Of a stretch of 64,000 nt of DNA, positions 1-64,000 are shown piece after piece; positions within the stretch are counted from its first letter, which is position 1, and each line of letters begins with the position of its first letter. This stretch comes from Planctomycetota bacterium (GTDB lineage Bacteria; Planctomycetota; JAJSAM01; JAJVHW01): NCBI GenBank assembly GCA_965248445.1, contig CBDFJG010000001.1, positions 384,001 through 448,000 of the forward strand. The letters are read 5' to 3'. The notes beneath the pieces were generated by a model. It was given only the letters and a program-made list of their open reading frames with translations. It searched no databases and was not told the origin of the DNA. A program made the translations under genes and the position numbers.

Positions 1-1
1 C

Positions 2-1111
2 TCATGTGGCGCTCTCCGTCAGCTCGCGATACACGGCGAGGTTGCCGTCCACCATCGTGTCGACCGTGAAGCCCACGTGCACGTGGCGCTCACCAGCGTC
101 ACGCAGCCGGCCGGCGAGTTCCGGATCCTGCAGCACGCGGAGGATCGCCGCGGCGAGCGCCTCTGGATCGCGCGGCGGCACCGTCAATCCGGTCTGCTCG
201 TGCACCAGCACCTCAGGGATGCCCCCCACCGCCGAGCCGACCGCCGGACAGCGCAGCGCGAGCGCGTCGAGCAAGCTCGTGCACAGTCCCTCGAGGACGC
301 TGCACATCACGAAGCAGTCCATGCCGCGGATGAGCGAGGGTACGTCTCGGCGGAACCCGGTGAAGATGATTCGCTCTTGCACACCGAGGCGTGCCGCTTC
401 CGCTGCAACCTTCGGCTGACACTCTCCCTCGCCGATCAGGAACACGCGCGCTTCCGGCTCGGCGGCGAGGACGCGCGGCATCGCCTGGACCAGGAACTCT
501 TGCGCCTTGTGCCAGCCGAACGCCGCCACGTCGCCAATCACGTGCGCCCCCGCGGGCAGACCGAACTCCGCGTGGAAGTCGTGCGGCTCGACGCCTTCGA
601 AGCGCGCCGGGTCGATGCCGGAGTGGACCACGCTGATGCGCTCGGCCGGGATACCGTCCTTGATCATCTGCCGGCGAATGCCCTCGCTGATCGCGATGTA
701 CCGGTCGATCCCGAAGCGGTACTTGAACCATGAGAGCCGCAGCACATTACGATAGATCGAGAAGTCCACGCGTCGACTGACGACGCGCTTCCCGATGCCG
801 GTCGTGCGCGACGCGATCATCGCCAGCGTGTGCGCGTGGCTCGTGTGCATATGGACGATGTCGGGTCGGAACGACTTCAGGTGGCCACGGAGACGCGAGA
901 TTGCCCCGATGTCCGCTTCGCCGCGCATGCGGATCTCCGCGGCATCCAGGCCCGCGGCCCGGTGTCGTTCGACGTACGGAGATCCCGGCGGACCGACGCA
1001 GAGCTGGGTGACGCCGCGCCGGGCGAGGCCCTCCGCGAGGTAGAGCGCCTGCTGTTCGCCACCCCGCCACGTGCGCTCGGTATCGACGTGCATGACACGC
1101 AGCGCGCTCAA
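2..1111 (-). CDS. Glycosyltransferase family 4 (GT-B)
   Basis: N-terminal HVDTERTWRGGEQQ and C-terminal EGLCTSLLDA/GGIPE motifs; TTG start overlaps the upstream stop (TTGA); stop TGA at 2-4. Confidence 0.88.
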   Translation of the reverse strand: MSALRVMHVDTERTWRGGEQQALYLAEGLARRGVTQLCVGPPGSPYVERHRAAGLDAAEIRMRGEADIGAISRLRGHLKSFRPDIVHMHTSHAHTLAMIASRTTGIGKRVVSRRVDFSIYRNVLRLSWFKYRFGIDRYIAISEGIRRQMIKDGIPAERISVVHSGIDPARFEGVEPHDFHAEFGLPAGAHVIGDVAAFGWHKAQEFLVQAMPRVLAAEPEARVFLIGEGECQPKVAAEAARLGVQERIIFTGFRRDVPSLIRGMDCFVMCSVLEGLCTSLLDALALRCPAVGSAVGGIPEVLVHEQTGLTVPPRDPEALAAAILRVLQDPELAGRLRDAGERHVHVGFTVDTMVDGNLAVYRELTESAT

Positions 1112-2223
1112 GCAGGCTCTCCCGCCTGCAGGGCGTCCCGGTACGCAGCGACCGTGCGCGCTGCCGTCTCGCGCCAGCTGAACGCTGCAGCGTGTGTGGC
1201 CCCCCGCTCGACGAGTTCGTCTCGCACGCTGGGCTGGTCCAGTATCTCCGCGAGCGCGTCGCGCAACTGGCCCGCGTCGTCCGCTTCGACCACCACGGCG
1301 GCGCCCCCGGACGTGGCGACCGACGCACCGGCGCGTGCCACCACGACCGGGCATCGACACGCCATCGCCTCGAGGATCGGGAGGCCGAAGCCCTCCGCCT
1401 TGCCCGTGAAGCAGAAGGCCGCCGCGCCCGTGTAGAGGCCTGGGAGGATGTCGTCGCCAACGAATCCCGCGACCGTCACGCCGGAGTCGAGGCCGCGGGC
1501 GCCGGCGTCTTGCAGCAACTTGTCGCCGCCCGTCTGCACCGGCCCGGCGAGCACGAGCTCAACGTCCTCGAACCGCGGGTCCCGGCGCAGTTCCGCGAAT
1601 GCCAGAAGGAGCGGTGCCAGGTTCTTGCGGGCAGAGATCTGACCGACGAACAGCAGGTAGCGCAGGCCGATCCCCAACCGCTCCCTCACGACCGCGACCT
1701 CTTCCGGCGAACGGGGACGGAAGCGCTCGGCCAGGCCGAGCGGAACCACGCGGGTGCGCCCCTCCGCCGACGGGAAGCGCGATAAGAACGACTGTTCCGT
1801 GTACTGGGAGATGCAGAGGATCACCGCCGCCCGGCTAGCCACCGTCTGCAGGGCCTCCGCCTTGCGCCTGCGGAACGACTCCCGCGCAATGCCCGGCAGG
1901 TCGAGCGCGGAGAGGTCGTGGACCGTCGAGACCGCGGGAACGTCGGAGAAGTTCGGGATCCGGAGATCCGGGCCGTGGACCACGTCCGCCCCCCGCCGGC
2001 CGAAGGGCACCACTCGGTCATGGAACATCGCGGTGCCAAACCGCGGATCATCGATCCGCTCGAACCAGCGCCGCCGCCGGAAGCGCGAGACCCGGTAGAG
2101 GAGCGTAACCCGGTCGTCGGGACCGAGGGCCTCCGGGAGCCTCCGGATAAGCGAGACGCAATAGCGCGCCACCCCCGTCCGTTCCCGCTTCGCCACGCAC
2201 GAGCAGTCGATGCCGATGTGCAC
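1108..2223 (-). CDS. Glycosyltransferase family 4 (GT-B)
   Basis: HIGID..RTGVARY, TVHDL, RKNL and EGFGLPILEAMAC motifs; GTG start inferred. Confidence 0.9.
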   Translation of the reverse strand: MHIGIDCSCVAKRERTGVARYCVSLIRRLPEALGPDDRVTLLYRVSRFRRRRWFERIDDPRFGTAMFHDRVVPFGRRGADVVHGPDLRIPNFSDVPAVSTVHDLSALDLPGIARESFRRRKAEALQTVASRAAVILCISQYTEQSFLSRFPSAEGRTRVVPLGLAERFRPRSPEEVAVVRERLGIGLRYLLFVGQISARKNLAPLLLAFAELRRDPRFEDVELVLAGPVQTGGDKLLQDAGARGLDSGVTVAGFVGDDILPGLYTGAAAFCFTGKAEGFGLPILEAMACRCPVVVARAGASVATSGGAAVVVEADDAGQLRDALAEILDQPSVRDELVERGATHAAAFSWRETAARTVAAYRDALQAGEPA

Positions 2224-2350
2224 GGGCCGCAGTATCGTGGCAGGACCCGGGGAGCGAACAAGACGCCGATCCCGAGCCTGCCGGGCGGCCGGGCCGCGTA
2301 CGAGTAGGGCGAGAGCGTGCCCTGGCCTCGCACGGGAGTAACCTCCCGCG

Positions 2351-3067
2351 ATGACGGCCCCCCCGCCTCCCGCCGAGGCTCCTCCCGCTACACCGGCCGA
2401 GGTCGAAGCCACCACCCGCAGGCTGCTCGGCAAGCAGGGGCCGTTCCGCGCCACCGTCCGGCTCCTCGATCGGGAGGGACGCAAGTGGGTCGCGAAGGAC
2501 TACCGCGGGTGTACGCCGCTCTATCGCTGGACCGTCGGGCGCCTGATCCTCGCCCGCGAGGTGCGCGCGCTGACGCGGCTCGCGGGGATCATGGGGATTC
2601 CCCGCATCGAAGCGCGAGCGGGCACGTGGATACTGGTCATGACCCGGTTCAAGGGGCTGGACCTCGGCAAGACTCCACGCGTGGAGCAAACGCCGGAGTT
2701 CTTCGACCACCTGCTGGCGATCGTGCGCGAGATGCACGCACGTGGCGTGCTGCACCTCGATCTCAGGCAGCGCCGCAACATCCTTCTCCAACCGGACGGG
2801 CGCCCCGCTGTGCTGGACTTCGGCGCCGCGGTCTGCGCACGGCCGGGTGGCTGGCGGATGCGGCGGTTCGCACCGATCGACGTCTCCGGTGTGCTCAAGT
2901 ACAAGCATCGGGCGCAACCGGGGTCGCTCAGCAAAGTCGAGGCGGCTACGCTTGCCCGCGCGGAACGGCGGCGGAAGTGGTGGCCGTTCCGCGACTGGTG
3001 GCGGCGGGACAACGACTCCGCGAATGCGAAGGACGGCAACGGGGAGTACGAGGAGGACACGGCATGA
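2351..3067 (+). CDS. Kinase-like protein (Kdo/WaaP/RIO-like superfamily)
   Basis: VAKDY, MHARGVLHLDLRQRRNIL and LDFG kinase motifs. Confidence 0.75.
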   Translation: MTAPPPPAEAPPATPAEVEATTRRLLGKQGPFRATVRLLDREGRKWVAKDYRGCTPLYRWTVGRLILAREVRALTRLAGIMGIPRIEARAGTWILVMTRFKGLDLGKTPRVEQTPEFFDHLLAIVREMHARGVLHLDLRQRRNILLQPDGRPAVLDFGAAVCARPGGWRMRRFAPIDVSGVLKYKHRAQPGSLSKVEAATLARAERRRKWWPFRDWWRRDNDSANAKDGNGEYEEDTA

Positions 3068-4203
3068 GGCGAACACTCACAGTCACGATGGCAGTGCTGG
3101 CATTCGTCGCGCTCGCAGCGCAGGCGCTCGCCGGAGAAGCCATCCGGCTGGACGTCGAGTTGCCGCCGGACGCGGGCACGCTCTCGCCTGGAGAGAAGAT
3201 CCCGGTCCAAGTCGTCGGGATCGACAGCACGGGCGCGCGCGTCGGGTTCGGTGGCCGGCAGGTGCAGCTCGACGCCAGTGCAGGCTCGGCGTTCGTGAAG
3301 AAACGCCCGTACGCGTTCATGTACCAGGCGCCCAAGAACATCGACGGCGTGAAGACCGTGACCCTCTCTGCATCACTGCTGGAGGCGCCCGCGGTCCGCG
3401 GCTCCACGCAAGTGAAGATCGGGCCGGGAGGGATCTATGTCCGGCTCGTCCTTCGTCCGCGCGCGACGACGGTCGCGTACGGCAGCACCGTCGAGATCGA
3501 CGTCCTCGGCGAGACGCGCGAGGGGCGCACGGTGCCGCTGCACGATCGCGAGCTGAAGGTCGGAGTCCGCGGACCGGGCAAGGCCGGCGCATCCCGTCCG
3601 GGCACGATCGTGTACACGGCTCCGTCGAAACCGGACGCCGACAAGGGCGACGCCGTCGTCGTGACAGCACAGATCAAACGCAAGGACGCGAAGGGCGAAG
3701 TCGCGCTCAAGCTGTCTGCAGATGCCGCTCCGCCGAAGCCCGCCCCAACCAAGACGACGGGCGTCGTGCGGCCGGGCGGGAACGTGCGCGTCGTACGGTG
3801 GCGCGCGTGGACGCCCACGCCGCTCGGCGACGAGAAGACGACGGCGAAGCTCCGCAAGCTGCCGGCGGCGGGTGGCGACTTCGTGGCGAACCACGACGTT
3901 CAGAAGCTCCGCGTGGTCGCGCTGATCGACGACGTGACCCGTCTACAGCTCGTCTCCTGGACCGGCGACCGCAAGACCGCGAATGTGCGGCGGGACGGCC
4001 CCGGTGACAAGGGACCGTTGCGCCAGGAGCGGTCGAAAACCGGCTACCTGGTCGCGCACATCGAACTGGCCGTGCCGGTGGGCAAGCTCGCACGTCGCGC
4101 GGAACTCCAAATGACCCGCGCCGACGGCACCGTCGTGAAGGAGAAGTTCATCTTCCGCCGCGGCCGCGACAAGGACCGTGACGGCGAGAGAGACCGCCGC
4201 TGA
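3064..4203 (+). CDS. Secreted hypothetical protein, beta-rich/Ig-like
   Basis: Signal peptide MRRTLTVTMAVLAFVALAAQALA; ATGA overlap with the upstream gene. Confidence 0.75.
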   Translation: MRRTLTVTMAVLAFVALAAQALAGEAIRLDVELPPDAGTLSPGEKIPVQVVGIDSTGARVGFGGRQVQLDASAGSAFVKKRPYAFMYQAPKNIDGVKTVTLSASLLEAPAVRGSTQVKIGPGGIYVRLVLRPRATTVAYGSTVEIDVLGETREGRTVPLHDRELKVGVRGPGKAGASRPGTIVYTAPSKPDADKGDAVVVTAQIKRKDAKGEVALKLSADAAPPKPAPTKTTGVVRPGGNVRVVRWRAWTPTPLGDEKTTAKLRKLPAAGGDFVANHDVQKLRVVALIDDVTRLQLVSWTGDRKTANVRRDGPGDKGPLRQERSKTGYLVAHIELAVPVGKLARRAELQMTRADGTVVKEKFIFRRGRDKDRDGERDRR

Positions 4204-4204
4204 C

Positions 4205-4230
4205 GCGGCACGCAGATATTTGCGTGCCGC
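4205..4230 (+). terminator. Stem-loop immediately after stop codon, possible terminator
   Basis: GCGGCACGCA-gatatt-TGCGTGCCGC, 10-bp stem; weak U-tract. Confidence 0.4.
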
Positions 4231-4348
4231 TTGCGGCCTCATGTACCCCTCCTACGCGTCCTCCGGACGCTGCGGAGGACTACGGTCACGCCGCTTGCTA
4301 CGCAATCGTCGCGCCCTCGCTACTCGAAACTCGGTAGAGAGCTCGCTC

Positions 4349-4460
4349 TAGGGGCGGGCCGCTGCGCCCGCCCACGCGCCGCGCGCGACGCGCTCCGGCT
4401 GAATCGTCCTGCGAGGGACGAGCCTCCGGTCTGTCCGCGGGCGCGGCGGCCCGCCCCTAC
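4349..4460. repeat. REP-like (GTAG-type) inverted repeat pair
   Basis: TAGGGGCGGGCCGCTGCGCCCGC (4349-4371) matches the reverse complement of 4437-4459 at 22/23 positions. Confidence 0.6.
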
Positions 4461-5584
4461 GCGATGTCGGTGTAGATCTTCTCGACCGTCTCCGCCTGAC
4501 GCGGGAGTCCGAAGCGGTCTTTGGCCGTCTTTGCTGCGGCGCGGGACATCTTCGCGAGCGTGTCCGGCTCACTCGCTAGCCGCACGAGGGCTTCTTCGAG
4601 TTCCTTGGCGTCGTCGTCGATGTGAATGCCGGTGCGCCCGTCCTCGACGAGTTCCTGCAGGTGGCCGCGGCGGGCGGACACGATCGGGACGCCCATCGCG
4701 AGCGCTTCGCGCACCGCGCGGCACGAACCGTCAGAGCCAGGTGTCAGATACACCTTCACCGACATGCAACGCAGCGTCGCGACGTACTCAGCGCCCTGGC
4801 GGTAGCCCGTGAAGATCGCCTTGCCGACTAGCTCCTTGCGTGCTGCCGGCTTCACCGCCACTTCGTCCATCCAGGTGCCGCGGCCGACGAGCAGGATCTT
4901 GAGGTGCGGAACGCGCACAGCCGCTCGCGTGAGCGCCTCGAAGAAGATCTCGAACCGGCGGTGGCGTTGCATACGCGCAACGATGCCGACCACGAAATCG
5001 CCCGGCTCGATGCCGTACTCGCTAGCGAGATCCGGGAGACCCCGACGCTTGGGATTGAAGCGGCGGAGGTTCACGGCGCCGTCCACCGTGATCACACGAT
5101 CGTCGGAGATCGGGAAGCGCCCCGCCACCGCATCCCGCATCCGATCGCTGACGGTCAGCACGCGAGAAGTACGGTCATCGAACAGCGCGGACGTGTCCCG
5201 GCCCTTGCGTGGCGGCTCACCGTCGTAGAGCGAGCGCACGACGGGCACCTTCAGGCGCTCGGTCGCGCCCAATGCCAGACGGTGGTCGTTGTTCAGGTGG
5301 CAGTGCACGACGTCCGGCGACGTCTTGCGGATGAGCTGCCGCAGCGCACGCCGGTCGATCGGGTCGTAGATCGGGTGCCGGTGCTTGCCCAGACGCAGAC
5401 CGAGGATCGGCGACAGCTTGCGCAGGCGTGCCTCGTTCGCAACGTGGTTCGGCAGGTTCTTGACCTCCCGCCCGCACGCGAAGTGCACCTCGTGCCCGCG
5501 CTCCGCCAGCGTCGCGGCGAGGTTCACCGCCGGCTCCGCAGGACCGGTCCACTTCCAGTTGGCGAAGAGGTGGAGGAGCTTCAC
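4457..5584 (-). CDS. Glycosyltransferase family 4
   Basis: MKLLHLFANWKWTGPAE, VVHCH and EALAMGVPIV GT-B motifs. Confidence 0.88.
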   Translation of the reverse strand: MKLLHLFANWKWTGPAEPAVNLAATLAERGHEVHFACGREVKNLPNHVANEARLRKLSPILGLRLGKHRHPIYDPIDRRALRQLIRKTSPDVVHCHLNNDHRLALGATERLKVPVVRSLYDGEPPRKGRDTSALFDDRTSRVLTVSDRMRDAVAGRFPISDDRVITVDGAVNLRRFNPKRRGLPDLASEYGIEPGDFVVGIVARMQRHRRFEIFFEALTRAAVRVPHLKILLVGRGTWMDEVAVKPAARKELVGKAIFTGYRQGAEYVATLRCMSVKVYLTPGSDGSCRAVREALAMGVPIVSARRGHLQELVEDGRTGIHIDDDAKELEEALVRLASEPDTLAKMSRAAAKTAKDRFGLPRQAETVEKIYTDIA

Positions 5585-5593
5585 GCGCTTTGG

Positions 5594-7279
5594 CTACTCG
5601 ATGGGCTCCATGCGGACGACGATCTTCTGCCGGCAGAGTTCTGCGACGTGTCGGAAGCAGGCCTTCCAGTCCGCGAGCAGCTCCGGCTCATCCCGCGCGT
5701 AGGCCCGAAAGAACCGCAGTCGGTCCGCGTGCGAGATGCAGATCGGGATCGACGCCGAGAGCTGGGACAGATTCTTGAGCCGGCGCCGCCGCGGGACGTC
5801 CGCGTCGAACTCCACACGGTCATAGTCCGCGAGAACCACGGCCGTCCGTTCGCCCGACTCCCGGAGGAACAGGTTCACGGCCTTCAAGTCGGCGTGATAG
5901 GTGCCGGTCGCGTGCAGCCGCCGCAACAGGTGGGCAGTGGCCGCGATCAGGCGCCGCTTGTCACCCCGACCGGAGCTGTCCAGTGCCCCCGCGAACCGCT
6001 CGAGCGCGACGAGATCCAACCGTGTCGAGTCGCCGAGGTCCTCCATGACCAGAAACGACGACGACAGCAGCAATCCGCGCCCCAAGCACAGCAGAGCCAG
6101 CGGCTCGGCCGCTTCGAACCCTCGGACGATCAGCCCGTAGCCCGCGGTCCACGCAGCGACGTCGCGCGTGGTCCGGATCTGGTTCTTGAGTCGCGCGGCC
6201 ACGCCCCGGATGCGGTACTCCTTCACGATCACGGAGCGCCGTTCGTCGTCGATCCGGAGCGTCTGCCGCGTCAGCGCCGAACGGTGACTGTCCTTCAGCA
6301 CCGCCCGTCCGCCCACGGCGAGCGTTGCGGCATGCTCCTTGATCAGCGGGAGGAACGCCGAAGCGCGGATCGCGCGCAGGTGGTGCACGCGGTACGGCGA
6401 GAGGCGGGTCACGTCGAACCGTGACGAGCGGCCGAGGGCGCGGGCCGTGCGGCTCTTCACCCGCCGCTTCTCGAGCGCCGCGAGCCGCGGCTCGAGTTCC
6501 GCCGTGAGACCTCCGGAGCTGAGCAGCGCGCCGACGCGCGTCCCTGAGGGCCGCCCGCCCTCTTCTTCGTACGCGCGGCACATCGCGACGCGCTCCTCGG
6601 TCGTGGTGTCGAGCCGGATCGCGTGCAGGAGCGTGACGATGTCGGACCAGCGGGCGGTCTCACCCGGCGAGCTTGACCGTGCGACCGAGTGGAGATCGAT
6701 CACGTGCAGCGCCGGAGCGTCGGGAGGGCCGTTCACCAGAACGTTGCCGCCGTGCAAGTCGTTGTGCACGAACCCGGCGTCGTGCATTCGCCGGACCGTG
6801 CGCGAGAGTGACAGGAAGAGCTCCGAGCGGTGCTCGTCGCGGGCGTCACCCCAGCTCTCGCGAACGTACTGGTTGAGGAACCTCGCGCCGGGGATCGTGC
6901 GCACGACGAGCGCCGCGTCTCGGAGGACGATGGACCGCAACTCGCCCATCGCAAGACACGCGACCGTCGGGATACCCGCGCTGCGGAGGGCGCGGCTCGT
7001 CTCCCACTCGGCCTCTGCCCGAGAAGCCCGCACGGCATACTTGGCCCAGTCCAGCGGCCCGCGAACGGCGTAGCGCTTCACGATCACGTCGCCCAGGCCC
7101 GGCACGTCGGCGCGGATCACGGCGCGCACCAGGTTGCGCTTGACGAGCACCGCGCCGGGCAAGGCCTCGAGGTCGTCGAGCTGCGCCGCCACGACGTCGC
7201 GCACGCCGGCCACCGCGGACGGGAGCCCGAGCCACTCCAGACCACCTGCGGAGAACCGCACGGGAGCCGGCTCGCTCAA
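5594..7279 (-). CDS. Lipopolysaccharide kinase (Kdo/WaaP/InaA family) with two kinase domains
   Basis: Two catalytic sets: HNDLHGGN..IDL and HADLKAVN..ADYD; TTGA overlap start. Confidence 0.8.
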   Translation of the reverse strand: MSEPAPVRFSAGGLEWLGLPSAVAGVRDVVAAQLDDLEALPGAVLVKRNLVRAVIRADVPGLGDVIVKRYAVRGPLDWAKYAVRASRAEAEWETSRALRSAGIPTVACLAMGELRSIVLRDAALVVRTIPGARFLNQYVRESWGDARDEHRSELFLSLSRTVRRMHDAGFVHNDLHGGNVLVNGPPDAPALHVIDLHSVARSSSPGETARWSDIVTLLHAIRLDTTTEERVAMCRAYEEEGGRPSGTRVGALLSSGGLTAELEPRLAALEKRRVKSRTARALGRSSRFDVTRLSPYRVHHLRAIRASAFLPLIKEHAATLAVGGRAVLKDSHRSALTRQTLRIDDERRSVIVKEYRIRGVAARLKNQIRTTRDVAAWTAGYGLIVRGFEAAEPLALLCLGRGLLLSSSFLVMEDLGDSTRLDLVALERFAGALDSSGRGDKRRLIAATAHLLRRLHATGTYHADLKAVNLFLRESGERTAVVLADYDRVEFDADVPRRRRLKNLSQLSASIPICISHADRLRFFRAYARDEPELLADWKACFRHVAELCRQKIVVRMEPIE

Positions 7280-8046
7280 CGGCCCTCCCGGCCGGTCATC
7301 TCGCGCAGCTTCGCGTACTTGAGGAACACGTAGTACGACCCGGATATCGCGACGACCAGTCCGGGGACACCATCGAGCAAGCCAGCTTTCAGGAAGTACA
7401 TGCGCAGGAACTTCCAGAACGGCCGCAACGTGAGATCGAACAGCGACGCGCGCACGCCGGCGTCGAGCTTCCCCTGCGCCATGATCGACGTGTACGAGTT
7501 GATGATCCGCAGGTGGTCGGAGAGCGACCGATAGGAGTGGTGGAGGAGGTCGCCGGTGAGCCGCTCCACCTGTCCGTCCACGTACACGTGGTCGTGCGGG
7601 TTCACGCCACCCCACTTGCCCCTGGACCGGCGGAACAGCCGCAGCTTGCGGTCTGGATACCAGCCGCCGTGGCGGATCCACCGGCCCATGTAGTTCGTGC
7701 AGCGATTGAACTCGAAGCCGACCGGGAGTTCCGGGAGGGCGAGCGCGGCCAGGATGCTCGCGCGTAGTTCAGCCGAGACACGCTCGTCTGCGTCGAGACA
7801 CAACACCCACTCGTGGGAAGCGCTCTCGATGGCGTGGTTCTTCTGCTCGAGGTGCCCGGGCCAATCGCGCTCCTCGACACGCGCTCCGAACTCCTCGGCG
7901 ATCTCGCGCGTCGCGTCCGTGGAGTGGCTGTCGATCACCACCCACTCGTCGGCGAAGTCCGCCGACCGCAGGCAGTCGCCGATGTTGTCCGCCTCGTTCA
8001 TCGCGACGACGCACACCGAGAGCCTCGGCCGTCCTCCCCCGCTCAC
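7276..8046 (-). CDS. Glycosyltransferase family 2 (LPS core type)
   Basis: LSVCVVAMNE, IDSHSTD, LDADE and GGWYPD motifs; GTGA overlap start. Confidence 0.9.
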   Translation of the reverse strand: MSGGGRPRLSVCVVAMNEADNIGDCLRSADFADEWVVIDSHSTDATREIAEEFGARVEERDWPGHLEQKNHAIESASHEWVLCLDADERVSAELRASILAALALPELPVGFEFNRCTNYMGRWIRHGGWYPDRKLRLFRRSRGKWGGVNPHDHVYVDGQVERLTGDLLHHSYRSLSDHLRIINSYTSIMAQGKLDAGVRASLFDLTLRPFWKFLRMYFLKAGLLDGVPGLVVAISGSYYVFLKYAKLREMTGREGR

Positions 8047-8891
8047 GACGGGACCCCAGCGCCGGGAGTCTGTGCCGATCGGCGAAGCACGCCGTGGCGT
8101 GTGATGTGTGCGCGCAGGCGGCTCGCCAGTTCGCGCAACTCGGCGCGCGCAGGCCAGTCGGTGCCGGCGTAGGCCCGCAGGACGCGCAGTCTGTCCGTCC
8201 GGGTGACGGAGTCCCCCAGCGCCGCCCGCTTGGCGCCGTACCGGTCGAAGCGGAACAGCTCGGCGATCCGACGGGCCCGTGGCAGATCGTCCGCGGCCGT
8301 CGCGCGATCCAGATCCAGGATGAGCACGCGGCCGTCCGCGGTCCACAGCAGATTCTTGAAGTGCAGGTCGGGATGAGCGAACCCGGCGTCGTGCAGCGCG
8401 CGGATCGCACGACCGGCCGCAGCGAGCACGTCGCGGCGATCCCGCGGTACGACGCCGCCGCCGAGGACGGCGAGAACGTCGCGGGCGCCGGACTCCTCGC
8501 GCACCAGGAGCCAGCCCCGCCGCAGGCCGACCGCAGCCGGCCGGGAGACGATGCCGAGCGGCTCGCAGACGGGAACGCCGGCGGAGCGTGCTGCGACAAG
8601 GACCGCCAGCTCGTCGAGGAAGCGGCCGTCCCCGGCGTGTCGGTCAGCCGTCATGCGACGGAGGAGGCCGCCGTGGAGGTAGGGACGCACGAACACCGGC
8701 CCGACGTCCGGCACCTCGATCGCGAACGGCTCGCCCCGTCCGGCGTACGTCGCGTGCGCCCGGGCTCGAAGCTCGGCGGGCCGGGCGAGACCGGCGGCCG
8801 TCAGCCGGTCCGCGAGATCCTCGCGGAGGACGAGCGTCGCTCCGTCCGCGCTCTGCCGCGCGAACCCCGGGGGAACGTGGGCCCTCGGCAT
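8043..8891 (-). CDS. Kdo kinase-like protein (KdkA/WaaP family)
   Basis: RPYLHGGL, HPDLHFKNLL and ILDLD motifs. Confidence 0.82.
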   Translation of the reverse strand: MPRAHVPPGFARQSADGATLVLREDLADRLTAAGLARPAELRARAHATYAGRGEPFAIEVPDVGPVFVRPYLHGGLLRRMTADRHAGDGRFLDELAVLVAARSAGVPVCEPLGIVSRPAAVGLRRGWLLVREESGARDVLAVLGGGVVPRDRRDVLAAAGRAIRALHDAGFAHPDLHFKNLLWTADGRVLILDLDRATAADDLPRARRIAELFRFDRYGAKRAALGDSVTRTDRLRVLRAYAGTDWPARAELRELASRLRAHITRHGVLRRSAQTPGAGVPS

Positions 8892-8997
8892 GGGCGAGAC
8901 CTTACCGATCCGGGGTGGATTCGGGCCCTTTCCCGCTTTGGAGCCTCGAATCCGAGAGCCATCGACAGTTCGATCGCGCCCCTTGGCGGGGCGCTGC

Positions 8998-11388
8998 TCA
9001 CCTTTCGAACTTCTTGCCGCCCTTGCGCCGTGTCATGGGCAGGTCGATGGCGTCCTCGTAGGCGCGGTCGATCGAGATCGAGAACGGGATCGACATGCCT
9101 GCGACGTCGGCGGCGGCGGTGTTCGCGGGGACGGCCCCGGAGAAGTCGGCGTCGACCAGATCCGTGAGCGGCGTGACACCGGTCGCCTTGATCTTGAAGA
9201 GCCCCTTCACGAGGTCGACGTCGACGGTGACCTTCGGTGTCTCGCCCCTGCCGGACTTGAAGCGATACCGCGACCCGGAGCGCCCCCGGCGCCGCAGAAC
9301 GAAGTCGTTCAGGACGAGATCGCCGATGGTGAAGTCGCCGGTCAGACCGGGCGTCGATGGCGGCGTGCTGCCGGGGCAGAGTCGCAGCGCGCCCGTCACC
9401 TGCACGCTGTCGGACTTGACCTCAGGAGCCGCCTGTCCCTTTCTCACCTTCAGGCTTCGCTTCACGCGGAGCGTGTCCACGAAGAGCGAGCCGCCGGGCA
9501 CTCCGGCGCCGTCCGATACCACCCTGCGGCCGGAGCCGAATTTCGGCTGCAGCGCGTCGATCCGCACGTCGCCGTGGAGCAGCGAGTCCTCGTCTGCCAC
9601 CGCGCCAACGACGTCCGCCCGCGATCGCAGCGTGATCCGAACGCGGAACGCAATCGGCTCGAACGACGACTGCAGCGTCCCGCGACTCAGCTTGAAGTCG
9701 TAGGTCTGCTTGGCCAGGTCCACCGTCAGCTTTCCGCGTCCCGGATTGGCGCGGAAGCTCCACGTCGCGGATGAACCGTCCTTGGCAAACTTCACGGAGG
9801 GCGCACGTTGCGAGAGGTTGTTGTAACGCAGCGTGCCGCCGTCGGCGTTGTCGATGCCGAACGTGAACTCGTTGCCGGGCGACGAAGAGACGGTCACGAT
9901 CACCTCGGTGATGCGGGCGAGTTCACCGTCGGCCCACACGCGCCCGACGGTGATGCGACTCTGCGGCGCATCGCCGAACACGACGGGGGCCGTCTCGCCG
10001 GGGCCGTCCCCGAACGGCGGCAACCGGAAGGCGCCCGACGACTTCAGCGTGTCCTTGTTGATCGCCGTCTTGTTCTTCAGATCCACCTTGACGATACGGA
10101 AGTGGTTGGGCCCCGCCGCCTCGCCACCCGCCGGGAGCACGATGTGCGTCTCGGCCGGTGTCTGGTACGCCGCACTTCCCTCGGCGACGGCGGCGACCGT
10201 CGTAACGCCGTCCTCGTTCGCAAGCGGTAGCGGGTTGCCGCCGGCCACGACCGAGAAGATCCCGCTTCCGCCGATGTCGTCCGACAGCGGCACGCCGAAG
10301 ATGAGTGTGCCATCCGCTGAGGCACGCACGGTGGCGGCCTCGAAGGTGTCGAACGTCCCGCCAAGCGGCGTCTCGTCACCCTCGAGCACCACCACCGTGG
10401 GCACGTACACAGGCGGCGCCGCCTTGAACAGCCCGCTGGGCGACGGTGCGCCGGCCAGCGTCGCGGCGAAGTAGATGGTCGCCGTTCCATCAATGGCAAA
10501 GTCGTTCAGGATCGAGAAGTTGCCGCCGCCGGGTGCAGCGTCGCCCGAGAGCCCGAGCTTGACGATGCGTGCGCCGGAGCCGTTCGAGTCACGGAGGAAG
10601 AGACCGGGCGAGATCGTGCCACCGGATTCGGTCAGCGCGAAGATGGCGGCGTCGCCTTTGGCGTTGGCGCGGGTGCGCGCGATCGTCTGATACGTACCGC
10701 CTGCGGGAGACGGATCACCGGTCAGGAGCAACGGTGTGAGCGAGACCGTGTCTTCATCGAACAGGAAGATGCCCGTGCGCCCGTCCGGCGCACCCAGTTG
10801 CGCGGTGACGAGGGCCCGTCCGAACCCAGACGGCAGCCGGCCGAGCGCGACGGCGTCGAAGAACGATCCCCACGGCACGGGGTCGCCGAATGCGTCGTCG
10901 ATCGGAGAGTCGAGGCCGAAGCGGCCGATGCGGTAGATCGTGTTGCTTCGACGGAAGTAGGCGCCTCGACGCGGCAGGGCTTCGTTGAGTTGCGTCAGCG
11001 GATCGTCGGGGATGACGGTGGACGCGACGAGTCCGATGTCGCCGTCGGCGTTGATCGTCCCGGCGTTGAACGTCTCCCAGCGCTCGAGGTTGAAACCGAC
11101 GAAGAAGTCGTTCGTCTCGCCTCGCTGCGCCACGATCTGTCCAGCCGTCTCGAGTTCGCGAATCACGAGCGTCTCGGTCACACCAGTCAGGTCGCGCGCA
11201 TACAGAAGCTGGCCGGCGTCATTCCCCCAGAACGGCCCCACCGTCCCCGCGCCGTCGACGATCGCGTCGGTGGGCGCGAGGCACCCTGCGCCGGCGGCGC
11301 CGCCGAGCGTCAGGCAGATCACCGCGAGCGCGGCGGCGCCCAGTCGATGCACGTACCGGCTTGCTCTCGTGGCTCTCGGCACTTTCAC
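8998..11388 (-). CDS. Large secreted protein with propeller-like NxxG repeats and a basic beta-rich C-terminus
   Basis: Signal peptide; repeats such as INADGDIGLVA, ANAKGDAAIFA, GDPSPAGG, GDETPLGG; purine-rich RBS. Confidence 0.75.
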   Translation of the reverse strand: MKVPRATRASRYVHRLGAAALAVICLTLGGAAGAGCLAPTDAIVDGAGTVGPFWGNDAGQLLYARDLTGVTETLVIRELETAGQIVAQRGETNDFFVGFNLERWETFNAGTINADGDIGLVASTVIPDDPLTQLNEALPRRGAYFRRSNTIYRIGRFGLDSPIDDAFGDPVPWGSFFDAVALGRLPSGFGRALVTAQLGAPDGRTGIFLFDEDTVSLTPLLLTGDPSPAGGTYQTIARTRANAKGDAAIFALTESGGTISPGLFLRDSNGSGARIVKLGLSGDAAPGGGNFSILNDFAIDGTATIYFAATLAGAPSPSGLFKAAPPVYVPTVVVLEGDETPLGGTFDTFEAATVRASADGTLIFGVPLSDDIGGSGIFSVVAGGNPLPLANEDGVTTVAAVAEGSAAYQTPAETHIVLPAGGEAAGPNHFRIVKVDLKNKTAINKDTLKSSGAFRLPPFGDGPGETAPVVFGDAPQSRITVGRVWADGELARITEVIVTVSSSPGNEFTFGIDNADGGTLRYNNLSQRAPSVKFAKDGSSATWSFRANPGRGKLTVDLAKQTYDFKLSRGTLQSSFEPIAFRVRITLRSRADVVGAVADEDSLLHGDVRIDALQPKFGSGRRVVSDGAGVPGGSLFVDTLRVKRSLKVRKGQAAPEVKSDSVQVTGALRLCPGSTPPSTPGLTGDFTIGDLVLNDFVLRRRGRSGSRYRFKSGRGETPKVTVDVDLVKGLFKIKATGVTPLTDLVDADFSGAVPANTAAADVAGMSIPFSISIDRAYEDAIDLPMTRRKGGKKFER

Positions 11389-11688
11389 GATCCTCTCTCG
11401 ACCTCCGGAGGCCGCCCGATCCTGTCGCCGAGCAGACCGTCCGACACCCCCCGGCCGCTGCGAGGCACCGGGAAAGGTGATTGTAGGCGCGCTTGGCCTT
11501 CACAACGGACCCGCGAATGTCCTGCCGGGCTCGTTCTCACGCTCCTGAGAAGGGCACAGCCGGGGCGACGTCAACGATCGTTTACGGCCTGCCCGGCGAG
11601 CGGCGAACAACCGTATCGGCCCAGGGCCTCGACACCTGCGGAGGTTCCTCTGTTCCGCGGGTGGCGTGCGGCCCCGATACTCGCGCTG

Positions 11689-12747
11689 ATGAATGGGCCG
11701 GCCGCCGCAGAGAGAATCCTCCTCGTGCGACTCTCGTCGCTCGGCGACGTCCTCCAGGCGATGCCGGCGCTGGCCGGTCTCCGCGCGGCCCGGCCGAACG
11801 CCGCGATCGGCTGGCTGGTCGAGCGCCGCTTCGAGGACGCCGTGCAGGGCCACCCGCACATCGACCGCGTCTTCGTGTTCGACCGGAAGAAGAGCGGCAG
11901 CCTGCTTTCGAATGCCGGGGCGGCGTGGCGGACGAGGCGGGAACTGCGTGCGTGGCGGCCGGACGTGGCCGTGGATCTGCAGGGCAACCTGAAGGGTGCG
12001 ATGCTCGCATGGCTCTCTGGTGCGCCCCGGCGGATCGGTTTACCCCGTGGCGAGGCGAGCGAAGGGGCGCATCGACTGGCTACCGAGACCGTAGCTGCGT
12101 CCCCCGATTCGCGGGAACACCGCAGCGAACGGGCCCGCCGTCTGCTCACGCCGCTTGGAGCGAACGGTTCGGGCGATGCGGAACTTGTCCCTGTCGACGA
12201 GCGCACGCGATCCGCGGTGACGTCGGCACTGGCTGCGGCGGACGTGGACGACGGACGCTTCGTGCTGCTGCTGCCGGGCACGAGCGACTTCGGCGCGTTC
12301 AAGCGCTGGCCGGCGCTACGCTTCGCGGCACTGGCACGGGAGCTGCAGTCGCGGGAGGGAGTGCCGTCGCTCGTCGGCTTCGGTCCGGGCCAGAGGGGCC
12401 TCGCGGAGGAGATCGTCGCCGCGTCGGACGGCGCCGCCCGCCTGGCACCGGAGACGCGTGACCTGCGCGAGGTGCGCGCACTCGCCGAGCGTGCCGCCGT
12501 CGTGGTCGGTCCGGACTCCGGACCACTGACGCTCGCCTCCCTGGCCGGGTGTCCGACCGTCGTCCTGTTCGGCCCCAAGGATCCGCAGATCTACGCGCCG
12601 CGCGGTCCGAAGACCGCGCACGTGTGGAAGGGTGTCTATTGCTCGCCCTGCGCACTGCGTCAGTGCGCCGACCCGATCTGCATGACGACCATGAGTGTGG
12701 ACGAGGTCCTGGTCGGCATCGCAGAGGCATGCGGAGGCGTGGCATGA
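11689..12747 (+). CDS. Glycosyltransferase family 9 (heptosyltransferase-like)
   Basis: ILLVRLSSLGDVLQ, DLQGNLK, KRWP and DSGPL..A..TVVLFGP motifs. Confidence 0.9.
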   Translation: MNGPAAAERILLVRLSSLGDVLQAMPALAGLRAARPNAAIGWLVERRFEDAVQGHPHIDRVFVFDRKKSGSLLSNAGAAWRTRRELRAWRPDVAVDLQGNLKGAMLAWLSGAPRRIGLPRGEASEGAHRLATETVAASPDSREHRSERARRLLTPLGANGSGDAELVPVDERTRSAVTSALAAADVDDGRFVLLLPGTSDFGAFKRWPALRFAALARELQSREGVPSLVGFGPGQRGLAEEIVAASDGAARLAPETRDLREVRALAERAAVVVGPDSGPLTLASLAGCPTVVLFGPKDPQIYAPRGPKTAHVWKGVYCSPCALRQCADPICMTTMSVDEVLVGIAEACGGVA

Positions 12748-13658
12748 GGCGCGCCCTCCTCCTGGCGGCCGTTCTCTCGTTGGCCACGCCCTGCGCCCGG
12801 TCGGCGGACGATTCTCCGCCGCTCAGCATCACTCTGGCCGACAAGAGCGTGCGCGTCGGGAGCGACATCGTGCTCCGCCTGAAGTTCGAGAACCGCGGGC
12901 GGGACGAGGTCACGCTGCCGGCGTTGAGGCTCGCGCGCGACGCCGTCACGCTGACCGTCGCCGGACCGGAGTCGGGTCTGACCCGCACCATGATCACGAG
13001 GCTCTACGGCTCGTTCGAGTCGCAGGACGACGGTGTCGAGTTCCGCGAGCGACCCACCCGGCGCGTGCGGGTGCCCGCCGGGAAATCGATCGCCGCCGAC
13101 ATCCGGTTGCCTGCGCTCGTGACCGGAGACCTGACACTGAGCGTGGCGCTGGGTCAGCCCGGTCCTACGCGCCTTCGCGCGGAGTCGGTGACCGTCAAGG
13201 TGACCGCGGCGCGCACCGCGAGCGTGCCGACGGCCGTGGTGGTGACCTCGCGCGGCGAGATCACTCTGCGGATCGACCCACTCACGGACTACGGCGCGGC
13301 GGCCCAGTTCTGGGCGCTCGCGCGCTCAGGGTTCTACGACGGCCTGCCCGTGCACCGCGTGATCCCCGGACGGCTCGCGCAGACGGGCGACCCGCGCGGC
13401 AACGGCACCGGCGACGCCGGCTGGTTCGTTCCGGGCGCCGGATCGGCGACGAAGTTCGCAGTCGGCGACGTCGGGCTTGCGCGCGGCGCCCACAGGGACT
13501 CTGCCAGCTCGCAGTGGTTCGTGGTGCTCGCCGACGACGGTCCCAAGGGCAAGTTCGCGCGGGTCGCAACGGTGATCTCGGGTCTCGACGTCGCCCGCGC
13601 GCTGCGCGCAGGCGACATACCCGACCGCGTCAAGGCGATCCGCGGCGAAGTGCGCTAG
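12744..13658 (+). CDS. Secreted cyclophilin-type PPIase-domain protein
   Basis: Signal peptide; GFYDGLPVHRVIPG..QTGDP.GNGTG and SASSQWF motifs. Confidence 0.78.
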   Translation: MRRALLLAAVLSLATPCARSADDSPPLSITLADKSVRVGSDIVLRLKFENRGRDEVTLPALRLARDAVTLTVAGPESGLTRTMITRLYGSFESQDDGVEFRERPTRRVRVPAGKSIAADIRLPALVTGDLTLSVALGQPGPTRLRAESVTVKVTAARTASVPTAVVVTSRGEITLRIDPLTDYGAAAQFWALARSGFYDGLPVHRVIPGRLAQTGDPRGNGTGDAGWFVPGAGSATKFAVGDVGLARGAHRDSASSQWFVVLADDGPKGKFARVATVISGLDVARALRAGDIPDRVKAIRGEVR

Positions 13659-13664
13659 CGCCGG

Positions 13665-15560
13665 CTAGCGGACGCTGCGCAGGAAGTCGAGGTACGTCTC
13701 CGGCGTGCGTGCGTTCGACCAGTCGGCGGACGCGAGGATCTCGCCCGTGTGCGGATCGACGATCACGTGCCGCGGGATCGAGATGTTCCCGACGAGTTTC
13801 TTCATGCGCGCCCGCTGCTGTACGTCGAGAGGTGCGATGGTCGGGTCCTGGATCCAGATCTGCATCAGCTCGAAGCGGTCGAGTTCCCGGCGAACTTCCG
13901 GGGACGTGGAGATCATGATCTCCAGCGCCGCGCAGTTGATTCAACCCTTGCCGGTGAAGTCGAACAGCACGTAGCGGTCGGCGGCAATCGCCCGTTCGCG
14001 CGCGCCTTCCCAGTCGTTTCGCGGCCACTCCAGGTGCGCTGTGTCACCCGCGGAGCCCCCATCGCCGACGATCCAGAGATCCTTCGGCTCGGTCTGGATG
14101 AAGCCCTCGAGGTCCGACGCCAGCGGGCGGCCGAACAGCCCCGGCACGATGTAGAGCCCGAGCGAGAAGAACATGACGGCGAACAGCATGCGCAGGGTGC
14201 CGACGGTCTCCACCTTCGTGTCCTTGGGCAGCGAGAAGATCCCGAACAGGTACATCGCCGCTGCGAACGCGCACGCCGCCCAGATCGCGAGCACCAGCGT
14301 TCGCGGCAGGATGTCCCAGTCGTGGTTGATGGCGACCGTTCTGAAGAACTTGAACGCCAGTCCGAACTCCACGAATCCCATCGTGACCTTGACCGCGTTC
14401 ATCCAGCCGCCGGCCCGCGGCATCGTCTTGAGCAGCGCCGGGAACAGCGAGCAGAAGAAGAAGGGCACCGCGACGGTGACCGAGTACGCGAGCAGTCCGA
14501 TCAGCGCGGCGGACTTGTCGCCTTCCTCGAACGTCGTGAACATGATCGCGAGGAACGGGATCGAGCAGGAGAACGAGGTCAGGGCGAGCGTCATCGCCAT
14601 GAAGAACGGCCCGATCAACCCGGTCGCCGAACTGCGCTTCGTCGTGGCGTCGGTGAGGAACCCCGGAAGACGCAGGTCGAACAGGCCGAACAGCGACAGC
14701 GCCAGCACGACGAAGAGCACGCCGACGAACACGTTGAACGCATCGCCGCGTGCCATCACGTCGAGGCTCGCTCCGAAGATCAGACCGACCACTGTCAGCG
14801 TGAAGATGATGCCGAACGCGTAGACCAGCGCCTTCGGCAGGACGGCGCCCTCCTGCTTGCTGAAGAAGCTCACGGTGACAGGGAGCAGCGGGAACACGCA
14901 CGGGGTCAGCAGCGTGATGAGACCCCAGAAGACGCCGCTGCCGATGATGCCGCCGACGCCGCCGGACATCTCCTCGGGTTCGCCGGCGCCGGGCACGACC
15001 GGAGACGCGCCGTTGCCGCCCGTCTCCGGCCCCAGCCATTCCGTGACGACGAACGACGCCTCGATCGGCCGCGTCTCCTCGGGCAGGCACTGCATCGGAT
15101 CGCACGCCATCGCGCTGAACGAGCCCCCGATCGTGCGCGGTCCGAGCGCCGCGTCCGGCGCAACCGTCACCGCGATCGAGAACGTCACCTCGGCCTCGTG
15201 CTCGATCGTGATCAGATCGGGCATGTCGGGGATCCGTGCGATCTCGTGCGGCTCCGGAAACTCGCTGAGCGCGCCCGCGGTCAGGCCCTCCGGCAGATCG
15301 AGCTCGATCCGCGGCGGCTGGCCGTACTTCAACCCGTAGAGATGCCAGTCCGGGACGATCTCGATCTTGACGCGAACTTGCGTCGTTCCGCCGGCCGGAA
15401 CGGTCGCCGGGTCCGCCGTGACCGAGACGATCTCGAACTTCTGCTCCTCCGCGAGCCCGCCGCCAAGCGGGTCGTCCTGCGCGATCGCGAGACCCGACCA
15501 CAGCGCACACGCGGCGGCGAGGGGCAGGGCGATCTTGCGAAGCAGGGCGTGGATCTTCAT
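13665..15560 (-). CDS. dsbD: DsbD-like thiol:disulfide interchange protein, candidate selenoprotein (in-frame TGA at 13941-13943)
   Basis: N-domain ACDPMQCLP; TM domain LLTPCVFP and SFSCSIP; GGWMNAVKV; thioredoxin domain FDFTGKG-TGA-INC continues in the same frame to 13665. Confidence 0.85.
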
Positions 15561-15579
15561 GGACCCGGGTCTCCAGGGT

Positions 15580-15615
15580 GGGTCAGGGGCAGAGTCAGCG
15601 GCAGGGTCAGGGGCG
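15580..15615. repeat. Three imperfect 12-bp direct repeats upstream of dsbD
   Basis: GGGTCAGGGGCA / GAGTCAGCGGCA / GGGTCAGGGGCG. Confidence 0.6.
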
Positions 15616-15657
15616 CGAGAACTCTACTGCGACGACGCGAACCACGAGACGGTTCAC

Positions 15658-16427
15658 TCACTTGCAGCGCAGGGTCATCGCGATCTCGCGGAGACGCTCC
15701 TCGGGGAGCGTGCCCACCAGGGCGCAGAGCGTGTCGGTCTCCGGACAGATGTACGTCACGACGTTCCGGCCGTTCTCCTCGGCGATCCACCAGTCCAGCC
15801 CGTCCCGCTCGACGTGGCGCCGGAACGACGGCGAGGAGCCGATCAGGTCGCTCCAGATCACCGTGAAGCCCTCGCCCCCCCCGCGCTCGTAGCGAGCACG
15901 CACGGCGCGGGCGCCGGCGCGGTATCCGACGTTCACGAGGTCGCCGACGCCGGTCTGCGAGTACTCGAGCAGTTCGATCGGCGGCAGGACGCGGTTCAGC
16001 AGGCCGTCGCGCTCACCGCTCGGCGGCAGCGCGGCGCCGTCGGCCGTGGTGGCCGCCGCCTCCATCGCCTGGAGATACGCGCACTCGAACGGCGGGATGC
16101 AGAGCGACCACATCGCGGTCACGGCAACGAGTGCGACCGCCGCCAGCGACGCGATCGCCTTGGCCTGTCGCCGGAACGGACGACGCGTCCCCCGGCAGGC
16201 TGTGTGGCCCGTTCGCGCGCCGCGGACAGCAGTCCCGCGAAGGCTGCGTCTTGCACGCCTGCGAGCATCGCGGAGCGCGATCGTTCCTCGAACACACGCT
16301 CGGCGTTGGCCAACTCGGCGCAGTCGGCGCACGAGGTCTCGTGGGTCTCGGCGGCACCCTGCTCCGCGCCGGACAACTCCCCGTCGATGTGGGTGAGCAC
16401 GTGCTTGCGGAAGGTCGCGCAATCCAT
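15658..16427 (-). pseudogene. Zinc-finger (zf-HC2) membrane anti-sigma factor, frameshifted near 16178
   Basis: MDCATFR..HETSCADC in one frame; TM helix and C-domain in another; one extra C restores RVVPFRR. Confidence 0.75.
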
Positions 16428-17092
16428 CAGGCATCACCTTCCTTCAAGAGCCCGTCCCGCTTGACGAATCCGTGCTCCGCCGCGTAGCCGGCGAGTTCCT
16501 CGCGGATCTGCCGTCGTCCGCGGTGCAGACGCGACATCACGGTGCCGATCGGGATGTCCAGCGCGTCCGCGATCTCCTGGTACGACAGGTCTCCGAGCGC
16601 AAACAGCACCAGCGGAATGCGGAACGTCTCGCTCAGTCCGTCAACGGCGGCCTTCACGCGGTCGTCGAAGTGATGGTCCGCCAGACCGGGGAGTTCTCCG
16701 AGCGAACGGGTGTCCGGCTCCGGGTGGTCGTGGTCCGCCGGGCGCAGGTCCACTGGGTCCACGGCGGTCGGCGCCATCGACTCCCGCCGGATGCGGTTCA
16801 CGAAGACGTTGTGCAAGATGCGGAACATCCACGCCCGGAACCGGCTGCCCTTGCGGAAGCTGCCGAGGCTCCGGAACGCCCGGTACAGGGTCTCCTGAAC
16901 TAGGTCTTCGGCTTCGGCGCGGCGGCGGGAGAGCCGTAGGGCTGTGGACATCAGCGGGCGGTGGATCTCGAGGACCATCTGTTCGAACTCGTCGGGAGTC
17001 AGGGAACCGGCCTCGGCAGGGTCCCCAGCCTCAGAGGGAGCCTCGCCGTCGCCAGATCCTGGCCGCCGCGCAGAACCGTCCTCGCCGTCCAT
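16427..17092 (-). CDS. ECF sigma-70 factor
   Basis: AEDLVQETLYRAF, FRAWMFRIL and LSYQEIADALDIPIGTVMSRLHRGR motifs; AGGA RBS. Confidence 0.92.
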   Translation of the reverse strand: MDGEDGSARRPGSGDGEAPSEAGDPAEAGSLTPDEFEQMVLEIHRPLMSTALRLSRRRAEAEDLVQETLYRAFRSLGSFRKGSRFRAWMFRILHNVFVNRIRRESMAPTAVDPVDLRPADHDHPEPDTRSLGELPGLADHHFDDRVKAAVDGLSETFRIPLVLFALGDLSYQEIADALDIPIGTVMSRLHRGRRQIREELAGYAAEHGFVKRDGLLKEGDA

Positions 17093-17171
17093 GTATTCCT
17101 CGCCGCCTCGATGGACCGGCCGGGGCTCATGCCCAGGCACCCCGCCTACCGAAAGGAACTCTGAGACTCGC

Positions 17172-17591
17172 ATGTGGTGGTACAGCGACCAGAAGAAGAA
17201 CCCGAGCACGGCCCCGGTCGCGGCTCCGGCGGTCCCCGACACGTCCGGGGATCCGTACGCCGCGCTGGACGCCGCACTCTCCGACGCGCTGCGCGAACTG
17301 CCGCTGCTGTCCCACGCGCTCCTCGCGATGAGCCTGCTCGTGGACCACTCGGTGCACTTCGCCGACGGCACCGAGCTGCCCTCGATGACCTGGCAGAAGG
17401 CGGAGGCGACGGTCGCCCGGACCCGCGGTCCGGACAACCCGAGCCGGCTCTACAACGCGTTCGCCCAGGAGCTCGGTGACGGGTACTCGCTGCGCACCGA
17501 CCTCCCCCCCGAGCAGTCCGCGATCCTGACGCAGCTCCGGCAGGCGCTGCTCAACTCGAGCGCGATCAAGTCGCTCGAGAGCGCTTCCTGA
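17172..17591 (+). CDS. Hypothetical protein
   Basis: High-GC3 codon pattern, AAGGA upstream, divergent from the sigma gene. Confidence 0.6.
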   Translation: MWWYSDQKKNPSTAPVAAPAVPDTSGDPYAALDAALSDALRELPLLSHALLAMSLLVDHSVHFADGTELPSMTWQKAEATVARTRGPDNPSRLYNAFAQELGDGYSLRTDLPPEQSAILTQLRQALLNSSAIKSLESAS

Positions 17592-18021
17592 CGCGCACTT
17601 GCGTCGGATCCGCCAGCCGCAGATACAGGCGCCCGTTCTCGGGGTCCCCCAGCTCGACGTAGACCGGCCCGCTGTCGGGTTCGACCACCAGCGCGCGCGG
17701 CGCGGGTTTTCCGTTCACTAGGGTCCCGTTCGCGGAGAGATCGCGTATCTCGACGCGGCCGTTACCGACGTGCGCGATCTCGCAGTGAACGCGGGAGACA
17801 CGCCGGAACGCCGGCGACTTCATGACGTCGCGGGGCCGCGGGTGGTGCAGGAACGCGCTCGTCTGGCGCAACGAGACGTGACACGTGCGACTGCGTCCGA
17901 CGACCACCGTCCCGCCGTGGCGGACGATGCGGAGCACGCCCTCCAGGAGTCCGCCCCGGCCCTCCACGACGAGAACCGGGCGCTTTCCACGCTTTCCACT
18001 GCTGCCGGACGATGCACTCAT
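17566..18021 (-). CDS. FHA domain protein
   Basis: VVGRS, VSRVHCEI and DLSANGTLVNG FHA motifs; coupled to the kinase stop codon. Confidence 0.88.
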   Translation of the reverse strand: MSASSGSSGKRGKRPVLVVEGRGGLLEGVLRIVRHGGTVVVGRSRTCHVSLRQTSAFLHHPRPRDVMKSPAFRRVSRVHCEIAHVGNGRVEIRDLSANGTLVNGKPAPRALVVEPDSGPVYVELGDPENGRLYLRLADPTQVRVRKRSRAT

Positions 18022-21000
18022 CAGCGCTTCCTCAGCCAATCATCGTCGAGCCACCCGGACACGCGCAAGTTGTCGATCTCGCCGCTGGTGTAGGACAGGA
18101 TCACGATCCGCCCGGAGAGATCGCCGTCCGAACCGGGGCGCACCTCCGTCGTGGCCACCCGGCGACCGTCGACGTAGAGCGATGCATCGCGCTCGTGCTT
18201 GACGAAACGCACGCGGTAGGAGCGCCCGGCCTCGAACTGGAACAGGGTCGTGTCCCCGTCCTTCTGCAGAACGTCAGGATTGCGATTGAGGTACGGCGTA
18301 CGGAACCGTTCTCCGAACGCGCGGTCCGGGCGCTCGAGCGAGGTCGCGTGCCAGATGCGGACGCCCCGCCCGCCCTCGCGTACGTCTGCTGCCGAGAGCA
18401 CACCCGCTGCCGTGCCGTGCACCGACACCATCAGGAACAGGGGGGACTCGCTGCGATACAGGAACGAGATCTCGATCCCGCGTTGCGGAACAAACGGATG
18501 CCACACCTCGACGGGGAACGCGCTCGGATGGTGGTCGGGAACACCATCCCACGGCGCCCATGCCAGGTAACGGTCATCGCGCTCGTTCCCGCCGGGCGTA
18601 CCGCCTTCGGGATGGTCGGCGACGAGCAGTTTCCGCGAGTGGATGGCAGTCCGGTCCTGCGCCAGAGACGTGGCACGCTCCGCGTCCGGATCCTCGAAGT
18701 CGATCACCATCTCGGCACGGCCCTCGCCGCCGTCCAGGAGCCGGGCGCCCGGCAGCCGCTCGGCGAATCGCGCGGTGGCGCGCCCACGATCGGCGCGGTC
18801 GCGATCCGCCCCGATCTCCTCTCGCCGCGACCGCACGTAGCGCGTCTCGCGCAGTCTCTCCAGCTTGAGAAGCAGGTCGAGATCGCGGTGAGCGTCGACG
18901 TAGCGCCCGTCGGCGATGGCCTGCAGCGCATCATCGTGTCGGTCCTGCGCGAGCATCTCCGCGTCGGCGATCTCGGTCTGCGCAATCGCGATGAGTTCCC
19001 GGCGGCGCGCCGCGATGCGCGAGACGACCGGCAGCAACTGCGGGTCCTTTCCGGCCCGCTCCACGTACTGCTCGACCTTCGCGAGGCGCTTCTCGATCTT
19101 GCGCGGATCGCGCTCCCGGCGCGGCTCGAGCACAACCAACGCGGCGAAGACGGCCGCACCGGAGGCGTCCGCTCCTGGCAGGCCGGAGTAGTTGATCAAG
19201 TCCACGGGGGAGACATCGCGTAGTGACCCGCTGAACGCGAGTCCCTTGCCGTGCTGGAATTCGAGCCGATCGTCGTCGCGGATCGTCACATCGCGCAGGT
19301 CCTGCAAGCGCATGCTGCCGCCCACCAAGAGCCCGTCGTCCAGCGGTCCGGTGCGCAACCGCCGCACGAGCGCTCCCCAGGCGCGCTCCTCGATCAGATC
19401 GACGAGCCGGATCGCCGCTGCCGCGAACTCCGCTCCGCCGCCGTCGTCTCCGGGACGCCCCTCCAGCAGAGCGGCCAGTTCGACGGCCGTCCCGCGCGCC
19501 CCGCCGTACTCCCGGCGGCCGATCGACGCGAGGTACGTTCGCACGGCAGCGTCGGTCAGGCGGACCGCCTCTGCCGCACTGGCCTCCCGACGGCCGGTCA
19601 GGTCGCGGCGCAACTTGTCCGCCGCCAGCCGCTCCTCGGTCAGCGCGACGCGTCCGAACTCGTCCAGCAGCTGTTCCGCGTCTCCGAGGTGTCCGCGAGC
19701 CGCGAGCCGCGCCGCCTCCGCGCGGACGGACTCCAGGCGTCGCGCGGACGCCGCGACGAGACGTACGTATCGCGCTTCGCGTTCATCGTTGATGGCGCCG
19801 CGACGCGCGCCCTCGGGCGGCAGGCCGGCGAGGCGGGACGCGAGGTCCGCGTCGCCCTCCGCGGCCAGGAAGGCCTGGAAGAGCCGCTCCTCCAGGTCCT
19901 GCAAGTCCGCCTCGCCGAGGTCCTTCGTGCGTACCGCCAGGTCGTAGGCAGCGAAGTGACGGAGCAACTGCGTCCGCGAATCCGTGAACTGGTCCCGCAT
20001 CGAATCGAGCCGGTCCGCCAGCGGCGACTCCCGCCCCGCGCCGTAAAGGACGCGGCGCATCTCGTCCGCGGCGGTCGAGAGATACGAAGGCGCCTCGTCG
20101 AGGGACAGCTTTGCCACCAACTCGACCGTGCCGCCGAGCATCGTCTCGGCACATGTGTCCCGGCGTCCGCGCGCAACCGTCAGCAGTTTGACGAGGCGGC
20201 CCGCGGCAACGCTCGCGTCCGCGTCCTCGTTGAGACGGGTGCGCTCCGCGCCGAGGTCGTCGAGCAGTGCGGGCCAGGCCGACGGCTCGACGTCGTCCGC
20301 GCGCAGACTCAGTTCCTGAACGCGCAGGATCGCGCCCTCCTGGCGCCGCCACCCGGAGAGTTCGATGAGCGCGGTGTCCGCGGCGGTTGTGCCGGGGTGC
20401 TCCGAACGCACCTCCGTGAGCCCCGCAATCATGGCCGCCACCGTGTCGCCGGACCATGTGTCCGGCGTCCCCGGGCGCACCAGCACCGCGTCCAGGTCCC
20501 CCCGCGCGCGGAGTTCGCGGTCCGCGTGCTCCCGCGTCTCCTGCCAGTTAACGAACCACGCCGCGCCGCCGGCGACGAGCACGGCGCCGGCAAGCGACCA
20601 CCCCACGACACGGCGGCGGCGGCGAGATGTGACGAACCGCTCGATGTCGCCTTCGAATCCCGCCGGGACCGTGAGCTTCCCGCGGGTCAGCGCATCGACG
20701 TCGCGCAGCAGCGCGGTGGGGTCCGGATAGCGGTGACGGCGGTCCTTCGCCATCATCCGCTGCACGATGTAGACGATCTCTTCCGGCGTCCCGGGGGCGG
20801 CCTCGTCCAGCGGGACCGGACGCTCGTAGAGCACCTTGGTGAGCGTCGCCGCGAGCGTGTCCGCCTGGAACGGCGGGCGGCCCGCGAGCATGGCGTAGAG
20901 AGTCGCGCCCAGGGAGTAGATGTCGCTGCGGATGTCTGCGTCGCGCGGGTTGCGCGCTTGCTCCGGCGAGATGTACTGCGGCGTTCCGAGCGTCGCATCC

Positions 21001-21698
21001 AGTTGCGTCAACGCATCGTCGCTCTCGCCCTTGGCGAGTCCGTAGTCGGTCAGGCACGGCTCGCCTTCCTTCGTCAGCAGGATGTTGCCCGGCTTGATGT
21101 CGCGATGCACCACGCCGTGTTCGTGCGCGTGACACAGCGCGTCCGTCAGCTTCCGCACGAGGTCGATCGCGTCGTCGGGTGGGAGCGGGCCGGACTCGCG
21201 GATCCTCTGTTGCAGCGTCTGGCCGTCGGCCAGATCCATCACGAACCAGATCAGCCCGTCGGTCTCGCCCGAGTCGAGGCCCTTCACGATGTTCGTGTGA
21301 TCGAGGCGCCCCACGAGCGCTGCCTCACGCTGCAGTCGCTCCACCTGTCGCGGGTCGTCCGTCAGATCGCGACGGAGGATCTTGATCGCGACATGTCGTT
21401 TCATCCCCCGCTGGTGCGCCCGGTAGACCGACCCCATGGCGCCGCTGCCGATGCGGGCCTCGAGCGTGTAGCCCGGGATCGGCTCGCGGCCGGAGCGCAG
21501 CCCCGCCGACCGGGCCACCAGGGCCGCGTCGCCCTCGCGCAGCACGCCCCGCTTGACCAGCACATTGCGGAGGGAGTCGCCGACCCCCATCTCGTCCATG
21601 CGTGCCTGGACCCCGAGACTCTCCTGCACGTCGGCCTCGGTCAGGTAGCCGGCCTTTACCGCGTGCTCCGCAAAGAGGAGGTCATCGTTCGCCGCCAT
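18021..21698 (-). CDS. Membrane Hanks-type Ser/Thr protein kinase with a large helical C-terminal region
   Basis: GSGAMG, VAIK, HRDIKPGN, TDYGLAK and GTPQYISPEQ motifs; TM helix after an RRRRR stretch. Confidence 0.92.
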   Translation of the reverse strand: MAANDDLLFAEHAVKAGYLTEADVQESLGVQARMDEMGVGDSLRNVLVKRGVLREGDAALVARSAGLRSGREPIPGYTLEARIGSGAMGSVYRAHQRGMKRHVAIKILRRDLTDDPRQVERLQREAALVGRLDHTNIVKGLDSGETDGLIWFVMDLADGQTLQQRIRESGPLPPDDAIDLVRKLTDALCHAHEHGVVHRDIKPGNILLTKEGEPCLTDYGLAKGESDDALTQLDATLGTPQYISPEQARNPRDADIRSDIYSLGATLYAMLAGRPPFQADTLAATLTKVLYERPVPLDEAAPGTPEEIVYIVQRMMAKDRRHRYPDPTALLRDVDALTRGKLTVPAGFEGDIERFVTSRRRRRVVGWSLAGAVLVAGGAAWFVNWQETREHADRELRARGDLDAVLVRPGTPDTWSGDTVAAMIAGLTEVRSEHPGTTAADTALIELSGWRRQEGAILRVQELSLRADDVEPSAWPALLDDLGAERTRLNEDADASVAAGRLVKLLTVARGRRDTCAETMLGGTVELVAKLSLDEAPSYLSTAADEMRRVLYGAGRESPLADRLDSMRDQFTDSRTQLLRHFAAYDLAVRTKDLGEADLQDLEERLFQAFLAAEGDADLASRLAGLPPEGARRGAINDEREARYVRLVAASARRLESVRAEAARLAARGHLGDAEQLLDEFGRVALTEERLAADKLRRDLTGRREASAAEAVRLTDAAVRTYLASIGRREYGGARGTAVELAALLEGRPGDDGGGAEFAAAAIRLVDLIEERAWGALVRRLRTGPLDDGLLVGGSMRLQDLRDVTIRDDDRLEFQHGKGLAFSGSLRDVSPVDLINYSGLPGADASGAAVFAALVVLEPRRERDPRKIEKRLAKVEQYVERAGKDPQLLPVVSRIAARRRELIAIAQTEIADAEMLAQDRHDDALQAIADGRYVDAHRDLDLLLKLERLRETRYVRSRREEIGADRDRADRGRATARFAERLPGARLLDGGEGRAEMVIDFEDPDAERATSLAQDRTAIHSRKLLVADHPEGGTPGGNERDDRYLAWAPWDGVPDHHPSAFPVEVWHPFVPQRGIEISFLYRSESPLFLMVSVHGTAAGVLSAADVREGGRGVRIWHATSLERPDRAFGERFRTPYLNRNPDVLQKDGDTTLFQFEAGRSYRVRFVKHERDASLYVDGRRVATTEVRPGSDGDLSGRIVILSYTSGEIDNLRVSGWLDDDWLRKR

Positions 21699-21758
21699 CT
21701 CCCAGATGATACGGCGCGCCGGTCATCTCGGTTCCCGGCAGCAGGAGGAGCGAGCGGC

Positions 21759-22253
21759 GTGGATCCCCTGGGCGATCTCCCGATGGTGGCGAGGCTGACG
21801 GTCCGGCTCCTGGCCGACGGGCACGTACTCGAGGACGTCGGCAGGGTGATGCGGCTGGGGCCTGTCGCAATCGAGAGAGCCCTCCGGTCGGCACTGCGCC
21901 TCCGTGGACTTCCCAGCCCGACCCGCTCTCTGGGGCTCGCCGAGCTGCTGCGCGCCGCTGAGCCGCTCTGCCGGGAGGCGGCTCGGGCCGAGGGGCAGCC
22001 GGCTACCGCCTGCCCGCCGCACGATGTGATCGGCGCGGCATGGCGCGGCGAGCTGGACGGTCCACTCCTCCTGGCGACAGCCGAGCACCTGGCCGATTGC
22101 GGCCCGTGCCGCCGCCTGGCGCCCACGCCGGTGCCGAAGGCGGACAGCACGGGCGCCGAGCGCTCGGGTTGCCTGAGTGTCCTCCTCGCGGTGGCTTGCC
22201 TCGCTGGCGGAGTGCTAGTCGCCGGGCTGTGGTGGGGAGATCTCGGCCAGTGA
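21759..22253 (+). CDS. Hypothetical protein: sigma region-4-like N-terminus, HxxxCxxC zinc finger, C-terminal TM helix
   Basis: AGGAGG RBS then GTG; EHLADCGPCR; hydrophobic C-terminus; 39-bp 3' overlap with the convergent gene. Confidence 0.55.
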   Translation: MDPLGDLPMVARLTVRLLADGHVLEDVGRVMRLGPVAIERALRSALRLRGLPSPTRSLGLAELLRAAEPLCREAARAEGQPATACPPHDVIGAAWRGELDGPLLLATAEHLADCGPCRRLAPTPVPKADSTGAERSGCLSVLLAVACLAGGVLVAGLWWGDLGQ

Positions 22254-22901
22254 CGCCAGCGCGGCCTGGACGAGTTCGGACGGCAGCAAGTCCCCCGCTG
22301 CAGACAGCGCGGCCCGGACGTCCTCCTCCGTCGCGCCGCACGCCACTGCACCCCGAACGTGGCCGCGCAGCTGGTTGGGCAACTGCAACGCGGTGAGCAG
22401 CACGACGGCGAGACACTCCCGCGTCGCAGCGGAGAGCCCGGGGCGAGACAACACGCGGCCGTAGGCGCTCTCGAGCACCCAGCCCGGCACGTCGGGATCG
22501 AGGGTGCGTATCCGGTCGAGGACGCGGTCCGCAGCAGCGCCGTAGACGCGGTCGAAGAACGCGCGGCCGCGAGCGCGAAACTGCGGCCCGTCGCCCTTCT
22601 CGGGCTCCGCCGGTCCTGTGTCGGGCTCCGCCGGGGCGACCACCCCCGCACGAGCGCACGCGACGGCGAACGCCTCGAGAGCGTCCAGGGCACGCGGGAA
22701 GCCCCCGAACGGTGCCAGCATGAGAAGCGCCTCCCGCATCCGGCTGAGCGGGACCCCGTCCCCGATCGCAGCCTCGAGGGCGAGGGCGAGCGCAGCGCCG
22801 GACCCCACAGCCGCCGCGGCCACCACCTCGGCGAGCCGTGGCAGCCATGGGAGATCCGCCTCCCGCTCCCGTGGTTCGTCCGGCCGGCCGTCTGGGCTCA
22901 T
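22215..22901 (-). CDS. Carboxymuconolactone decarboxylase (CMD/AhpD-like) family protein
   Basis: AYGRVLSRPGLSAATREC..QLRGHVRGA..GATEE and PFGGFPRA motifs. Confidence 0.8.
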   Translation of the reverse strand: MSPDGRPDEPREREADLPWLPRLAEVVAAAAVGSGAALALALEAAIGDGVPLSRMREALLMLAPFGGFPRALDALEAFAVACARAGVVAPAEPDTGPAEPEKGDGPQFRARGRAFFDRVYGAAADRVLDRIRTLDPDVPGWVLESAYGRVLSRPGLSAATRECLAVVLLTALQLPNQLRGHVRGAVACGATEEDVRAALSAAGDLLPSELVQAALASLAEISPPQPGD

Positions 22902-23047
22902 CGACGACCACGGTACCGGGGCCGAGGTCCGCCTCAAGCCCGCTGCCTGGACCGACCGATACGAGCCTGGTGGCCGTGCGCACGCTGCGCACGCGTCGTC
23001 GCCGTGGTGAGCCCGAGATGGGCGTTCACTGTGGAGGAGGAACTGAG

Positions 23048-26000
23048 ATGACGGCTCTGCGCGGGAACCTGAACTCGGTCGATCTCGCGAACGTGTTCCA
23101 GATGCTGTCGATCAACCAGAGCGAGGGCACGCTCTACATCCACTCCCCCGAAGGCCGCAAGGCGATGCACTTCGGGCCGGACGGAGTCTCCGTCCTCGCC
23201 CGCGGGCCGTCCCAGCAGGACGCGCTCGGCCGCATCCTGATCCGCCAGGACTGGCTCACCCCCGGCCAGCTCCAGGCCGCGTTGCAGCGCCAGGAAGAAG
23301 GCAGCGGCCGGCTGCTCGGCCAGGTACTCGTCGAGCAGGGTGCGTGCACACGCGAGCAGGTAGAAGACGCGCTGCGCATCCAGATCGAGGAGGAGATCTA
23401 CGCTCTCTTCCTGACCGAGGGCGCGCAGTTCGAGTTCGATGCGGGCGACCCGCCGGCCGAACTGCTGGACCAGCCCGACATCAAGAGCGTCACGTTCAAC
23501 GTGAACAGCTTGATCATGGAAGCCGCTCAGCGCATCGACGAGTGGGAGTGGGTGCGCACCGTCGTGCCCAGTGCGCGCGTGATCTTCCGCTACTCCGGGA
23601 AGAACGTCTCGCTCGACGACCCGATCTTCCAGGACGCGCGCGCCGGCAAGGTGCTCGCGTCGGTGGACGGACGGCGCAACATCGACGAGATCATCGAAGA
23701 GTCGTTCGTCAGCCGCTTCGACGTCTGCAAGATCACTGCGCTGCTCGTCGAAGCGGGCGCACTCGAAACGGTCCCGGTCGCCGAGCTCCGCGAGGCCGCG
23801 GGAGAAGCGCTCGCAGCGGGAGACACAGACGCCGCGACGAAGTTCCTCTCGCAGGTCATCGAGGGTCATGGCGACACGCCGGACACGCACCGGCAGCTGG
23901 CCGAGGTGCTCGAGAGCGAGAGAGAGTTCGCGCGGTCCGCGTTCCACTACCGCGTCTGCGCGGAGGTGCGCGTCGACAACGGCGACGCCAAGTCCGCGTT
24001 CGAGATCTACGAGCGCATTCACGAGTTCCTGCCGACCGACCTCTCGGCGGCGGACCGGATGATCGAGATCTACGCGATGAACCCGGACGGCCGGGAGTCG
24101 CGTGCGCCGGAGATGATCCGGCTGGGCACCGAGCTGGCGGAGATCTACACCGACCTCGCCCGCCCGAGCCGCGCGATCCAGGTCCTGCACCGCGTCGTGT
24201 CCCTCAAGCCCGACGATGAGGCGCTGCGTCAGCGGCTCATCGACGTCTACATGGCCACGGGCATGACCGGCGAGGCGATCGCGGAGTACGAAGCGATCGC
24301 CGAGACCGCACTCGCGACCGGCAACGACAAGCACGCCGAAGCGGTGTTCCGCAAGGTGCTGTCGATCGACCGCGGACGGGACGACATCAACGGGCGCCTC
24401 AACAGGATCCTGCTGAAGCGCACGCGCGCCAAGCGGTCGAAGCGGCGCGCGCTGCTGGTCATCCTGCTCATCGTGCTCGGCGTGACCGCGAGCGCCGGTG
24501 CCTGGCACTTCTGGACGATCTACAGCACCAAACGCACGCAGCAGAGCGTGCAGGCCACGTCGCAGCTCGCGAAGGTCGGAGAGCAGTACGCAGCCACGTT
24601 CGATGAACTGCGTGGCGAGGTCGCCAAGCTGGCGGCGCGACTGGGCGATCCGCCAGCGCTGCTCGAGCTGCGTCAGCAGCGGAGCGGCGAGTGGACGGAG
24701 CTGGTCACGCGCGCAAATCAGGCCGCGCAGGCGTACCTGTCGGTCGCCGAGGAGTTCCCCGGCACCGAGGCGGGCGAGCACGCACTCACCGAGGCGGAGG
24801 CACTGCGCAGCCACCTCGAGGGCGTCAAGGGCCTGGAAGCCGACGCGGAGGAACTGCTGACCGCACGGGCCAAGCAACTGCTCATGGACGCCGAACGACT
24901 CGATCGCGAGACGACGCCCACGCCTGCCCTGCTCGAGGCGTTCGAGGCCGCCCGCGCATACGCCGAGCACTGCCCTGCCTTCATCGCCACCGAGCGCGGG
25001 CAGCGTCTCATGGACTGGGAGAAGGACCTCCGCCACAACCTGGCGGCGTTCGAAAGCGCGAAGGAGACCGTCGAGGACCTGATGGCAGGCGGCGATGCCG
25101 ACGGCGCGTTCCAGCGCGCCATGACCTACCTGTCGAACTACCCGCCGATGGACCTGGCAGCCCAGGTCGGCATCCCCGTGAACGTGACGACGCTGCCTGC
25201 AGGGGCCAAGGTGCTCATCAACGGCGAGGAGCGCGGCTTCACGAACGGCTGGGTGCTGATCTCGCCCCGCGCAGACTCCAAGATCGAACTGAAGCGCTCG
25301 GGCTACGAGACCTTCGAGATCCAGCGCGACGCAATCACCGAGCCGAACCCAAGAGAACTGCGCAAGCTGATCGATAGGGAGATCACGGCGACGCTCCAGA
25401 AGAGCGTCGCGTTCCAGTCCGCACCCATCGGGGCGGAGCTGACGTCGGTGACCGTCATCGGCAACCGCGTGATCGTCGGGACGCGCGGGGACAAGCAGGA
25501 GATGATCCGCGTTCCGGGCGGTCAGTTCGAGTGGGCGCTCCGGACACCGAACCCCGGCGGCGTCGTCGCACGTCCTGCAGTGAGCGGGAGCGTCGTGGCG
25601 ATCCCGGGCGTCGACGGCGTCGTGTACTTCTTCGACGTCGACTCTCGCGATCCGCTCGGCTCCGTGAAGGTCGAGGGGCAGATCTGGAGCGATCCGGTCC
25701 TCGCGAGCGGACGCCTGGTAGTCGCTGATCTGTCCGGGCGCGTGACCGGCATCGACATGGCGAGCCGCGAGGTGGCGTGGCGCTATCCCGCCGACGGCGC
25801 GGCGCCTGTCGGGGCGGGGTTCCGCGCAAGTCTCGTCGCGGTCGCGGACCACGTGTTCGCGGCAACGGTCGACGGCGAGGTACATGTCATCGACGCGCGC
25901 AGCGGGCGCCGCACCGAGCGCATCGATCTGGACCCGAAGGACGACGCGGGTGCGGTGCAGGGCATCGCCGTGACGTCTTCTCAGATCATCGCGGTGACGG

Positions 26001-26416
26001 ACCGCGGCAACTTGGTTCGCGCAGAGCGCGGTACGGGACGTGACCTCGGCCGAGTGAGCCTCTCGATCGCGCCTCGTGGCGGACCGCTGCTACAGGGCGA
26101 GACGGTGTTCGTCGTCGGCCGCTCCGGCCGCGTACGGGCCATCTCGCTGGCGACCGGCGCGGTCCAGGCGTCCCGGGATCTGGGCGCCGACGTGCGCGCG
26201 TCCGCGGCGATCCTGAACGGGCTGGTCGTGATCGGCGACGCCGCCGGTCGGCTGACGGCCCTGCAGTGCGCCGGCAACCAGATCGAGCAGGTCTGGCAGT
26301 ACAGCGTCCCGAGCCGGACCGGTGCGGCGATCGGGATCGTCACGACGCCCGTGCTCCACGGGGATCGGATCGTCTTCGGGGCGGCGGATCGCCGCGTCCA
26401 CGCGATCTCGAGGTAG
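23048..26416 (+). CDS. DUF4388/PATAN-like + TPR + TM + PEGA-like + PQQ/BamB-like beta-propeller protein
   Basis: ALRGNLNSVDLANVFQML; helical repeats; TM ALLVILLIVLGV; VTTLPAGAKVLING; propeller repeats; GGAGGA RBS. Confidence 0.8.
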   Translation: MTALRGNLNSVDLANVFQMLSINQSEGTLYIHSPEGRKAMHFGPDGVSVLARGPSQQDALGRILIRQDWLTPGQLQAALQRQEEGSGRLLGQVLVEQGACTREQVEDALRIQIEEEIYALFLTEGAQFEFDAGDPPAELLDQPDIKSVTFNVNSLIMEAAQRIDEWEWVRTVVPSARVIFRYSGKNVSLDDPIFQDARAGKVLASVDGRRNIDEIIEESFVSRFDVCKITALLVEAGALETVPVAELREAAGEALAAGDTDAATKFLSQVIEGHGDTPDTHRQLAEVLESEREFARSAFHYRVCAEVRVDNGDAKSAFEIYERIHEFLPTDLSAADRMIEIYAMNPDGRESRAPEMIRLGTELAEIYTDLARPSRAIQVLHRVVSLKPDDEALRQRLIDVYMATGMTGEAIAEYEAIAETALATGNDKHAEAVFRKVLSIDRGRDDINGRLNRILLKRTRAKRSKRRALLVILLIVLGVTASAGAWHFWTIYSTKRTQQSVQATSQLAKVGEQYAATFDELRGEVAKLAARLGDPPALLELRQQRSGEWTELVTRANQAAQAYLSVAEEFPGTEAGEHALTEAEALRSHLEGVKGLEADAEELLTARAKQLLMDAERLDRETTPTPALLEAFEAARAYAEHCPAFIATERGQRLMDWEKDLRHNLAAFESAKETVEDLMAGGDADGAFQRAMTYLSNYPPMDLAAQVGIPVNVTTLPAGAKVLINGEERGFTNGWVLISPRADSKIELKRSGYETFEIQRDAITEPNPRELRKLIDREITATLQKSVAFQSAPIGAELTSVTVIGNRVIVGTRGDKQEMIRVPGGQFEWALRTPNPGGVVARPAVSGSVVAIPGVDGVVYFFDVDSRDPLGSVKVEGQIWSDPVLASGRLVVADLSGRVTGIDMASREVAWRYPADGAAPVGAGFRASLVAVADHVFAATVDGEVHVIDARSGRRTERIDLDPKDDAGAVQGIAVTSSQIIAVTDRGNLVRAERGTGRDLGRVSLSIAPRGGPLLQGETVFVVGRSGRVRAISLATGAVQASRDLGADVRASAAILNGLVVIGDAAGRLTALQCAGNQIEQVWQYSVPSRTGAAIGIVTTPVLHGDRIVFGAADRRVHAISR

Positions 26417-26581
26417 CCACGCTCTCGGCTCCGAAGGCAACCGGGGCCGAGCCTCGGGCGGGAGCCTGCGTGCTCCGAGCCTGGATCGAGCCTGGCACCG
26501 TTCTCGCGGCACTCTCAAGTGAACCGAGGCGGAATCCCGATGGATGAGCGTCCCGGATGTCGGGAAAGGAGGCGGGCTGCC

Positions 26582-27736
26582 GTGAACTTGCTCGAACGCA
26601 TCAAGAGAGCGCGACAGATCCATACGCTGCGGCGTGCGGTCAAGCGCTCCCCCTCCCCCAAGACGTTCGGGACCCTGGCGGAGCGGTTCCTGGCACTCGG
26701 CGAGCCCGAGCGCGCCCTGACCGTCGCGCAGGAGGGCCTGAGCCACTTCCCGGACTCCGAGCGGCTGTTGCACGTCCGCCTGTTCGTGAAGAAGAAGTCG
26801 CTCGCAGACGACATCCGGAAGCTGCGCCGCGACATCGCGCGCCGCCCGAGCCCGCTCTCGTACACGCAGCTCGCGCAGATCTACCGCGAGCTGGGTAACG
26901 AGGACGAGGCGCTCGAGATGGCGCACGAGTGCGCGGAGCGCTTCCCGCTGAACGAGAACCCGTACCTGATCCAGGCCGAGATCCGTCTGAGCCGCTTCCT
27001 CCGCGACCTGGTCGCCAAGGACGCGGTTCTCGCGGAGCAGGCGCTCCGCAAGGTCGTGCGGCTCAACCCGCACCACGTCGGCGCGCACCTCCTGCTCGCG
27101 CAGGTCTACTACCTGGTCGGCGGCGCCGGCGAGACCCGCCGGCAGCTGCGCGCCGTGCTCACGACGATGCCCACCGCGAAGGAGGTTCAGACCTTCTTAC
27201 AGCGTCTGCACGTCACGGAGTCGGACCCCTCGGACACCACGCCGTTCGAGGAACTCGCCCGTGCCGTCGAGCAAGAGGGCGCGTTCGCAGCGGCGCCGGA
27301 CTCCTTCCCCACTCTGCACCCGCAAGCGCCTTCGGTGCCCTCCCAGTCGGACGCACGCCTCGACATGGAGAACCTGATGCAGGACGTCGCGCGCCTCGGC
27401 CGCGAGCCCGGCGTGCGCAACTCAATCCTGCTCGACCGTGACGGAGAGATCTTGGCGGACTTCTCCGACGCAATCGCCCTGTCGCGCCGTCAGTTCGCGG
27501 AGCTCATCCGCAGCATCCGCGAGGTGGCAGATGACGCCAGCAAGCGAATGGACGCGGGCGCGCTCGTGCGCGCCGAGATCGAGGGTCCGGGCGGCAGCAT
27601 CACAGTGGTGCGCGTTCGCTCACTGACCATTGCGCTCCTCTTCGGTGATCCCATGCGACCTGATCGCGCTTGGGAGCTGCTGCAGGGGTTCATCGCGCGG
27701 CATCTGAGGACCGGCAAGGAGACGATCCATGCGTAA
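26582..27736 (+). CDS. TPR protein with a C-terminal roadblock/LC7-like domain
   Basis: TPR-like helices; PGVRNSILLDRDGEIL..AEIEGPGGSITV roadblock pattern; AAGGAGG RBS before GTG. Confidence 0.75.
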   Translation: MNLLERIKRARQIHTLRRAVKRSPSPKTFGTLAERFLALGEPERALTVAQEGLSHFPDSERLLHVRLFVKKKSLADDIRKLRRDIARRPSPLSYTQLAQIYRELGNEDEALEMAHECAERFPLNENPYLIQAEIRLSRFLRDLVAKDAVLAEQALRKVVRLNPHHVGAHLLLAQVYYLVGGAGETRRQLRAVLTTMPTAKEVQTFLQRLHVTESDPSDTTPFEELARAVEQEGAFAAAPDSFPTLHPQAPSVPSQSDARLDMENLMQDVARLGREPGVRNSILLDRDGEILADFSDAIALSRRQFAELIRSIREVADDASKRMDAGALVRAEIEGPGGSITVVRVRSLTIALLFGDPMRPDRAWELLQGFIARHLRTGKETIHA

Positions 27737-28082
27737 CATCCTCAAGCGCCTCAACGACGTCCCGGGAGTGAAGGGCAGCCTTGTCGTCACGAAGGACGGC
27801 ATGGTGATCGCCGCACACGTCACCCGGAACCTCGAGGAAGACCTCGTGGCCGCCATGGCCGCGGGAGTCATCCAACAGACGCGTCGCGCACTCGAGAAGT
27901 ACGGGCAGCGGCACTTCGTTCGCTTCACGCTCGTCGCGAGTCACGGGAAGCTCATTCTCACGGACGCTGGTCCGGCGTACCTCGTTGCGCTGATGGACCG
28001 GAACGTGGAACTGGGACCGGTCGAGATCGAGATCGAGTCGGCCGCCATGCGGATCCGCAATCAGGGAGAGATCCGCATCTAG
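27729..28082 (+). CDS. Roadblock/LC7 domain protein (MglB/MglC-like)
   Basis: VPGVKGSLVVTKDGMVIAA motif, 117 aa. Confidence 0.88.
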   Translation: MRNILKRLNDVPGVKGSLVVTKDGMVIAAHVTRNLEEDLVAAMAAGVIQQTRRALEKYGQRHFVRFTLVASHGKLILTDAGPAYLVALMDRNVELGPVEIEIESAAMRIRNQGEIRI

Positions 28083-28100
28083 CGGTTCGGAGACAAAGAC

Positions 28101-29267
28101 ATGGTTCAAATCAACTTCGCGCTCCGAGAGGTCAACTGCAAGGTCGTGTACTACGGTCCGGGCATGAGTGGCAAGACCACCAACCTCGAGATCGTGCACC
28201 AGAAGGCACCTGAGTCGAACAAGGGCGAACTCACCTCCATCGCAACGGAAGGTGACCGCACGCTGTTCTTCGACTTCATGCCGCTCGACCTCGGGACGAT
28301 CGCGGGCATGCGCACGCGGTTCCAGCTGTACACGGTGCCGGGTCAGGTCTACTACAACTCGACTCGCAAGCTGGTGTTGCAGGGCGTTGACGGCGTCGTG
28401 TTCGTCGCCGACTCCTCCGCGAGCAAGATGGACGAAAACCTCGAGTCGCTCGAGAACCTCAAGAACAACCTCGCCGAGTACGGCAAGGACATTCGCGAGC
28501 TCCCGATCGTCATCCAGTGGAACAAGCGCGACCTGCCGGACGCGCTCCCCGTCGAGCAACTGAACGCGAAGATCAACTCGTGGGGCTGCCCCACGTTCGA
28601 GGCCGTCGCGATCACCGGCGAGGGCGTCTTCCCGACACTCAAGTGCCTGTCCGGGATGGTCCTCGAGACCTTGAACCGCGATCAGCGCGAGGCGCCCGGC
28701 GCCCCGGGCCGGCCTCAGGCGACGAAGCTCGCCGCGCCGGCCGCCCAGGCGGCTCCTGCAGCCCCCGCGGTCATCGCCGCACCAGCGCCTGTGGCGCCGG
28801 TCGCGGCGCAGCCGGCGGTCGCAGCCGCTTCGGCGGCCTCCCCCATCCGGCAGGGCTTCGGTAACACCATGGGCGGTTCTCCGCCTGCTCCGCCGGTCGG
28901 CGTACCCAGTCGCGCGGGGCGGTTCGGTGGCGGCGGAGGCAGCGTATTCGATGAGATCAACGAGCAGGCCGCAGAGCAGCCGGCGCGCCCGGCCGCGTCC
29001 CCCGGCCTCGTCGGTGGTGAAAACGAAGGACCCTGGCAGCAGCAGCAGCAGAAGCAGAAGCAGCAGCGGCGCCAGGTAGACGCTTCGCCGCTCGAGACGT
29101 CGACCATTCGCACCACGCCCAAGAGCTCGGCGGGTGACGCACGGCCGCATCTGCGTATCAAGCAGGAGAAGTCGGTCCCGTGGGTGGCGGTCACACTCGG
29201 AGCACTCATCGTCATCGCGGTCGGCATCATCCTCTTCACGACCGGGCTCGTGAGCCTGCCTGTTTAG
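28101..29267 (+). CDS. mglA: MglA-family small GTPase with Ala/Pro/Gln linker and C-terminal TM helix
   Basis: G1 GPGMSGKTT, RTLFFDF, TVPGQVYY and NKRD are MglA signatures. Confidence 0.92.
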   Translation: MVQINFALREVNCKVVYYGPGMSGKTTNLEIVHQKAPESNKGELTSIATEGDRTLFFDFMPLDLGTIAGMRTRFQLYTVPGQVYYNSTRKLVLQGVDGVVFVADSSASKMDENLESLENLKNNLAEYGKDIRELPIVIQWNKRDLPDALPVEQLNAKINSWGCPTFEAVAITGEGVFPTLKCLSGMVLETLNRDQREAPGAPGRPQATKLAAPAAQAAPAAPAVIAAPAPVAPVAAQPAVAAASAASPIRQGFGNTMGGSPPAPPVGVPSRAGRFGGGGGSVFDEINEQAAEQPARPAASPGLVGGENEGPWQQQQQKQKQQRRQVDASPLETSTIRTTPKSSAGDARPHLRIKQEKSVPWVAVTLGALIVIAVGIILFTTGLVSLPV

Positions 29268-29287
29268 GCCCGTATCGGAGTTAAGTC

Positions 29288-29803
29288 ATGGACAGCCACA
29301 CACTGCGAAATGACCGCCTTGTCTTCTACGAAGACCTGATTCGCGACGTCAACCGGCTGCTTCGGGAGTTCCTGAAGCTGTCCGGCGCGAACTGCGTCTT
29401 CCTCGTGGACAAGGAAGGTCACATGGTCACCCGTCAGGGCGTGACCCGCGACATCGACATGGACACCATCTCCGCCCTCGTCGCCGGCTCGTTCGCCGCG
29501 ACGAAGGAGATGGCGCGCCTGCTCGGCGAAGACGAGTTCTCCGTCCTGTTCCACCAGGGCAAGACGGACAACATCCAGCTCTCGCTGGTGGGCGACAGAA
29601 CCCTCCTGACCGTGATCTTCGACGAGGCCACCACGGTCGGCATGGTCCGCCTGTACGCGGCCGAGACCGCGAAGCGACTCGGCGAGGTCTTCCGCAAGCA
29701 CGAGATGGAACAGCGCCGCAACCCGAACAAGACGAACCCGGAGCTCGCTCAGGGCTTCGTGGGCAGCGCCAAGGACAAGCTGGACGACCTGTTCGGCGGC
29801 TGA
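29288..29803 (+). CDS. mglB: MglB-like roadblock protein (GTPase-activating)
   Basis: VFLVDKEG, ISALVAGSFAAT..LLGEDEFSVLFHQG and C-terminal LDDLF. Confidence 0.9.
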   Translation: MDSHTLRNDRLVFYEDLIRDVNRLLREFLKLSGANCVFLVDKEGHMVTRQGVTRDIDMDTISALVAGSFAATKEMARLLGEDEFSVLFHQGKTDNIQLSLVGDRTLLTVIFDEATTVGMVRLYAAETAKRLGEVFRKHEMEQRRNPNKTNPELAQGFVGSAKDKLDDLFGG

Positions 29804-29826
29804 TCCAAGACGACGACGACATCCAC

Positions 29827-29857
29827 GAGCGGGCCGGCCGATAAGGCCGGCCCGCTC
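29827..29857 (+). terminator. Strong stem-loop after mglB
   Basis: GAGCGGGCCGGCC-gataa-GGCCGGCCCGCTC, perfect 13-bp stem; no long U-tract. Confidence 0.6.
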
Positions 29858-29894
29858 TGATTCCAGTGCTGCGGTTCCTGTACGATTCGGCTCC

Positions 29895-32800
29895 ATGCGA
29901 CGGATCGCCACCGCGCTTCTCCTGCTCCTCTCCGGCATCGCGCACGCCGGAGGAGGCCCGTCCGACACTGTCGTGCTCGTCAACGACGACAGCCCCGACG
30001 GACAACGGGTCGCGGCGCACTACCTCGTCGCGCGCGACATCCCCCCCACTCACCTGTGCCGCGTGCGGTCTTCGACCGACGCAACCGTTCCCGTCGCCGA
30101 CTTCGTGCGGGACGTGGTCGATCCCCTGCGCCGCTTCCTGGCCGAGCGGCAGCTCGAGGACCGAGTCCGGTTCCTCGTCCTCACCCAGGGCCTGCCGATC
30201 CGGCTGCGCGCACCCGGCGGCATGGTCTCGAGCGCCGCCGCGCTGGAGCTGTTGGACACGCCCATCTGCGGCAGCGACGGCGCGCGTATGCCGCGGTATC
30301 AGAACGCCTACCTGTCGGGCGCCGCGCCGCGGACGACTCTCGACGAGTCCGGCCGGCTGATCCTGGTCACTGCCCTCATCTCCTCCACCGCCGACGAGGC
30401 GATCGCGCTCATCGACCGCAGCGTCGCCGCCGACGGGACGGCGCCGAAGAAGACACTCTTCGTGTTCCAGGATGCGCGGGGCAACGCGGCGAACCGGAAC
30501 CCGGGCTACGACCCGGCGCGCGCGGAACTCGAGAAGCTCGGGCACAAGTCCGAGCACGTGCCCGCCGGCGCCGACGAGGTCCGTGAGCGAAAGCGTGTGA
30601 TGGGCTACATGTCGGGAGGCTCGTACTCCCGCCTCTCGGTCGCCGGAGTGGACGACAACGAGTATCTGCCGGGCGCGCTCTGCGACATGCTCCAGAGCTT
30701 CGGCGCGGTGCCGGCGAACTTCGTTCCCGGGGGGAAGGGCAAACAGTTCCCGATCACGCACATGATCCGCGCGGGAATCACCGGAGTGCACGGCGCGGTG
30801 GCAGAGCCGTACAACATCACATTCCCGTCGGCGGATCTGTTCACGCCGTACGTCCACGGCTTCACGCTGGCCGAGACGTTCCACCAGAAGCTGCCGTTCC
30901 GCTACTGGATGAATCTCGTCCTCGGCGATCCGCTCTGCGCTCCGTACGCCAAGCGGCCGAAGGTCGTGGTGTACGGAGCTCCCCGCACGGGCTGGAGCGG
31001 AGAGGTCTCGTTCGTGGCCCGTGCGAAGGGCGCCGAGAGCATGGCCGTGTTCGTAGACGGCGTTCCGGTGACGGAGGGAGCGGGCGACGAGCTGAACGTC
31101 GTGATCGATACCGCGCGGTTCCAGGGCGGCAAGCGCCACGTCCTGATCGAGGCGACCGGTGCCGGCGAGGCGGAGCCGCGGGGCTGGACAGTCTTGCAGC
31201 CAACGTTCGTCAACGAGAACGTCGGAGTGGATCAGCCCGCATCCGCACCTCTGCCCGCCGGACTGCGGCTCGAGGTACCGGACCAAGTGCAGGCCGGCGA
31301 GAGCTTCGAGGTGCGCCTCGTCGCGCTTTCAGAAGACGGGACGCCCTTCGCCCCAGGCGCACCGACGGCGTGGCTGTCCTCGGCGAAGCCGCCGGTGCGA
31401 TGGGCCCGCGGCATCCCGGTGGACGGTACGCCCCACACACTGCGCCTGGTCAAGTCCGGAGACGTGACGTTCCGCGCGCAGATCCCCGGCGCGCACGCGG
31501 TCGCGGATGCGGTCGTGCGGGTCGCGTCGGCGGAGATGCTGAACGTGACCACACCGGTGTCCCGCGTCGCGCTCGGGCAGGTGTCGGACCTGCCGCTCCA
31601 GGCGGTCGACCGGTTCGGCAACATCGCGGAGGACTACTCCGGTCCGGTGCGCGTTGAAGCTCCCGGCAATCCCGGGGCCGACGTGGGCCGGACGGCGGAG
31701 ATGGTGCGCGGAAGGGGCGTGATCCGAGACGTTCTGATCACGCACAGCGGACCGCGGCGTCTGGTGTTCCGGGACGGCGGAGGAGCGACCGTCTCCGGTG
31801 CGCAGGAGGGGATCCGCGTCGCGCGAGGAGCCGTGCGTGCGTGGGTGGTGTCGCAACCGTCGCGCGGCGACGACGCCGCGGCGCTCTTCAAGTCGGGGGC
31901 CAAGCTGCTGCCGCAGCGCCACGGCGACGTCGTGGACGGCACACTGTTCGTGCGCCATCGGGACGGAGACGACCAGATCGATCTCTCGACCGGGTTGCGC
32001 GACGGTGATTCCGTCGTCGCCGTCGCGTTCGTGCACGCGCTCGCGGACACGGACGTGAAGGTCAACCTCGCCGCCAAGGGCCGGGTCGTGGTCGCCCTCG
32101 ACGGGAAGATCGTGCACGACGGCGTCGTGGACGGCAGCGACCCAGCCAACACGAAGAAGCGCTCGACCGTCGCGAAGCTGAAGATCTCGAAGGGACGCCA
32201 CCGGCTCTCCGTGATCACGGAGCGGCGCGGGCGGGCTGCGTTCGCGTTGGAACTGCAGGGCGGCGGCGAAGAGGGGCGGCTCGTGCGGATCGTTGCGGAC
32301 ATGGACGAGGAGCCGTCGACGATGTGTCTCTCCGGCCGGGTGCTGCGCCCCGCCGGCGCCCGCGGCGCGGCGGGCGTATCCGTCGAACTGGCCGTCGGCG
32401 ACGCGAAGCACACGACGAAGAGCGACGCGGCGGGGCTCTACTGGTTCGCGGACGTGCCGGCGGGTGCGGCGGTAGTGACCGCTGGCAGCGCACCGGTCCG
32501 CACCGTCACGGTGGACGACGCGAACGTCACGGGCGTCGACATCCGTCTGCCCGATACGAAGGAGCCGACGGTTACGCTGCCCGCCGGGAGCGACGGCAGG
32601 CACGTCGGCTCGCTCCTTGTGCTCACCGCGGACGTGAAGGACGACGGCAAGGTGCGGCAAGTCCGTCTCCTTCTCGGTGGAGACGAAGCCGCGCCCCCAC
32701 TCACCGCTCCGCCGTGGCGCTTCGAGGTCGATGTCGCGGGGCGCGACCGCGGTCCGCTCGCACTCGAGGTCCGCGCGAGCGATGCGTCCGGCAAGGAAGG

Positions 32801-33110
32801 CACGAGCGGCGAGATCAAGGTGCGCCTGGTCAACGACAAGAGCGGGCCGAAGGTGACGCTCTCCGGTCTCTCCGCGAACGCGCTGCTCAGGAAGACCGCA
32901 AGGCTCGTTGCGAAGGTGAGCGATCCGATCGGCGTACGGAGCGTCTCGTTCTCGGTGGACGGCGCGCCGGGCGACACGCTGACCGCGGCGCCCTACGAGA
33001 TCGCGCTGAACCCCGCCGCGTTCGAGAAGGGGAAGCACCTGGTCGAGATCGTGGCGAGGGACACGGACGGACACGAGACAAAGAAGAAGCTGCCATTCCG
33101 CGTCCGGTGA
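29895..33110 (+). CDS. TIGR03790-like secreted protein with C-terminal Ig-like domains
   Basis: VLVNDDS..HY..RDIP, GAVAEPY and W..LVLGDPL..PY motifs; DxxxPxV Ig-like repeats. Confidence 0.75.
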   Translation: MRRIATALLLLLSGIAHAGGGPSDTVVLVNDDSPDGQRVAAHYLVARDIPPTHLCRVRSSTDATVPVADFVRDVVDPLRRFLAERQLEDRVRFLVLTQGLPIRLRAPGGMVSSAAALELLDTPICGSDGARMPRYQNAYLSGAAPRTTLDESGRLILVTALISSTADEAIALIDRSVAADGTAPKKTLFVFQDARGNAANRNPGYDPARAELEKLGHKSEHVPAGADEVRERKRVMGYMSGGSYSRLSVAGVDDNEYLPGALCDMLQSFGAVPANFVPGGKGKQFPITHMIRAGITGVHGAVAEPYNITFPSADLFTPYVHGFTLAETFHQKLPFRYWMNLVLGDPLCAPYAKRPKVVVYGAPRTGWSGEVSFVARAKGAESMAVFVDGVPVTEGAGDELNVVIDTARFQGGKRHVLIEATGAGEAEPRGWTVLQPTFVNENVGVDQPASAPLPAGLRLEVPDQVQAGESFEVRLVALSEDGTPFAPGAPTAWLSSAKPPVRWARGIPVDGTPHTLRLVKSGDVTFRAQIPGAHAVADAVVRVASAEMLNVTTPVSRVALGQVSDLPLQAVDRFGNIAEDYSGPVRVEAPGNPGADVGRTAEMVRGRGVIRDVLITHSGPRRLVFRDGGGATVSGAQEGIRVARGAVRAWVVSQPSRGDDAAALFKSGAKLLPQRHGDVVDGTLFVRHRDGDDQIDLSTGLRDGDSVVAVAFVHALADTDVKVNLAAKGRVVVALDGKIVHDGVVDGSDPANTKKRSTVAKLKISKGRHRLSVITERRGRAAFALELQGGGEEGRLVRIVADMDEEPSTMCLSGRVLRPAGARGAAGVSVELAVGDAKHTTKSDAAGLYWFADVPAGAAVVTAGSAPVRTVTVDDANVTGVDIRLPDTKEPTVTLPAGSDGRHVGSLLVLTADVKDDGKVRQVRLLLGGDEAAPPLTAPPWRFEVDVAGRDRGPLALEVRASDASGKEGTSGEIKVRLVNDKSGPKVTLSGLSANALLRKTARLVAKVSDPIGVRSVSFSVDGAPGDTLTAAPYEIALNPAAFEKGKHLVEIVARDTDGHETKKKLPFRVR

Positions 33111-33248
33111 GTCGCGGTCGTCAGTCCGATGGACCCGCGACTGAGGCGCCCCATACCGGCGTCGTCGTAGGGGCCGGGTTCCACCCCCGTCCGCGCGGGG
33201 ACGCGTTCCGCACACACGAGAGGTCGGACGCAGAAGCCCGTCGAGCGG

Positions 33249-33881
33249 TCAGCCGCCGCGGCGATTGACCTGGTTGATGACCTTGCGCGCCTTCTTCTTG
33301 CCGAGCGCATTCTGCAGCGCCTTGTCGCGCTCGCGCTTGAGGTCGCTCTGCAACTTGCTGTCGCCGTCGGTGCGCGCCTTCCAGCTCTTCGTGAACCAGT
33401 CCGTGAGGATCGGCGTGGCGGCGGCCTCTTCGTCCTCGGTCAGGTCGGATCCCTCGAACGCGCGGTCGAGCGCGCGCCGCTGCCAGGCCGCCAGAGGGTC
33501 CTCGTCCGGCTCATCGTCGGCTTCGTCGTTCTTCCCGTCGGCGCCGAGCGCCTTCTTCAGGTCCTCGCGCTCGCTCTCGGTCAGTTCTTCCGGCTTGATC
33601 GGCTTGAGCAGCGCTTTGGCGTCCTCCATGGCCTTCTCGAGGCGGTCGAGCATGGCCGTGTCGGGAGTCTCCGCACCGCGCTCCTTCTCGTAGGAGGCCT
33701 CGAGCGTCGTGAGGATCCGCTTGGTGCGCACCATGCGCAGCACGGGCTTCACCTTCACTGCAGGCGGTGCCTCGGCAGCCTCGTCCTCCGCGAGGAGCCC
33801 CTGAGAGAAGACCAGCGGGCCCGAGATCGCGAGCCAGGCTCCGAAGAGCAGTGCCGCAGAAATGGTGAGAGTGAGTCGCAT
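33249..33881 (-). CDS. Secreted helical hypothetical protein
   Basis: Signal peptide, GGAGG RBS, charged helical body. Confidence 0.72.
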   Translation of the reverse strand: MRLTLTISAALLFGAWLAISGPLVFSQGLLAEDEAAEAPPAVKVKPVLRMVRTKRILTTLEASYEKERGAETPDTAMLDRLEKAMEDAKALLKPIKPEELTESEREDLKKALGADGKNDEADDEPDEDPLAAWQRRALDRAFEGSDLTEDEEAAATPILTDWFTKSWKARTDGDSKLQSDLKRERDKALQNALGKKKARKVINQVNRRGG

Positions 33882-34012
33882 CGTGGCCTCCGTGCGTTGT
33901 CCCGACTGGGTCTCGTTCGAGGTCAACCACCCCGCCCATCGTTCGGACGCCGTGAGGAACCGGGGTGTTCCAGCGGTCGTCCGTGGGCGGAGAAGGAGAT
34001 ATCCTCGCCGCC

Positions 34013-35803
34013 ATGCCCAAGCTGCACAAGACCGCCACGACCCTCTCGCTCCTGGCCCTCCTGCTGGCCTCGGGGCCGACGATCGCCACCTCGATCGCCC
34101 GCGCCGACGGCAAGGGCTCCGACATCGGAGGCCCCGAACGCGCCGCGGTGCGCAATGACCGGACGCGCTTCGGACTCGATCCCGCGGCGATGTCGGACAC
34201 CGAGAAGGCGGAGCGACTGGCCTCCATCGAGGTGGAGTACGAGGGGCTGCGCCGCAACCAGGATCTCGTCCAGGTCCGCACCCGCCGCAACCGGATCACA
34301 TTCGTCGGCGAGATGAAGTACCCACCGGCCGCGGAGTTCCTCAAGAAGGCGTTCACGACCGACCGCGACGTGCGTGCGCGAGCAGCGGCGATGGCGGCGG
34401 TCGGCAAGTGCGGCGATCCCGACGCGATCGAGTTCGTGGTCAAGAAGGTTCTCGCGAACGCGCGCAAGGATCCCGTGTACGTCGCTCAACTCGGCCGGAT
34501 GTTCGCCGAGGTCGAGAACCAGCAAGCCGCCGAGTGGATCGTCACGCGCCTGAGGCAAAAGGACCAGACGACCCTCGCGAACGTTGTCGAGGCCGTCGGC
34601 TACGGGGGCTCCCCCACGGCGGTGCCGGCGCTGGTGGCTCTGATCGAGAAGACCAAGAACGCGCCGGTCAAGTTCGAGGCGTTGCGCGCGCTCGGACGCT
34701 GCGGTAGGTCCGACGCGATCCCGACACTCCTGCTCTACATCGACGACTCCGACTGGCGCATGCGCATGGCAGCCGCCGAGGGTCTCGGGTACACGGAAGA
34801 CGCGAACGTGATCGACCATCTCGCGCCGCTCATCGCGCGTCACGAGGAACCGATCGTGGTCGAGACGGCGGCCGAAGCCGTCGCGACGCTCGGGACCCCG
34901 GCGGCTGTCGAACCACTGATCAAGTGCCTCGACGTCGGGCGGCTCCGCGCGCGGCAGAAGGCACGCAAGGGCCTTGTGAACATCGCCCGCCGCGACTACC
35001 GCATGGACAAGGACTATCACGTCGATCCGAACGCGTGGAGATCGTGGTGGCGCAAGATCAAGAGCGGCATCGACCCCGACGACCCGACGGTCTCGGGCCG
35101 CGACACCGCGTCCTACTTCACTTTCCCGGTGCACAGCGACCGCGTGCTCTTCATCCTGGACGTATCCGGATCGATGGAGTGGCCGAACGCGCCGCGGGCC
35201 GCCAACATCAAGCCATCCGCCTGGAGAGGCCGCCGCATCGACCTGGCGCACAGCGAGCTCTTCGCGGCACTGCGGGGGCTCGCCAAGCAGAACAAGGGCC
35301 GCATCAAGAAGAAGGGCAGCAAGGGCCGGACCGGCGACCTGCCGTACGCACCTGACGAGAACGGCGTGGAGCCGCCGACCCTCTTCAACGTCGCCACGTT
35401 CGCCGGGCACGTCCCCTCCTGGCAGAAGGAGCCCGTCCTCGCCAGCGAGGAGAACGTCGAGGCCGCCATCAAGTGGCTGACTGTGCAGTTCCCGCGCGGC
35501 GGCACGAACACACACGGCGCGCTCGAGTTCGCGCTCGCGCAGCCCAACGTCGATACCGTGTTCTTCCTCTCCGACGGCGTGCCGTCGGTCGGCAAGATCG
35601 AGGAGCCGGAGCACATCCTCGCCGACGTGCGCCGCATGAACCGTTTCCGGCGCATCACGATCAACACCGTTGCGCTCATCGTCGGTCGCTCCTCCATCGA
35701 GAAGGCGCTCAAGTACGAGGACCCCGAGGAGATGGCGGACTTCATGAACCGCATCGCCACGGAGAACTACGGGAAGTTCGCCGACGAGTCGCGGCCCCAA
35801 TAG
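34013..35803 (+). CDS. Secreted HEAT-repeat + vWA domain protein
   Basis: HEAT-like repeats (RMAAAEGLG); MIDAS DVSGS, GGTN and FLSDG. Confidence 0.85.
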   Translation: MPKLHKTATTLSLLALLLASGPTIATSIARADGKGSDIGGPERAAVRNDRTRFGLDPAAMSDTEKAERLASIEVEYEGLRRNQDLVQVRTRRNRITFVGEMKYPPAAEFLKKAFTTDRDVRARAAAMAAVGKCGDPDAIEFVVKKVLANARKDPVYVAQLGRMFAEVENQQAAEWIVTRLRQKDQTTLANVVEAVGYGGSPTAVPALVALIEKTKNAPVKFEALRALGRCGRSDAIPTLLLYIDDSDWRMRMAAAEGLGYTEDANVIDHLAPLIARHEEPIVVETAAEAVATLGTPAAVEPLIKCLDVGRLRARQKARKGLVNIARRDYRMDKDYHVDPNAWRSWWRKIKSGIDPDDPTVSGRDTASYFTFPVHSDRVLFILDVSGSMEWPNAPRAANIKPSAWRGRRIDLAHSELFAALRGLAKQNKGRIKKKGSKGRTGDLPYAPDENGVEPPTLFNVATFAGHVPSWQKEPVLASEENVEAAIKWLTVQFPRGGTNTHGALEFALAQPNVDTVFFLSDGVPSVGKIEEPEHILADVRRMNRFRRITINTVALIVGRSSIEKALKYEDPEEMADFMNRIATENYGKFADESRPQ

Positions 35804-35819
35804 AGATGGCACAGTAGCG

Positions 35820-37343
35820 ATGCAGCCGCGATACGCAGGACCCCGCCAGATTCGCGGAGCCGGCGGCGCGCTCCTGATCGCCGCCATCGCGAGCATCGCG
35901 CTCGCGGCGGACAGTCCCCGGTTCAAGGCGCTGAAGAAGGAGTACGGCGCGCTCAGTCGGAATCACGACGACGAGGCCAGCCGGGCCCGCCGGCTCGTCC
36001 TTCTCGAGATGTTCGACGTGCGCGAGGAGTCCGGCGCCCGCAAGCTGCTCAAGAAGGCGCTCGGCGACGAGAAGCGCATCGACAACCGGGTGGCGGTCGT
36101 CCATCTGCTGGCGGGCTGCGGCGACCCGAAGGCGTTCACCAGCATGCTCTCCGGCCTGAAGAAGGAGCGCTTTCGCGCACCGGTGCTCGCGATCGGGCGC
36201 GGACTCGGCTTCACCCCCGACGCCGCCCGCGCCGATGTCTCGACGGCGGCCCTGAAGGCCTTGAAGAGGGCGAAGGAGGATCTCCGTTCCGCCCTTCTCG
36301 AGGGCCTCGGAGAACTCGGAGCCGCCGAGGCGACACCCGCCCTGCTGGCCTACGAGCCGGACGATACGGTCGAGGGCTTCTACCGCAACCGCAGCATCGG
36401 ACTGTGCAACGGTGAGGGCGCCGAAGCGTTCCTGCTGACGGAGTTGGACAACGCCTACCCCGCGTATCGCCGCGGGGCCGTGCAGGGCCTGGCCGCCATC
36501 GGCAGCGACACGGCGCTCGCGGCGCTGACCAAGACGGCGCTACACGATCTCGACTCGCGCGTCGTGCGCGCCGCCGCGGAGGCGCTGGCTGCCGCCGGCC
36601 ACAAGGCCGCGGCCCCCGAGATGGCCAAGGAGCTGCATCGCTCCCACTGGCGGCGCACGCGCGAGGTCCTGCGTCAGTCACTGAAGACCCTGCTCGGCAA
36701 GGACCTCGGTTACGACGCCAAGAAATGGGAGGCCGCGGCCGCGGGCAAGCCCTCGACACCCGGCGAACTGCCGAAGCAACCTGAGTTCTTCGGCGTCCCG
36801 GTCGCCACCAACTCGGTGCTCGTCATGCTCGACACGTCGCGCTCGGTCCAGTGGATGGGCCGCCTGGAGCGCGAGATCGAGGGGTGCCAGGAGTTCATCA
36901 CGGGGCTCCCTGACGACGCGTTCTTCAGCGTCTGGAACGTGACCCGCAGCTCACAGAAGTACGAAGAGGGCATGGTCGCCGCCGAGTCCCACCGCGACAG
37001 CGCGATCGCGTGGCTCGGCGAACAGAAGTCCGGGCGGGGCTGGCTGTACGTCAAGCGGGCGCTCAAGGAGGCCGTCTCGGACCTGCCGACGGTGGACACG
37101 ATCGTGTTCGCCACCGACTCGCATCCGTGGGGTGAGACCGCGGAAGAGACGTCCCTCGAGACGATCGAGACGTTCCGACACCTGAACCGGGACACCGACG
37201 TCCGTCTCGTCATCGCTCTCGTCATGCCCGGCGGCCGCTTCGAGCAGAGCGAACGCAGCGAAGTCGAGATCGAGGAGCGCATCGAGTTCCTCACCCAGCT
37301 CGCCGAGGAGTCCGGCGGCACGTTCGTGCACGTAGACGAGTAG
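35820..37343 (+). CDS. Secreted HEAT-repeat + vWA-like domain protein
   Basis: HEAT-like repeats; FFGVPV..VMLDTSRS, IVFATD and terminal LAEESGG. Confidence 0.8.
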   Translation: MQPRYAGPRQIRGAGGALLIAAIASIALAADSPRFKALKKEYGALSRNHDDEASRARRLVLLEMFDVREESGARKLLKKALGDEKRIDNRVAVVHLLAGCGDPKAFTSMLSGLKKERFRAPVLAIGRGLGFTPDAARADVSTAALKALKRAKEDLRSALLEGLGELGAAEATPALLAYEPDDTVEGFYRNRSIGLCNGEGAEAFLLTELDNAYPAYRRGAVQGLAAIGSDTALAALTKTALHDLDSRVVRAAAEALAAAGHKAAAPEMAKELHRSHWRRTREVLRQSLKTLLGKDLGYDAKKWEAAAAGKPSTPGELPKQPEFFGVPVATNSVLVMLDTSRSVQWMGRLEREIEGCQEFITGLPDDAFFSVWNVTRSSQKYEEGMVAAESHRDSAIAWLGEQKSGRGWLYVKRALKEAVSDLPTVDTIVFATDSHPWGETAEETSLETIETFRHLNRDTDVRLVIALVMPGGRFEQSERSEVEIEERIEFLTQLAEESGGTFVHVDE

Positions 37344-38693
37344 CTACTCGCCGTCCGACCGCAGCGTGAGCCTGCCCGGTCGGTCGGCGACGACGCGCGC
37401 CGCCCGGCTCCCCCACCATGCGGCGAACACGGCGGGCTCCCGCCCGAGAAGCGGCAGGAACTCCTCCGCCAAACCGTCGTCGAGGACGCGCGCGACGGCC
37501 TCGCGCACGTGCGCCTCCCGCTCCGGGGTGCGCCACACCTGATCGGCGGCGACGCGCAGCAGCGCGGGGTGGCCGGCCGCCGCGAGCGGAGGCAGCGCGT
37601 CGCGCACGGAGCGGGGAGCTCTCTCGGGACGCCCCTCGAATCCGCCGGGAACGGGCGCCGACAGGCGCTCCCACGCAGCGAGCACCAGCTCGGCGCGCGG
37701 GAAGGAGGGGCGGTGACCTGCGGCGAGGCCATGCAGCGGGCGAGCCGCATCCACGTTCGCGAGGGGCGCTACGGTCCAGAATGCCAGCTTCGTGGCGCGC
37801 GCCGACCGGGGCAGCGGCTTGCCGTCCTTGCGCGGTGCGAACCACGAGTTGCGCGCGTGGTAGTAGAGACCCGTGCTCGACGCCGACGATGAGGCGCGGG
37901 CGAGAACGAGCATCCGTGAAGGTCCGGCAGGCAGTCCCGCCGGGGCGTCGGCCGTGAGCTGCGCCGTCGTCTCCACGGGCACGAAGCCACGATCCGGCAG
38001 ATGCACTTCGGCCAAGCGGTGGAACGTCGAGTCCACCGCCCGTCCGTTGTATCCGCCGCGCAAGAGGGTCCCGCCGGTCCACCGCGCCGGGATGCCCAGG
38101 CGCCGGCAGATGGCCACGAACGCGAACGTGCTCTCGCTGCACGAGCCTTCGCCCGCCAGGAGAACGTCGGGAGCGGAGCGCCAGCCGCCGTCCAGCTCGT
38201 AGCTGACCGATTGACGCACGTGCGCAAGCGCGGCGTAGGCCAGGGCGTGCGGCGAGTCGTCGTCGGCAGCCGCGCGCACCGCCGTCGCCGCGGCGCGGAC
38301 GGCGTCGTGGTCGAGCCCGAGGATCTCGTCGTCTGCGAGGCACGCCGCCAGCTCGGCCTGGCTCGGCGCGGCGGCGCCTGAGTCGTCGAACTCGATCTCC
38401 GCGAGCCACGCGAACGTGACCGCGTCCCCGGCAGCCAGCACATCGACCACGGCATGGGCCGTCCAGCCATCTCCGGCACTGCGCCGCAGCTCGAAGTCAT
38501 GCGGGGAGAGCCGGACCCAGTGCACGCGCTGGCCGTGCCCGGACTGCGGTAGGACGAGATCGCACGCGATGCGTCGCAGGGTCGCCGGCGCGTCGTTCCG
38601 GACCGTGTCCTCGAAGCGGACCAGGTAGCGCTCACCGGCGTGGCCGTGCGCCGTCAGGACAAGGAGTAGGGCAGCGGACAGCGGCCAACGCAC
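37344..38693 (-). CDS. Secreted transglutaminase-like domain protein
   Basis: GEGSCSE..FVAICRRLGIPAR and FHRLAEVHL; the third triad residue appears as E (VPVET). Confidence 0.8.
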   Translation of the reverse strand: MRWPLSAALLLVLTAHGHAGERYLVRFEDTVRNDAPATLRRIACDLVLPQSGHGQRVHWVRLSPHDFELRRSAGDGWTAHAVVDVLAAGDAVTFAWLAEIEFDDSGAAAPSQAELAACLADDEILGLDHDAVRAAATAVRAAADDDSPHALAYAALAHVRQSVSYELDGGWRSAPDVLLAGEGSCSESTFAFVAICRRLGIPARWTGGTLLRGGYNGRAVDSTFHRLAEVHLPDRGFVPVETTAQLTADAPAGLPAGPSRMLVLARASSSASSTGLYYHARNSWFAPRKDGKPLPRSARATKLAFWTVAPLANVDAARPLHGLAAGHRPSFPRAELVLAAWERLSAPVPGGFEGRPERAPRSVRDALPPLAAAGHPALLRVAADQVWRTPEREAHVREAVARVLDDGLAEEFLPLLGREPAVFAAWWGSRAARVVADRPGRLTLRSDGE

Positions 38694-38702
38694 ACATAGA
38701 GG

Positions 38703-40397
38703 CTACAGCGCGAGGTAGAGCACGTACGCCGCCAGCAGGACGGCCGCCCAGAGCGCGGTCGCGCCGCTGGACCAGGGCTCACCGAGCACGCCCTGCGGGC
38801 TGTGCAGCTTGCGAATGCGCGCTGCGAGCATGGCGAAGAGCGCGAGCGCTGCCGCGATCAGGGCGCTCCACACGCCGCCACCGACACGTCGGACGAAGCC
38901 GACGGTGTTCGGGAGCACGCGGCGATACGACCAGTCCGCGTCGAGGACAGTCGAGCGCAGTTCCGGCGGATACCGGCCGGAGAGGTTGAGCCAGACGAAC
39001 GCCAGTGCGGAGAAGAAGAGGACCTGCAACTGCGTGATCACGTGCCCCGCCGTGTACGGCACGTAGTCGACCGCGTACGGGACCATCTTGTAGAGGAACA
39101 CCTCGGGGAAGCACCCGTTGAAGATGCACAGCGCCGCCGCGATGCTCATGGCGATGAGCATGTTGCGGGGCGCCTCCTTGCAGCGGATCCCCGAGTCGTG
39201 GGCGAAGAACGCGAAGAACGGGATCTTGATGCCCGCGTGGTGGAATACGCCGGCTGACGCAAACAGGAGTACCAGCCACACGGCGATGTGGCCTTCGTGC
39301 ATCGCGGCGGACATCACCATCGACTTGCTGACGAATCCGCTGAACAACGGGAACGCCGAGATCGAGCATGCACCGACGATGCAGAGCGCCGCCGTCTTGG
39401 GCATGCTCTTGTAGAGCCCGCCGAGGTCGCTCCCGTTGATCTTGCCCGTTCTGTAGAGCACCGCGCCCATGGACATGAACAGCAGGCCCTTGAACATCAC
39501 GTCGTTGAACGCGTGCGCGACCGTGCCGTTGAGTGCCAGCTCGGTGCCGATGCCGATGCCGACCACCATGAAACCGATCTGGTTGATCATGCTGTACGCG
39601 AGCACGCGCCGCAGGTCGTTCTCGATGACTGCGAAGAATATCGGGAAGCCGGCCATTCCGGCGCCGACGTAGATGAGCGCTTCCGTGCCCGCGAAACCAC
39701 GCAGGAGCGCATACACCGCGACCTTCGTCGTGAACGCGCTCAGAAACACCGCGCCGCTCGGCGTCGACTCGGGGTACGCGTCCGTCAGCCAGTTGTGCAG
39801 CAGCGGGAACGCGCACTTGATGCCGAACGCAGCCAGGATGAGGTTGGTGCCCGGGGTTCCCGCGCCCAGGTGGTCGAACTCGATCGAACCCGAGGCCTGG
39901 TAGTGGAGGATGATCCCCGCCAAGAGCAGCACGCCCGAGCCGACCTGAACGATCAGGTAGCGCATGCCGGAGCGGAATGCGCGCTCGGTCCCGCTCGCCC
40001 AGACCAGGAACGCGGAGCTGACCGCGAGGATCTCCCAGAACACGAACAGGGTGACGAGGTCGCCCGCGAGGACCGCGCCGACGGCGCTCGCTCCGTAGAT
40101 CAGCGCAGCCGGGTGTTCGACGCGGCTCTTCGCCCGCAGCGAGAAGATCAAGCCGACGAACACGGCGATGTGGAACAGGTATGCGAACAGGCGGCTCGTC
40201 CCGTCGACCCGCACGAGAGTGAACTCGTAGTCGAAGACGCTGATCTGTCCGAACTCGCCCTCGCCGAGGCTCCACAAGTACGCGCAACTGACGATCGGCA
40301 GGAGCAGCACGAACGCCGCGCGCAGCTTGCCGCGCAACGCCGGCACGAGCAGCGCGCCGAGGATCATGATGGCAGCGGGCGGGAGGCTACCGATCAT
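38703..40397 (-). CDS. mrpD: Mrp Na+/H+ antiporter subunit D-like (third paralog)
   Basis: FVFWE, PLLHNWLTDAYPE and RRVLAYS; multiple TM helices. Confidence 0.85.
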   Translation of the reverse strand: MIGSLPPAAIMILGALLVPALRGKLRAAFVLLLPIVSCAYLWSLGEGEFGQISVFDYEFTLVRVDGTSRLFAYLFHIAVFVGLIFSLRAKSRVEHPAALIYGASAVGAVLAGDLVTLFVFWEILAVSSAFLVWASGTERAFRSGMRYLIVQVGSGVLLLAGIILHYQASGSIEFDHLGAGTPGTNLILAAFGIKCAFPLLHNWLTDAYPESTPSGAVFLSAFTTKVAVYALLRGFAGTEALIYVGAGMAGFPIFFAVIENDLRRVLAYSMINQIGFMVVGIGIGTELALNGTVAHAFNDVMFKGLLFMSMGAVLYRTGKINGSDLGGLYKSMPKTAALCIVGACSISAFPLFSGFVSKSMVMSAAMHEGHIAVWLVLLFASAGVFHHAGIKIPFFAFFAHDSGIRCKEAPRNMLIAMSIAAALCIFNGCFPEVFLYKMVPYAVDYVPYTAGHVITQLQVLFFSALAFVWLNLSGRYPPELRSTVLDADWSYRRVLPNTVGFVRRVGGGVWSALIAAALALFAMLAARIRKLHSPQGVLGEPWSSGATALWAAVLLAAYVLYLAL

Positions 40398-40674
40398 AGT
40401 AGTCCTCGTCGCGCATCAGCACCCTGCGCATCTGCTTCGAGACGAGCACCAGCACGACGCAGCCGATGAACCCGTAGATCGCGTAGAAGCCCGGCAGGTT
40501 CTCCCACCAGTGCTCCGCGTGCCGCACGTCAGGTCCGCCGAAGTTGTGCCAGGCCACGATGACGATGTCGATCAGGAACAGCAGCCCACACACGACGTAG
40601 AGCGCACGCAACAGCCGCTGCGTGTTGCGCGGGTCATCGAACATGTGCTTCTTGCCGTCGGGGTCAGGTGTCAT
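40387..40674 (-). CDS. Small two-TM protein of the Mrp operon
   Basis: PGFYAIYGFIGC..LMRDEDYY; lies between the mrpD paralogs. Confidence 0.8.
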   Translation of the reverse strand: MTPDPDGKKHMFDDPRNTQRLLRALYVVCGLLFLIDIVIVAWHNFGGPDVRHAEHWWENLPGFYAIYGFIGCVVLVLVSKQMRRVLMRDEDYYDR

Positions 40675-40677
40675 GGA

Positions 40678-42168
40678 TCAACCTCCCCCCGCAATGGGCA
40701 GGAGCAAGTCGTAGACGTGCTCCGCGAAGAAGAACATCACGACGCAGCCGAGCGCGGTCACGCAGAGCGGCACGACGCACAGCAGCGGCGCCTCGTGAAT
40801 GCCGTCCGCGGGCGCGTGATGGTCGTCGTCCGCGTGCTCGACCGGCTTGACGGGCACGAAGAACGCCCGCCCCACCACGGGCATCAGGTAGCCGATGCTC
40901 AGCAGCGAGCTGACCATGAACGCGGCGACGAACACCAGGTGGCCGGAATCGGCGGCGCCCAGCGCCAGGTACCATTTGCTCCAGGAACCGCCGAGTGGCG
41001 GCAGCCCGATGATGCTGAGCGACCCCACCAGGAACGCGATCATCGTGAACGGCATCGTGCGACCGATGCCGTCCATCTCGCTGATCTTCTTCTTGTGCGT
41101 CGCGACCATGATTGCGCCGGCACAGAAGAAGAGCGTGATCTTGCCCATCGCATGCATCGCGATGTGCATGCCGCCACCGATGGCAGCCTGGGGCGTCGCG
41201 AGCGCAGCGGCCAGAACGATGTACGCCAGTTGGCTGATCGTCGAGTACGCCAGCCGCGCCTTCAGGTTGTCCTTCGTGAGCGCGATCACGGACGCGCAGA
41301 TCATGGTGAATCCGGCGGCGTACATGAGCCACACCGACGCGCCGGTCGTCGTCAGGAAGTCGGTCCCGAAGATGTACACCGAGATCTTGAGCACTGTGAA
41401 CACGCCGGCCTTCACGACGGCGACGGCATGGAGCAGCGCGCTCACCGGTGTGGGCGCGACCATCGCGGCCGGCAGCCATTTGTGGAAGGGCATCAGCGCG
41501 GCCTTGCCCGTCCCGAACGCGAACAGGCCGAGCAGCACGGGGACGACCCAGCCCTCGGCCTTGCCCTCGAGAATGCCACCCGGCGTGAACTCCACGGTGC
41601 CCGAGATCTGCCAGGTCCAGATCACGGCGAGCAACAGGAACGCGACCGAGGTGGAGACCAGGATGCCGAGGTACTTGCGGCCCGCCCGCTTGGCCTCCTC
41701 GTTGCCGTGGTGCGTGACCAGCGGGTACGTCGAGAACGTCAGCACTTCGTAGAAGACGAACAGCGTGAACAGGTTGCGTGAGAACGCGATGCCGAGCGCC
41801 GCGAAGATCGCGAGTGCGAAGCAGATGAAGAACCGTGTCTGGTTCTTCTCGTGGTGCCCGCGCATGTAGCCGAACGCGTAGAACGACGTGACCGGCCAGA
41901 GCCCGCCCGCCACGAGCGCGTAGACCATGCCGAGCGGCTCGACCTTGAACCCGAGCGTCAGACCGGGCAGCACGTCGACCAGGTCGAGCACGGGACGCTC
42001 GCCGCCCGTGACCATCCCGGCGAGGTTGACGACGAAGAACAGGGTGATCGCACCGGCGACGATGGTCACCGTCTCGCGCACGTTCGGCCAGCGGCCGCAC
42101 AGCGCGACACCGCACGCCCCGACTACCGGGGTCAGAAGAGCCAGGGCGATGGTCGTCCCCGGACTCAC
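40678..42168 (-). CDS. mrpD: Mrp antiporter subunit D-like (second paralog)
   Basis: PFHKWLPAAMVAPTPVSALLHA and KARLAYST motifs. Confidence 0.85.
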   Translation of the reverse strand: MSPGTTIALALLTPVVGACGVALCGRWPNVRETVTIVAGAITLFFVVNLAGMVTGGERPVLDLVDVLPGLTLGFKVEPLGMVYALVAGGLWPVTSFYAFGYMRGHHEKNQTRFFICFALAIFAALGIAFSRNLFTLFVFYEVLTFSTYPLVTHHGNEEAKRAGRKYLGILVSTSVAFLLLAVIWTWQISGTVEFTPGGILEGKAEGWVVPVLLGLFAFGTGKAALMPFHKWLPAAMVAPTPVSALLHAVAVVKAGVFTVLKISVYIFGTDFLTTTGASVWLMYAAGFTMICASVIALTKDNLKARLAYSTISQLAYIVLAAALATPQAAIGGGMHIAMHAMGKITLFFCAGAIMVATHKKKISEMDGIGRTMPFTMIAFLVGSLSIIGLPPLGGSWSKWYLALGAADSGHLVFVAAFMVSSLLSIGYLMPVVGRAFFVPVKPVEHADDDHHAPADGIHEAPLLCVVPLCVTALGCVVMFFFAEHVYDLLLPIAGGG

Positions 42169-43640
42169 TACCCACCCCCCAGCAACTGCCGCGCGGCAGA
42201 CGTCGCCACACCGACGGTCTGTTCCGTGAAGATCCCGAAGTAGAGCGTGCCACCGATGAGAATCCAGACCGGGACGAGCATGCTGAGCGGAGCTTCGCTG
42301 ACCTCGCGGTCGTCCGCCGGCTTCTGGAAGTAGGCCACCTCGATCACGCGCCAGACGTAGATGACTGCGAGCAGCGAACTGATGAGCGTCAGCGCCGCGA
42401 CCGGATACCAGCCGCGCTCGAGCGCGCCGAGCACCAGGTACCACTTGCTCACGAAGCCGACGGTTCCCGGCACACCGATGAGCCCGAGGCCGCCCACAAC
42501 AAACGCGGCCATGGTGATCGGCATGCGCCGCCCCAGCCCGCGCATGTCCTCGATGCGCGATGAGCGGATGCGGAACGCAACGCACGCGACGACGAGGAAC
42601 AATCCGCCCTTCATCAGCGCATGGTTGAACAGATGGACGATGCCGCCGGTCAGGCCGTCCACGTTGTGGAAGGACAGCCCGAGCGTCATGTAACCGATCT
42701 GCGCGATCGACGAGTACGCAAGCAGCCGCTTGATCTTCGACTGATAGATCGCCGCGGTCGAGCCGACGAACATCGCGGCCAGCGAGATCGGCACGAGCAG
42801 CCAGTGCAGACTCAGTTCGCCGAACACGAAGTCCTTCCCGAAGATCGAGAAGATCACCCGCAGCAGCACGTAGAACGCGACCTTGGTCGCCGTCGCGGCA
42901 AGGAAGGCCGAGATCTTCGGCGGCGAGTACGTGTAGGCGTTCGGCAGCCACTGGTGCAGCGGGAACACCGCGAGCTTGATGCTCAGCCCCACGAACATGA
43001 CGCCGAACGCGACCGAGAGGGTGCGCGTCGTCGTGACGTCGGGCAGGCGCTCGGACAGGTCGCCCATGTTGAGCGTGCCGGTCATCTGGTAGAGCAGCCC
43101 GGTGCCGATCAGGAAGAGCGCACCGCCGATGGTGCCCATGATCAGGTACGCGTACGCCGCCGTCAGAGCCCGGCGGCCGCGGCCCAGCGCGACCAGCGTG
43201 TACGCCGCCAGCGAGCTGATCTCGAGGAACACGTACACGTTGAAGAGGTCACCCGTCGCCGTCATGCCGAGCAGGCCGGTCAGGCACAGCAGATAGACCG
43301 CGTAGACGGCGTGCCGCTGGCCGCCCTCCAGATCGTCCCCCCGCGGCGCCGGTCCGAACGGCACCACGACCGAAGCGATGAGCGAGATGATCACGGCCAC
43401 GAACGCGTTGACCTGATCGAGGCGGTACTCGATCCCCAGCGGCGCCGGCCACCCGCCTACTTCGTAGGAGATCGTCCCCTCCGAGATCACGCGAGCGAGC
43501 AGCAGCGACGAGATGACCAGGCACGCGAACGACGCGATGCCGGCCAGCGGCCGTGCGAGTTGCGTGTTGCGCAGCAACAGGCAGAACGGGGCCGCCACGA
43601 GCGGCAACGCGACCAGCAGGACGGGGAAATGCTCGCTCAT
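42168..43640 (-). CDS. mrpD: Mrp antiporter subunit D
   Basis: DLFNVYVFLEI, PLHQWLPNAY and KRLLAYSS motifs. Confidence 0.9.
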   Translation of the reverse strand: MSEHFPVLLVALPLVAAPFCLLLRNTQLARPLAGIASFACLVISSLLLARVISEGTISYEVGGWPAPLGIEYRLDQVNAFVAVIISLIASVVVPFGPAPRGDDLEGGQRHAVYAVYLLCLTGLLGMTATGDLFNVYVFLEISSLAAYTLVALGRGRRALTAAYAYLIMGTIGGALFLIGTGLLYQMTGTLNMGDLSERLPDVTTTRTLSVAFGVMFVGLSIKLAVFPLHQWLPNAYTYSPPKISAFLAATATKVAFYVLLRVIFSIFGKDFVFGELSLHWLLVPISLAAMFVGSTAAIYQSKIKRLLAYSSIAQIGYMTLGLSFHNVDGLTGGIVHLFNHALMKGGLFLVVACVAFRIRSSRIEDMRGLGRRMPITMAAFVVGGLGLIGVPGTVGFVSKWYLVLGALERGWYPVAALTLISSLLAVIYVWRVIEVAYFQKPADDREVSEAPLSMLVPVWILIGGTLYFGIFTEQTVGVATSAARQLLGGG

Positions 43641-43645
43641 CGCGC

Positions 43646-44014
43646 TCACTCCTCCGCCGCGTCCAGGGCGAAGATCTCGTCTTCCTCGGCGGTGCCGTAG
43701 GCCTCGCGGATGCGCACCACCAGCGCAAGCGCCACTGCGCTCGTGGCAACCCCGACCACGATGGCGGTCAGCATCAGCACGTGCGGCAGCGGATTGCTGT
43801 AGAGCTGATCGGGCGGGGCGCCCTCGATGATGATCGGCGCGGTGCCGCCCCGCACCTTCCCCATCGCCACGTAGAACATGATCACGGCGACCTGGAAAAT
43901 GGTCAGCCCCATCAGCTTCTTGACGAGGTTGTCGCGCTCGATGACGACGTACAAGCCGATCATCATGAGCGTGATGCACGCCCAGTAGTGCCACAGTCCC
44001 GGGAAGTTGCTCAC
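43646..44014 (-). CDS. mrpC: Mrp antiporter subunit C
   Basis: NLVKKLMGL and NPLPHVLMLTAIVV motifs. Confidence 0.9.
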   Translation of the reverse strand: MSNFPGLWHYWACITLMMIGLYVVIERDNLVKKLMGLTIFQVAVIMFYVAMGKVRGGTAPIIIEGAPPDQLYSNPLPHVLMLTAIVVGVATSAVALALVVRIREAYGTAEEDEIFALDAAEE

Positions 44015-44481
44015 CGGTACGCGCGCCCCGCGAACAGGTAGAAGATCAGCGACATCCCGGACGTGACCGTGAACAGCACGCCGGCCTCGACGATCATGAT
44101 CCCGAGGTGCTGGCCGTGCACCCGCGCCTCCTCGAAGTGCGCGGGGTCGTTCGACGACAGCAGCGCTCCGTAATCGAGGAAGTTGCCGCCCGCCATCAAG
44201 GTCGCAACCGCGGTGCCGGCCCACAGCAGGACGCCGAGCGCCACGCCGGCTTCGAGTGCGCGCGGCGGGACGACCCGCTTGGCGGCGTCGAGCCCAAAGA
44301 TCAGCGCATAGAGGATGATTCCCGCCGCGAAGATCACGCCTGCCTGGAAGCCGCCGCCGGGGCCGAAGTCGCCGTGGAACTGCACGTACAACGCGAACAG
44401 GAAGAAGAAGGGGACGACCGCCTTGCCGACCACCCGGAGGATGATCTTGTCGCGCATGCGCATGTGTGTCCGCGTGCTCAT
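44011..44481 (-). CDS. mrpB: Mrp antiporter subunit B
   Basis: HGDFGPGGGFQAG motif. Confidence 0.9.
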   Translation of the reverse strand: MSTRTHMRMRDKIILRVVGKAVVPFFFLFALYVQFHGDFGPGGGFQAGVIFAAGIILYALIFGLDAAKRVVPPRALEAGVALGVLLWAGTAVATLMAGGNFLDYGALLSSNDPAHFEEARVHGQHLGIMIVEAGVLFTVTSGMSLIFYLFAGRAYR

Positions 44482-45053
44482 GCCTCACCCGCGCCGTCGA
44501 CCGGTCCAGCCTGATCTGCGCGGACGTCCGGGCTCACCGGGCGGCGCCCGGCCAGGAGGACGAACACGCCGACTGCCGCGGTGAACACGACCGTCGTCTC
44601 GCCGAAGGTGTCCCATCCGCGGTAGCTCGCGAGCACCGTCGTGACCACGTTGGGGATGCCGAGCGCGCGCGACCCGGCGATGAAGTCGGGAGCCACGTGG
44701 TGGTGGATCACCGACGCGGCGTCGCCGTAGCTCGGCATGTCGAGCGTTCCGAACACGAGAACAGCCCCCGTCACGACGACGACGAGCGCGGGGAGCAGGC
44801 GCATCGGCCGTTGATTCTCACGACTTCCTGTGAGCGACAGCGCGCCGAGCATCAGGACCGTCGAGAGCCCGGCGCCCACCGCGGCCTCCGTGAACGCCAC
44901 GTCCACCGCGTCCATGAGCACGAACAGCCCGGCTGAGAGCAGGCTGAAGATGCCGGTCATCATCGCTGCGGCGAACAGGTCGCGCAGTCGCGCCACCACG
45001 ACCGCCGTGACGATCAGCAACAGGAAGAGGAAGGCCTCGATGGGTACGTCCAT
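44478..45053 (-). CDS. Mrp subunit, DUF4040 / MrpA C-terminal-like
   Basis: DAVDVAFTEAAVGAG and NVVTTVLASYRGWDTFGE motifs. Confidence 0.85.
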   Translation of the reverse strand: MDVPIEAFLFLLLIVTAVVVARLRDLFAAAMMTGIFSLLSAGLFVLMDAVDVAFTEAAVGAGLSTVLMLGALSLTGSRENQRPMRLLPALVVVVTGAVLVFGTLDMPSYGDAASVIHHHVAPDFIAGSRALGIPNVVTTVLASYRGWDTFGETTVVFTAAVGVFVLLAGRRPVSPDVRADQAGPVDGAGEA

Positions 45054-45057
45054 CGCG

Positions 45058-45381
45058 CTACTCCTCGGCGTCCCGGTTCACGCGCACGCCGTGGGCGTAC
45101 GCCGCCTTGACCAGCGCGTGTGCCGCGGTCGGGCTGCTGATCAGGATGAACACCAACACGATCACGAGCTTGACCGTGACGAGGCTGGCGCCGGAATGGA
45201 GGGCCAGGCCGACGAGGATGAGCCCCGCGCCGAGCGTGTCGATGATGGTCGCTGGGTGTGTGCGTGTGTAGAAGTCGGGCATGCGCAGAAGGCCGAGCGC
45301 ACCGATCACACAGAAGACACTGCCGAGCACGAGCAGCGCGCCGCTCGCGATGACGAGGGGGTCGAGCATGCCGAGCATCAC
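45058..45381 (-). CDS. mrpG: Mrp antiporter subunit G
   Basis: GLLRMPDFYTRTH and SPTAAHAL motifs. Confidence 0.9.
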   Translation of the reverse strand: MMLGMLDPLVIASGALLVLGSVFCVIGALGLLRMPDFYTRTHPATIIDTLGAGLILVGLALHSGASLVTVKLVIVLVFILISSPTAAHALVKAAYAHGVRVNRDAEE

Positions 45382-45677
45382 TCGGCCGACCTCCGCTGCT
45401 CGTCCTTGACCCGCCGGTCATCGGCCAGTTCGCCGAAGCGCGCATATTTCGCGACGGCGATCGTCCCGGTGAAGTTGACGATCGCGTACAGGATGGCGAG
45501 ATCGAGCCACTCGGGCCGGCCGGTCAGGAACCCGGCAACAGCGATCAGGAGAATCGTCGCCGTGCCGAACGAGTTGGCGGCAAGCACGCGGTCGTAGACC
45601 GTGGGTCCCTTGATGGCGCGAACCAGCACGAGGGACATCGTGACCAGGACGCCGAACATCGCGACAGTGAACATCAC
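45378..45677 (-). CDS. mrpF: Mrp antiporter subunit F
   Basis: RAIKGPTVYDRVLA motif. Confidence 0.9.
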   Translation of the reverse strand: MMFTVAMFGVLVTMSLVLVRAIKGPTVYDRVLAANSFGTATILLIAVAGFLTGRPEWLDLAILYAIVNFTGTIAVAKYARFGELADDRRVKDEQRRSAE

Positions 45678-46150
45678 TCACCGCCCTCGAGCGCCGCGCA
45701 CTTGCGGTTCATGTCACCGCTGCGCAGACCGTCCGCCGCCTCGTCCGTGAGCGCGTGCACCAGGAACGTGCCGTCGCGGCAATCGAGTGTGATCGTGCCG
45801 GGGGTCAGCGTGATCGAGTTGCCGTAGACCACCTGACCGACCTCGGTCTTCTGGTCGGACGGCACGCGAAGCAGGTGCTCCTGGATCGGCAGGCCGGGCG
45901 TCAGCACGACCTTCGCGACCTGCAGGTTCGCCTTGACGATCTCCCACGCCAGCCACGGCACGTAGAAGAGTGGCCGGACGCCGAGCGTGTAGTTCTCCGC
46001 GGCGCCGTCAACACTGTCCATGCGGCGCATGAGTAGGACCACGATCAGCGAGGACACCGCGCCGAACGTCATCAGCATCGGCGTGTAGATCCCCGAGAGC
46101 AGGAGCCACGTCCCGAAGAGCGCCACGAACGCGGTGATCGAGCGAATCAC
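45674..46150 (-). CDS. mrpE: Mrp antiporter subunit E
   Basis: EIVKANLQVA, NSITLTPGT and LVHAL motifs; GTG start inferred. Confidence 0.9.
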   Translation of the reverse strand: MIRSITAFVALFGTWLLLSGIYTPMLMTFGAVSSLIVVLLMRRMDSVDGAAENYTLGVRPLFYVPWLAWEIVKANLQVAKVVLTPGLPIQEHLLRVPSDQKTEVGQVVYGNSITLTPGTITLDCRDGTFLVHALTDEAADGLRSGDMNRKCAALEGGE

Positions 46151-46414
46151 CGGGCTGCTCCGGCCTCCGGCCGGCCCGTAGCGGGGACACAACGCCAGAT
46201 CGCAGCGGTCATCCCACCTCCGAGCGGATCCACCCCGGGTGCCCGGGGATCCGCGTGCCTTCCTTCGTCCACCTCGCCGCGCCTGCCCTGCGCTGCGGAG
46301 TCTCCTTCCCGGAGCGCGCCAAATGTGGCCTCTGCCCCGCCGCGGGTCAACGAACGCAGGGGCGCGGACGAGGCAGACGTGGCCGCCGCAGGGCGGGGGG
46401 TGAGAATGAGCCGC

Positions 46415-47116
46415 GTGAGCGAACGTCCGAGCGCAGTGGCCCTCCTCTCCGGCGGCCTGGATTCCGCCGTGGCGGCGGCCTCGGCCCAGGCGGAGGGGCT
46501 TCTGGTTCACGGGCTCACGGTCGACTACGGACAGCGCTGCCGCGCCGAGATCGGCGCCGCCGCCAAGCTCGCGGATCGCATGGGTCTCGTGACGCACCGC
46601 GTGGTCGGCGTCGACCTTCGCGCTGTGGGCGGAAGCTCGCTCACCGGCTCAACCGCGGTTCCACGGGACCGCAGTGACGCTGAGATGGGCCAGGGCGTCC
46701 CCAACACGTACGTCCCCGCACGCAACACGGTCCTCCTCGCGGTGGCGCTCGGTCTCGCCGAGGTCGTCGGCGCCCGGACGCTGGTCATCGGCGCGAACGC
46801 GCTCGACTACTCGGGATACCCCGACTGCCGCGGACCGTTCCTCCGCGCCTTCGAGGAGCTCGCATCGCTCGCGACGGCGGCAGGCACGGAGGAGGGTGCG
46901 CGATTCCGCGTCTCGGCACCGCTGCTCGAGATGTCCAAGGCCGAGATCGTGCTGCGGGGCGTCGAGCTGGACGTGCCGCTCGTGCTGACGGTGTCCTGCT
47001 ACGTGCAGGAGGGCCTCACCGCATGCGGCAAGTGCGACGCCTGCGCCCTGAGAACGAAGGGGTTCCGCGAAGCGGGAGTCGTCAACCCCACTGTCCAGGA
47101 CGGGGGCCGGCTGTGA
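46415..47116 (+). CDS. queC: 7-cyano-7-deazaguanine synthase
   Basis: LSGGLDS, TYVPARN, YSGYPDCR and SCY..CGKCDAC; start could alternatively be 46406. Confidence 0.95.
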   Translation: MSERPSAVALLSGGLDSAVAAASAQAEGLLVHGLTVDYGQRCRAEIGAAAKLADRMGLVTHRVVGVDLRAVGGSSLTGSTAVPRDRSDAEMGQGVPNTYVPARNTVLLAVALGLAEVVGARTLVIGANALDYSGYPDCRGPFLRAFEELASLATAAGTEEGARFRVSAPLLEMSKAEIVLRGVELDVPLVLTVSCYVQEGLTACGKCDACALRTKGFREAGVVNPTVQDGGRL

Positions 47117-47817
47117 ACCGGACGGAGTCCGCCGCCGAGGTCGCCGCGACGCTCCCGGAGCCGCGCAGTGACTCTCTGCTGCTCACGGAGACGTACACGA
47201 GCATTCAGGGCGAATCGACGTTCGCCGGCCTGCCGTTCGTGCTCGTGCGCACCGCGCGCTGCAATCTGCGTTGCGTCTGGTGCGACTCCGAGTTCACGTT
47301 TCGGGGCGGCGAGCGGAGGCCGGTCGCCGACGTGCTCGCAGAGATCCGAGCGAGCGGTCTCACGCACGTGCTCGTCACGGGTGGCGAGCCGCTGCTCCAG
47401 CCTGCGGTGCTGCCGTTCATGGCGACGCTCTGCGACGAGGGCTTCACGGTGCTGCTCGAGACAGGCGGCTCGCTCGACATCGCGAGCGTGGACCCACGTG
47501 TGCACCGGATCGTGGACGTCAAGTGTCCCGCGAGCGGTGAGAGCGCGCGGAACCGCCTAGAGAACCTCGTGCACCTCGGCGAACGGGACGAGGTGAAGTT
47601 CGTAGTGGCGGATCGCGCCGACTACGAGTGGGCGAAGGAGGTCGTCGCACGAGAGCACCTCGCGGAGCGGGCCGGCGCGGTCCTGTTCTCCCCGGTGGCG
47701 GGCGATGAGACACTGCGCCAGGCCATGGCCGGGTGGCTCGTCGAGGACCGGCTTCCCGTCCGCCTCCAGATCCAGTTGCACAAGATCGTCTGGCCGGCAG
47801 AGGAGCGTGGACGATGA
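47113..47817 (+). CDS. queE: 7-carboxy-7-deazaguanine synthase (radical SAM)
   Basis: SIQGE, CNLRCVWCD, TGGEP and QLHK motifs. Confidence 0.93.
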   Translation: MNRTESAAEVAATLPEPRSDSLLLTETYTSIQGESTFAGLPFVLVRTARCNLRCVWCDSEFTFRGGERRPVADVLAEIRASGLTHVLVTGGEPLLQPAVLPFMATLCDEGFTVLLETGGSLDIASVDPRVHRIVDVKCPASGESARNRLENLVHLGERDEVKFVVADRADYEWAKEVVAREHLAERAGAVLFSPVAGDETLRQAMAGWLVEDRLPVRLQIQLHKIVWPAEERGR

Positions 47818-48206
47818 GCGACGGCGGTCCGAGAGTCTTGCTGATCGAAGACGAAGCCGAGCTCCGCGCGATGATCGCCGCGATGCTCGCCGCCGACGGT
47901 TACCGCGTTGCCGACTTCGGCGACGCCGAGGCGGCGATGGCGCACGCGGACTCGCTCGCGAAGGCGCCGCGACTGGTCGTCACGGACGCGGGCCTCCCCG
48001 GCATGAGCGGACAGGACCTGATTCGAACCCTCGACGGGAAGTTCCCGGGGCTCGCTGCACGCTCGCTGCTGATCACCGGCGACGACATCGGCCCGGAACT
48101 CGAGCGCTTCTCCACCGAGGTTGGCTGCGGACTGCTGGGCAAACCGTTCCGCATGGACACCTTCCTGCGTCGCTGCCGCGAGATCCTGCGCGACGAACTC
48201 CGATAG
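47814..48206 (+). CDS. Single-domain response regulator (REC)
   Basis: LLIEDE, VTDAGLPGMSG, ITG and KPF motifs. Confidence 0.88.
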   Translation: MSDGGPRVLLIEDEAELRAMIAAMLAADGYRVADFGDAEAAMAHADSLAKAPRLVVTDAGLPGMSGQDLIRTLDGKFPGLAARSLLITGDDIGPELERFSTEVGCGLLGKPFRMDTFLRRCREILRDELR

Positions 48207-48233
48207 CCTGGACCGCGACAACGGGAGGTTCGG

Positions 48234-48910
48234 ATGACTGCAGCGAAGTCGGGCGCGCTCGGAGCTGCGTTGATCGGCGCGATCGCCGGGGCGCTGGCGG
48301 GATCGTTTGTCACGATGGCACTGCGACCGTCGACTGGCAGCACAGAGACCTCCCCCGCCACCGTCGACCTCGACGAGCGGGTGCTCGCCAGGGCGATCGC
48401 ATCGGCCAACGAGCCGCTGCGCGAAGAGCTGCGACAGCTCCGCGCGTCGCTCGCGAGAGCGCGGGCCGTCCCGGGAGCGGAGGTCGCGGGAACGACCGCC
48501 GACGGCGAATCGAGGGCTGCCGCGCCTGAGCGTCCCGGCCGAGTGACCGCTCGCGCCGAGGCGGCGCTGTGGCGCGGGACCAGGGCGTCCGGCGACGACG
48601 TGCGTGGCGGTGTCGAGTTGACGCCGAAGCCCGACCGCGCGCGGTTGCGCCGGGTGCGTGACTTCGATGACAACTCGCTGACCCGTCGTCGCTACCTGTT
48701 CAGTTCATGACCGAACGCGACGCGCTCGCGTGGTTCGGGTCGCCGGGCACGATCTACGCCGGGGAGGGCGGCGAGGAGTACTGGAACTACGAAGTCGTCG
48801 TCGGGACCGACGACGACGGCGATGAGGTCACACAGGACTTCTCGCTGAAGTTCCAGCGGGGGCGGCTGGTCTATGCGTCAGGCGACGACGATCCCGAAGA
48901 CGACGAGTAG
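48234..48910 (+). pseudogene. Membrane-anchored hypothetical protein, probably split by a 5-bp duplication
   Basis: GTTCAGTTCA at 48698-48707; removing one copy fuses ORFs 48234-48710 and 48707-48910. Confidence 0.5.
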
Positions 48911-48913
48911 CCG

Positions 48914-49423
48914 TCAGCGTTTGCGGAGGTAGCGCACGATCTGTACGCGCTCCAGGCTCTCGCGTGACTCCTCGCGCCAGTCGGCCCGGTCCCACTCAGG
49001 GAAGTACACGTCGCCGCCGCCGACCTCGGGGATCTCGGTGAGGAGCAGTTCGTCCGCGTGCGGGAGTGCGAGTCCGTACACAACTCCCCCACCGGCGACG
49101 AACAGGTTGTCGTGCCCGAGCGCGGCCGTCATGCTGACGGCCCCGTCGAGCGTCGCGGCGCCGCCGACCCCCATCCAGCGAGCTTCGGCCTCGCGCGGCT
49201 TGCGCGTCAGCACGAGCGTCGTGCGTCCGGGGAGTGGCCGGCGCACGGACTCCATCGTGCGCGTGCCCATCAGCACGACTGCGCCGGTGGTCAAGCGCTT
49301 GAAGTGCTTGAGGTCCTCCGTGTAGTGCCACGGGAGACCGCCGTCCCGTCCGATCGTTCGGTCGCGCGCGATGCCGGCGACGAGAACGACGCGAACCGCG
49401 TCGCGCGCGCTCACACCGCCCAT
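48914..49423 (-). CDS. folA: Dihydrofolate reductase
   Basis: IGRDGGLPWH..DLKHFK, RPLPGR and GDVYFP; directly downstream of thyA. Confidence 0.93.
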   Translation of the reverse strand: MGGVSARDAVRVVLVAGIARDRTIGRDGGLPWHYTEDLKHFKRLTTGAVVLMGTRTMESVRRPLPGRTTLVLTRKPREAEARWMGVGGAATLDGAVSMTAALGHDNLFVAGGGVVYGLALPHADELLLTEIPEVGGGDVYFPEWDRADWREESRESLERVQIVRYLRKR

Positions 49424-49424
49424 C

Positions 49425-50264
49425 TCAAACTGCTACGGCAAAGTCGAGCTTCTGGCAGGGCTCGTAGCCCTCGACCCTGAAGTCCTCGAACGTCAGTTCG
49501 TCGAGGGGCTTCTTGGCGATGTGCAGTTGTGGCAGCGCGCGGGGCTCCCGTTCGAGCTGCTCGAGCAGACCCGGCACGTGGTCGTACTCAGCCATCGAGC
49601 CGTCGCGCTTCTTCGTGTAGATGTGCGCGTCCACGATGAAGTGGCTGAACACGCCGGGCTCCAGGCCGACGTCCTGCGCGACCGCCATCGTGAGCGCGGA
49701 GTACGCCGCCAAGTTGAACGGGATGCCGAGGGCGATGTCTCCGGAGCGCTGGTTCAGGTGGCAGTTCAGGCGGCCGTCGAGCACGTTGAACGTGAACGTG
49801 TAGTGGCACGGCGGGAGCTTGCTCGTCGTCGCGTTCCCCGGTTCCCACGCCGTGACGACCATGCGCCGGCTGTCGGGCTGATTGCGAAGCTGGTCGAGAA
49901 CGTACTGGATCTGATCGACCTCACGGACGTGCCACTTGCCGTCGCCGTTCTTCTGCGCGGACGGGAAGCGCCGCCAGTAGTAGCCGTATGCGGTGTCGAG
50001 GTTCCCGTCCTCGTCGGCCCACGCGTCCCAGATCTTGGTCTTGCCGCGAAGGTTGCGGATGTGGTCGTCGCCGCTGAGGTACCAAAGGAGTTCGTGCAGC
50101 ATGGACTTCCAGTACATGCGCTTGGTGGTCAGGAGCGGGAAGCCCTCGGCCAGGTCCACCTTGTAGTGGCAGCCGAAGCAGGCGATCGTGTCGACCCCCG
50201 TTCGGCTCGTCTTGCGACGGCCGTGCTCGAGGACATGACGGACCAGATCGAGATACTGCTTCAT
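49425..50264 (-). CDS. thyA: Thymidylate synthase
   Basis: RTGVDT, LPPCH, QRSGDIALGIPFN and DAHIY motifs. Confidence 0.97.
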   Translation of the reverse strand: MKQYLDLVRHVLEHGRRKTSRTGVDTIACFGCHYKVDLAEGFPLLTTKRMYWKSMLHELLWYLSGDDHIRNLRGKTKIWDAWADEDGNLDTAYGYYWRRFPSAQKNGDGKWHVREVDQIQYVLDQLRNQPDSRRMVVTAWEPGNATTSKLPPCHYTFTFNVLDGRLNCHLNQRSGDIALGIPFNLAAYSALTMAVAQDVGLEPGVFSHFIVDAHIYTKKRDGSMAEYDHVPGLLEQLEREPRALPQLHIAKKPLDELTFEDFRVEGYEPCQKLDFAVAV

Positions 50265-50339
50265 GGTGCCGCTCCTTCCCGTGGGTCTGACGCTTCCCGT
50301 GGGGCGACGAGGCTACCCAGCATCGAGGACACTCGCCCC

Positions 50340-50951
50340 GTGGACGACGAACTCCCCACGCTGCCAGCGATCCTGCTCGCCGCGGGATCCGGGACCCGCC
50401 TCGGAAGACCCAAGGCGCTCCTCGACGTGCGCGGCCGCAGCGCTGTGGCGCACGTCTCGGAGGTCCTCCGCATGGGTGGCGCCGGCCCGGTGATCGCCGT
50501 GACCGGTGCTGCGGCGGCCCACGTCGAGCCGGAGGCGCAGCGCGGCGGCGCCCGGGCCGTGCATTGCGCTGGCTGGGAGGGTGGCCGCACGGCCTCACTC
50601 CAGGCCGGGCTCGCCGCCGTGCCCGACGGCGCGCCGGCCGTGCTCGTTGCGCTGGTGGACATGCCCCTCGTGACCACCGGAACCGTTGGGGCGCTGATCT
50701 CCGCGTGGACCTGCGCGCCGGACGGCACCGAGGTCATCGTCCCCTCCCACGAGGGACGGAGGGGCCATCCGATCGTGCTCGCGCGTTCGCTCTTCCCGGC
50801 GCTCGCGGCTCTCGGACCCGACACTCCTCTCCGCGATGCGCTGCGCACGGCCCGCCGCCTGGTCGTCGACGTCGACGATCCCGGCGTCCTGGTGGATCTC
50901 GATACGCCGGAGGATCTGGCGCGTCATGGTCTCGATCCTTCCAATCGCTGA
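50340..50951 (+). CDS. MocA/MobA-like nucleotidyltransferase
   Basis: ILLAAGSGTRLG.PK, LVDMP, GHPI and DLDTPED motifs. Confidence 0.88.
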   Translation: MDDELPTLPAILLAAGSGTRLGRPKALLDVRGRSAVAHVSEVLRMGGAGPVIAVTGAAAAHVEPEAQRGGARAVHCAGWEGGRTASLQAGLAAVPDGAPAVLVALVDMPLVTTGTVGALISAWTCAPDGTEVIVPSHEGRRGHPIVLARSLFPALAALGPDTPLRDALRTARRLVVDVDDPGVLVDLDTPEDLARHGLDPSNR

Positions 50952-51034
50952 TCTGTGGTTGGTGTTGCTGTAGCGGCGGGGCGCTGCCCCGCGATCCGGC
51001 GAACCCCAACTCGTGCTCGGTTACCCTCACGGCC

Positions 51035-51979
51035 GTGAAGATCTACCTCGCCTCCCCCCGCGGCTTCTGCGCCGGAGTCGATTACGCGATCGAGATCGTC
51101 GAGCGCGCCCTTGAGCGCTTCGGCGACCGCGTCTACGTGCGGCACGAGATCGTGCACAACGAGCACGTCGTCGACCGGCTCCGCGAGAAGGGGGCGATCT
51201 TCGTCGATGAACCGGGCGAGATCCCCGAGGGCGAGACGGTCATCTACTCGGCCCACGGCGTGTCACCGCAGGTGCGCGCGGAGAGCCGGCAGAAGGGGCT
51301 CCGGGAGATCGACGCCACCTGCCCGCTCGTGCGCAAGGTCCACGACGAAGCAGTGCGCCTCGCGGCCGAGGGGTACGACATCCTGCTGATCGGCCACGCC
51401 GGTCACGTGGAGGTCGAGGGGACGATGGGTGAGGCTCCCGAGCGCATCCGCGTCATCGAGACGCTCGAGGACGCCGAGGTCATCGAGGTCGCGGATCCGT
51501 CGCGGGTCGCCTACCTGACGCAGACCACTCTGTCGGTGGACGACACGGCAAGGATCGTCGACCAGCTACGCGAGCGGTTCCCCGACATCGTCGGTCCGAA
51601 GAAGGACGACATCTGCTACGCCACGCAGAACCGGCAGAACGCGGTCAAGGAACTGTGCAAGCACGTCGATATCGTGCTGGTCGTCGGAGACCCGCACTCG
51701 AGCAACAGCAACCGCCTGGTGGACGTGGCGCGCGGACAGGGCAAGTTCGCGCATCTGCTGCGCGACGCCGACCAACTGGAGGCGCTGATCGAGGAGGCGC
51801 GCGGCTGCCTGGGCCGCCCCATCGCCGCCGTCGGCCTGACCGCCGGCGCGAGCGCCCCGGCGGACCTGATCGACAACGTCTTGGAGACGCTCGTTCAACT
51901 CGGCGGCGAGCTCGCGGACGAGATCGTCACCGCGCGGGAGCGAATCCACTTCGCGCTGCCGCCCGCGCTGCGCGACTGA
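51035..51979 (+). CDS. ispH: 4-hydroxy-3-methylbut-2-enyl diphosphate reductase
   Basis: PRGFCAGV, IVHN, DATCPLV, ICYATQNRQ and TAGASAP motifs. Confidence 0.97.
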   Translation: MKIYLASPRGFCAGVDYAIEIVERALERFGDRVYVRHEIVHNEHVVDRLREKGAIFVDEPGEIPEGETVIYSAHGVSPQVRAESRQKGLREIDATCPLVRKVHDEAVRLAAEGYDILLIGHAGHVEVEGTMGEAPERIRVIETLEDAEVIEVADPSRVAYLTQTTLSVDDTARIVDQLRERFPDIVGPKKDDICYATQNRQNAVKELCKHVDIVLVVGDPHSSNSNRLVDVARGQGKFAHLLRDADQLEALIEEARGCLGRPIAAVGLTAGASAPADLIDNVLETLVQLGGELADEIVTARERIHFALPPALRD

Positions 51980-51995
51980 TGGGTCCGGGGGCCTG

Positions 51996-52841
51996 ATGGA
52001 CACAGGACTGGCGGAGCGCAGCGTCCTGGTCACCGGCGCCTCGGGCGGCATCGGCCGCGCCGTCGCCGAAGAGCTGGCGGCCGAAGGAGCGCACGTCGCC
52101 CTGCACGGCAACGCGGCGTTCGACGAGATGACGGCCTGGCTCGCGCAGCAGCCGTGGAAGGAGCGCGCGCTCGCGGTGCGCGGGGACGTGCGTGATCCGG
52201 ACGCCATGCAAGCGTGTTGCGACGAGGCCGTGCACCGTTTCGGCCGTCTCGATCACTGCGTGGCGAACGCCGGCCGTTGGAAGCAGGCGCCGGAGCGCCT
52301 CGACGAGATGGACCCCGCCCGCTTCGAGGACTCCGTGGCCGTGAATCTGCTCGGTGCCGCGTGGACCGCACGCGGGTTCCTGCAAGCGCTCGGGTCAACG
52401 GGGCCGCGGGAGGGTGAGGGCGCCTCACTCGTGTTCGTCGGGTCGACGGCCGGTCGCTTCGGCGAGCGGCACCACGCCGACTACGCCGCGGCCAAGGCGG
52501 GCTTGCACGGCCTCTCGCAGAGCCTCAAGAACGAGATCGTGCTGATCGATCCCTTCGGCCGCGTGAACGTGGTCGAGCCGGGCTGGACGGTCACGCACAT
52601 GGCTCGCAAGGCGATCGACACGCCGGGCAGCGTCGAGCGCGCAGTCCGCACGATGGCGCTGCGGCAACTGGCCCGCGCGAAGGACATCGCGCGAACGATC
52701 GTCACGCTGCTCTCACCTCGCCTCTCCCGGCACGTGACGGGCCAGGCCATCACCGTCGCGGGCGGCATGGAAGGCCGTCTGCTCTGGGATGCCGACGCCG
52801 TCGACGAAGACGCCATCCGCGCCCGCGCCCGCAGCGACTGA
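51996..52841 (+). CDS. SDR family oxidoreductase
   Basis: TGASGGIG, ANAG and YAAAK motifs. Confidence 0.92.
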   Translation: MDTGLAERSVLVTGASGGIGRAVAEELAAEGAHVALHGNAAFDEMTAWLAQQPWKERALAVRGDVRDPDAMQACCDEAVHRFGRLDHCVANAGRWKQAPERLDEMDPARFEDSVAVNLLGAAWTARGFLQALGSTGPREGEGASLVFVGSTAGRFGERHHADYAAAKAGLHGLSQSLKNEIVLIDPFGRVNVVEPGWTVTHMARKAIDTPGSVERAVRTMALRQLARAKDIARTIVTLLSPRLSRHVTGQAITVAGGMEGRLLWDADAVDEDAIRARARSD

Positions 52842-54662
52842 TCACTCCAGCGAGCGCAGGAACCCGCGCACACGGTCGGCCCCAACGCCATCGGGCGTGA
52901 TTTCGAGCGCCCTCTCGTACGCGCGGCGCGCCTGTTCCCGGTCGCCCTCCGCCTGGAGTGCGCGGCCCACCTGTGCGAAGAAGCGGAAACTCTCGCCCTC
53001 GTCGAGTTCCATTCCGGCGCGGTCCGCAGCGTGCATCGCCGCGGCCGCCTCACCCGGACGGCGGAGCCGCAGGAGAGACCAGGCGCGGTTGTAGTGCCCC
53101 TCCCCCGAGTCCGGACGGATGGCGAGAGCCTCGTTCGCGTACGCGAGCGCGTCTTCGTGACGCCCCAGTGCAATGGCGACATTGGACGCATTCACAAGAG
53201 GGACCGACGCGACGTGGTACTGCGGAGGCCACGGATCGATCTGGCGTTTCCATCCTTCAATTGCGGCGTCGAGGTGCCACAGAGCGCCGTTGAACGCTAC
53301 GACGGACATGTGGCGCCATGCCTCGGCCTCCGCCGCGTCGTCCGCTTCGCGGGCGCGTCTGCGCAGCGCCCAGCCGCGTTCCCGTTGCTGATTGCCCGCC
53401 CACGTGTGGGCGCGCACGCTGTCGTGCTGCTCGAGCGTCTCGGTGTAGATCGTCGCGTCGTCCCGCCAGTCCGGCACGCGCTGGGCGGCGATCGCCCCCA
53501 TGGCGAGCGCCGCCATCCAGACGGCCGCGAGCGCCGCGCGGCTGCCCACTCTCGCGACGCCGGCGCCGACGAGGAGGACGAGGCCCACCAGCGGCACGTA
53601 GAGGAAGCGCTCCGTCGTCGGGATGCCGAGATCGAACGGCCAGTTCGCGACCGGCAGGAGCGCCCCGTAGAACAGCAGCACGCCCGCGAGCGGCACACAG
53701 CGGCCGCGACGGTAGAGCACGGCCGCACCCGCCACGACTCCGAGGTGCACAGCCAACCACGCCAGTGCCACGGGATCGGCGAGCGTCCGGCTGACGGGCA
53801 AGTACCAGTCGTAGGCGGGAGCGACCGGAAGGGCGGCAAACGTCAGGTACGCGCCGAACCCCTTGAACATCGTCGCGAACACACCCGCGACGCCACCGCC
53901 GATGCGGTACCCGACGTGACTGTCCGCTCCCTCGATCAGCCCGAAGCGGTAGACGGCGTAGAGCACAGCGACGGCCACGTACGGCAGCGCGGCCCGCGCT
54001 GCCGAAGCAAGCGGCCGACGCCCGTCGCGCGGCCGAACCAGCAGGACGGCGAACACCAGGAGCGGCAGCACGATCGCCGTCTCCTTCCAGAGCATGGCGA
54101 GCACCGCGCCAGCGAGCGCAAACGCCAGCCAGCGGTCGCGGCCGTTCGAACGCAGCGCGCAATAGAGCGTCGCGGCCGCGAACGCCCCCATGGCGACGTC
54201 TGCGCGGAACCCGATCGCGGCGACCGGCTCGACGTGCATCGGATGCAGCGCCCACACCGCCGCTCCGGCAAGCGCGGCACGCGCATCGCCGAGCAGCCGT
54301 CGGAGGAGACTCAGCACCAGCACGCAAGCGAGTGCGTGCCAGACGACCGAGTGCCAGTGGAAGATCGCGGCCCCTGCGCCGAGCGCCCGGTCGAAGCGAT
54401 ACTCGAGAGTCCGCAGGGGGCGCACGATGCCGCCGTCGTCCCGGGCATCCACGGTCATGGGATCGACGAACGCCCGCCACCACTCGCCCTCTCCGCTGAC
54501 GAACGGGTTCTCGAGGATGAAACGGCTGTCATCGACCGCGAAGCCATTGGTGGCGGCGCCGTATCCGTAGACCGCGACGACGAGCGCGGTGAGAAGGAGA
54601 GCCCCGGCGGCCGGGTGACCCAGAGCGCTTGCGGCCGTCGTGGGCACGACGTCGTCGCTCAC
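52842..54662 (-). CDS. TMTC-like multi-TM (GT-C) protein with C-terminal TPRs
   Basis: FAVDD, RPL, HPMHVEPV, WKETA and ERFLYVP motifs; TPRs. Confidence 0.82.
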   Translation of the reverse strand: MSDDVVPTTAASALGHPAAGALLLTALVVAVYGYGAATNGFAVDDSRFILENPFVSGEGEWWRAFVDPMTVDARDDGGIVRPLRTLEYRFDRALGAGAAIFHWHSVVWHALACVLVLSLLRRLLGDARAALAGAAVWALHPMHVEPVAAIGFRADVAMGAFAAATLYCALRSNGRDRWLAFALAGAVLAMLWKETAIVLPLLVFAVLLVRPRDGRRPLASAARAALPYVAVAVLYAVYRFGLIEGADSHVGYRIGGGVAGVFATMFKGFGAYLTFAALPVAPAYDWYLPVSRTLADPVALAWLAVHLGVVAGAAVLYRRGRCVPLAGVLLFYGALLPVANWPFDLGIPTTERFLYVPLVGLVLLVGAGVARVGSRAALAAVWMAALAMGAIAAQRVPDWRDDATIYTETLEQHDSVRAHTWAGNQQRERGWALRRRAREADDAAEAEAWRHMSVVAFNGALWHLDAAIEGWKRQIDPWPPQYHVASVPLVNASNVAIALGRHEDALAYANEALAIRPDSGEGHYNRAWSLLRLRRPGEAAAAMHAADRAGMELDEGESFRFFAQVGRALQAEGDREQARRAYERALEITPDGVGADRVRGFLRSLE

Positions 54663-55474
54663 GCGTCCGATTCAGTTCCGGTCAGGTGTTCGCGCATACG
54701 TTCAGCCAGCCACGAGGGGCGCTCGACGGCGACGGTGTGACCGCAGCGCTCTACCTCGAGGAAGTGCGTGTCCGGGAGCAGGTCCACGAGTTCGTCGTTC
54801 AAGAAACGCGGCACGAGCGGGTCGTCCACTCCGCGAATCACGAGAGCAGCGGCGCGTACAGACTTCAGCTCTTCCCCGAAGTCGCCACCCGGGAGAAGCG
54901 TGTCGAGCAGCATGCGCCGCATGCTCTCCGGATCGTTCCGCCGCCGGAACGCGCGCAGCATCTGCTCGCGCATCTGCTCGTTCTCGCGCAGCCATTCTTC
55001 CCCCACCACGTCCGGGGTGACGACCTGGAACAGGAGGTCCTGACCCCCCGCGTCCAGCGCGTCGAGCCAGCCCTGCACGATCCAGCGCCGCAGCGCGGTC
55101 TCGCGGTGGGCACAGCCGATGAGGACCAGCCGCCGCACGCGCTCGGGCGCCGCGAGAACAACCCGGAGCGCCACACGCGATCCGAACGAGAAGCCGACGA
55201 GATCAACCTGATCCAGTTCGAGCGTGTCGAGCAGGTGGAGCAGGTCGCGACCGTGGTCAGCGGTGCGGGAGCCCTCCGGTGGCGGATCGCTCTTGCCCTG
55301 GCCGGACGCGTCGTACAGCAGGACGTCACGAACTCCGCGCAGCCGCTTCACCTGCAGGCCCCACGCGATGGTGGTCTGCGAGAGTCCGTTCAGGAACACG
55401 ACCACCGGGCCGCCCCCCTGGCGGCGCAGCTCGTAGCGGAGCCGGCGGCCGTCGGGAAGTGCGTGGACCTTCAT
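54659..55474 (-). CDS. Alpha/beta-fold hydrolase
   Basis: GFSFG nucleophile elbow, GVDD and CGH. Confidence 0.9.
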   Translation of the reverse strand: MKVHALPDGRRLRYELRRQGGGPVVVFLNGLSQTTIAWGLQVKRLRGVRDVLLYDASGQGKSDPPPEGSRTADHGRDLLHLLDTLELDQVDLVGFSFGSRVALRVVLAAPERVRRLVLIGCAHRETALRRWIVQGWLDALDAGGQDLLFQVVTPDVVGEEWLRENEQMREQMLRAFRRRNDPESMRRMLLDTLLPGGDFGEELKSVRAAALVIRGVDDPLVPRFLNDELVDLLPDTHFLEVERCGHTVAVERPSWLAERMREHLTGTESDA

Positions 55475-55551
55475 CGCGTTCAGAGAATCGCACGATTCCC
55501 GCCGCGGGCCGAACGATGTAGGCTCTCGGGACGAACACCCCGGAGGTCACC

Positions 55552-55641
55552 ATGCCGAGCTGGCTCATCTTCGCAATCGGCGCCGTCGCGGGACTGGTGC
55601 TCATCACCATCCTCAAGGGCGGAGGCGGCGGCTGAGGCTAG
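55552..55641 (+). CDS. Unannotated 29-aa membrane peptide, candidate selenoprotein MPSWLIFAIGAVAGLVLITILKGGGGG-U-G
   Basis: TAGGCT -10-like at 55519, GGAGG RBS at 55542-55546, ATG at 55552, hydrophobic helix, TGA 55633-55635, GGC, TAG 55639-55641. Confidence 0.7.
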
Positions 55642-55673
55642 CCCTCACGCCGTCCGTCGGACGGCAGCTAGCC
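55636..55673 (+). promoter_or_regulatory. SECIS-like stem-loop directly 3' of the TGA
   Basis: Outer stem GGCTAGC/GCTAGCC; inner stem GCCGTCC-GTC-GGACGGC; loop starts with GU, 20 nt after the UGA. Confidence 0.55.
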
Positions 55674-58322
55674 CTTCTTCGCGCTCTTCTTCGTGCTCTT
55701 CGTGGCGGTCTTCTTCGCCGCCTTCTTGCGCGTTGTCTTCTTGCGGGTCGTCTTCTTGGTGCCCTTGCGTCCGCCACCCGAGGCGACGCGCTTCTCGATG
55801 AGGTCGACGGCCTCCTCGACGGTCAACGCCGCGGGGTCCGCGTAGTCCCTCGGCAGCGATGCGTTGATCTCGCCGTCGGTGACGTAAGGACCGTACCGGC
55901 CCTTCAGGAGTCGGATGTCGGCGCCACCTCGCGCTTCGACCTTCTCGAACGTCTTGATCGGTTCGACCGTCCGCCGAGTGCGCTTCTCTTTCGCGAACAG
56001 CTCGAGCGCTCGAGGCAGTCCGACCGTCAGCACGCCGTCCGTCGCTTCGAGGCTGCGGTACTCCTTCTCGCGCTTCACGAAGGGGCCGTAGCGCCCGACA
56101 CCGGCCTCGATCACGCGGCCCTCGGCATCCACGCCCAACGGCCGCGGCAGCGAAAGCAGTTCCAGCGCGACGTCGAGTGTGACGGAGTCCGGCGCCATGC
56201 CCTTGAGCAACGAGACCATCTTGGGCTTCTCTTCGGACTCGTCCTTTGTGCCGAGCTGGACATACGGTCCGAAGCGCCCGTTCTTCACGAAGACCGGCTT
56301 GCCGTTCTCCGGGTGCTCGCCGATGGGCGTGTCGCCCTTGCGCACCGTCTCGAGCATCTCGATCGCCTTGTCGAGCGAGAGCTCGTCGGGCGGCGTCTTT
56401 TCGGGAACGCGCGCGGTGTCATCACCGCGTGAGATGAACGGACCGTACCGCCCGACACGAATCGCGACCGGCGTGCCGTCCGCGTCGACCCCGAGGGGGA
56501 TCGTGCAGACCGTGCGCGGATCGATCTCCTCCGCCTTCGTGTCGAGCGTGTTGCGGAGTCCGCGCTCGCCACGATAGAAGTCGTTCAGGTAGGCCAGCGT
56601 CTGTTCCTCGCCCCGCGCGATCGCGTCCAGGCGATCTTCCATGCGCGCAGTGAAGTCGAGATCGATGAGCGCGGTCAGGTGCTCGCGCATCAGGCGGACG
56701 ACGGCGAACGCCGTGAACGTCGGGACCAGGGCGTTGCCCTTCTTGAACGTGTACTCGCGCCGCTGGATCGTGTCGATGATCGACGCGTAGGTGCTCGGAC
56801 GGCCGATGCCCGACTCCTCGAGCAGCTTGACGAGCGTGGCCTCGGTGAGGCGGGCCGGCGGCGACGTCGTGTGGGACTCGGACTCGAGCCCGCCGAGTGT
56901 CAGCGGGTCGCCCTCCGCGAGCGCCGGGAGCAGGACGTCCTTGTCGGCCAGCGCGGCCTCGGGGTCATCGGATCCCTCGACGTATGCCCGCAGGAAGCCC
57001 GGGCGGTCGATCACCGTGCCGCCTGCGTGGAACACGGCGAGCTTGCCGTTCGCACTGCCGCCGACGCGAAGAACCATGCGCCGACCGACGGCGTCCCGCA
57101 TCTGGCACGCCATCGTGCGTTTCCAGATGAGCTCGTAGAGGCGCGCCTCGTCATCGCCGAGCTTCGCACGCACGTCGCTGACCGTGCGAACGTGCGAGCC
57201 GGCCGGGCGGATGGCCTCGTGGGCCTCCTGCGCGTTCTTGACCTTGTTCTTGTACTGGCGCGGGTTCGGCGGCAGTTCGTCCTCGCCGTAGGTCTTCGCG
57301 ATCGCCTGGCGGGTCATCCGGATCGCGTCGCCGGAGAGCGCGACCGAGTCCGTTCGCATGTAGGTGATGTAGCCGTTCTCGTACAGCTTCTGCGCCGCAC
57401 GCATCGTTCGGCGAGCGTCGAAGCGCAGCTTGCGGTTGCCCTCCTGCTGCAGCGTCGAGGTCGTGAACGGCGCGGCAGGCCGGCGGACGTAGGGCTTTTC
57501 CTGTGCGTCGGTCACGGAGAACGACGCGGAGCCGAGCGCGTCGGCGAGACCGCGTGCGTCGTCCCCGCCGAGCAGGGCTACCTTCGCGTTCTTCAGCTTG
57601 CCCGTGTCGGCGTCGAAGTCCTTCCCCGTCGCGATGCGCGCGCCGTCGAGTTCGATCAGGCGAGCCTGGAATGCCGCGCCGTCCTTCGTCTTGAAACTGG
57701 CGAGCAGATCCCAGTAAGTCGCTTCGTGGAAACGCATGCGCGCCTGCTCGCGCTCGACGATCACTCGGGTGGCGACGCTCTGCACGCGGCCGGCGGACAA
57801 GCGCGGCGCGATCTTGCGCCAGAGGATCGGCGAGACCTCGTAGCCGTACAGGCGGTCGATGATGCGCCGTGTCTCCTGCGCCTCGACGAGGTTCTTGTCG
57901 ATCTCGCGGGTCTCGCCGACGGCCCTCTCGATGGCCTGGCGGGTGATCTCGTGGAACACCATGCGGTGGACCGGGACCTTGGGAGCGAGCAGCTGCACGA
58001 TGTGCCAGCTGATCGCCTCGCCCTCGCGGTCCTCATCGGTCGCGAGGTAGATCGAGTCGACCGTTTTCGCCAGTTTCCGGAGCGCCGCGATGCGGTCCTT
58101 CTTGTCTGGCTGAATGACGTAGAGCGGCTTGAAATCGTCGTCGACGTTCACGCCGAGCCTGGCCCACTTCTCCTTCTTGTACTTCGCCGGTATCTGCGCA
58201 GCGTTGCCGGGCAGGTCCCGCACGTGACCCACGGTCGCTTCCACGATGTAGTCGTCGCCCAGGAAACGGCGCAGGGTGCGCGCCTTGGTCGGCGACTCGA
58301 CGATGACGAGGTGCTTGGCCAT
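55668..58322 (-). CDS. topA: DNA topoisomerase I
   Basis: IVESPTKA, ATDEDREGE, SAGRVQS, YITYMRTDS, GRYGPY repeats and a Lys-rich tail. Confidence 0.97.
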   Translation of the reverse strand: MAKHLVIVESPTKARTLRRFLGDDYIVEATVGHVRDLPGNAAQIPAKYKKEKWARLGVNVDDDFKPLYVIQPDKKDRIAALRKLAKTVDSIYLATDEDREGEAISWHIVQLLAPKVPVHRMVFHEITRQAIERAVGETREIDKNLVEAQETRRIIDRLYGYEVSPILWRKIAPRLSAGRVQSVATRVIVEREQARMRFHEATYWDLLASFKTKDGAAFQARLIELDGARIATGKDFDADTGKLKNAKVALLGGDDARGLADALGSASFSVTDAQEKPYVRRPAAPFTTSTLQQEGNRKLRFDARRTMRAAQKLYENGYITYMRTDSVALSGDAIRMTRQAIAKTYGEDELPPNPRQYKNKVKNAQEAHEAIRPAGSHVRTVSDVRAKLGDDEARLYELIWKRTMACQMRDAVGRRMVLRVGGSANGKLAVFHAGGTVIDRPGFLRAYVEGSDDPEAALADKDVLLPALAEGDPLTLGGLESESHTTSPPARLTEATLVKLLEESGIGRPSTYASIIDTIQRREYTFKKGNALVPTFTAFAVVRLMREHLTALIDLDFTARMEDRLDAIARGEEQTLAYLNDFYRGERGLRNTLDTKAEEIDPRTVCTIPLGVDADGTPVAIRVGRYGPFISRGDDTARVPEKTPPDELSLDKAIEMLETVRKGDTPIGEHPENGKPVFVKNGRFGPYVQLGTKDESEEKPKMVSLLKGMAPDSVTLDVALELLSLPRPLGVDAEGRVIEAGVGRYGPFVKREKEYRSLEATDGVLTVGLPRALELFAKEKRTRRTVEPIKTFEKVEARGGADIRLLKGRYGPYVTDGEINASLPRDYADPAALTVEEAVDLIEKRVASGGGRKGTKKTTRKKTTRKKAAKKTATKSTKKSAKKG

Positions 58323-58493
58323 CTGTGGTGCGGGATTCTCCGGTTCGGCGGGCGTTCGTGGACTCGCGGCGCACGCCTCCATGGGTGGCGCGAGCGGAAA
58401 GGGTTACCCGAGATTCGCGGGTCGGACCATGATCTTCCCGGGCGGCAACACCGCTCGCCCCGCGTGCTCCGTAGGAGCAGAGGAGTCGAGAAA

Positions 58494-58730
58494 GTGGCAG
58501 TTGACGAGTTTCTCCTCGGACTTCTGGCCTGCCCCGAGTCACGGGCGCCGCTCGTGCTGGTCGAGGACGGCGAGGCGACATGGCTAGTCTCGACCGACGC
58601 TGCCACGCGGCGGCGGTACGCCGTGCGCGACGGCATCCCGATCCTGCTGATCGACGAGTCCGAGCAACTGGACGAAGAGACCTGGCGCGCCCAAGTGGCG
58701 GCCGGTCGCGCAGCCTCAGGCGCAGCGTAG
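58494..58730 (+). CDS. Trm112-like protein
   Basis: LLACPESRAPL..RYAVRDGIPILLIDE; GAGGAG upstream. Confidence 0.85.
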   Translation: MAVDEFLLGLLACPESRAPLVLVEDGEATWLVSTDAATRRRYAVRDGIPILLIDESEQLDEETWRAQVAAGRAASGAA

Positions 58731-58739
58731 GGAGAGATC

Positions 58740-59411
58740 GTGCAGGCCTATAAGGGTGAGTTCATCGAGTTCATGGTGCGTGCCGGGGTCCTTCTCTTCG
58801 GGGACTTCGTCACGAAGAGTGGCCGGCGGACCCCGTACTTCGTCAACACGGGCAAGTACCGCACCGGCGAGCAGCTTCGGGCGCTCGGCGGTTACTACGC
58901 CGAGTCGATGATCGAGCACTTCGGTGACGGCTTCGACGTCCTGTTCGGGCCCGCCTACAAGGGCATCCCGCTCGTGACCGCCGCTGCGCTGGCCTTGGCG
59001 GATCGCGGCCGCGACGTGGCGTACTGCTTCGATCGCAAGGAGCGCAAGGCCCACGGAGAGGGTGGCGTGATCGTCGGCCACCAGCCCGCGGACGGCGACC
59101 GCGTGCTGATCGTCGAGGACGTCACGACGGCAGGCACGTCGATCCGCGACACGGTCCCCAAGCTCCGCGCCGCCGCGGACATCTCGCTCGCGGGACTCAT
59201 CATCTCCGTGGACCGCCGGGAGCGCGGCCCCACCGGCCGCGGGGCTCTCGAGCAACTGGCCGACGAGTTCGACATGCGCTGCCACGCCATCGTGACCATC
59301 CATGAGGTCATCGAGCACCTGCACGGCCGAGAAGTCGACGGCACGGTCCACATCGACGACGAGGCTCGTGAGCGGATCGCGGGCTACCTCTCCGAGTACG
59401 GCGTCGACTGA
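58740..59411 (+). CDS. pyrE: Orotate phosphoribosyltransferase
   Basis: KSGRRTPYF, GPAYKGIP and VEDVTTAGTS motifs. Confidence 0.96.
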   Translation: MQAYKGEFIEFMVRAGVLLFGDFVTKSGRRTPYFVNTGKYRTGEQLRALGGYYAESMIEHFGDGFDVLFGPAYKGIPLVTAAALALADRGRDVAYCFDRKERKAHGEGGVIVGHQPADGDRVLIVEDVTTAGTSIRDTVPKLRAAADISLAGLIISVDRRERGPTGRGALEQLADEFDMRCHAIVTIHEVIEHLHGREVDGTVHIDDEARERIAGYLSEYGVD

Positions 59412-59424
59412 CGCCGCGAAGCGT

Positions 59425-62025
59425 TCATCGCCGCAGATGGTCGAGGATCTCTCGGACGGCCTCGCGGAGCGTCAGGGGCTGCGCCCCACGGCGGCGGTTC
59501 TCCGCAGCGATCCGGAACGCGATGCGCCACTGCTCGAAGAGCACCCGATACGCCTCGACCAGGCCGTGCCTCGGGTCGTAGATGTGCGCCGCCTCGGAGG
59601 TGAGGCCGTTGAGTTCGAGGATGCGGAACCCCTCTCCGCGGCGAAACACGTCGAGATCGGTCGCCCGAACGTCGTACCGGCCGAAGTAGAAGCCGCCGAA
59701 CGCGCGGCTGATGCGGTCGAACGCGTCCTCGAGCGCCGGAGTGCGGAACGCCTCCCCGTCCAGGAACACAGCGCCCAGGGAATGCGTGCCGATCTCCGCG
59801 ATCGGCGCCTCCGCACCCACCGCGGGCACGGTGCGCAGTCGCGAGGCGTTCGTGCGGAGGTACACCGGCGCCATCCGCACGGCACGGGCGTCGTCGAGAA
59901 TCAGCCGTTCCAGCGTGCGGACGCCGTCGCCCGTGAGCGTCGGGAGCCGCTTCTCCGCGATCGAGAACACGCACCCGCGCTCCTCGCCGGGAATGCGGTA
60001 GTAGAAGACACCGAACTCGTGCCCATCGGCGTACTCCTGCACGATCGTGTCCCGCGTCGCGGCGGCGAGGTACGTACCGAGTTGCGCGTCGTCCCGGACG
60101 ATGCTGACGCCCTCGCCGCGCTCTCCGACATCCGGTTTCAACACGACGGGGTACGAGAGTTCGTGGTCACGCAGAAACGCGTTCGCCGCGGCGACGCGCT
60201 CAGCTGCGCCGAGGTTCGCGCCGACCGTCCGCAGCGCGGGCACCGGAGCCCCACTGGCGCGGAGGGCCTCCAGAATCTCGCTCTTCGACTCGCCGACGAG
60301 ACCACCGCCTCGGATCGCCGGGTTCACGGCCGTCACGAGTGAGAGGCTGCGGTGCCGCAGCGCCAGCCACACGACGTACGCCGTGACGGGGGCGTAGAAG
60401 ACCCAGCGTGGCCAGAACTCGAAGTGACGAACGCGCCCGAACGAGCCAACGAGGAGACGCCGACCACGGTGGCTCAGCAGCTTCAGGCCGACGCGCTCGA
60501 CGAAGAAGATCGCGGCGATGAGGATCAGCGCGGCGGGCAGCCCCCACCTGCCCAGTTGCTCGAGAGAGTCGTACGCTCGGGTGCCGACCAACGCGGAGAA
60601 TCCCACGATGATGGGTGTCCAGATCGCGCAGGCGAGTGCGAAGTAGAGAGTGCACACCGCCAGGTTCGTGCGCAGGACGCCGGCCGCGACGTAGGTCGGC
60701 AGGCGTAATCCGGGGACGAAGCGAGAGACGAAGATCGCACGAGCGCTGCGCGCGCCGAACCACGCAGCGGCCGCGTCGACACGGTCCCGTGGGATGAACC
60801 AGCGCAGCGGAGCGCGAGAGAGAACCGGACGACCCAGCCAGCGTCCAGCGACGTACAGCGCGAGGTCGCTCAGGAAGTTGCCCAGCCAGCACGCGAGGAT
60901 CGCTGCGACGAAGTCCATCCGACCCTGTGCGACCAGCAGGCCGGCACCGATGCAGGTCAGATCCTCCGAGACGAACGCCGACGCGATCAGGAGTCCCATC
61001 AGAACGAGCAGAGCGAGGCCCGAGAGCGGCGCGACGTCGTCGATGGCGAACGGCGTGGCCGCCGCCGCGACGCGCTCCGGAGCGGCCCCGGCGCGGCCAG
61101 ACACCCGCCCGAGTTCGACCCGATCGAGGAAGCCGCCGACGACATCTGCGACCTCGTCCGTGCGGCTGAAGAGGACGAGATGCCCCTCCGGCAGCCATTG
61201 CAGTTCGCTCTGCGCAACGATCCGGTGGTGCTCGATTGCGACCTCCGGAGGGACGAGCGCATCCTCCCGTCCGTGCACGATGAGCATCGGGCCGGCATGG
61301 CGCTCGAGCATGGCGCGCAGCGGGCGCTGATCGGTGTCGAAGAAGTTCCGCGCATACGGCACGCCGAACGCCGCGTCGTCGAACGCGCCGAAGTGCGGAA
61401 ACCCCCAGTCGATCGCGCGAATCATCGCGAGCTGCATGCCGTGCACCACGTGGTTCATGCGGTACGAGCCGAACAGCTCGAGCTCTTGGACGCCGATAGC
61501 AGAGATCATGGAGACGGAACGGATTCGGTCGGGCGCCCGGTCCGCCGCGCGGACCGCCGCGCCGCCCGCCATGCTGAACGCCACGAGGTGGGCACTCTCG
61601 CGTCCCAGTTCGTCGAGCAGCTGCTGGACGTACAGGGAGTGGGCGTCGGTCGAGTAGTCCGGCACGTGCCGTTCGGAGTGCATGAAGCCGGGTAGGTCCG
61701 GCACGAAGACGTCGTATCGCTCGCCGAGACGAGCGCCCATCGCGCCGAAGTCCTGGATGCTGCCCGGGCTGCCGTGGAGCAGCACCACGGCCGGAGCATC
61801 CGGCCGTCCACCGGGCGGGAAGCGCCGATAGACGACGCGGACGGACTGCGCAGTGAGTTCACCGCCGTCCACTGCACGCAGATGCGCCACTTGCTGACCC
61901 GGAAGAAGAGGCCTCTTGTCGCTCCGGGCCGCCGCCACGAGGTGCGAGACCACCAGAACGAGCACGTAGGCGATCAAGAGACGGACTGGCCAGCGTCTAC
62001 GCGGCCGGGCGATCTCCGCGTCCAT
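59425..62025 (-). CDS. Fusion protein: alpha/beta hydrolase + DedA/VTT + ATP-grasp-like domain
   Basis: LHGSPG and AFSMAG; SEDLTCIGAG and RFVPGLR; VLKPDVGERGEGV, GRYDVR and ELNG. Confidence 0.85.
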   Translation of the reverse strand: MDAEIARPRRRWPVRLLIAYVLVLVVSHLVAAARSDKRPLLPGQQVAHLRAVDGGELTAQSVRVVYRRFPPGGRPDAPAVVLLHGSPGSIQDFGAMGARLGERYDVFVPDLPGFMHSERHVPDYSTDAHSLYVQQLLDELGRESAHLVAFSMAGGAAVRAADRAPDRIRSVSMISAIGVQELELFGSYRMNHVVHGMQLAMIRAIDWGFPHFGAFDDAAFGVPYARNFFDTDQRPLRAMLERHAGPMLIVHGREDALVPPEVAIEHHRIVAQSELQWLPEGHLVLFSRTDEVADVVGGFLDRVELGRVSGRAGAAPERVAAAATPFAIDDVAPLSGLALLVLMGLLIASAFVSEDLTCIGAGLLVAQGRMDFVAAILACWLGNFLSDLALYVAGRWLGRPVLSRAPLRWFIPRDRVDAAAAWFGARSARAIFVSRFVPGLRLPTYVAAGVLRTNLAVCTLYFALACAIWTPIIVGFSALVGTRAYDSLEQLGRWGLPAALILIAAIFFVERVGLKLLSHRGRRLLVGSFGRVRHFEFWPRWVFYAPVTAYVVWLALRHRSLSLVTAVNPAIRGGGLVGESKSEILEALRASGAPVPALRTVGANLGAAERVAAANAFLRDHELSYPVVLKPDVGERGEGVSIVRDDAQLGTYLAAATRDTIVQEYADGHEFGVFYYRIPGEERGCVFSIAEKRLPTLTGDGVRTLERLILDDARAVRMAPVYLRTNASRLRTVPAVGAEAPIAEIGTHSLGAVFLDGEAFRTPALEDAFDRISRAFGGFYFGRYDVRATDLDVFRRGEGFRILELNGLTSEAAHIYDPRHGLVEAYRVLFEQWRIAFRIAAENRRRGAQPLTLREAVREILDHLRR

Positions 62026-62037
62026 GAAGGCTTCCCC

Positions 62038-62772
62038 TCACCGGGGCGCCGCGCGCACAACGCGACGCGGGAGGCTCAGTACGGGGCCGGCGGGGGTCCG
62101 GCACGGCGGGCCCGGTGTGTGGCGCAGCTCCACCGTGACCGGCCCGACGTCGATGCGCGTCATGCTGCGCGTTGCGGCGTCCTCGCGATGCATGCACGGC
62201 GAGTACGGTCCGCGACCACCGGCGTGGCCGCGGTGGAACGCCTCCACGTGGTCGGGGGTTCGTTCAGCGAGTTCCCGGAACGCGGCGCTTCGGCGGACAC
62301 GCACATCGCTCTGGCTGAACGCTGAGGAGATGAGTGGGACACGCCGGTCGGCGCGGCGGTCCTCGAGCCGTGACTGCCCGTCCCACTCGACGACGAGCGC
62401 TTGCGCGGCGGGAGTGAGCGCCGCGAGCACGAACGGGCGGTATGCGCTCAGGTCGGCCGCGGAGAGTCGTGTTGAGACCGCCTCCACCGAAGACGCGTCC
62501 GCCAGTGACGATACGAGCAGCCCGCGACTCGTGAACTCATGCTCCGCGTGATTGGGCCGGCCGTATCCGTTCAGGATGCACACCGTCAGTCCCAGCTCGT
62601 TCGTGGCAATCCACGTCCCGCCGAAGTCCGCGTCCTGCGGGGCCAGAATGCGGACACCGCGAGACTCGTGAACAGAAGGCCCGATCTCCGGGCCGCGCGT
62701 CCGCCGTTCATCCCGGTTGAAGAAGAGGTGGTACCCCGCGTCACGTGCGGGCAGCCAGCTCACGGTGCACAT
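62038..62772 (-). CDS. NRDE/TANGO2 family protein
   Basis: MCT start, NRDE, GGTW and SRGLLV motifs. Confidence 0.9.
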   Translation of the reverse strand: MCTVSWLPARDAGYHLFFNRDERRTRGPEIGPSVHESRGVRILAPQDADFGGTWIATNELGLTVCILNGYGRPNHAEHEFTSRGLLVSSLADASSVEAVSTRLSAADLSAYRPFVLAALTPAAQALVVEWDGQSRLEDRRADRRVPLISSAFSQSDVRVRRSAAFRELAERTPDHVEAFHRGHAGGRGPYSPCMHREDAATRSMTRIDVGPVTVELRHTPGPPCRTPAGPVLSLPRRVVRAAPR

Positions 62773-63296
62773 GTGCGGCTCTCCTGCCAGCTGTGCAGCG
62801 TGGATGGCGCAACGCCGAATTCCCGCCCCGGATCGTGGCCGGCGACGCGCAGGATCATGGCGACGACTGCGAAGTGATGGACTGTGTGGCTGATCAGTGA
62901 CTGGAGTTCCCGATCGAGCGAAGACGTCGTCCAGGGAACCTCGTCAGAGCCGGTTTGGGCGGCGTCCAGGCGGACCACGAGCGGCCGGGGCACACCAGCG
63001 CCACGCATCCCGCGAAGCCGCGACTTCACGTCCCGGAGCCGCTGGATCACCGCGCTGCAGCTCCGTTCCAGGCGCACGTCGCGCTCTCGCGCGTCGTAGT
63101 TCACGCGGCCGTCCACCAGCCCGGCGAAGAGGCACTCGTAGAAGTCGATGCAGTGGCGCACATGGCTGCCGACGCCGCTCGACGCCAGGCGCGGCTCCGA
63201 ACGCGCGTATGTCGCGTCATCGAGTCTCTCGATAACGCGAATGCCCTCGTCGAGTATCCGAACGTTGCTGCGGATGAGCGCTTCTCGCTGACTCAT
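62760..63296 (-). CDS. DinB family protein
   Basis: GSHVRH, YDARER, SHTVHH and FGVAPST motifs. Confidence 0.85.
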   Translation of the reverse strand: MSQREALIRSNVRILDEGIRVIERLDDATYARSEPRLASSGVGSHVRHCIDFYECLFAGLVDGRVNYDARERDVRLERSCSAVIQRLRDVKSRLRGMRGAGVPRPLVVRLDAAQTGSDEVPWTTSSLDRELQSLISHTVHHFAVVAMILRVAGHDPGREFGVAPSTLHSWQESRTCAP

Positions 63297-63336
63297 GACG
63301 TCTCCGGATGATGAACGACCACGCGTCTCGACATGC

Positions 63337-63999
63337 CTAACCGAGGACCGGTGTGAATTGTGCCTGGACCGACCGATGCGCCGCGCGCGCCAGCGCCTTG
63401 CGGTCCCCGTCCACCACGGGGTTGGCGCCGAACGCCACTCTCGCGCGCACGGAGGGTATCTGGAGCAGCCCGTACAGGTGCCGCCCGAACGTCATGTCGC
63501 CCCACCAGCAAACCGACGTACTCGGTGGATGGGCGGCGCTACCGGTCTGGTACGAGAGGCTCGCGCACCACACCGGGCGTCCCGTCCTCGCTGGAACCTC
63601 GAAGATCGACGGCTTGAAGTGCAGCACCTCCGAACCCGCGGTGCTCGTGCCCTCCGGGAAGACCACGACGCCCACGTCCTCGGCCAGCGTTCGTTCGACC
63701 TCCGCGATCGCGCGCCGCAGATCCGCCTTCCGTTCCCGGTCGACGAAGAGGGTGCCGGACGTCCGCGCCAAGAGCCCGATGACAGGCCACCGCGCGACAT
63801 CCGACTTCGCAACGAACACGCAGTCCGCCAGCGTCAGCAGCACGACGATGTCGAGGTACGACAAGTGGTTGCAGACGAGGAAGAACGGAGCTTGCGGTGC
63901 GTGTCCGACGGTCTCGGTGCGCACGCCGAGCAACCACGCGACACCGCGCGCCCAACTGCGCTTGACCCAGATCCGCGCCCGCGTACCGAGGCGGGGCGC
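63337..63999 (-). CDS. Lysophospholipid acyltransferase (PlsC family), 5'-partial
   Basis: NHLSYLD, FVAK and FPEGT; frame open to the window edge. Confidence 0.9.
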   Translation of the reverse strand, partial: APRLGTRARIWVKRSWARGVAWLLGVRTETVGHAPQAPFFLVCNHLSYLDIVVLLTLADCVFVAKSDVARWPVIGLLARTSGTLFVDRERKADLRRAIAEVERTLAEDVGVVVFPEGTSTAGSEVLHFKPSIFEVPARTGRPVWCASLSYQTGSAAHPPSTSVCWWGDMTFGRHLYGLLQIPSVRARVAFGANPVVDGDRKALARAAHRSVQAQFTPVLG

Positions 64000-64000
64000 G

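Follow-up and report, generated by a model that had tools for sequence, protein, structure and literature searches.

Within the 64,000-nucleotide stretch of DNA analysed here (the window), a gap separates an alpha/beta-hydrolase gene (54659..55474, minus strand; PF00561, E 1.9e-21) from an open reading frame at 55668..58382 (minus strand) that we take to be topA-like from its label in an earlier note on this sequence and from its motifs. The gap holds a small ORF on the plus strand (55552..55641), divergent from the hydrolase gene and convergent with the topA-like gene. The earlier note had read it as a complete expression unit for a hidden selenopeptide, and all of the features it named are indeed present: a −10-like box, TAGGCT (55519..55524, plus strand); a Shine-Dalgarno sequence, GGAGG (55542..55546, plus strand); a start codon, ATG, at 55552; and 27 codons that specify one hydrophobic helix, one lysine, and five glycines (K-GGGGG), followed by an in-frame TGA (55633–55635, plus strand), a GGC codon, and TAG (55639–55641). 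The product is 27 residues long should the TGA be a stop, and 29 residues with selenocysteine (Sec, U) at position 28 if it is recoded. The ORF has a GC3 of 0.89, and the helix has a peak 17-residue hydropathy of 2.84, with no charge before it and +1 after it.

A sigma-70 consensus scan of positions 55300–55900 did not find a full promoter, and the −10 box is credited on its conservation instead; a TAnnnT sequence lies 12–39 nt upstream of the start (within 60 nt) in all seven homologs described below, compared with 716 of 20,000 random 60-mers (3.6%). GGAGG or GAGG is present 10–14 nt upstream of the start in six of the seven, the exception being the G001 homolog, which is devoid of a Shine-Dalgarno sequence and has its −10 box 12 nt ahead of a GTG start, an arrangement that would fit a leaderless mRNA. 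We judge the locus to be a real, separately promoted small gene. The same letters occur at this locus in contigs from four runs of one study, which are probably the source DNA and so are not independent.

Homologs were identified, using the neighbouring genes as anchors, in five of eight genomes of the family (the source genome, G001, G005, G006, and G007). A profile search of 401 genomes of the phylum recovered the same family members with no credible match outside the family, and a pattern scan of metagenomes returned 12 loci that include two further members (L204 and L209), both beside the same hydrolase; in each of the seven homologous loci the hydrolase gene is either the immediate neighbour or separated by a single small gene. 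The peptides are 29–35 residues long and share 29–59% identity with that of L209. No match was found in the other three family genomes (G002, G003, and G004, which are 87, 76, and 89% complete), from which absence of the gene does not follow. Those same three genomes contain no close match to this topA (the best matches are fragmentary, at 41–50% identity), and different genes lie upstream of their hydrolase. A search of 41 relatives at the DNA level found nothing beyond the start of the hydrolase and the low-complexity tail of topA; a covariance model applied to 150 genomes recovered no further member and failed to detect the G001 homolog; a search with P0004 returned itself as the sole match; and a loose pattern applied to 17 genomes of the class gave matches no commoner than in a reversed control, which we treat as leads only. 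Among 1.84 billion representative proteins, the profile has three matches, none of them named and each ending exactly at the TGA, and the exact peptide is absent from 15 billion predicted proteins.

Comparison of the seven homologs shows that the TGA is invariant, that the next codon is GGC or AGC (glycine or serine), and that a second stop follows within two codons of the TGA (TAG in five, TGA in two), such that the tails read KGGGGG-U-G, CRT-U-G, RCGGG-U-GG, RSGG-U-S (twice), RSGG-U-SS, and CKGGGG-U-G. Sec would be second from the C-terminus in five homologs and third in two. The search of related genomes called for by the earlier note has therefore yielded a conserved TGA–Gly/Ser–second stop arrangement, and the contrary outcome, TAA or TAG at this position with no conserved glycine after it, did not occur. 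By comparison, only nine of 2098 ordinary long genes of this genome that end in TGA are followed by a glycine or serine codon and a near stop. The second TGA in the G001 and G005 homologs lies only 8–12 nt from the hairpin loop, which is too close for recoding under the model, and so should act as a stop. The helices have hydropathies of 2.8–3.3, and the charge pattern (0 before, +1 after) is common to all seven; the glycine run is missing from the G005 homolog. Cysteine precedes the Sec position in three homologs (as CxxU, CxxxU, and Cx5U) and is absent from the present copy and the three others, so that a resolving residue is not conserved.

Downstream of the TGA, the two-stem hairpin folds as the earlier note had drawn it. 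Its apical portion is a 7-bp stem-loop in the 3′ UTR (55649..55665, plus strand) with a GUC loop (55656–55658) that begins 20 nt past the TGA, and its lower stem pairs positions 55636–55642 with 55667–55673 (55636..55673 overall, plus strand). The apical stem-loop is kept in the homologs, but the lower stem is particular to this genome, where its 3′ arm coincides in part with the stop codon of topA. The 40-nt segment directly downstream of the TGA (55636–55675) folds at −22.9 kcal/mol (z −4.1), and none of 200 shuffles is as good. A published model of bacterial SECIS elements specifies a loop of 3–9 nt, a stem of 4–16 bp, a G in the first two loop positions, a distance of 16–37 nt from the UGA, and an MFE of no more than −7.5 kcal/mol (PMC13188914), and the candidate (GUC, 7 bp, 20 nt, −22.9 kcal/mol) falls within each of these limits. 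In all seven homologs there is a fully paired stem of 7–8 bp with a (G)GUC loop 17–21 nt from the TGA. Alignment of the seven apical stems has 53 of 53 cells paired, with three of eight pairs changed on both sides (three compensatory pairs) and an invariant (G)GUC loop, although the structure guided the alignment and the homologs are related to one another, such that the counts are not independent. The covariation score is reached by none of 500 shuffles, and the count of changed pairs by 24 of 500; slid registers of the alignment pair only 25–57%. A strict hairpin test, defined after the candidate had been seen, is passed by the five genome homologs and by nine of the 2098 ordinary TGA stops of this genome.

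These observations bear on whether the locus encodes simply a 27-residue membrane protein that ends at the TGA, with a hairpin that serves both it and topA in termination or in protecting the mRNA end. In this genome TGA is used more often than any other stop codon (2098 of 3337 long ORFs), the overlap of the lower stem with the topA stop would suit a shared element, and no homolog with cysteine in place of Sec was found either in the 401 phylum genomes or in the 1.84 billion representatives, where such short ORFs are rarely called. The position of the loop argues otherwise, because it is fixed at 17–21 nt from the TGA, whereas in four genomes the topA stop is 35, 55, 62, or 118 nt downstream of that codon, and in G005 topA is not the neighbour, a different gene occupying the place; the hairpin thus belongs to the TGA and not to the topA stop, and it is not conserved merely as a topA terminator, the outcome that the earlier note had set against its own proposal. 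No terminators are called in 55300–55900 and the hairpin has no U tract, and the invariance of the loop, the covariation of the stems, and the restriction of the codons past the TGA to glycine or serine plus a stop also count against this reading. GUC-loop hairpins with at least seven pairs number only 87 in 5.4 Mb, so the element is not a dispersed repeat, and a REP-like reading was dropped on this count. An Rfam search gave no match near a gathering score. We consider termination at the TGA very improbable as an account of this locus.

The genome itself has the machinery for Sec insertion: selA, selB, selC (tRNA-Sec), and selD are all present and over their family cut-offs, the absence that would have spoken against recoding was not encountered, the selD gene has an in-frame TGA of its own, and SelA is found in 17 of 17 genomes of the class. 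Of the 17 matches to AhpC/TSA redoxins in this genome, five are interrupted by an in-frame TGA at a W/T-U-x-x position (UxxC selenoproteins), and the loops of their hairpins are GUG, GGU, and GGU at 21 nt, CGUGU at 23 nt, and GGUC at 31 nt; the GUC loop of the candidate at 20 nt fits with these. Two proteins elsewhere may be mentioned here. A redoxin in G004 (L116:1521-2303, minus strand) ends in PFG-U-SVDF, a motif in which cysteine is the usual residue at the U position, and has the same GUC hairpin at 20 nt, and a thioredoxin-like protein in G015 (L115:3-479, plus strand) ends in GSS-U-S with the same (G)GUC hairpin. Within the window, a DsbD-like protein has an in-frame TGA at 13943 (minus strand) in the context G-U-I-N-C (UxxC), with 91 residues beyond it, and its first hairpin loop is CAUG, which is outside the SECIS model; a scan of the window for CxxU and UxxC yielded almost entirely noise.

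The sel machinery, the TGA–Gly/Ser–second stop arrangement in every homolog, and the covarying hairpin lend strong support to Sec recoding, and we regard it as highly probable that the UGA at 55633–55635 is decoded as Sec in a SelB-dependent manner. The product is very probably a Sec-containing 29-residue membrane peptide of an uncatalogued family. The recoding mechanism is ordinary, the RNA element showing no difference from canonical bacterial SECIS/SelB recoding, and it is the product that is unusual. In the mechanism that we envisage, SelB would bind the GUC-loop hairpin 20 nt downstream and the UGA would be read as Sec to give a single-pass membrane peptide, for which the charge pattern and the positive-inside rule predict an N-out/C-in topology; Sec would accordingly be held by a short tether of glycines on the cytoplasmic side of the membrane. 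Recoding could alternatively matter for its own sake, as a selenium-status switch in which a 27-residue form prevails when selenium is short and the 29-residue Sec form when it is plentiful, their ratio tuning a membrane partner, or else as a selenium store. Sec adds only two to three terminal residues, so that both forms would insert in the membrane, and in a genome rich in Sec genes the allocation of selenium could matter. Nonetheless, a same-strand downstream gene is seen only in G005, there being no conserved one, which eliminates a role as an attenuator; one selenium per peptide makes a poor store; and the cysteine near Sec in three of the seven homologs points to chemistry. A switch or store therefore seems improbable to us.

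The earlier note had ventured that the family might be undescribed, and this has held up so far as the sources extend. Neither Pfam nor NCBIfam 20.0 has a family over cut-off for the small-ORF group, and none of the 119 prokaryotic selenoprotein families of a 2026 catalogue, compared by name and motif, resembles this peptide; nor is such a peptide described in the part of the literature surveyed (including PMC12013277 and PMC13326102). Pfam yields no families for the peptide even at E 10, and the homologs match no selenoprotein family. A weak match to the MpaA1 daptide precursor model NF041805 (E 0.016) raises the question of whether the peptide is cleaved at its glycine run, as a RiPP precursor or sorting signal might be, and the 2026 catalogue does include a selenobacteriocin with an SGUG motif. 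The score against NF041805 is, though, 14.7 bits relative to a cut-off of 40, TIGR04081 has no match, no modifying enzyme, peptidase, or exporter is seen beside the gene, and the core would amount to two residues; it is hard to give this reading any appreciable credence.

The resemblance to eukaryotic SelS and SelK proposed in the earlier note is one of layout. SelK and SelS are themselves grouped by layout and not by sequence, with an N-terminal helix, a cytosolic tail rich in glycine, proline, and basic residues, and Sec second or third from the end (PMC10650576, PMC9344019); the Sec of SelS engages in a selenylsulfide and that of SelK in a diselenide between two molecules (PMC10650576, PMC9344019, 10.1101/2021.05.15.444318). 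They are 94 (SelK) and 189 (SelS) residues long, and the catalytic role of SelK is described as still unknown (10.1101/2021.05.15.444318). The small-ORF group shares with them the single N-terminal helix, a C-terminus predicted to be cytosolic, the glycine-rich end, and Sec second or third from the end, and it contains both cysteine-free (SelK-like) and cysteine-bearing (SelS-like) members. It differs in its length of 29–35 residues, in its tail of about seven residues (five glycines and one lysine in the present copy) with no proline-rich partner-binding region, in giving no sequence match to them, and in having a bacterial SECIS that adjoins the UGA. The peptide thus resembles SelK and SelS by layout only and is not placed in either family.

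Among prokaryotic proteins, Sec at or near the C-terminus is shared with SaoC (NF040734), KCU-star (NF033934), and the UXX-star families (NF041114, NF041211), in which the SECIS consequently lies in the 3′ UTR; SaoC and KCU-star provide the precedent for this arrangement, and the SaoC hairpin combines a stem of 7 bp with the loop GGU (10.1101/2022.07.06.499078). Those proteins differ in carrying CU or other motifs, and a one-helix membrane peptide is not described among them in the material consulted. None of the NCBIfam models for SaoC, KCU-star, UXX-star, selenobacteriocin, or the Tso families is among the matches at E 10. The FeoB-associated family PF12669 and other TM-basic-GGC peptides, which combine a small helix, basic residues, glycines, and cysteine, are alike in these respects, but the small ORF carries one Sec and not a cysteine cluster; identity with PF12669 was rejected, there being no match at this locus (E 10) or in any homolog.

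A pattern scan of the genome collection returned at least 120 loci, 18 of which passed a hairpin filter, and most of these are chance-like. Two look-alike groups, B and C, were traced from that scan, with selA present in five of five genomes tested. Group B, from another phylum, consists of helices of 25–28 residues that mostly end in RGGG-U-G-x-C (UxxC, also UxC), and it is represented by L335–L353, L355 (e.g. L340:1760-1840, plus strand), L378, L382, L386, and L390. Among the best 22 of the 30 anti-sigma loci listed, 20 have both the peptide and a GGUC-type hairpin 17–20 nt on, and 20 place the peptide in an ECF-sigma/thioredoxin operon. The order of genes at L340 is ECF sigma, RsrA-like zf-HC2 anti-sigma, peptide, thioredoxin, FmdB zinc ribbon, and a TlpA-like gene, the thioredoxin and TlpA-like labels resting on WCGPC and WCPPC motifs respectively. 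After the TGA, glycine is coded in four ways and cysteine in two, and the final stop is TGA, TAA, or TAG; these synonymous codons and varied stops point to coding selection past the UGA. Additional members with a TGA, set among other genes, are found with the group B profile. Neither Pfam nor NCBIfam has a family over cut-off for the group, which appears to be a strong and independent selenopeptide family that is not catalogued.

Homology between group B and the small-ORF group is not supported. The group B profile ranks this locus 61st of 73,653 TGA windows (fourth without composition correction) and matched none of the small-ORF family in 401 genomes, and a profile-profile alignment of the two covers only nine tail columns. 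The two groups may be convergent.

With this context, the most likely job of the small-ORF peptide seems to us to be that of a membrane-tethered redox selenol recycled by thioredoxin, a reading that we rate slightly better than even overall and, with Sec granted, at that level or a little above it. The selenol would attack either a disulfide in a membrane protein partner or a peroxide in the lipid phase, and would then form a selenylsulfide, with its own cysteine where there is one and otherwise with that of the partner, or an intermolecular diselenide; the oxidised selenopeptide could then be recycled by thioredoxin. The cysteine beside Sec in three of seven homologs, the UxxC motif and thioredoxin operon of group B, and the SelS/SelK precedent all appear to favour such a role. 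Counting against it, the present copy contains no cysteine, the hydrolase and topA neighbours give no redox context for the small ORF, and the redox operon belongs to group B, which may be unrelated.

The principal competing possibility is that Sec is inserted but that the selenol is a soft-metal ligand (for Cu(I), Ag, or Hg) at the membrane, serving as a buffer for a metal transporter or handing metal off to it. The group B profile also retrieves cysteine proteins built as TM-basic-GG-C-G/C, some of which have a YHS domain or a tail rich in histidine, and which adjoin genes with N-termini that look by eye like those of heavy-metal ATPases (L379, L388, L389, L392–L394), and the dispensability of a resolving cysteine in four of seven homologs would suit a ligand. 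These cysteine look-alikes, however, match mostly via the low-complexity helix, the main context of group B is thioredoxin and an RsrA-like anti-sigma, and no metal transporter is present beside the gene in the seven loci examined. We view a role in metal binding as unlikely, while deserving some weight. For the helix part of the small cysteine-containing membrane proteins at L379, L388, L389, and L392–L394, there is no matching family.

Group C comprises proteins of about 100 residues in which a single helix is followed by a tail rich in alanine and proline that ends in GG-U-G(S) (L269:701-1018, plus strand; L203:472-801, minus strand; L398–L406; and L408). Of 30 loci, 28 have a readable stop, and ten of these end in GG-TGA, all ten of which have a 7–8 bp hairpin at 16–18 nt and a second stop within two codons. 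The 18 others lack the GG and have no near second stop, and of the 12 among them that end in TGA, three pass a hairpin test with loose criteria. By analogy of layout, we consider group C the closest bacterial match to SelK and SelS, and apparently a better fit than the small ORF.

It is conceivable that the small-ORF peptide and its look-alikes belong to a hidden bacterial class of membrane-tethered 'GG-U-G' selenopeptides and tails, a prokaryotic counterpart of SelK and SelS, in which a portable Gly-Sec-Gly end with its own SECIS has been placed on helices of 25–35 residues (the small-ORF and UxxC groups), on helix-plus-Pro/Ala-tail proteins of about 100 residues, and on pilin-like and thioredoxin-like proteins in several phyla, to perform redox chemistry at the inner membrane face. 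We offer this broader proposal tentatively, as somewhat short of an even chance. Since selenoprotein searches rely on cysteine homologs and called ORFs, they cannot see a 27-codon ORF whose Sec is placed two residues before the end, and the present finding shows that entire families of very small membrane selenopeptides go unnoticed. A natural peptide of 29 residues with the SelK layout, in cysteine-free and cysteine-bearing versions, is moreover accessible by synthesis, and synthetic versions would allow a direct test of Sec on a glycine tether at a membrane surface.

Several other proteins came to light in the course of this analysis. At L207:451-1032 (plus strand) and L238, a prepilin-type protein (N_methyl, DUF1559) ends in PPPSGGG-U-G and is followed by a GGUC hairpin; selA is present in the genome. 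Zinc-ribbon proteins at L221 and L241 (TGA at 1007, plus strand), which are FmdB-like by eye, end in CFSGG-U-GIG and likewise have a GGUC hairpin. Finally, five signal-peptide-like ORFs of G000 are cut by a TGA just past the hydrophobic stretch, with an open frame, often containing cysteine, beyond it (C4:226830, minus; C4:1662919, plus; C1:334643, minus; C2:723269, plus; and C2:229130, plus). These interrupted ORFs are further candidates for hidden selenoproteins, and the first three of them have G-loop hairpins.
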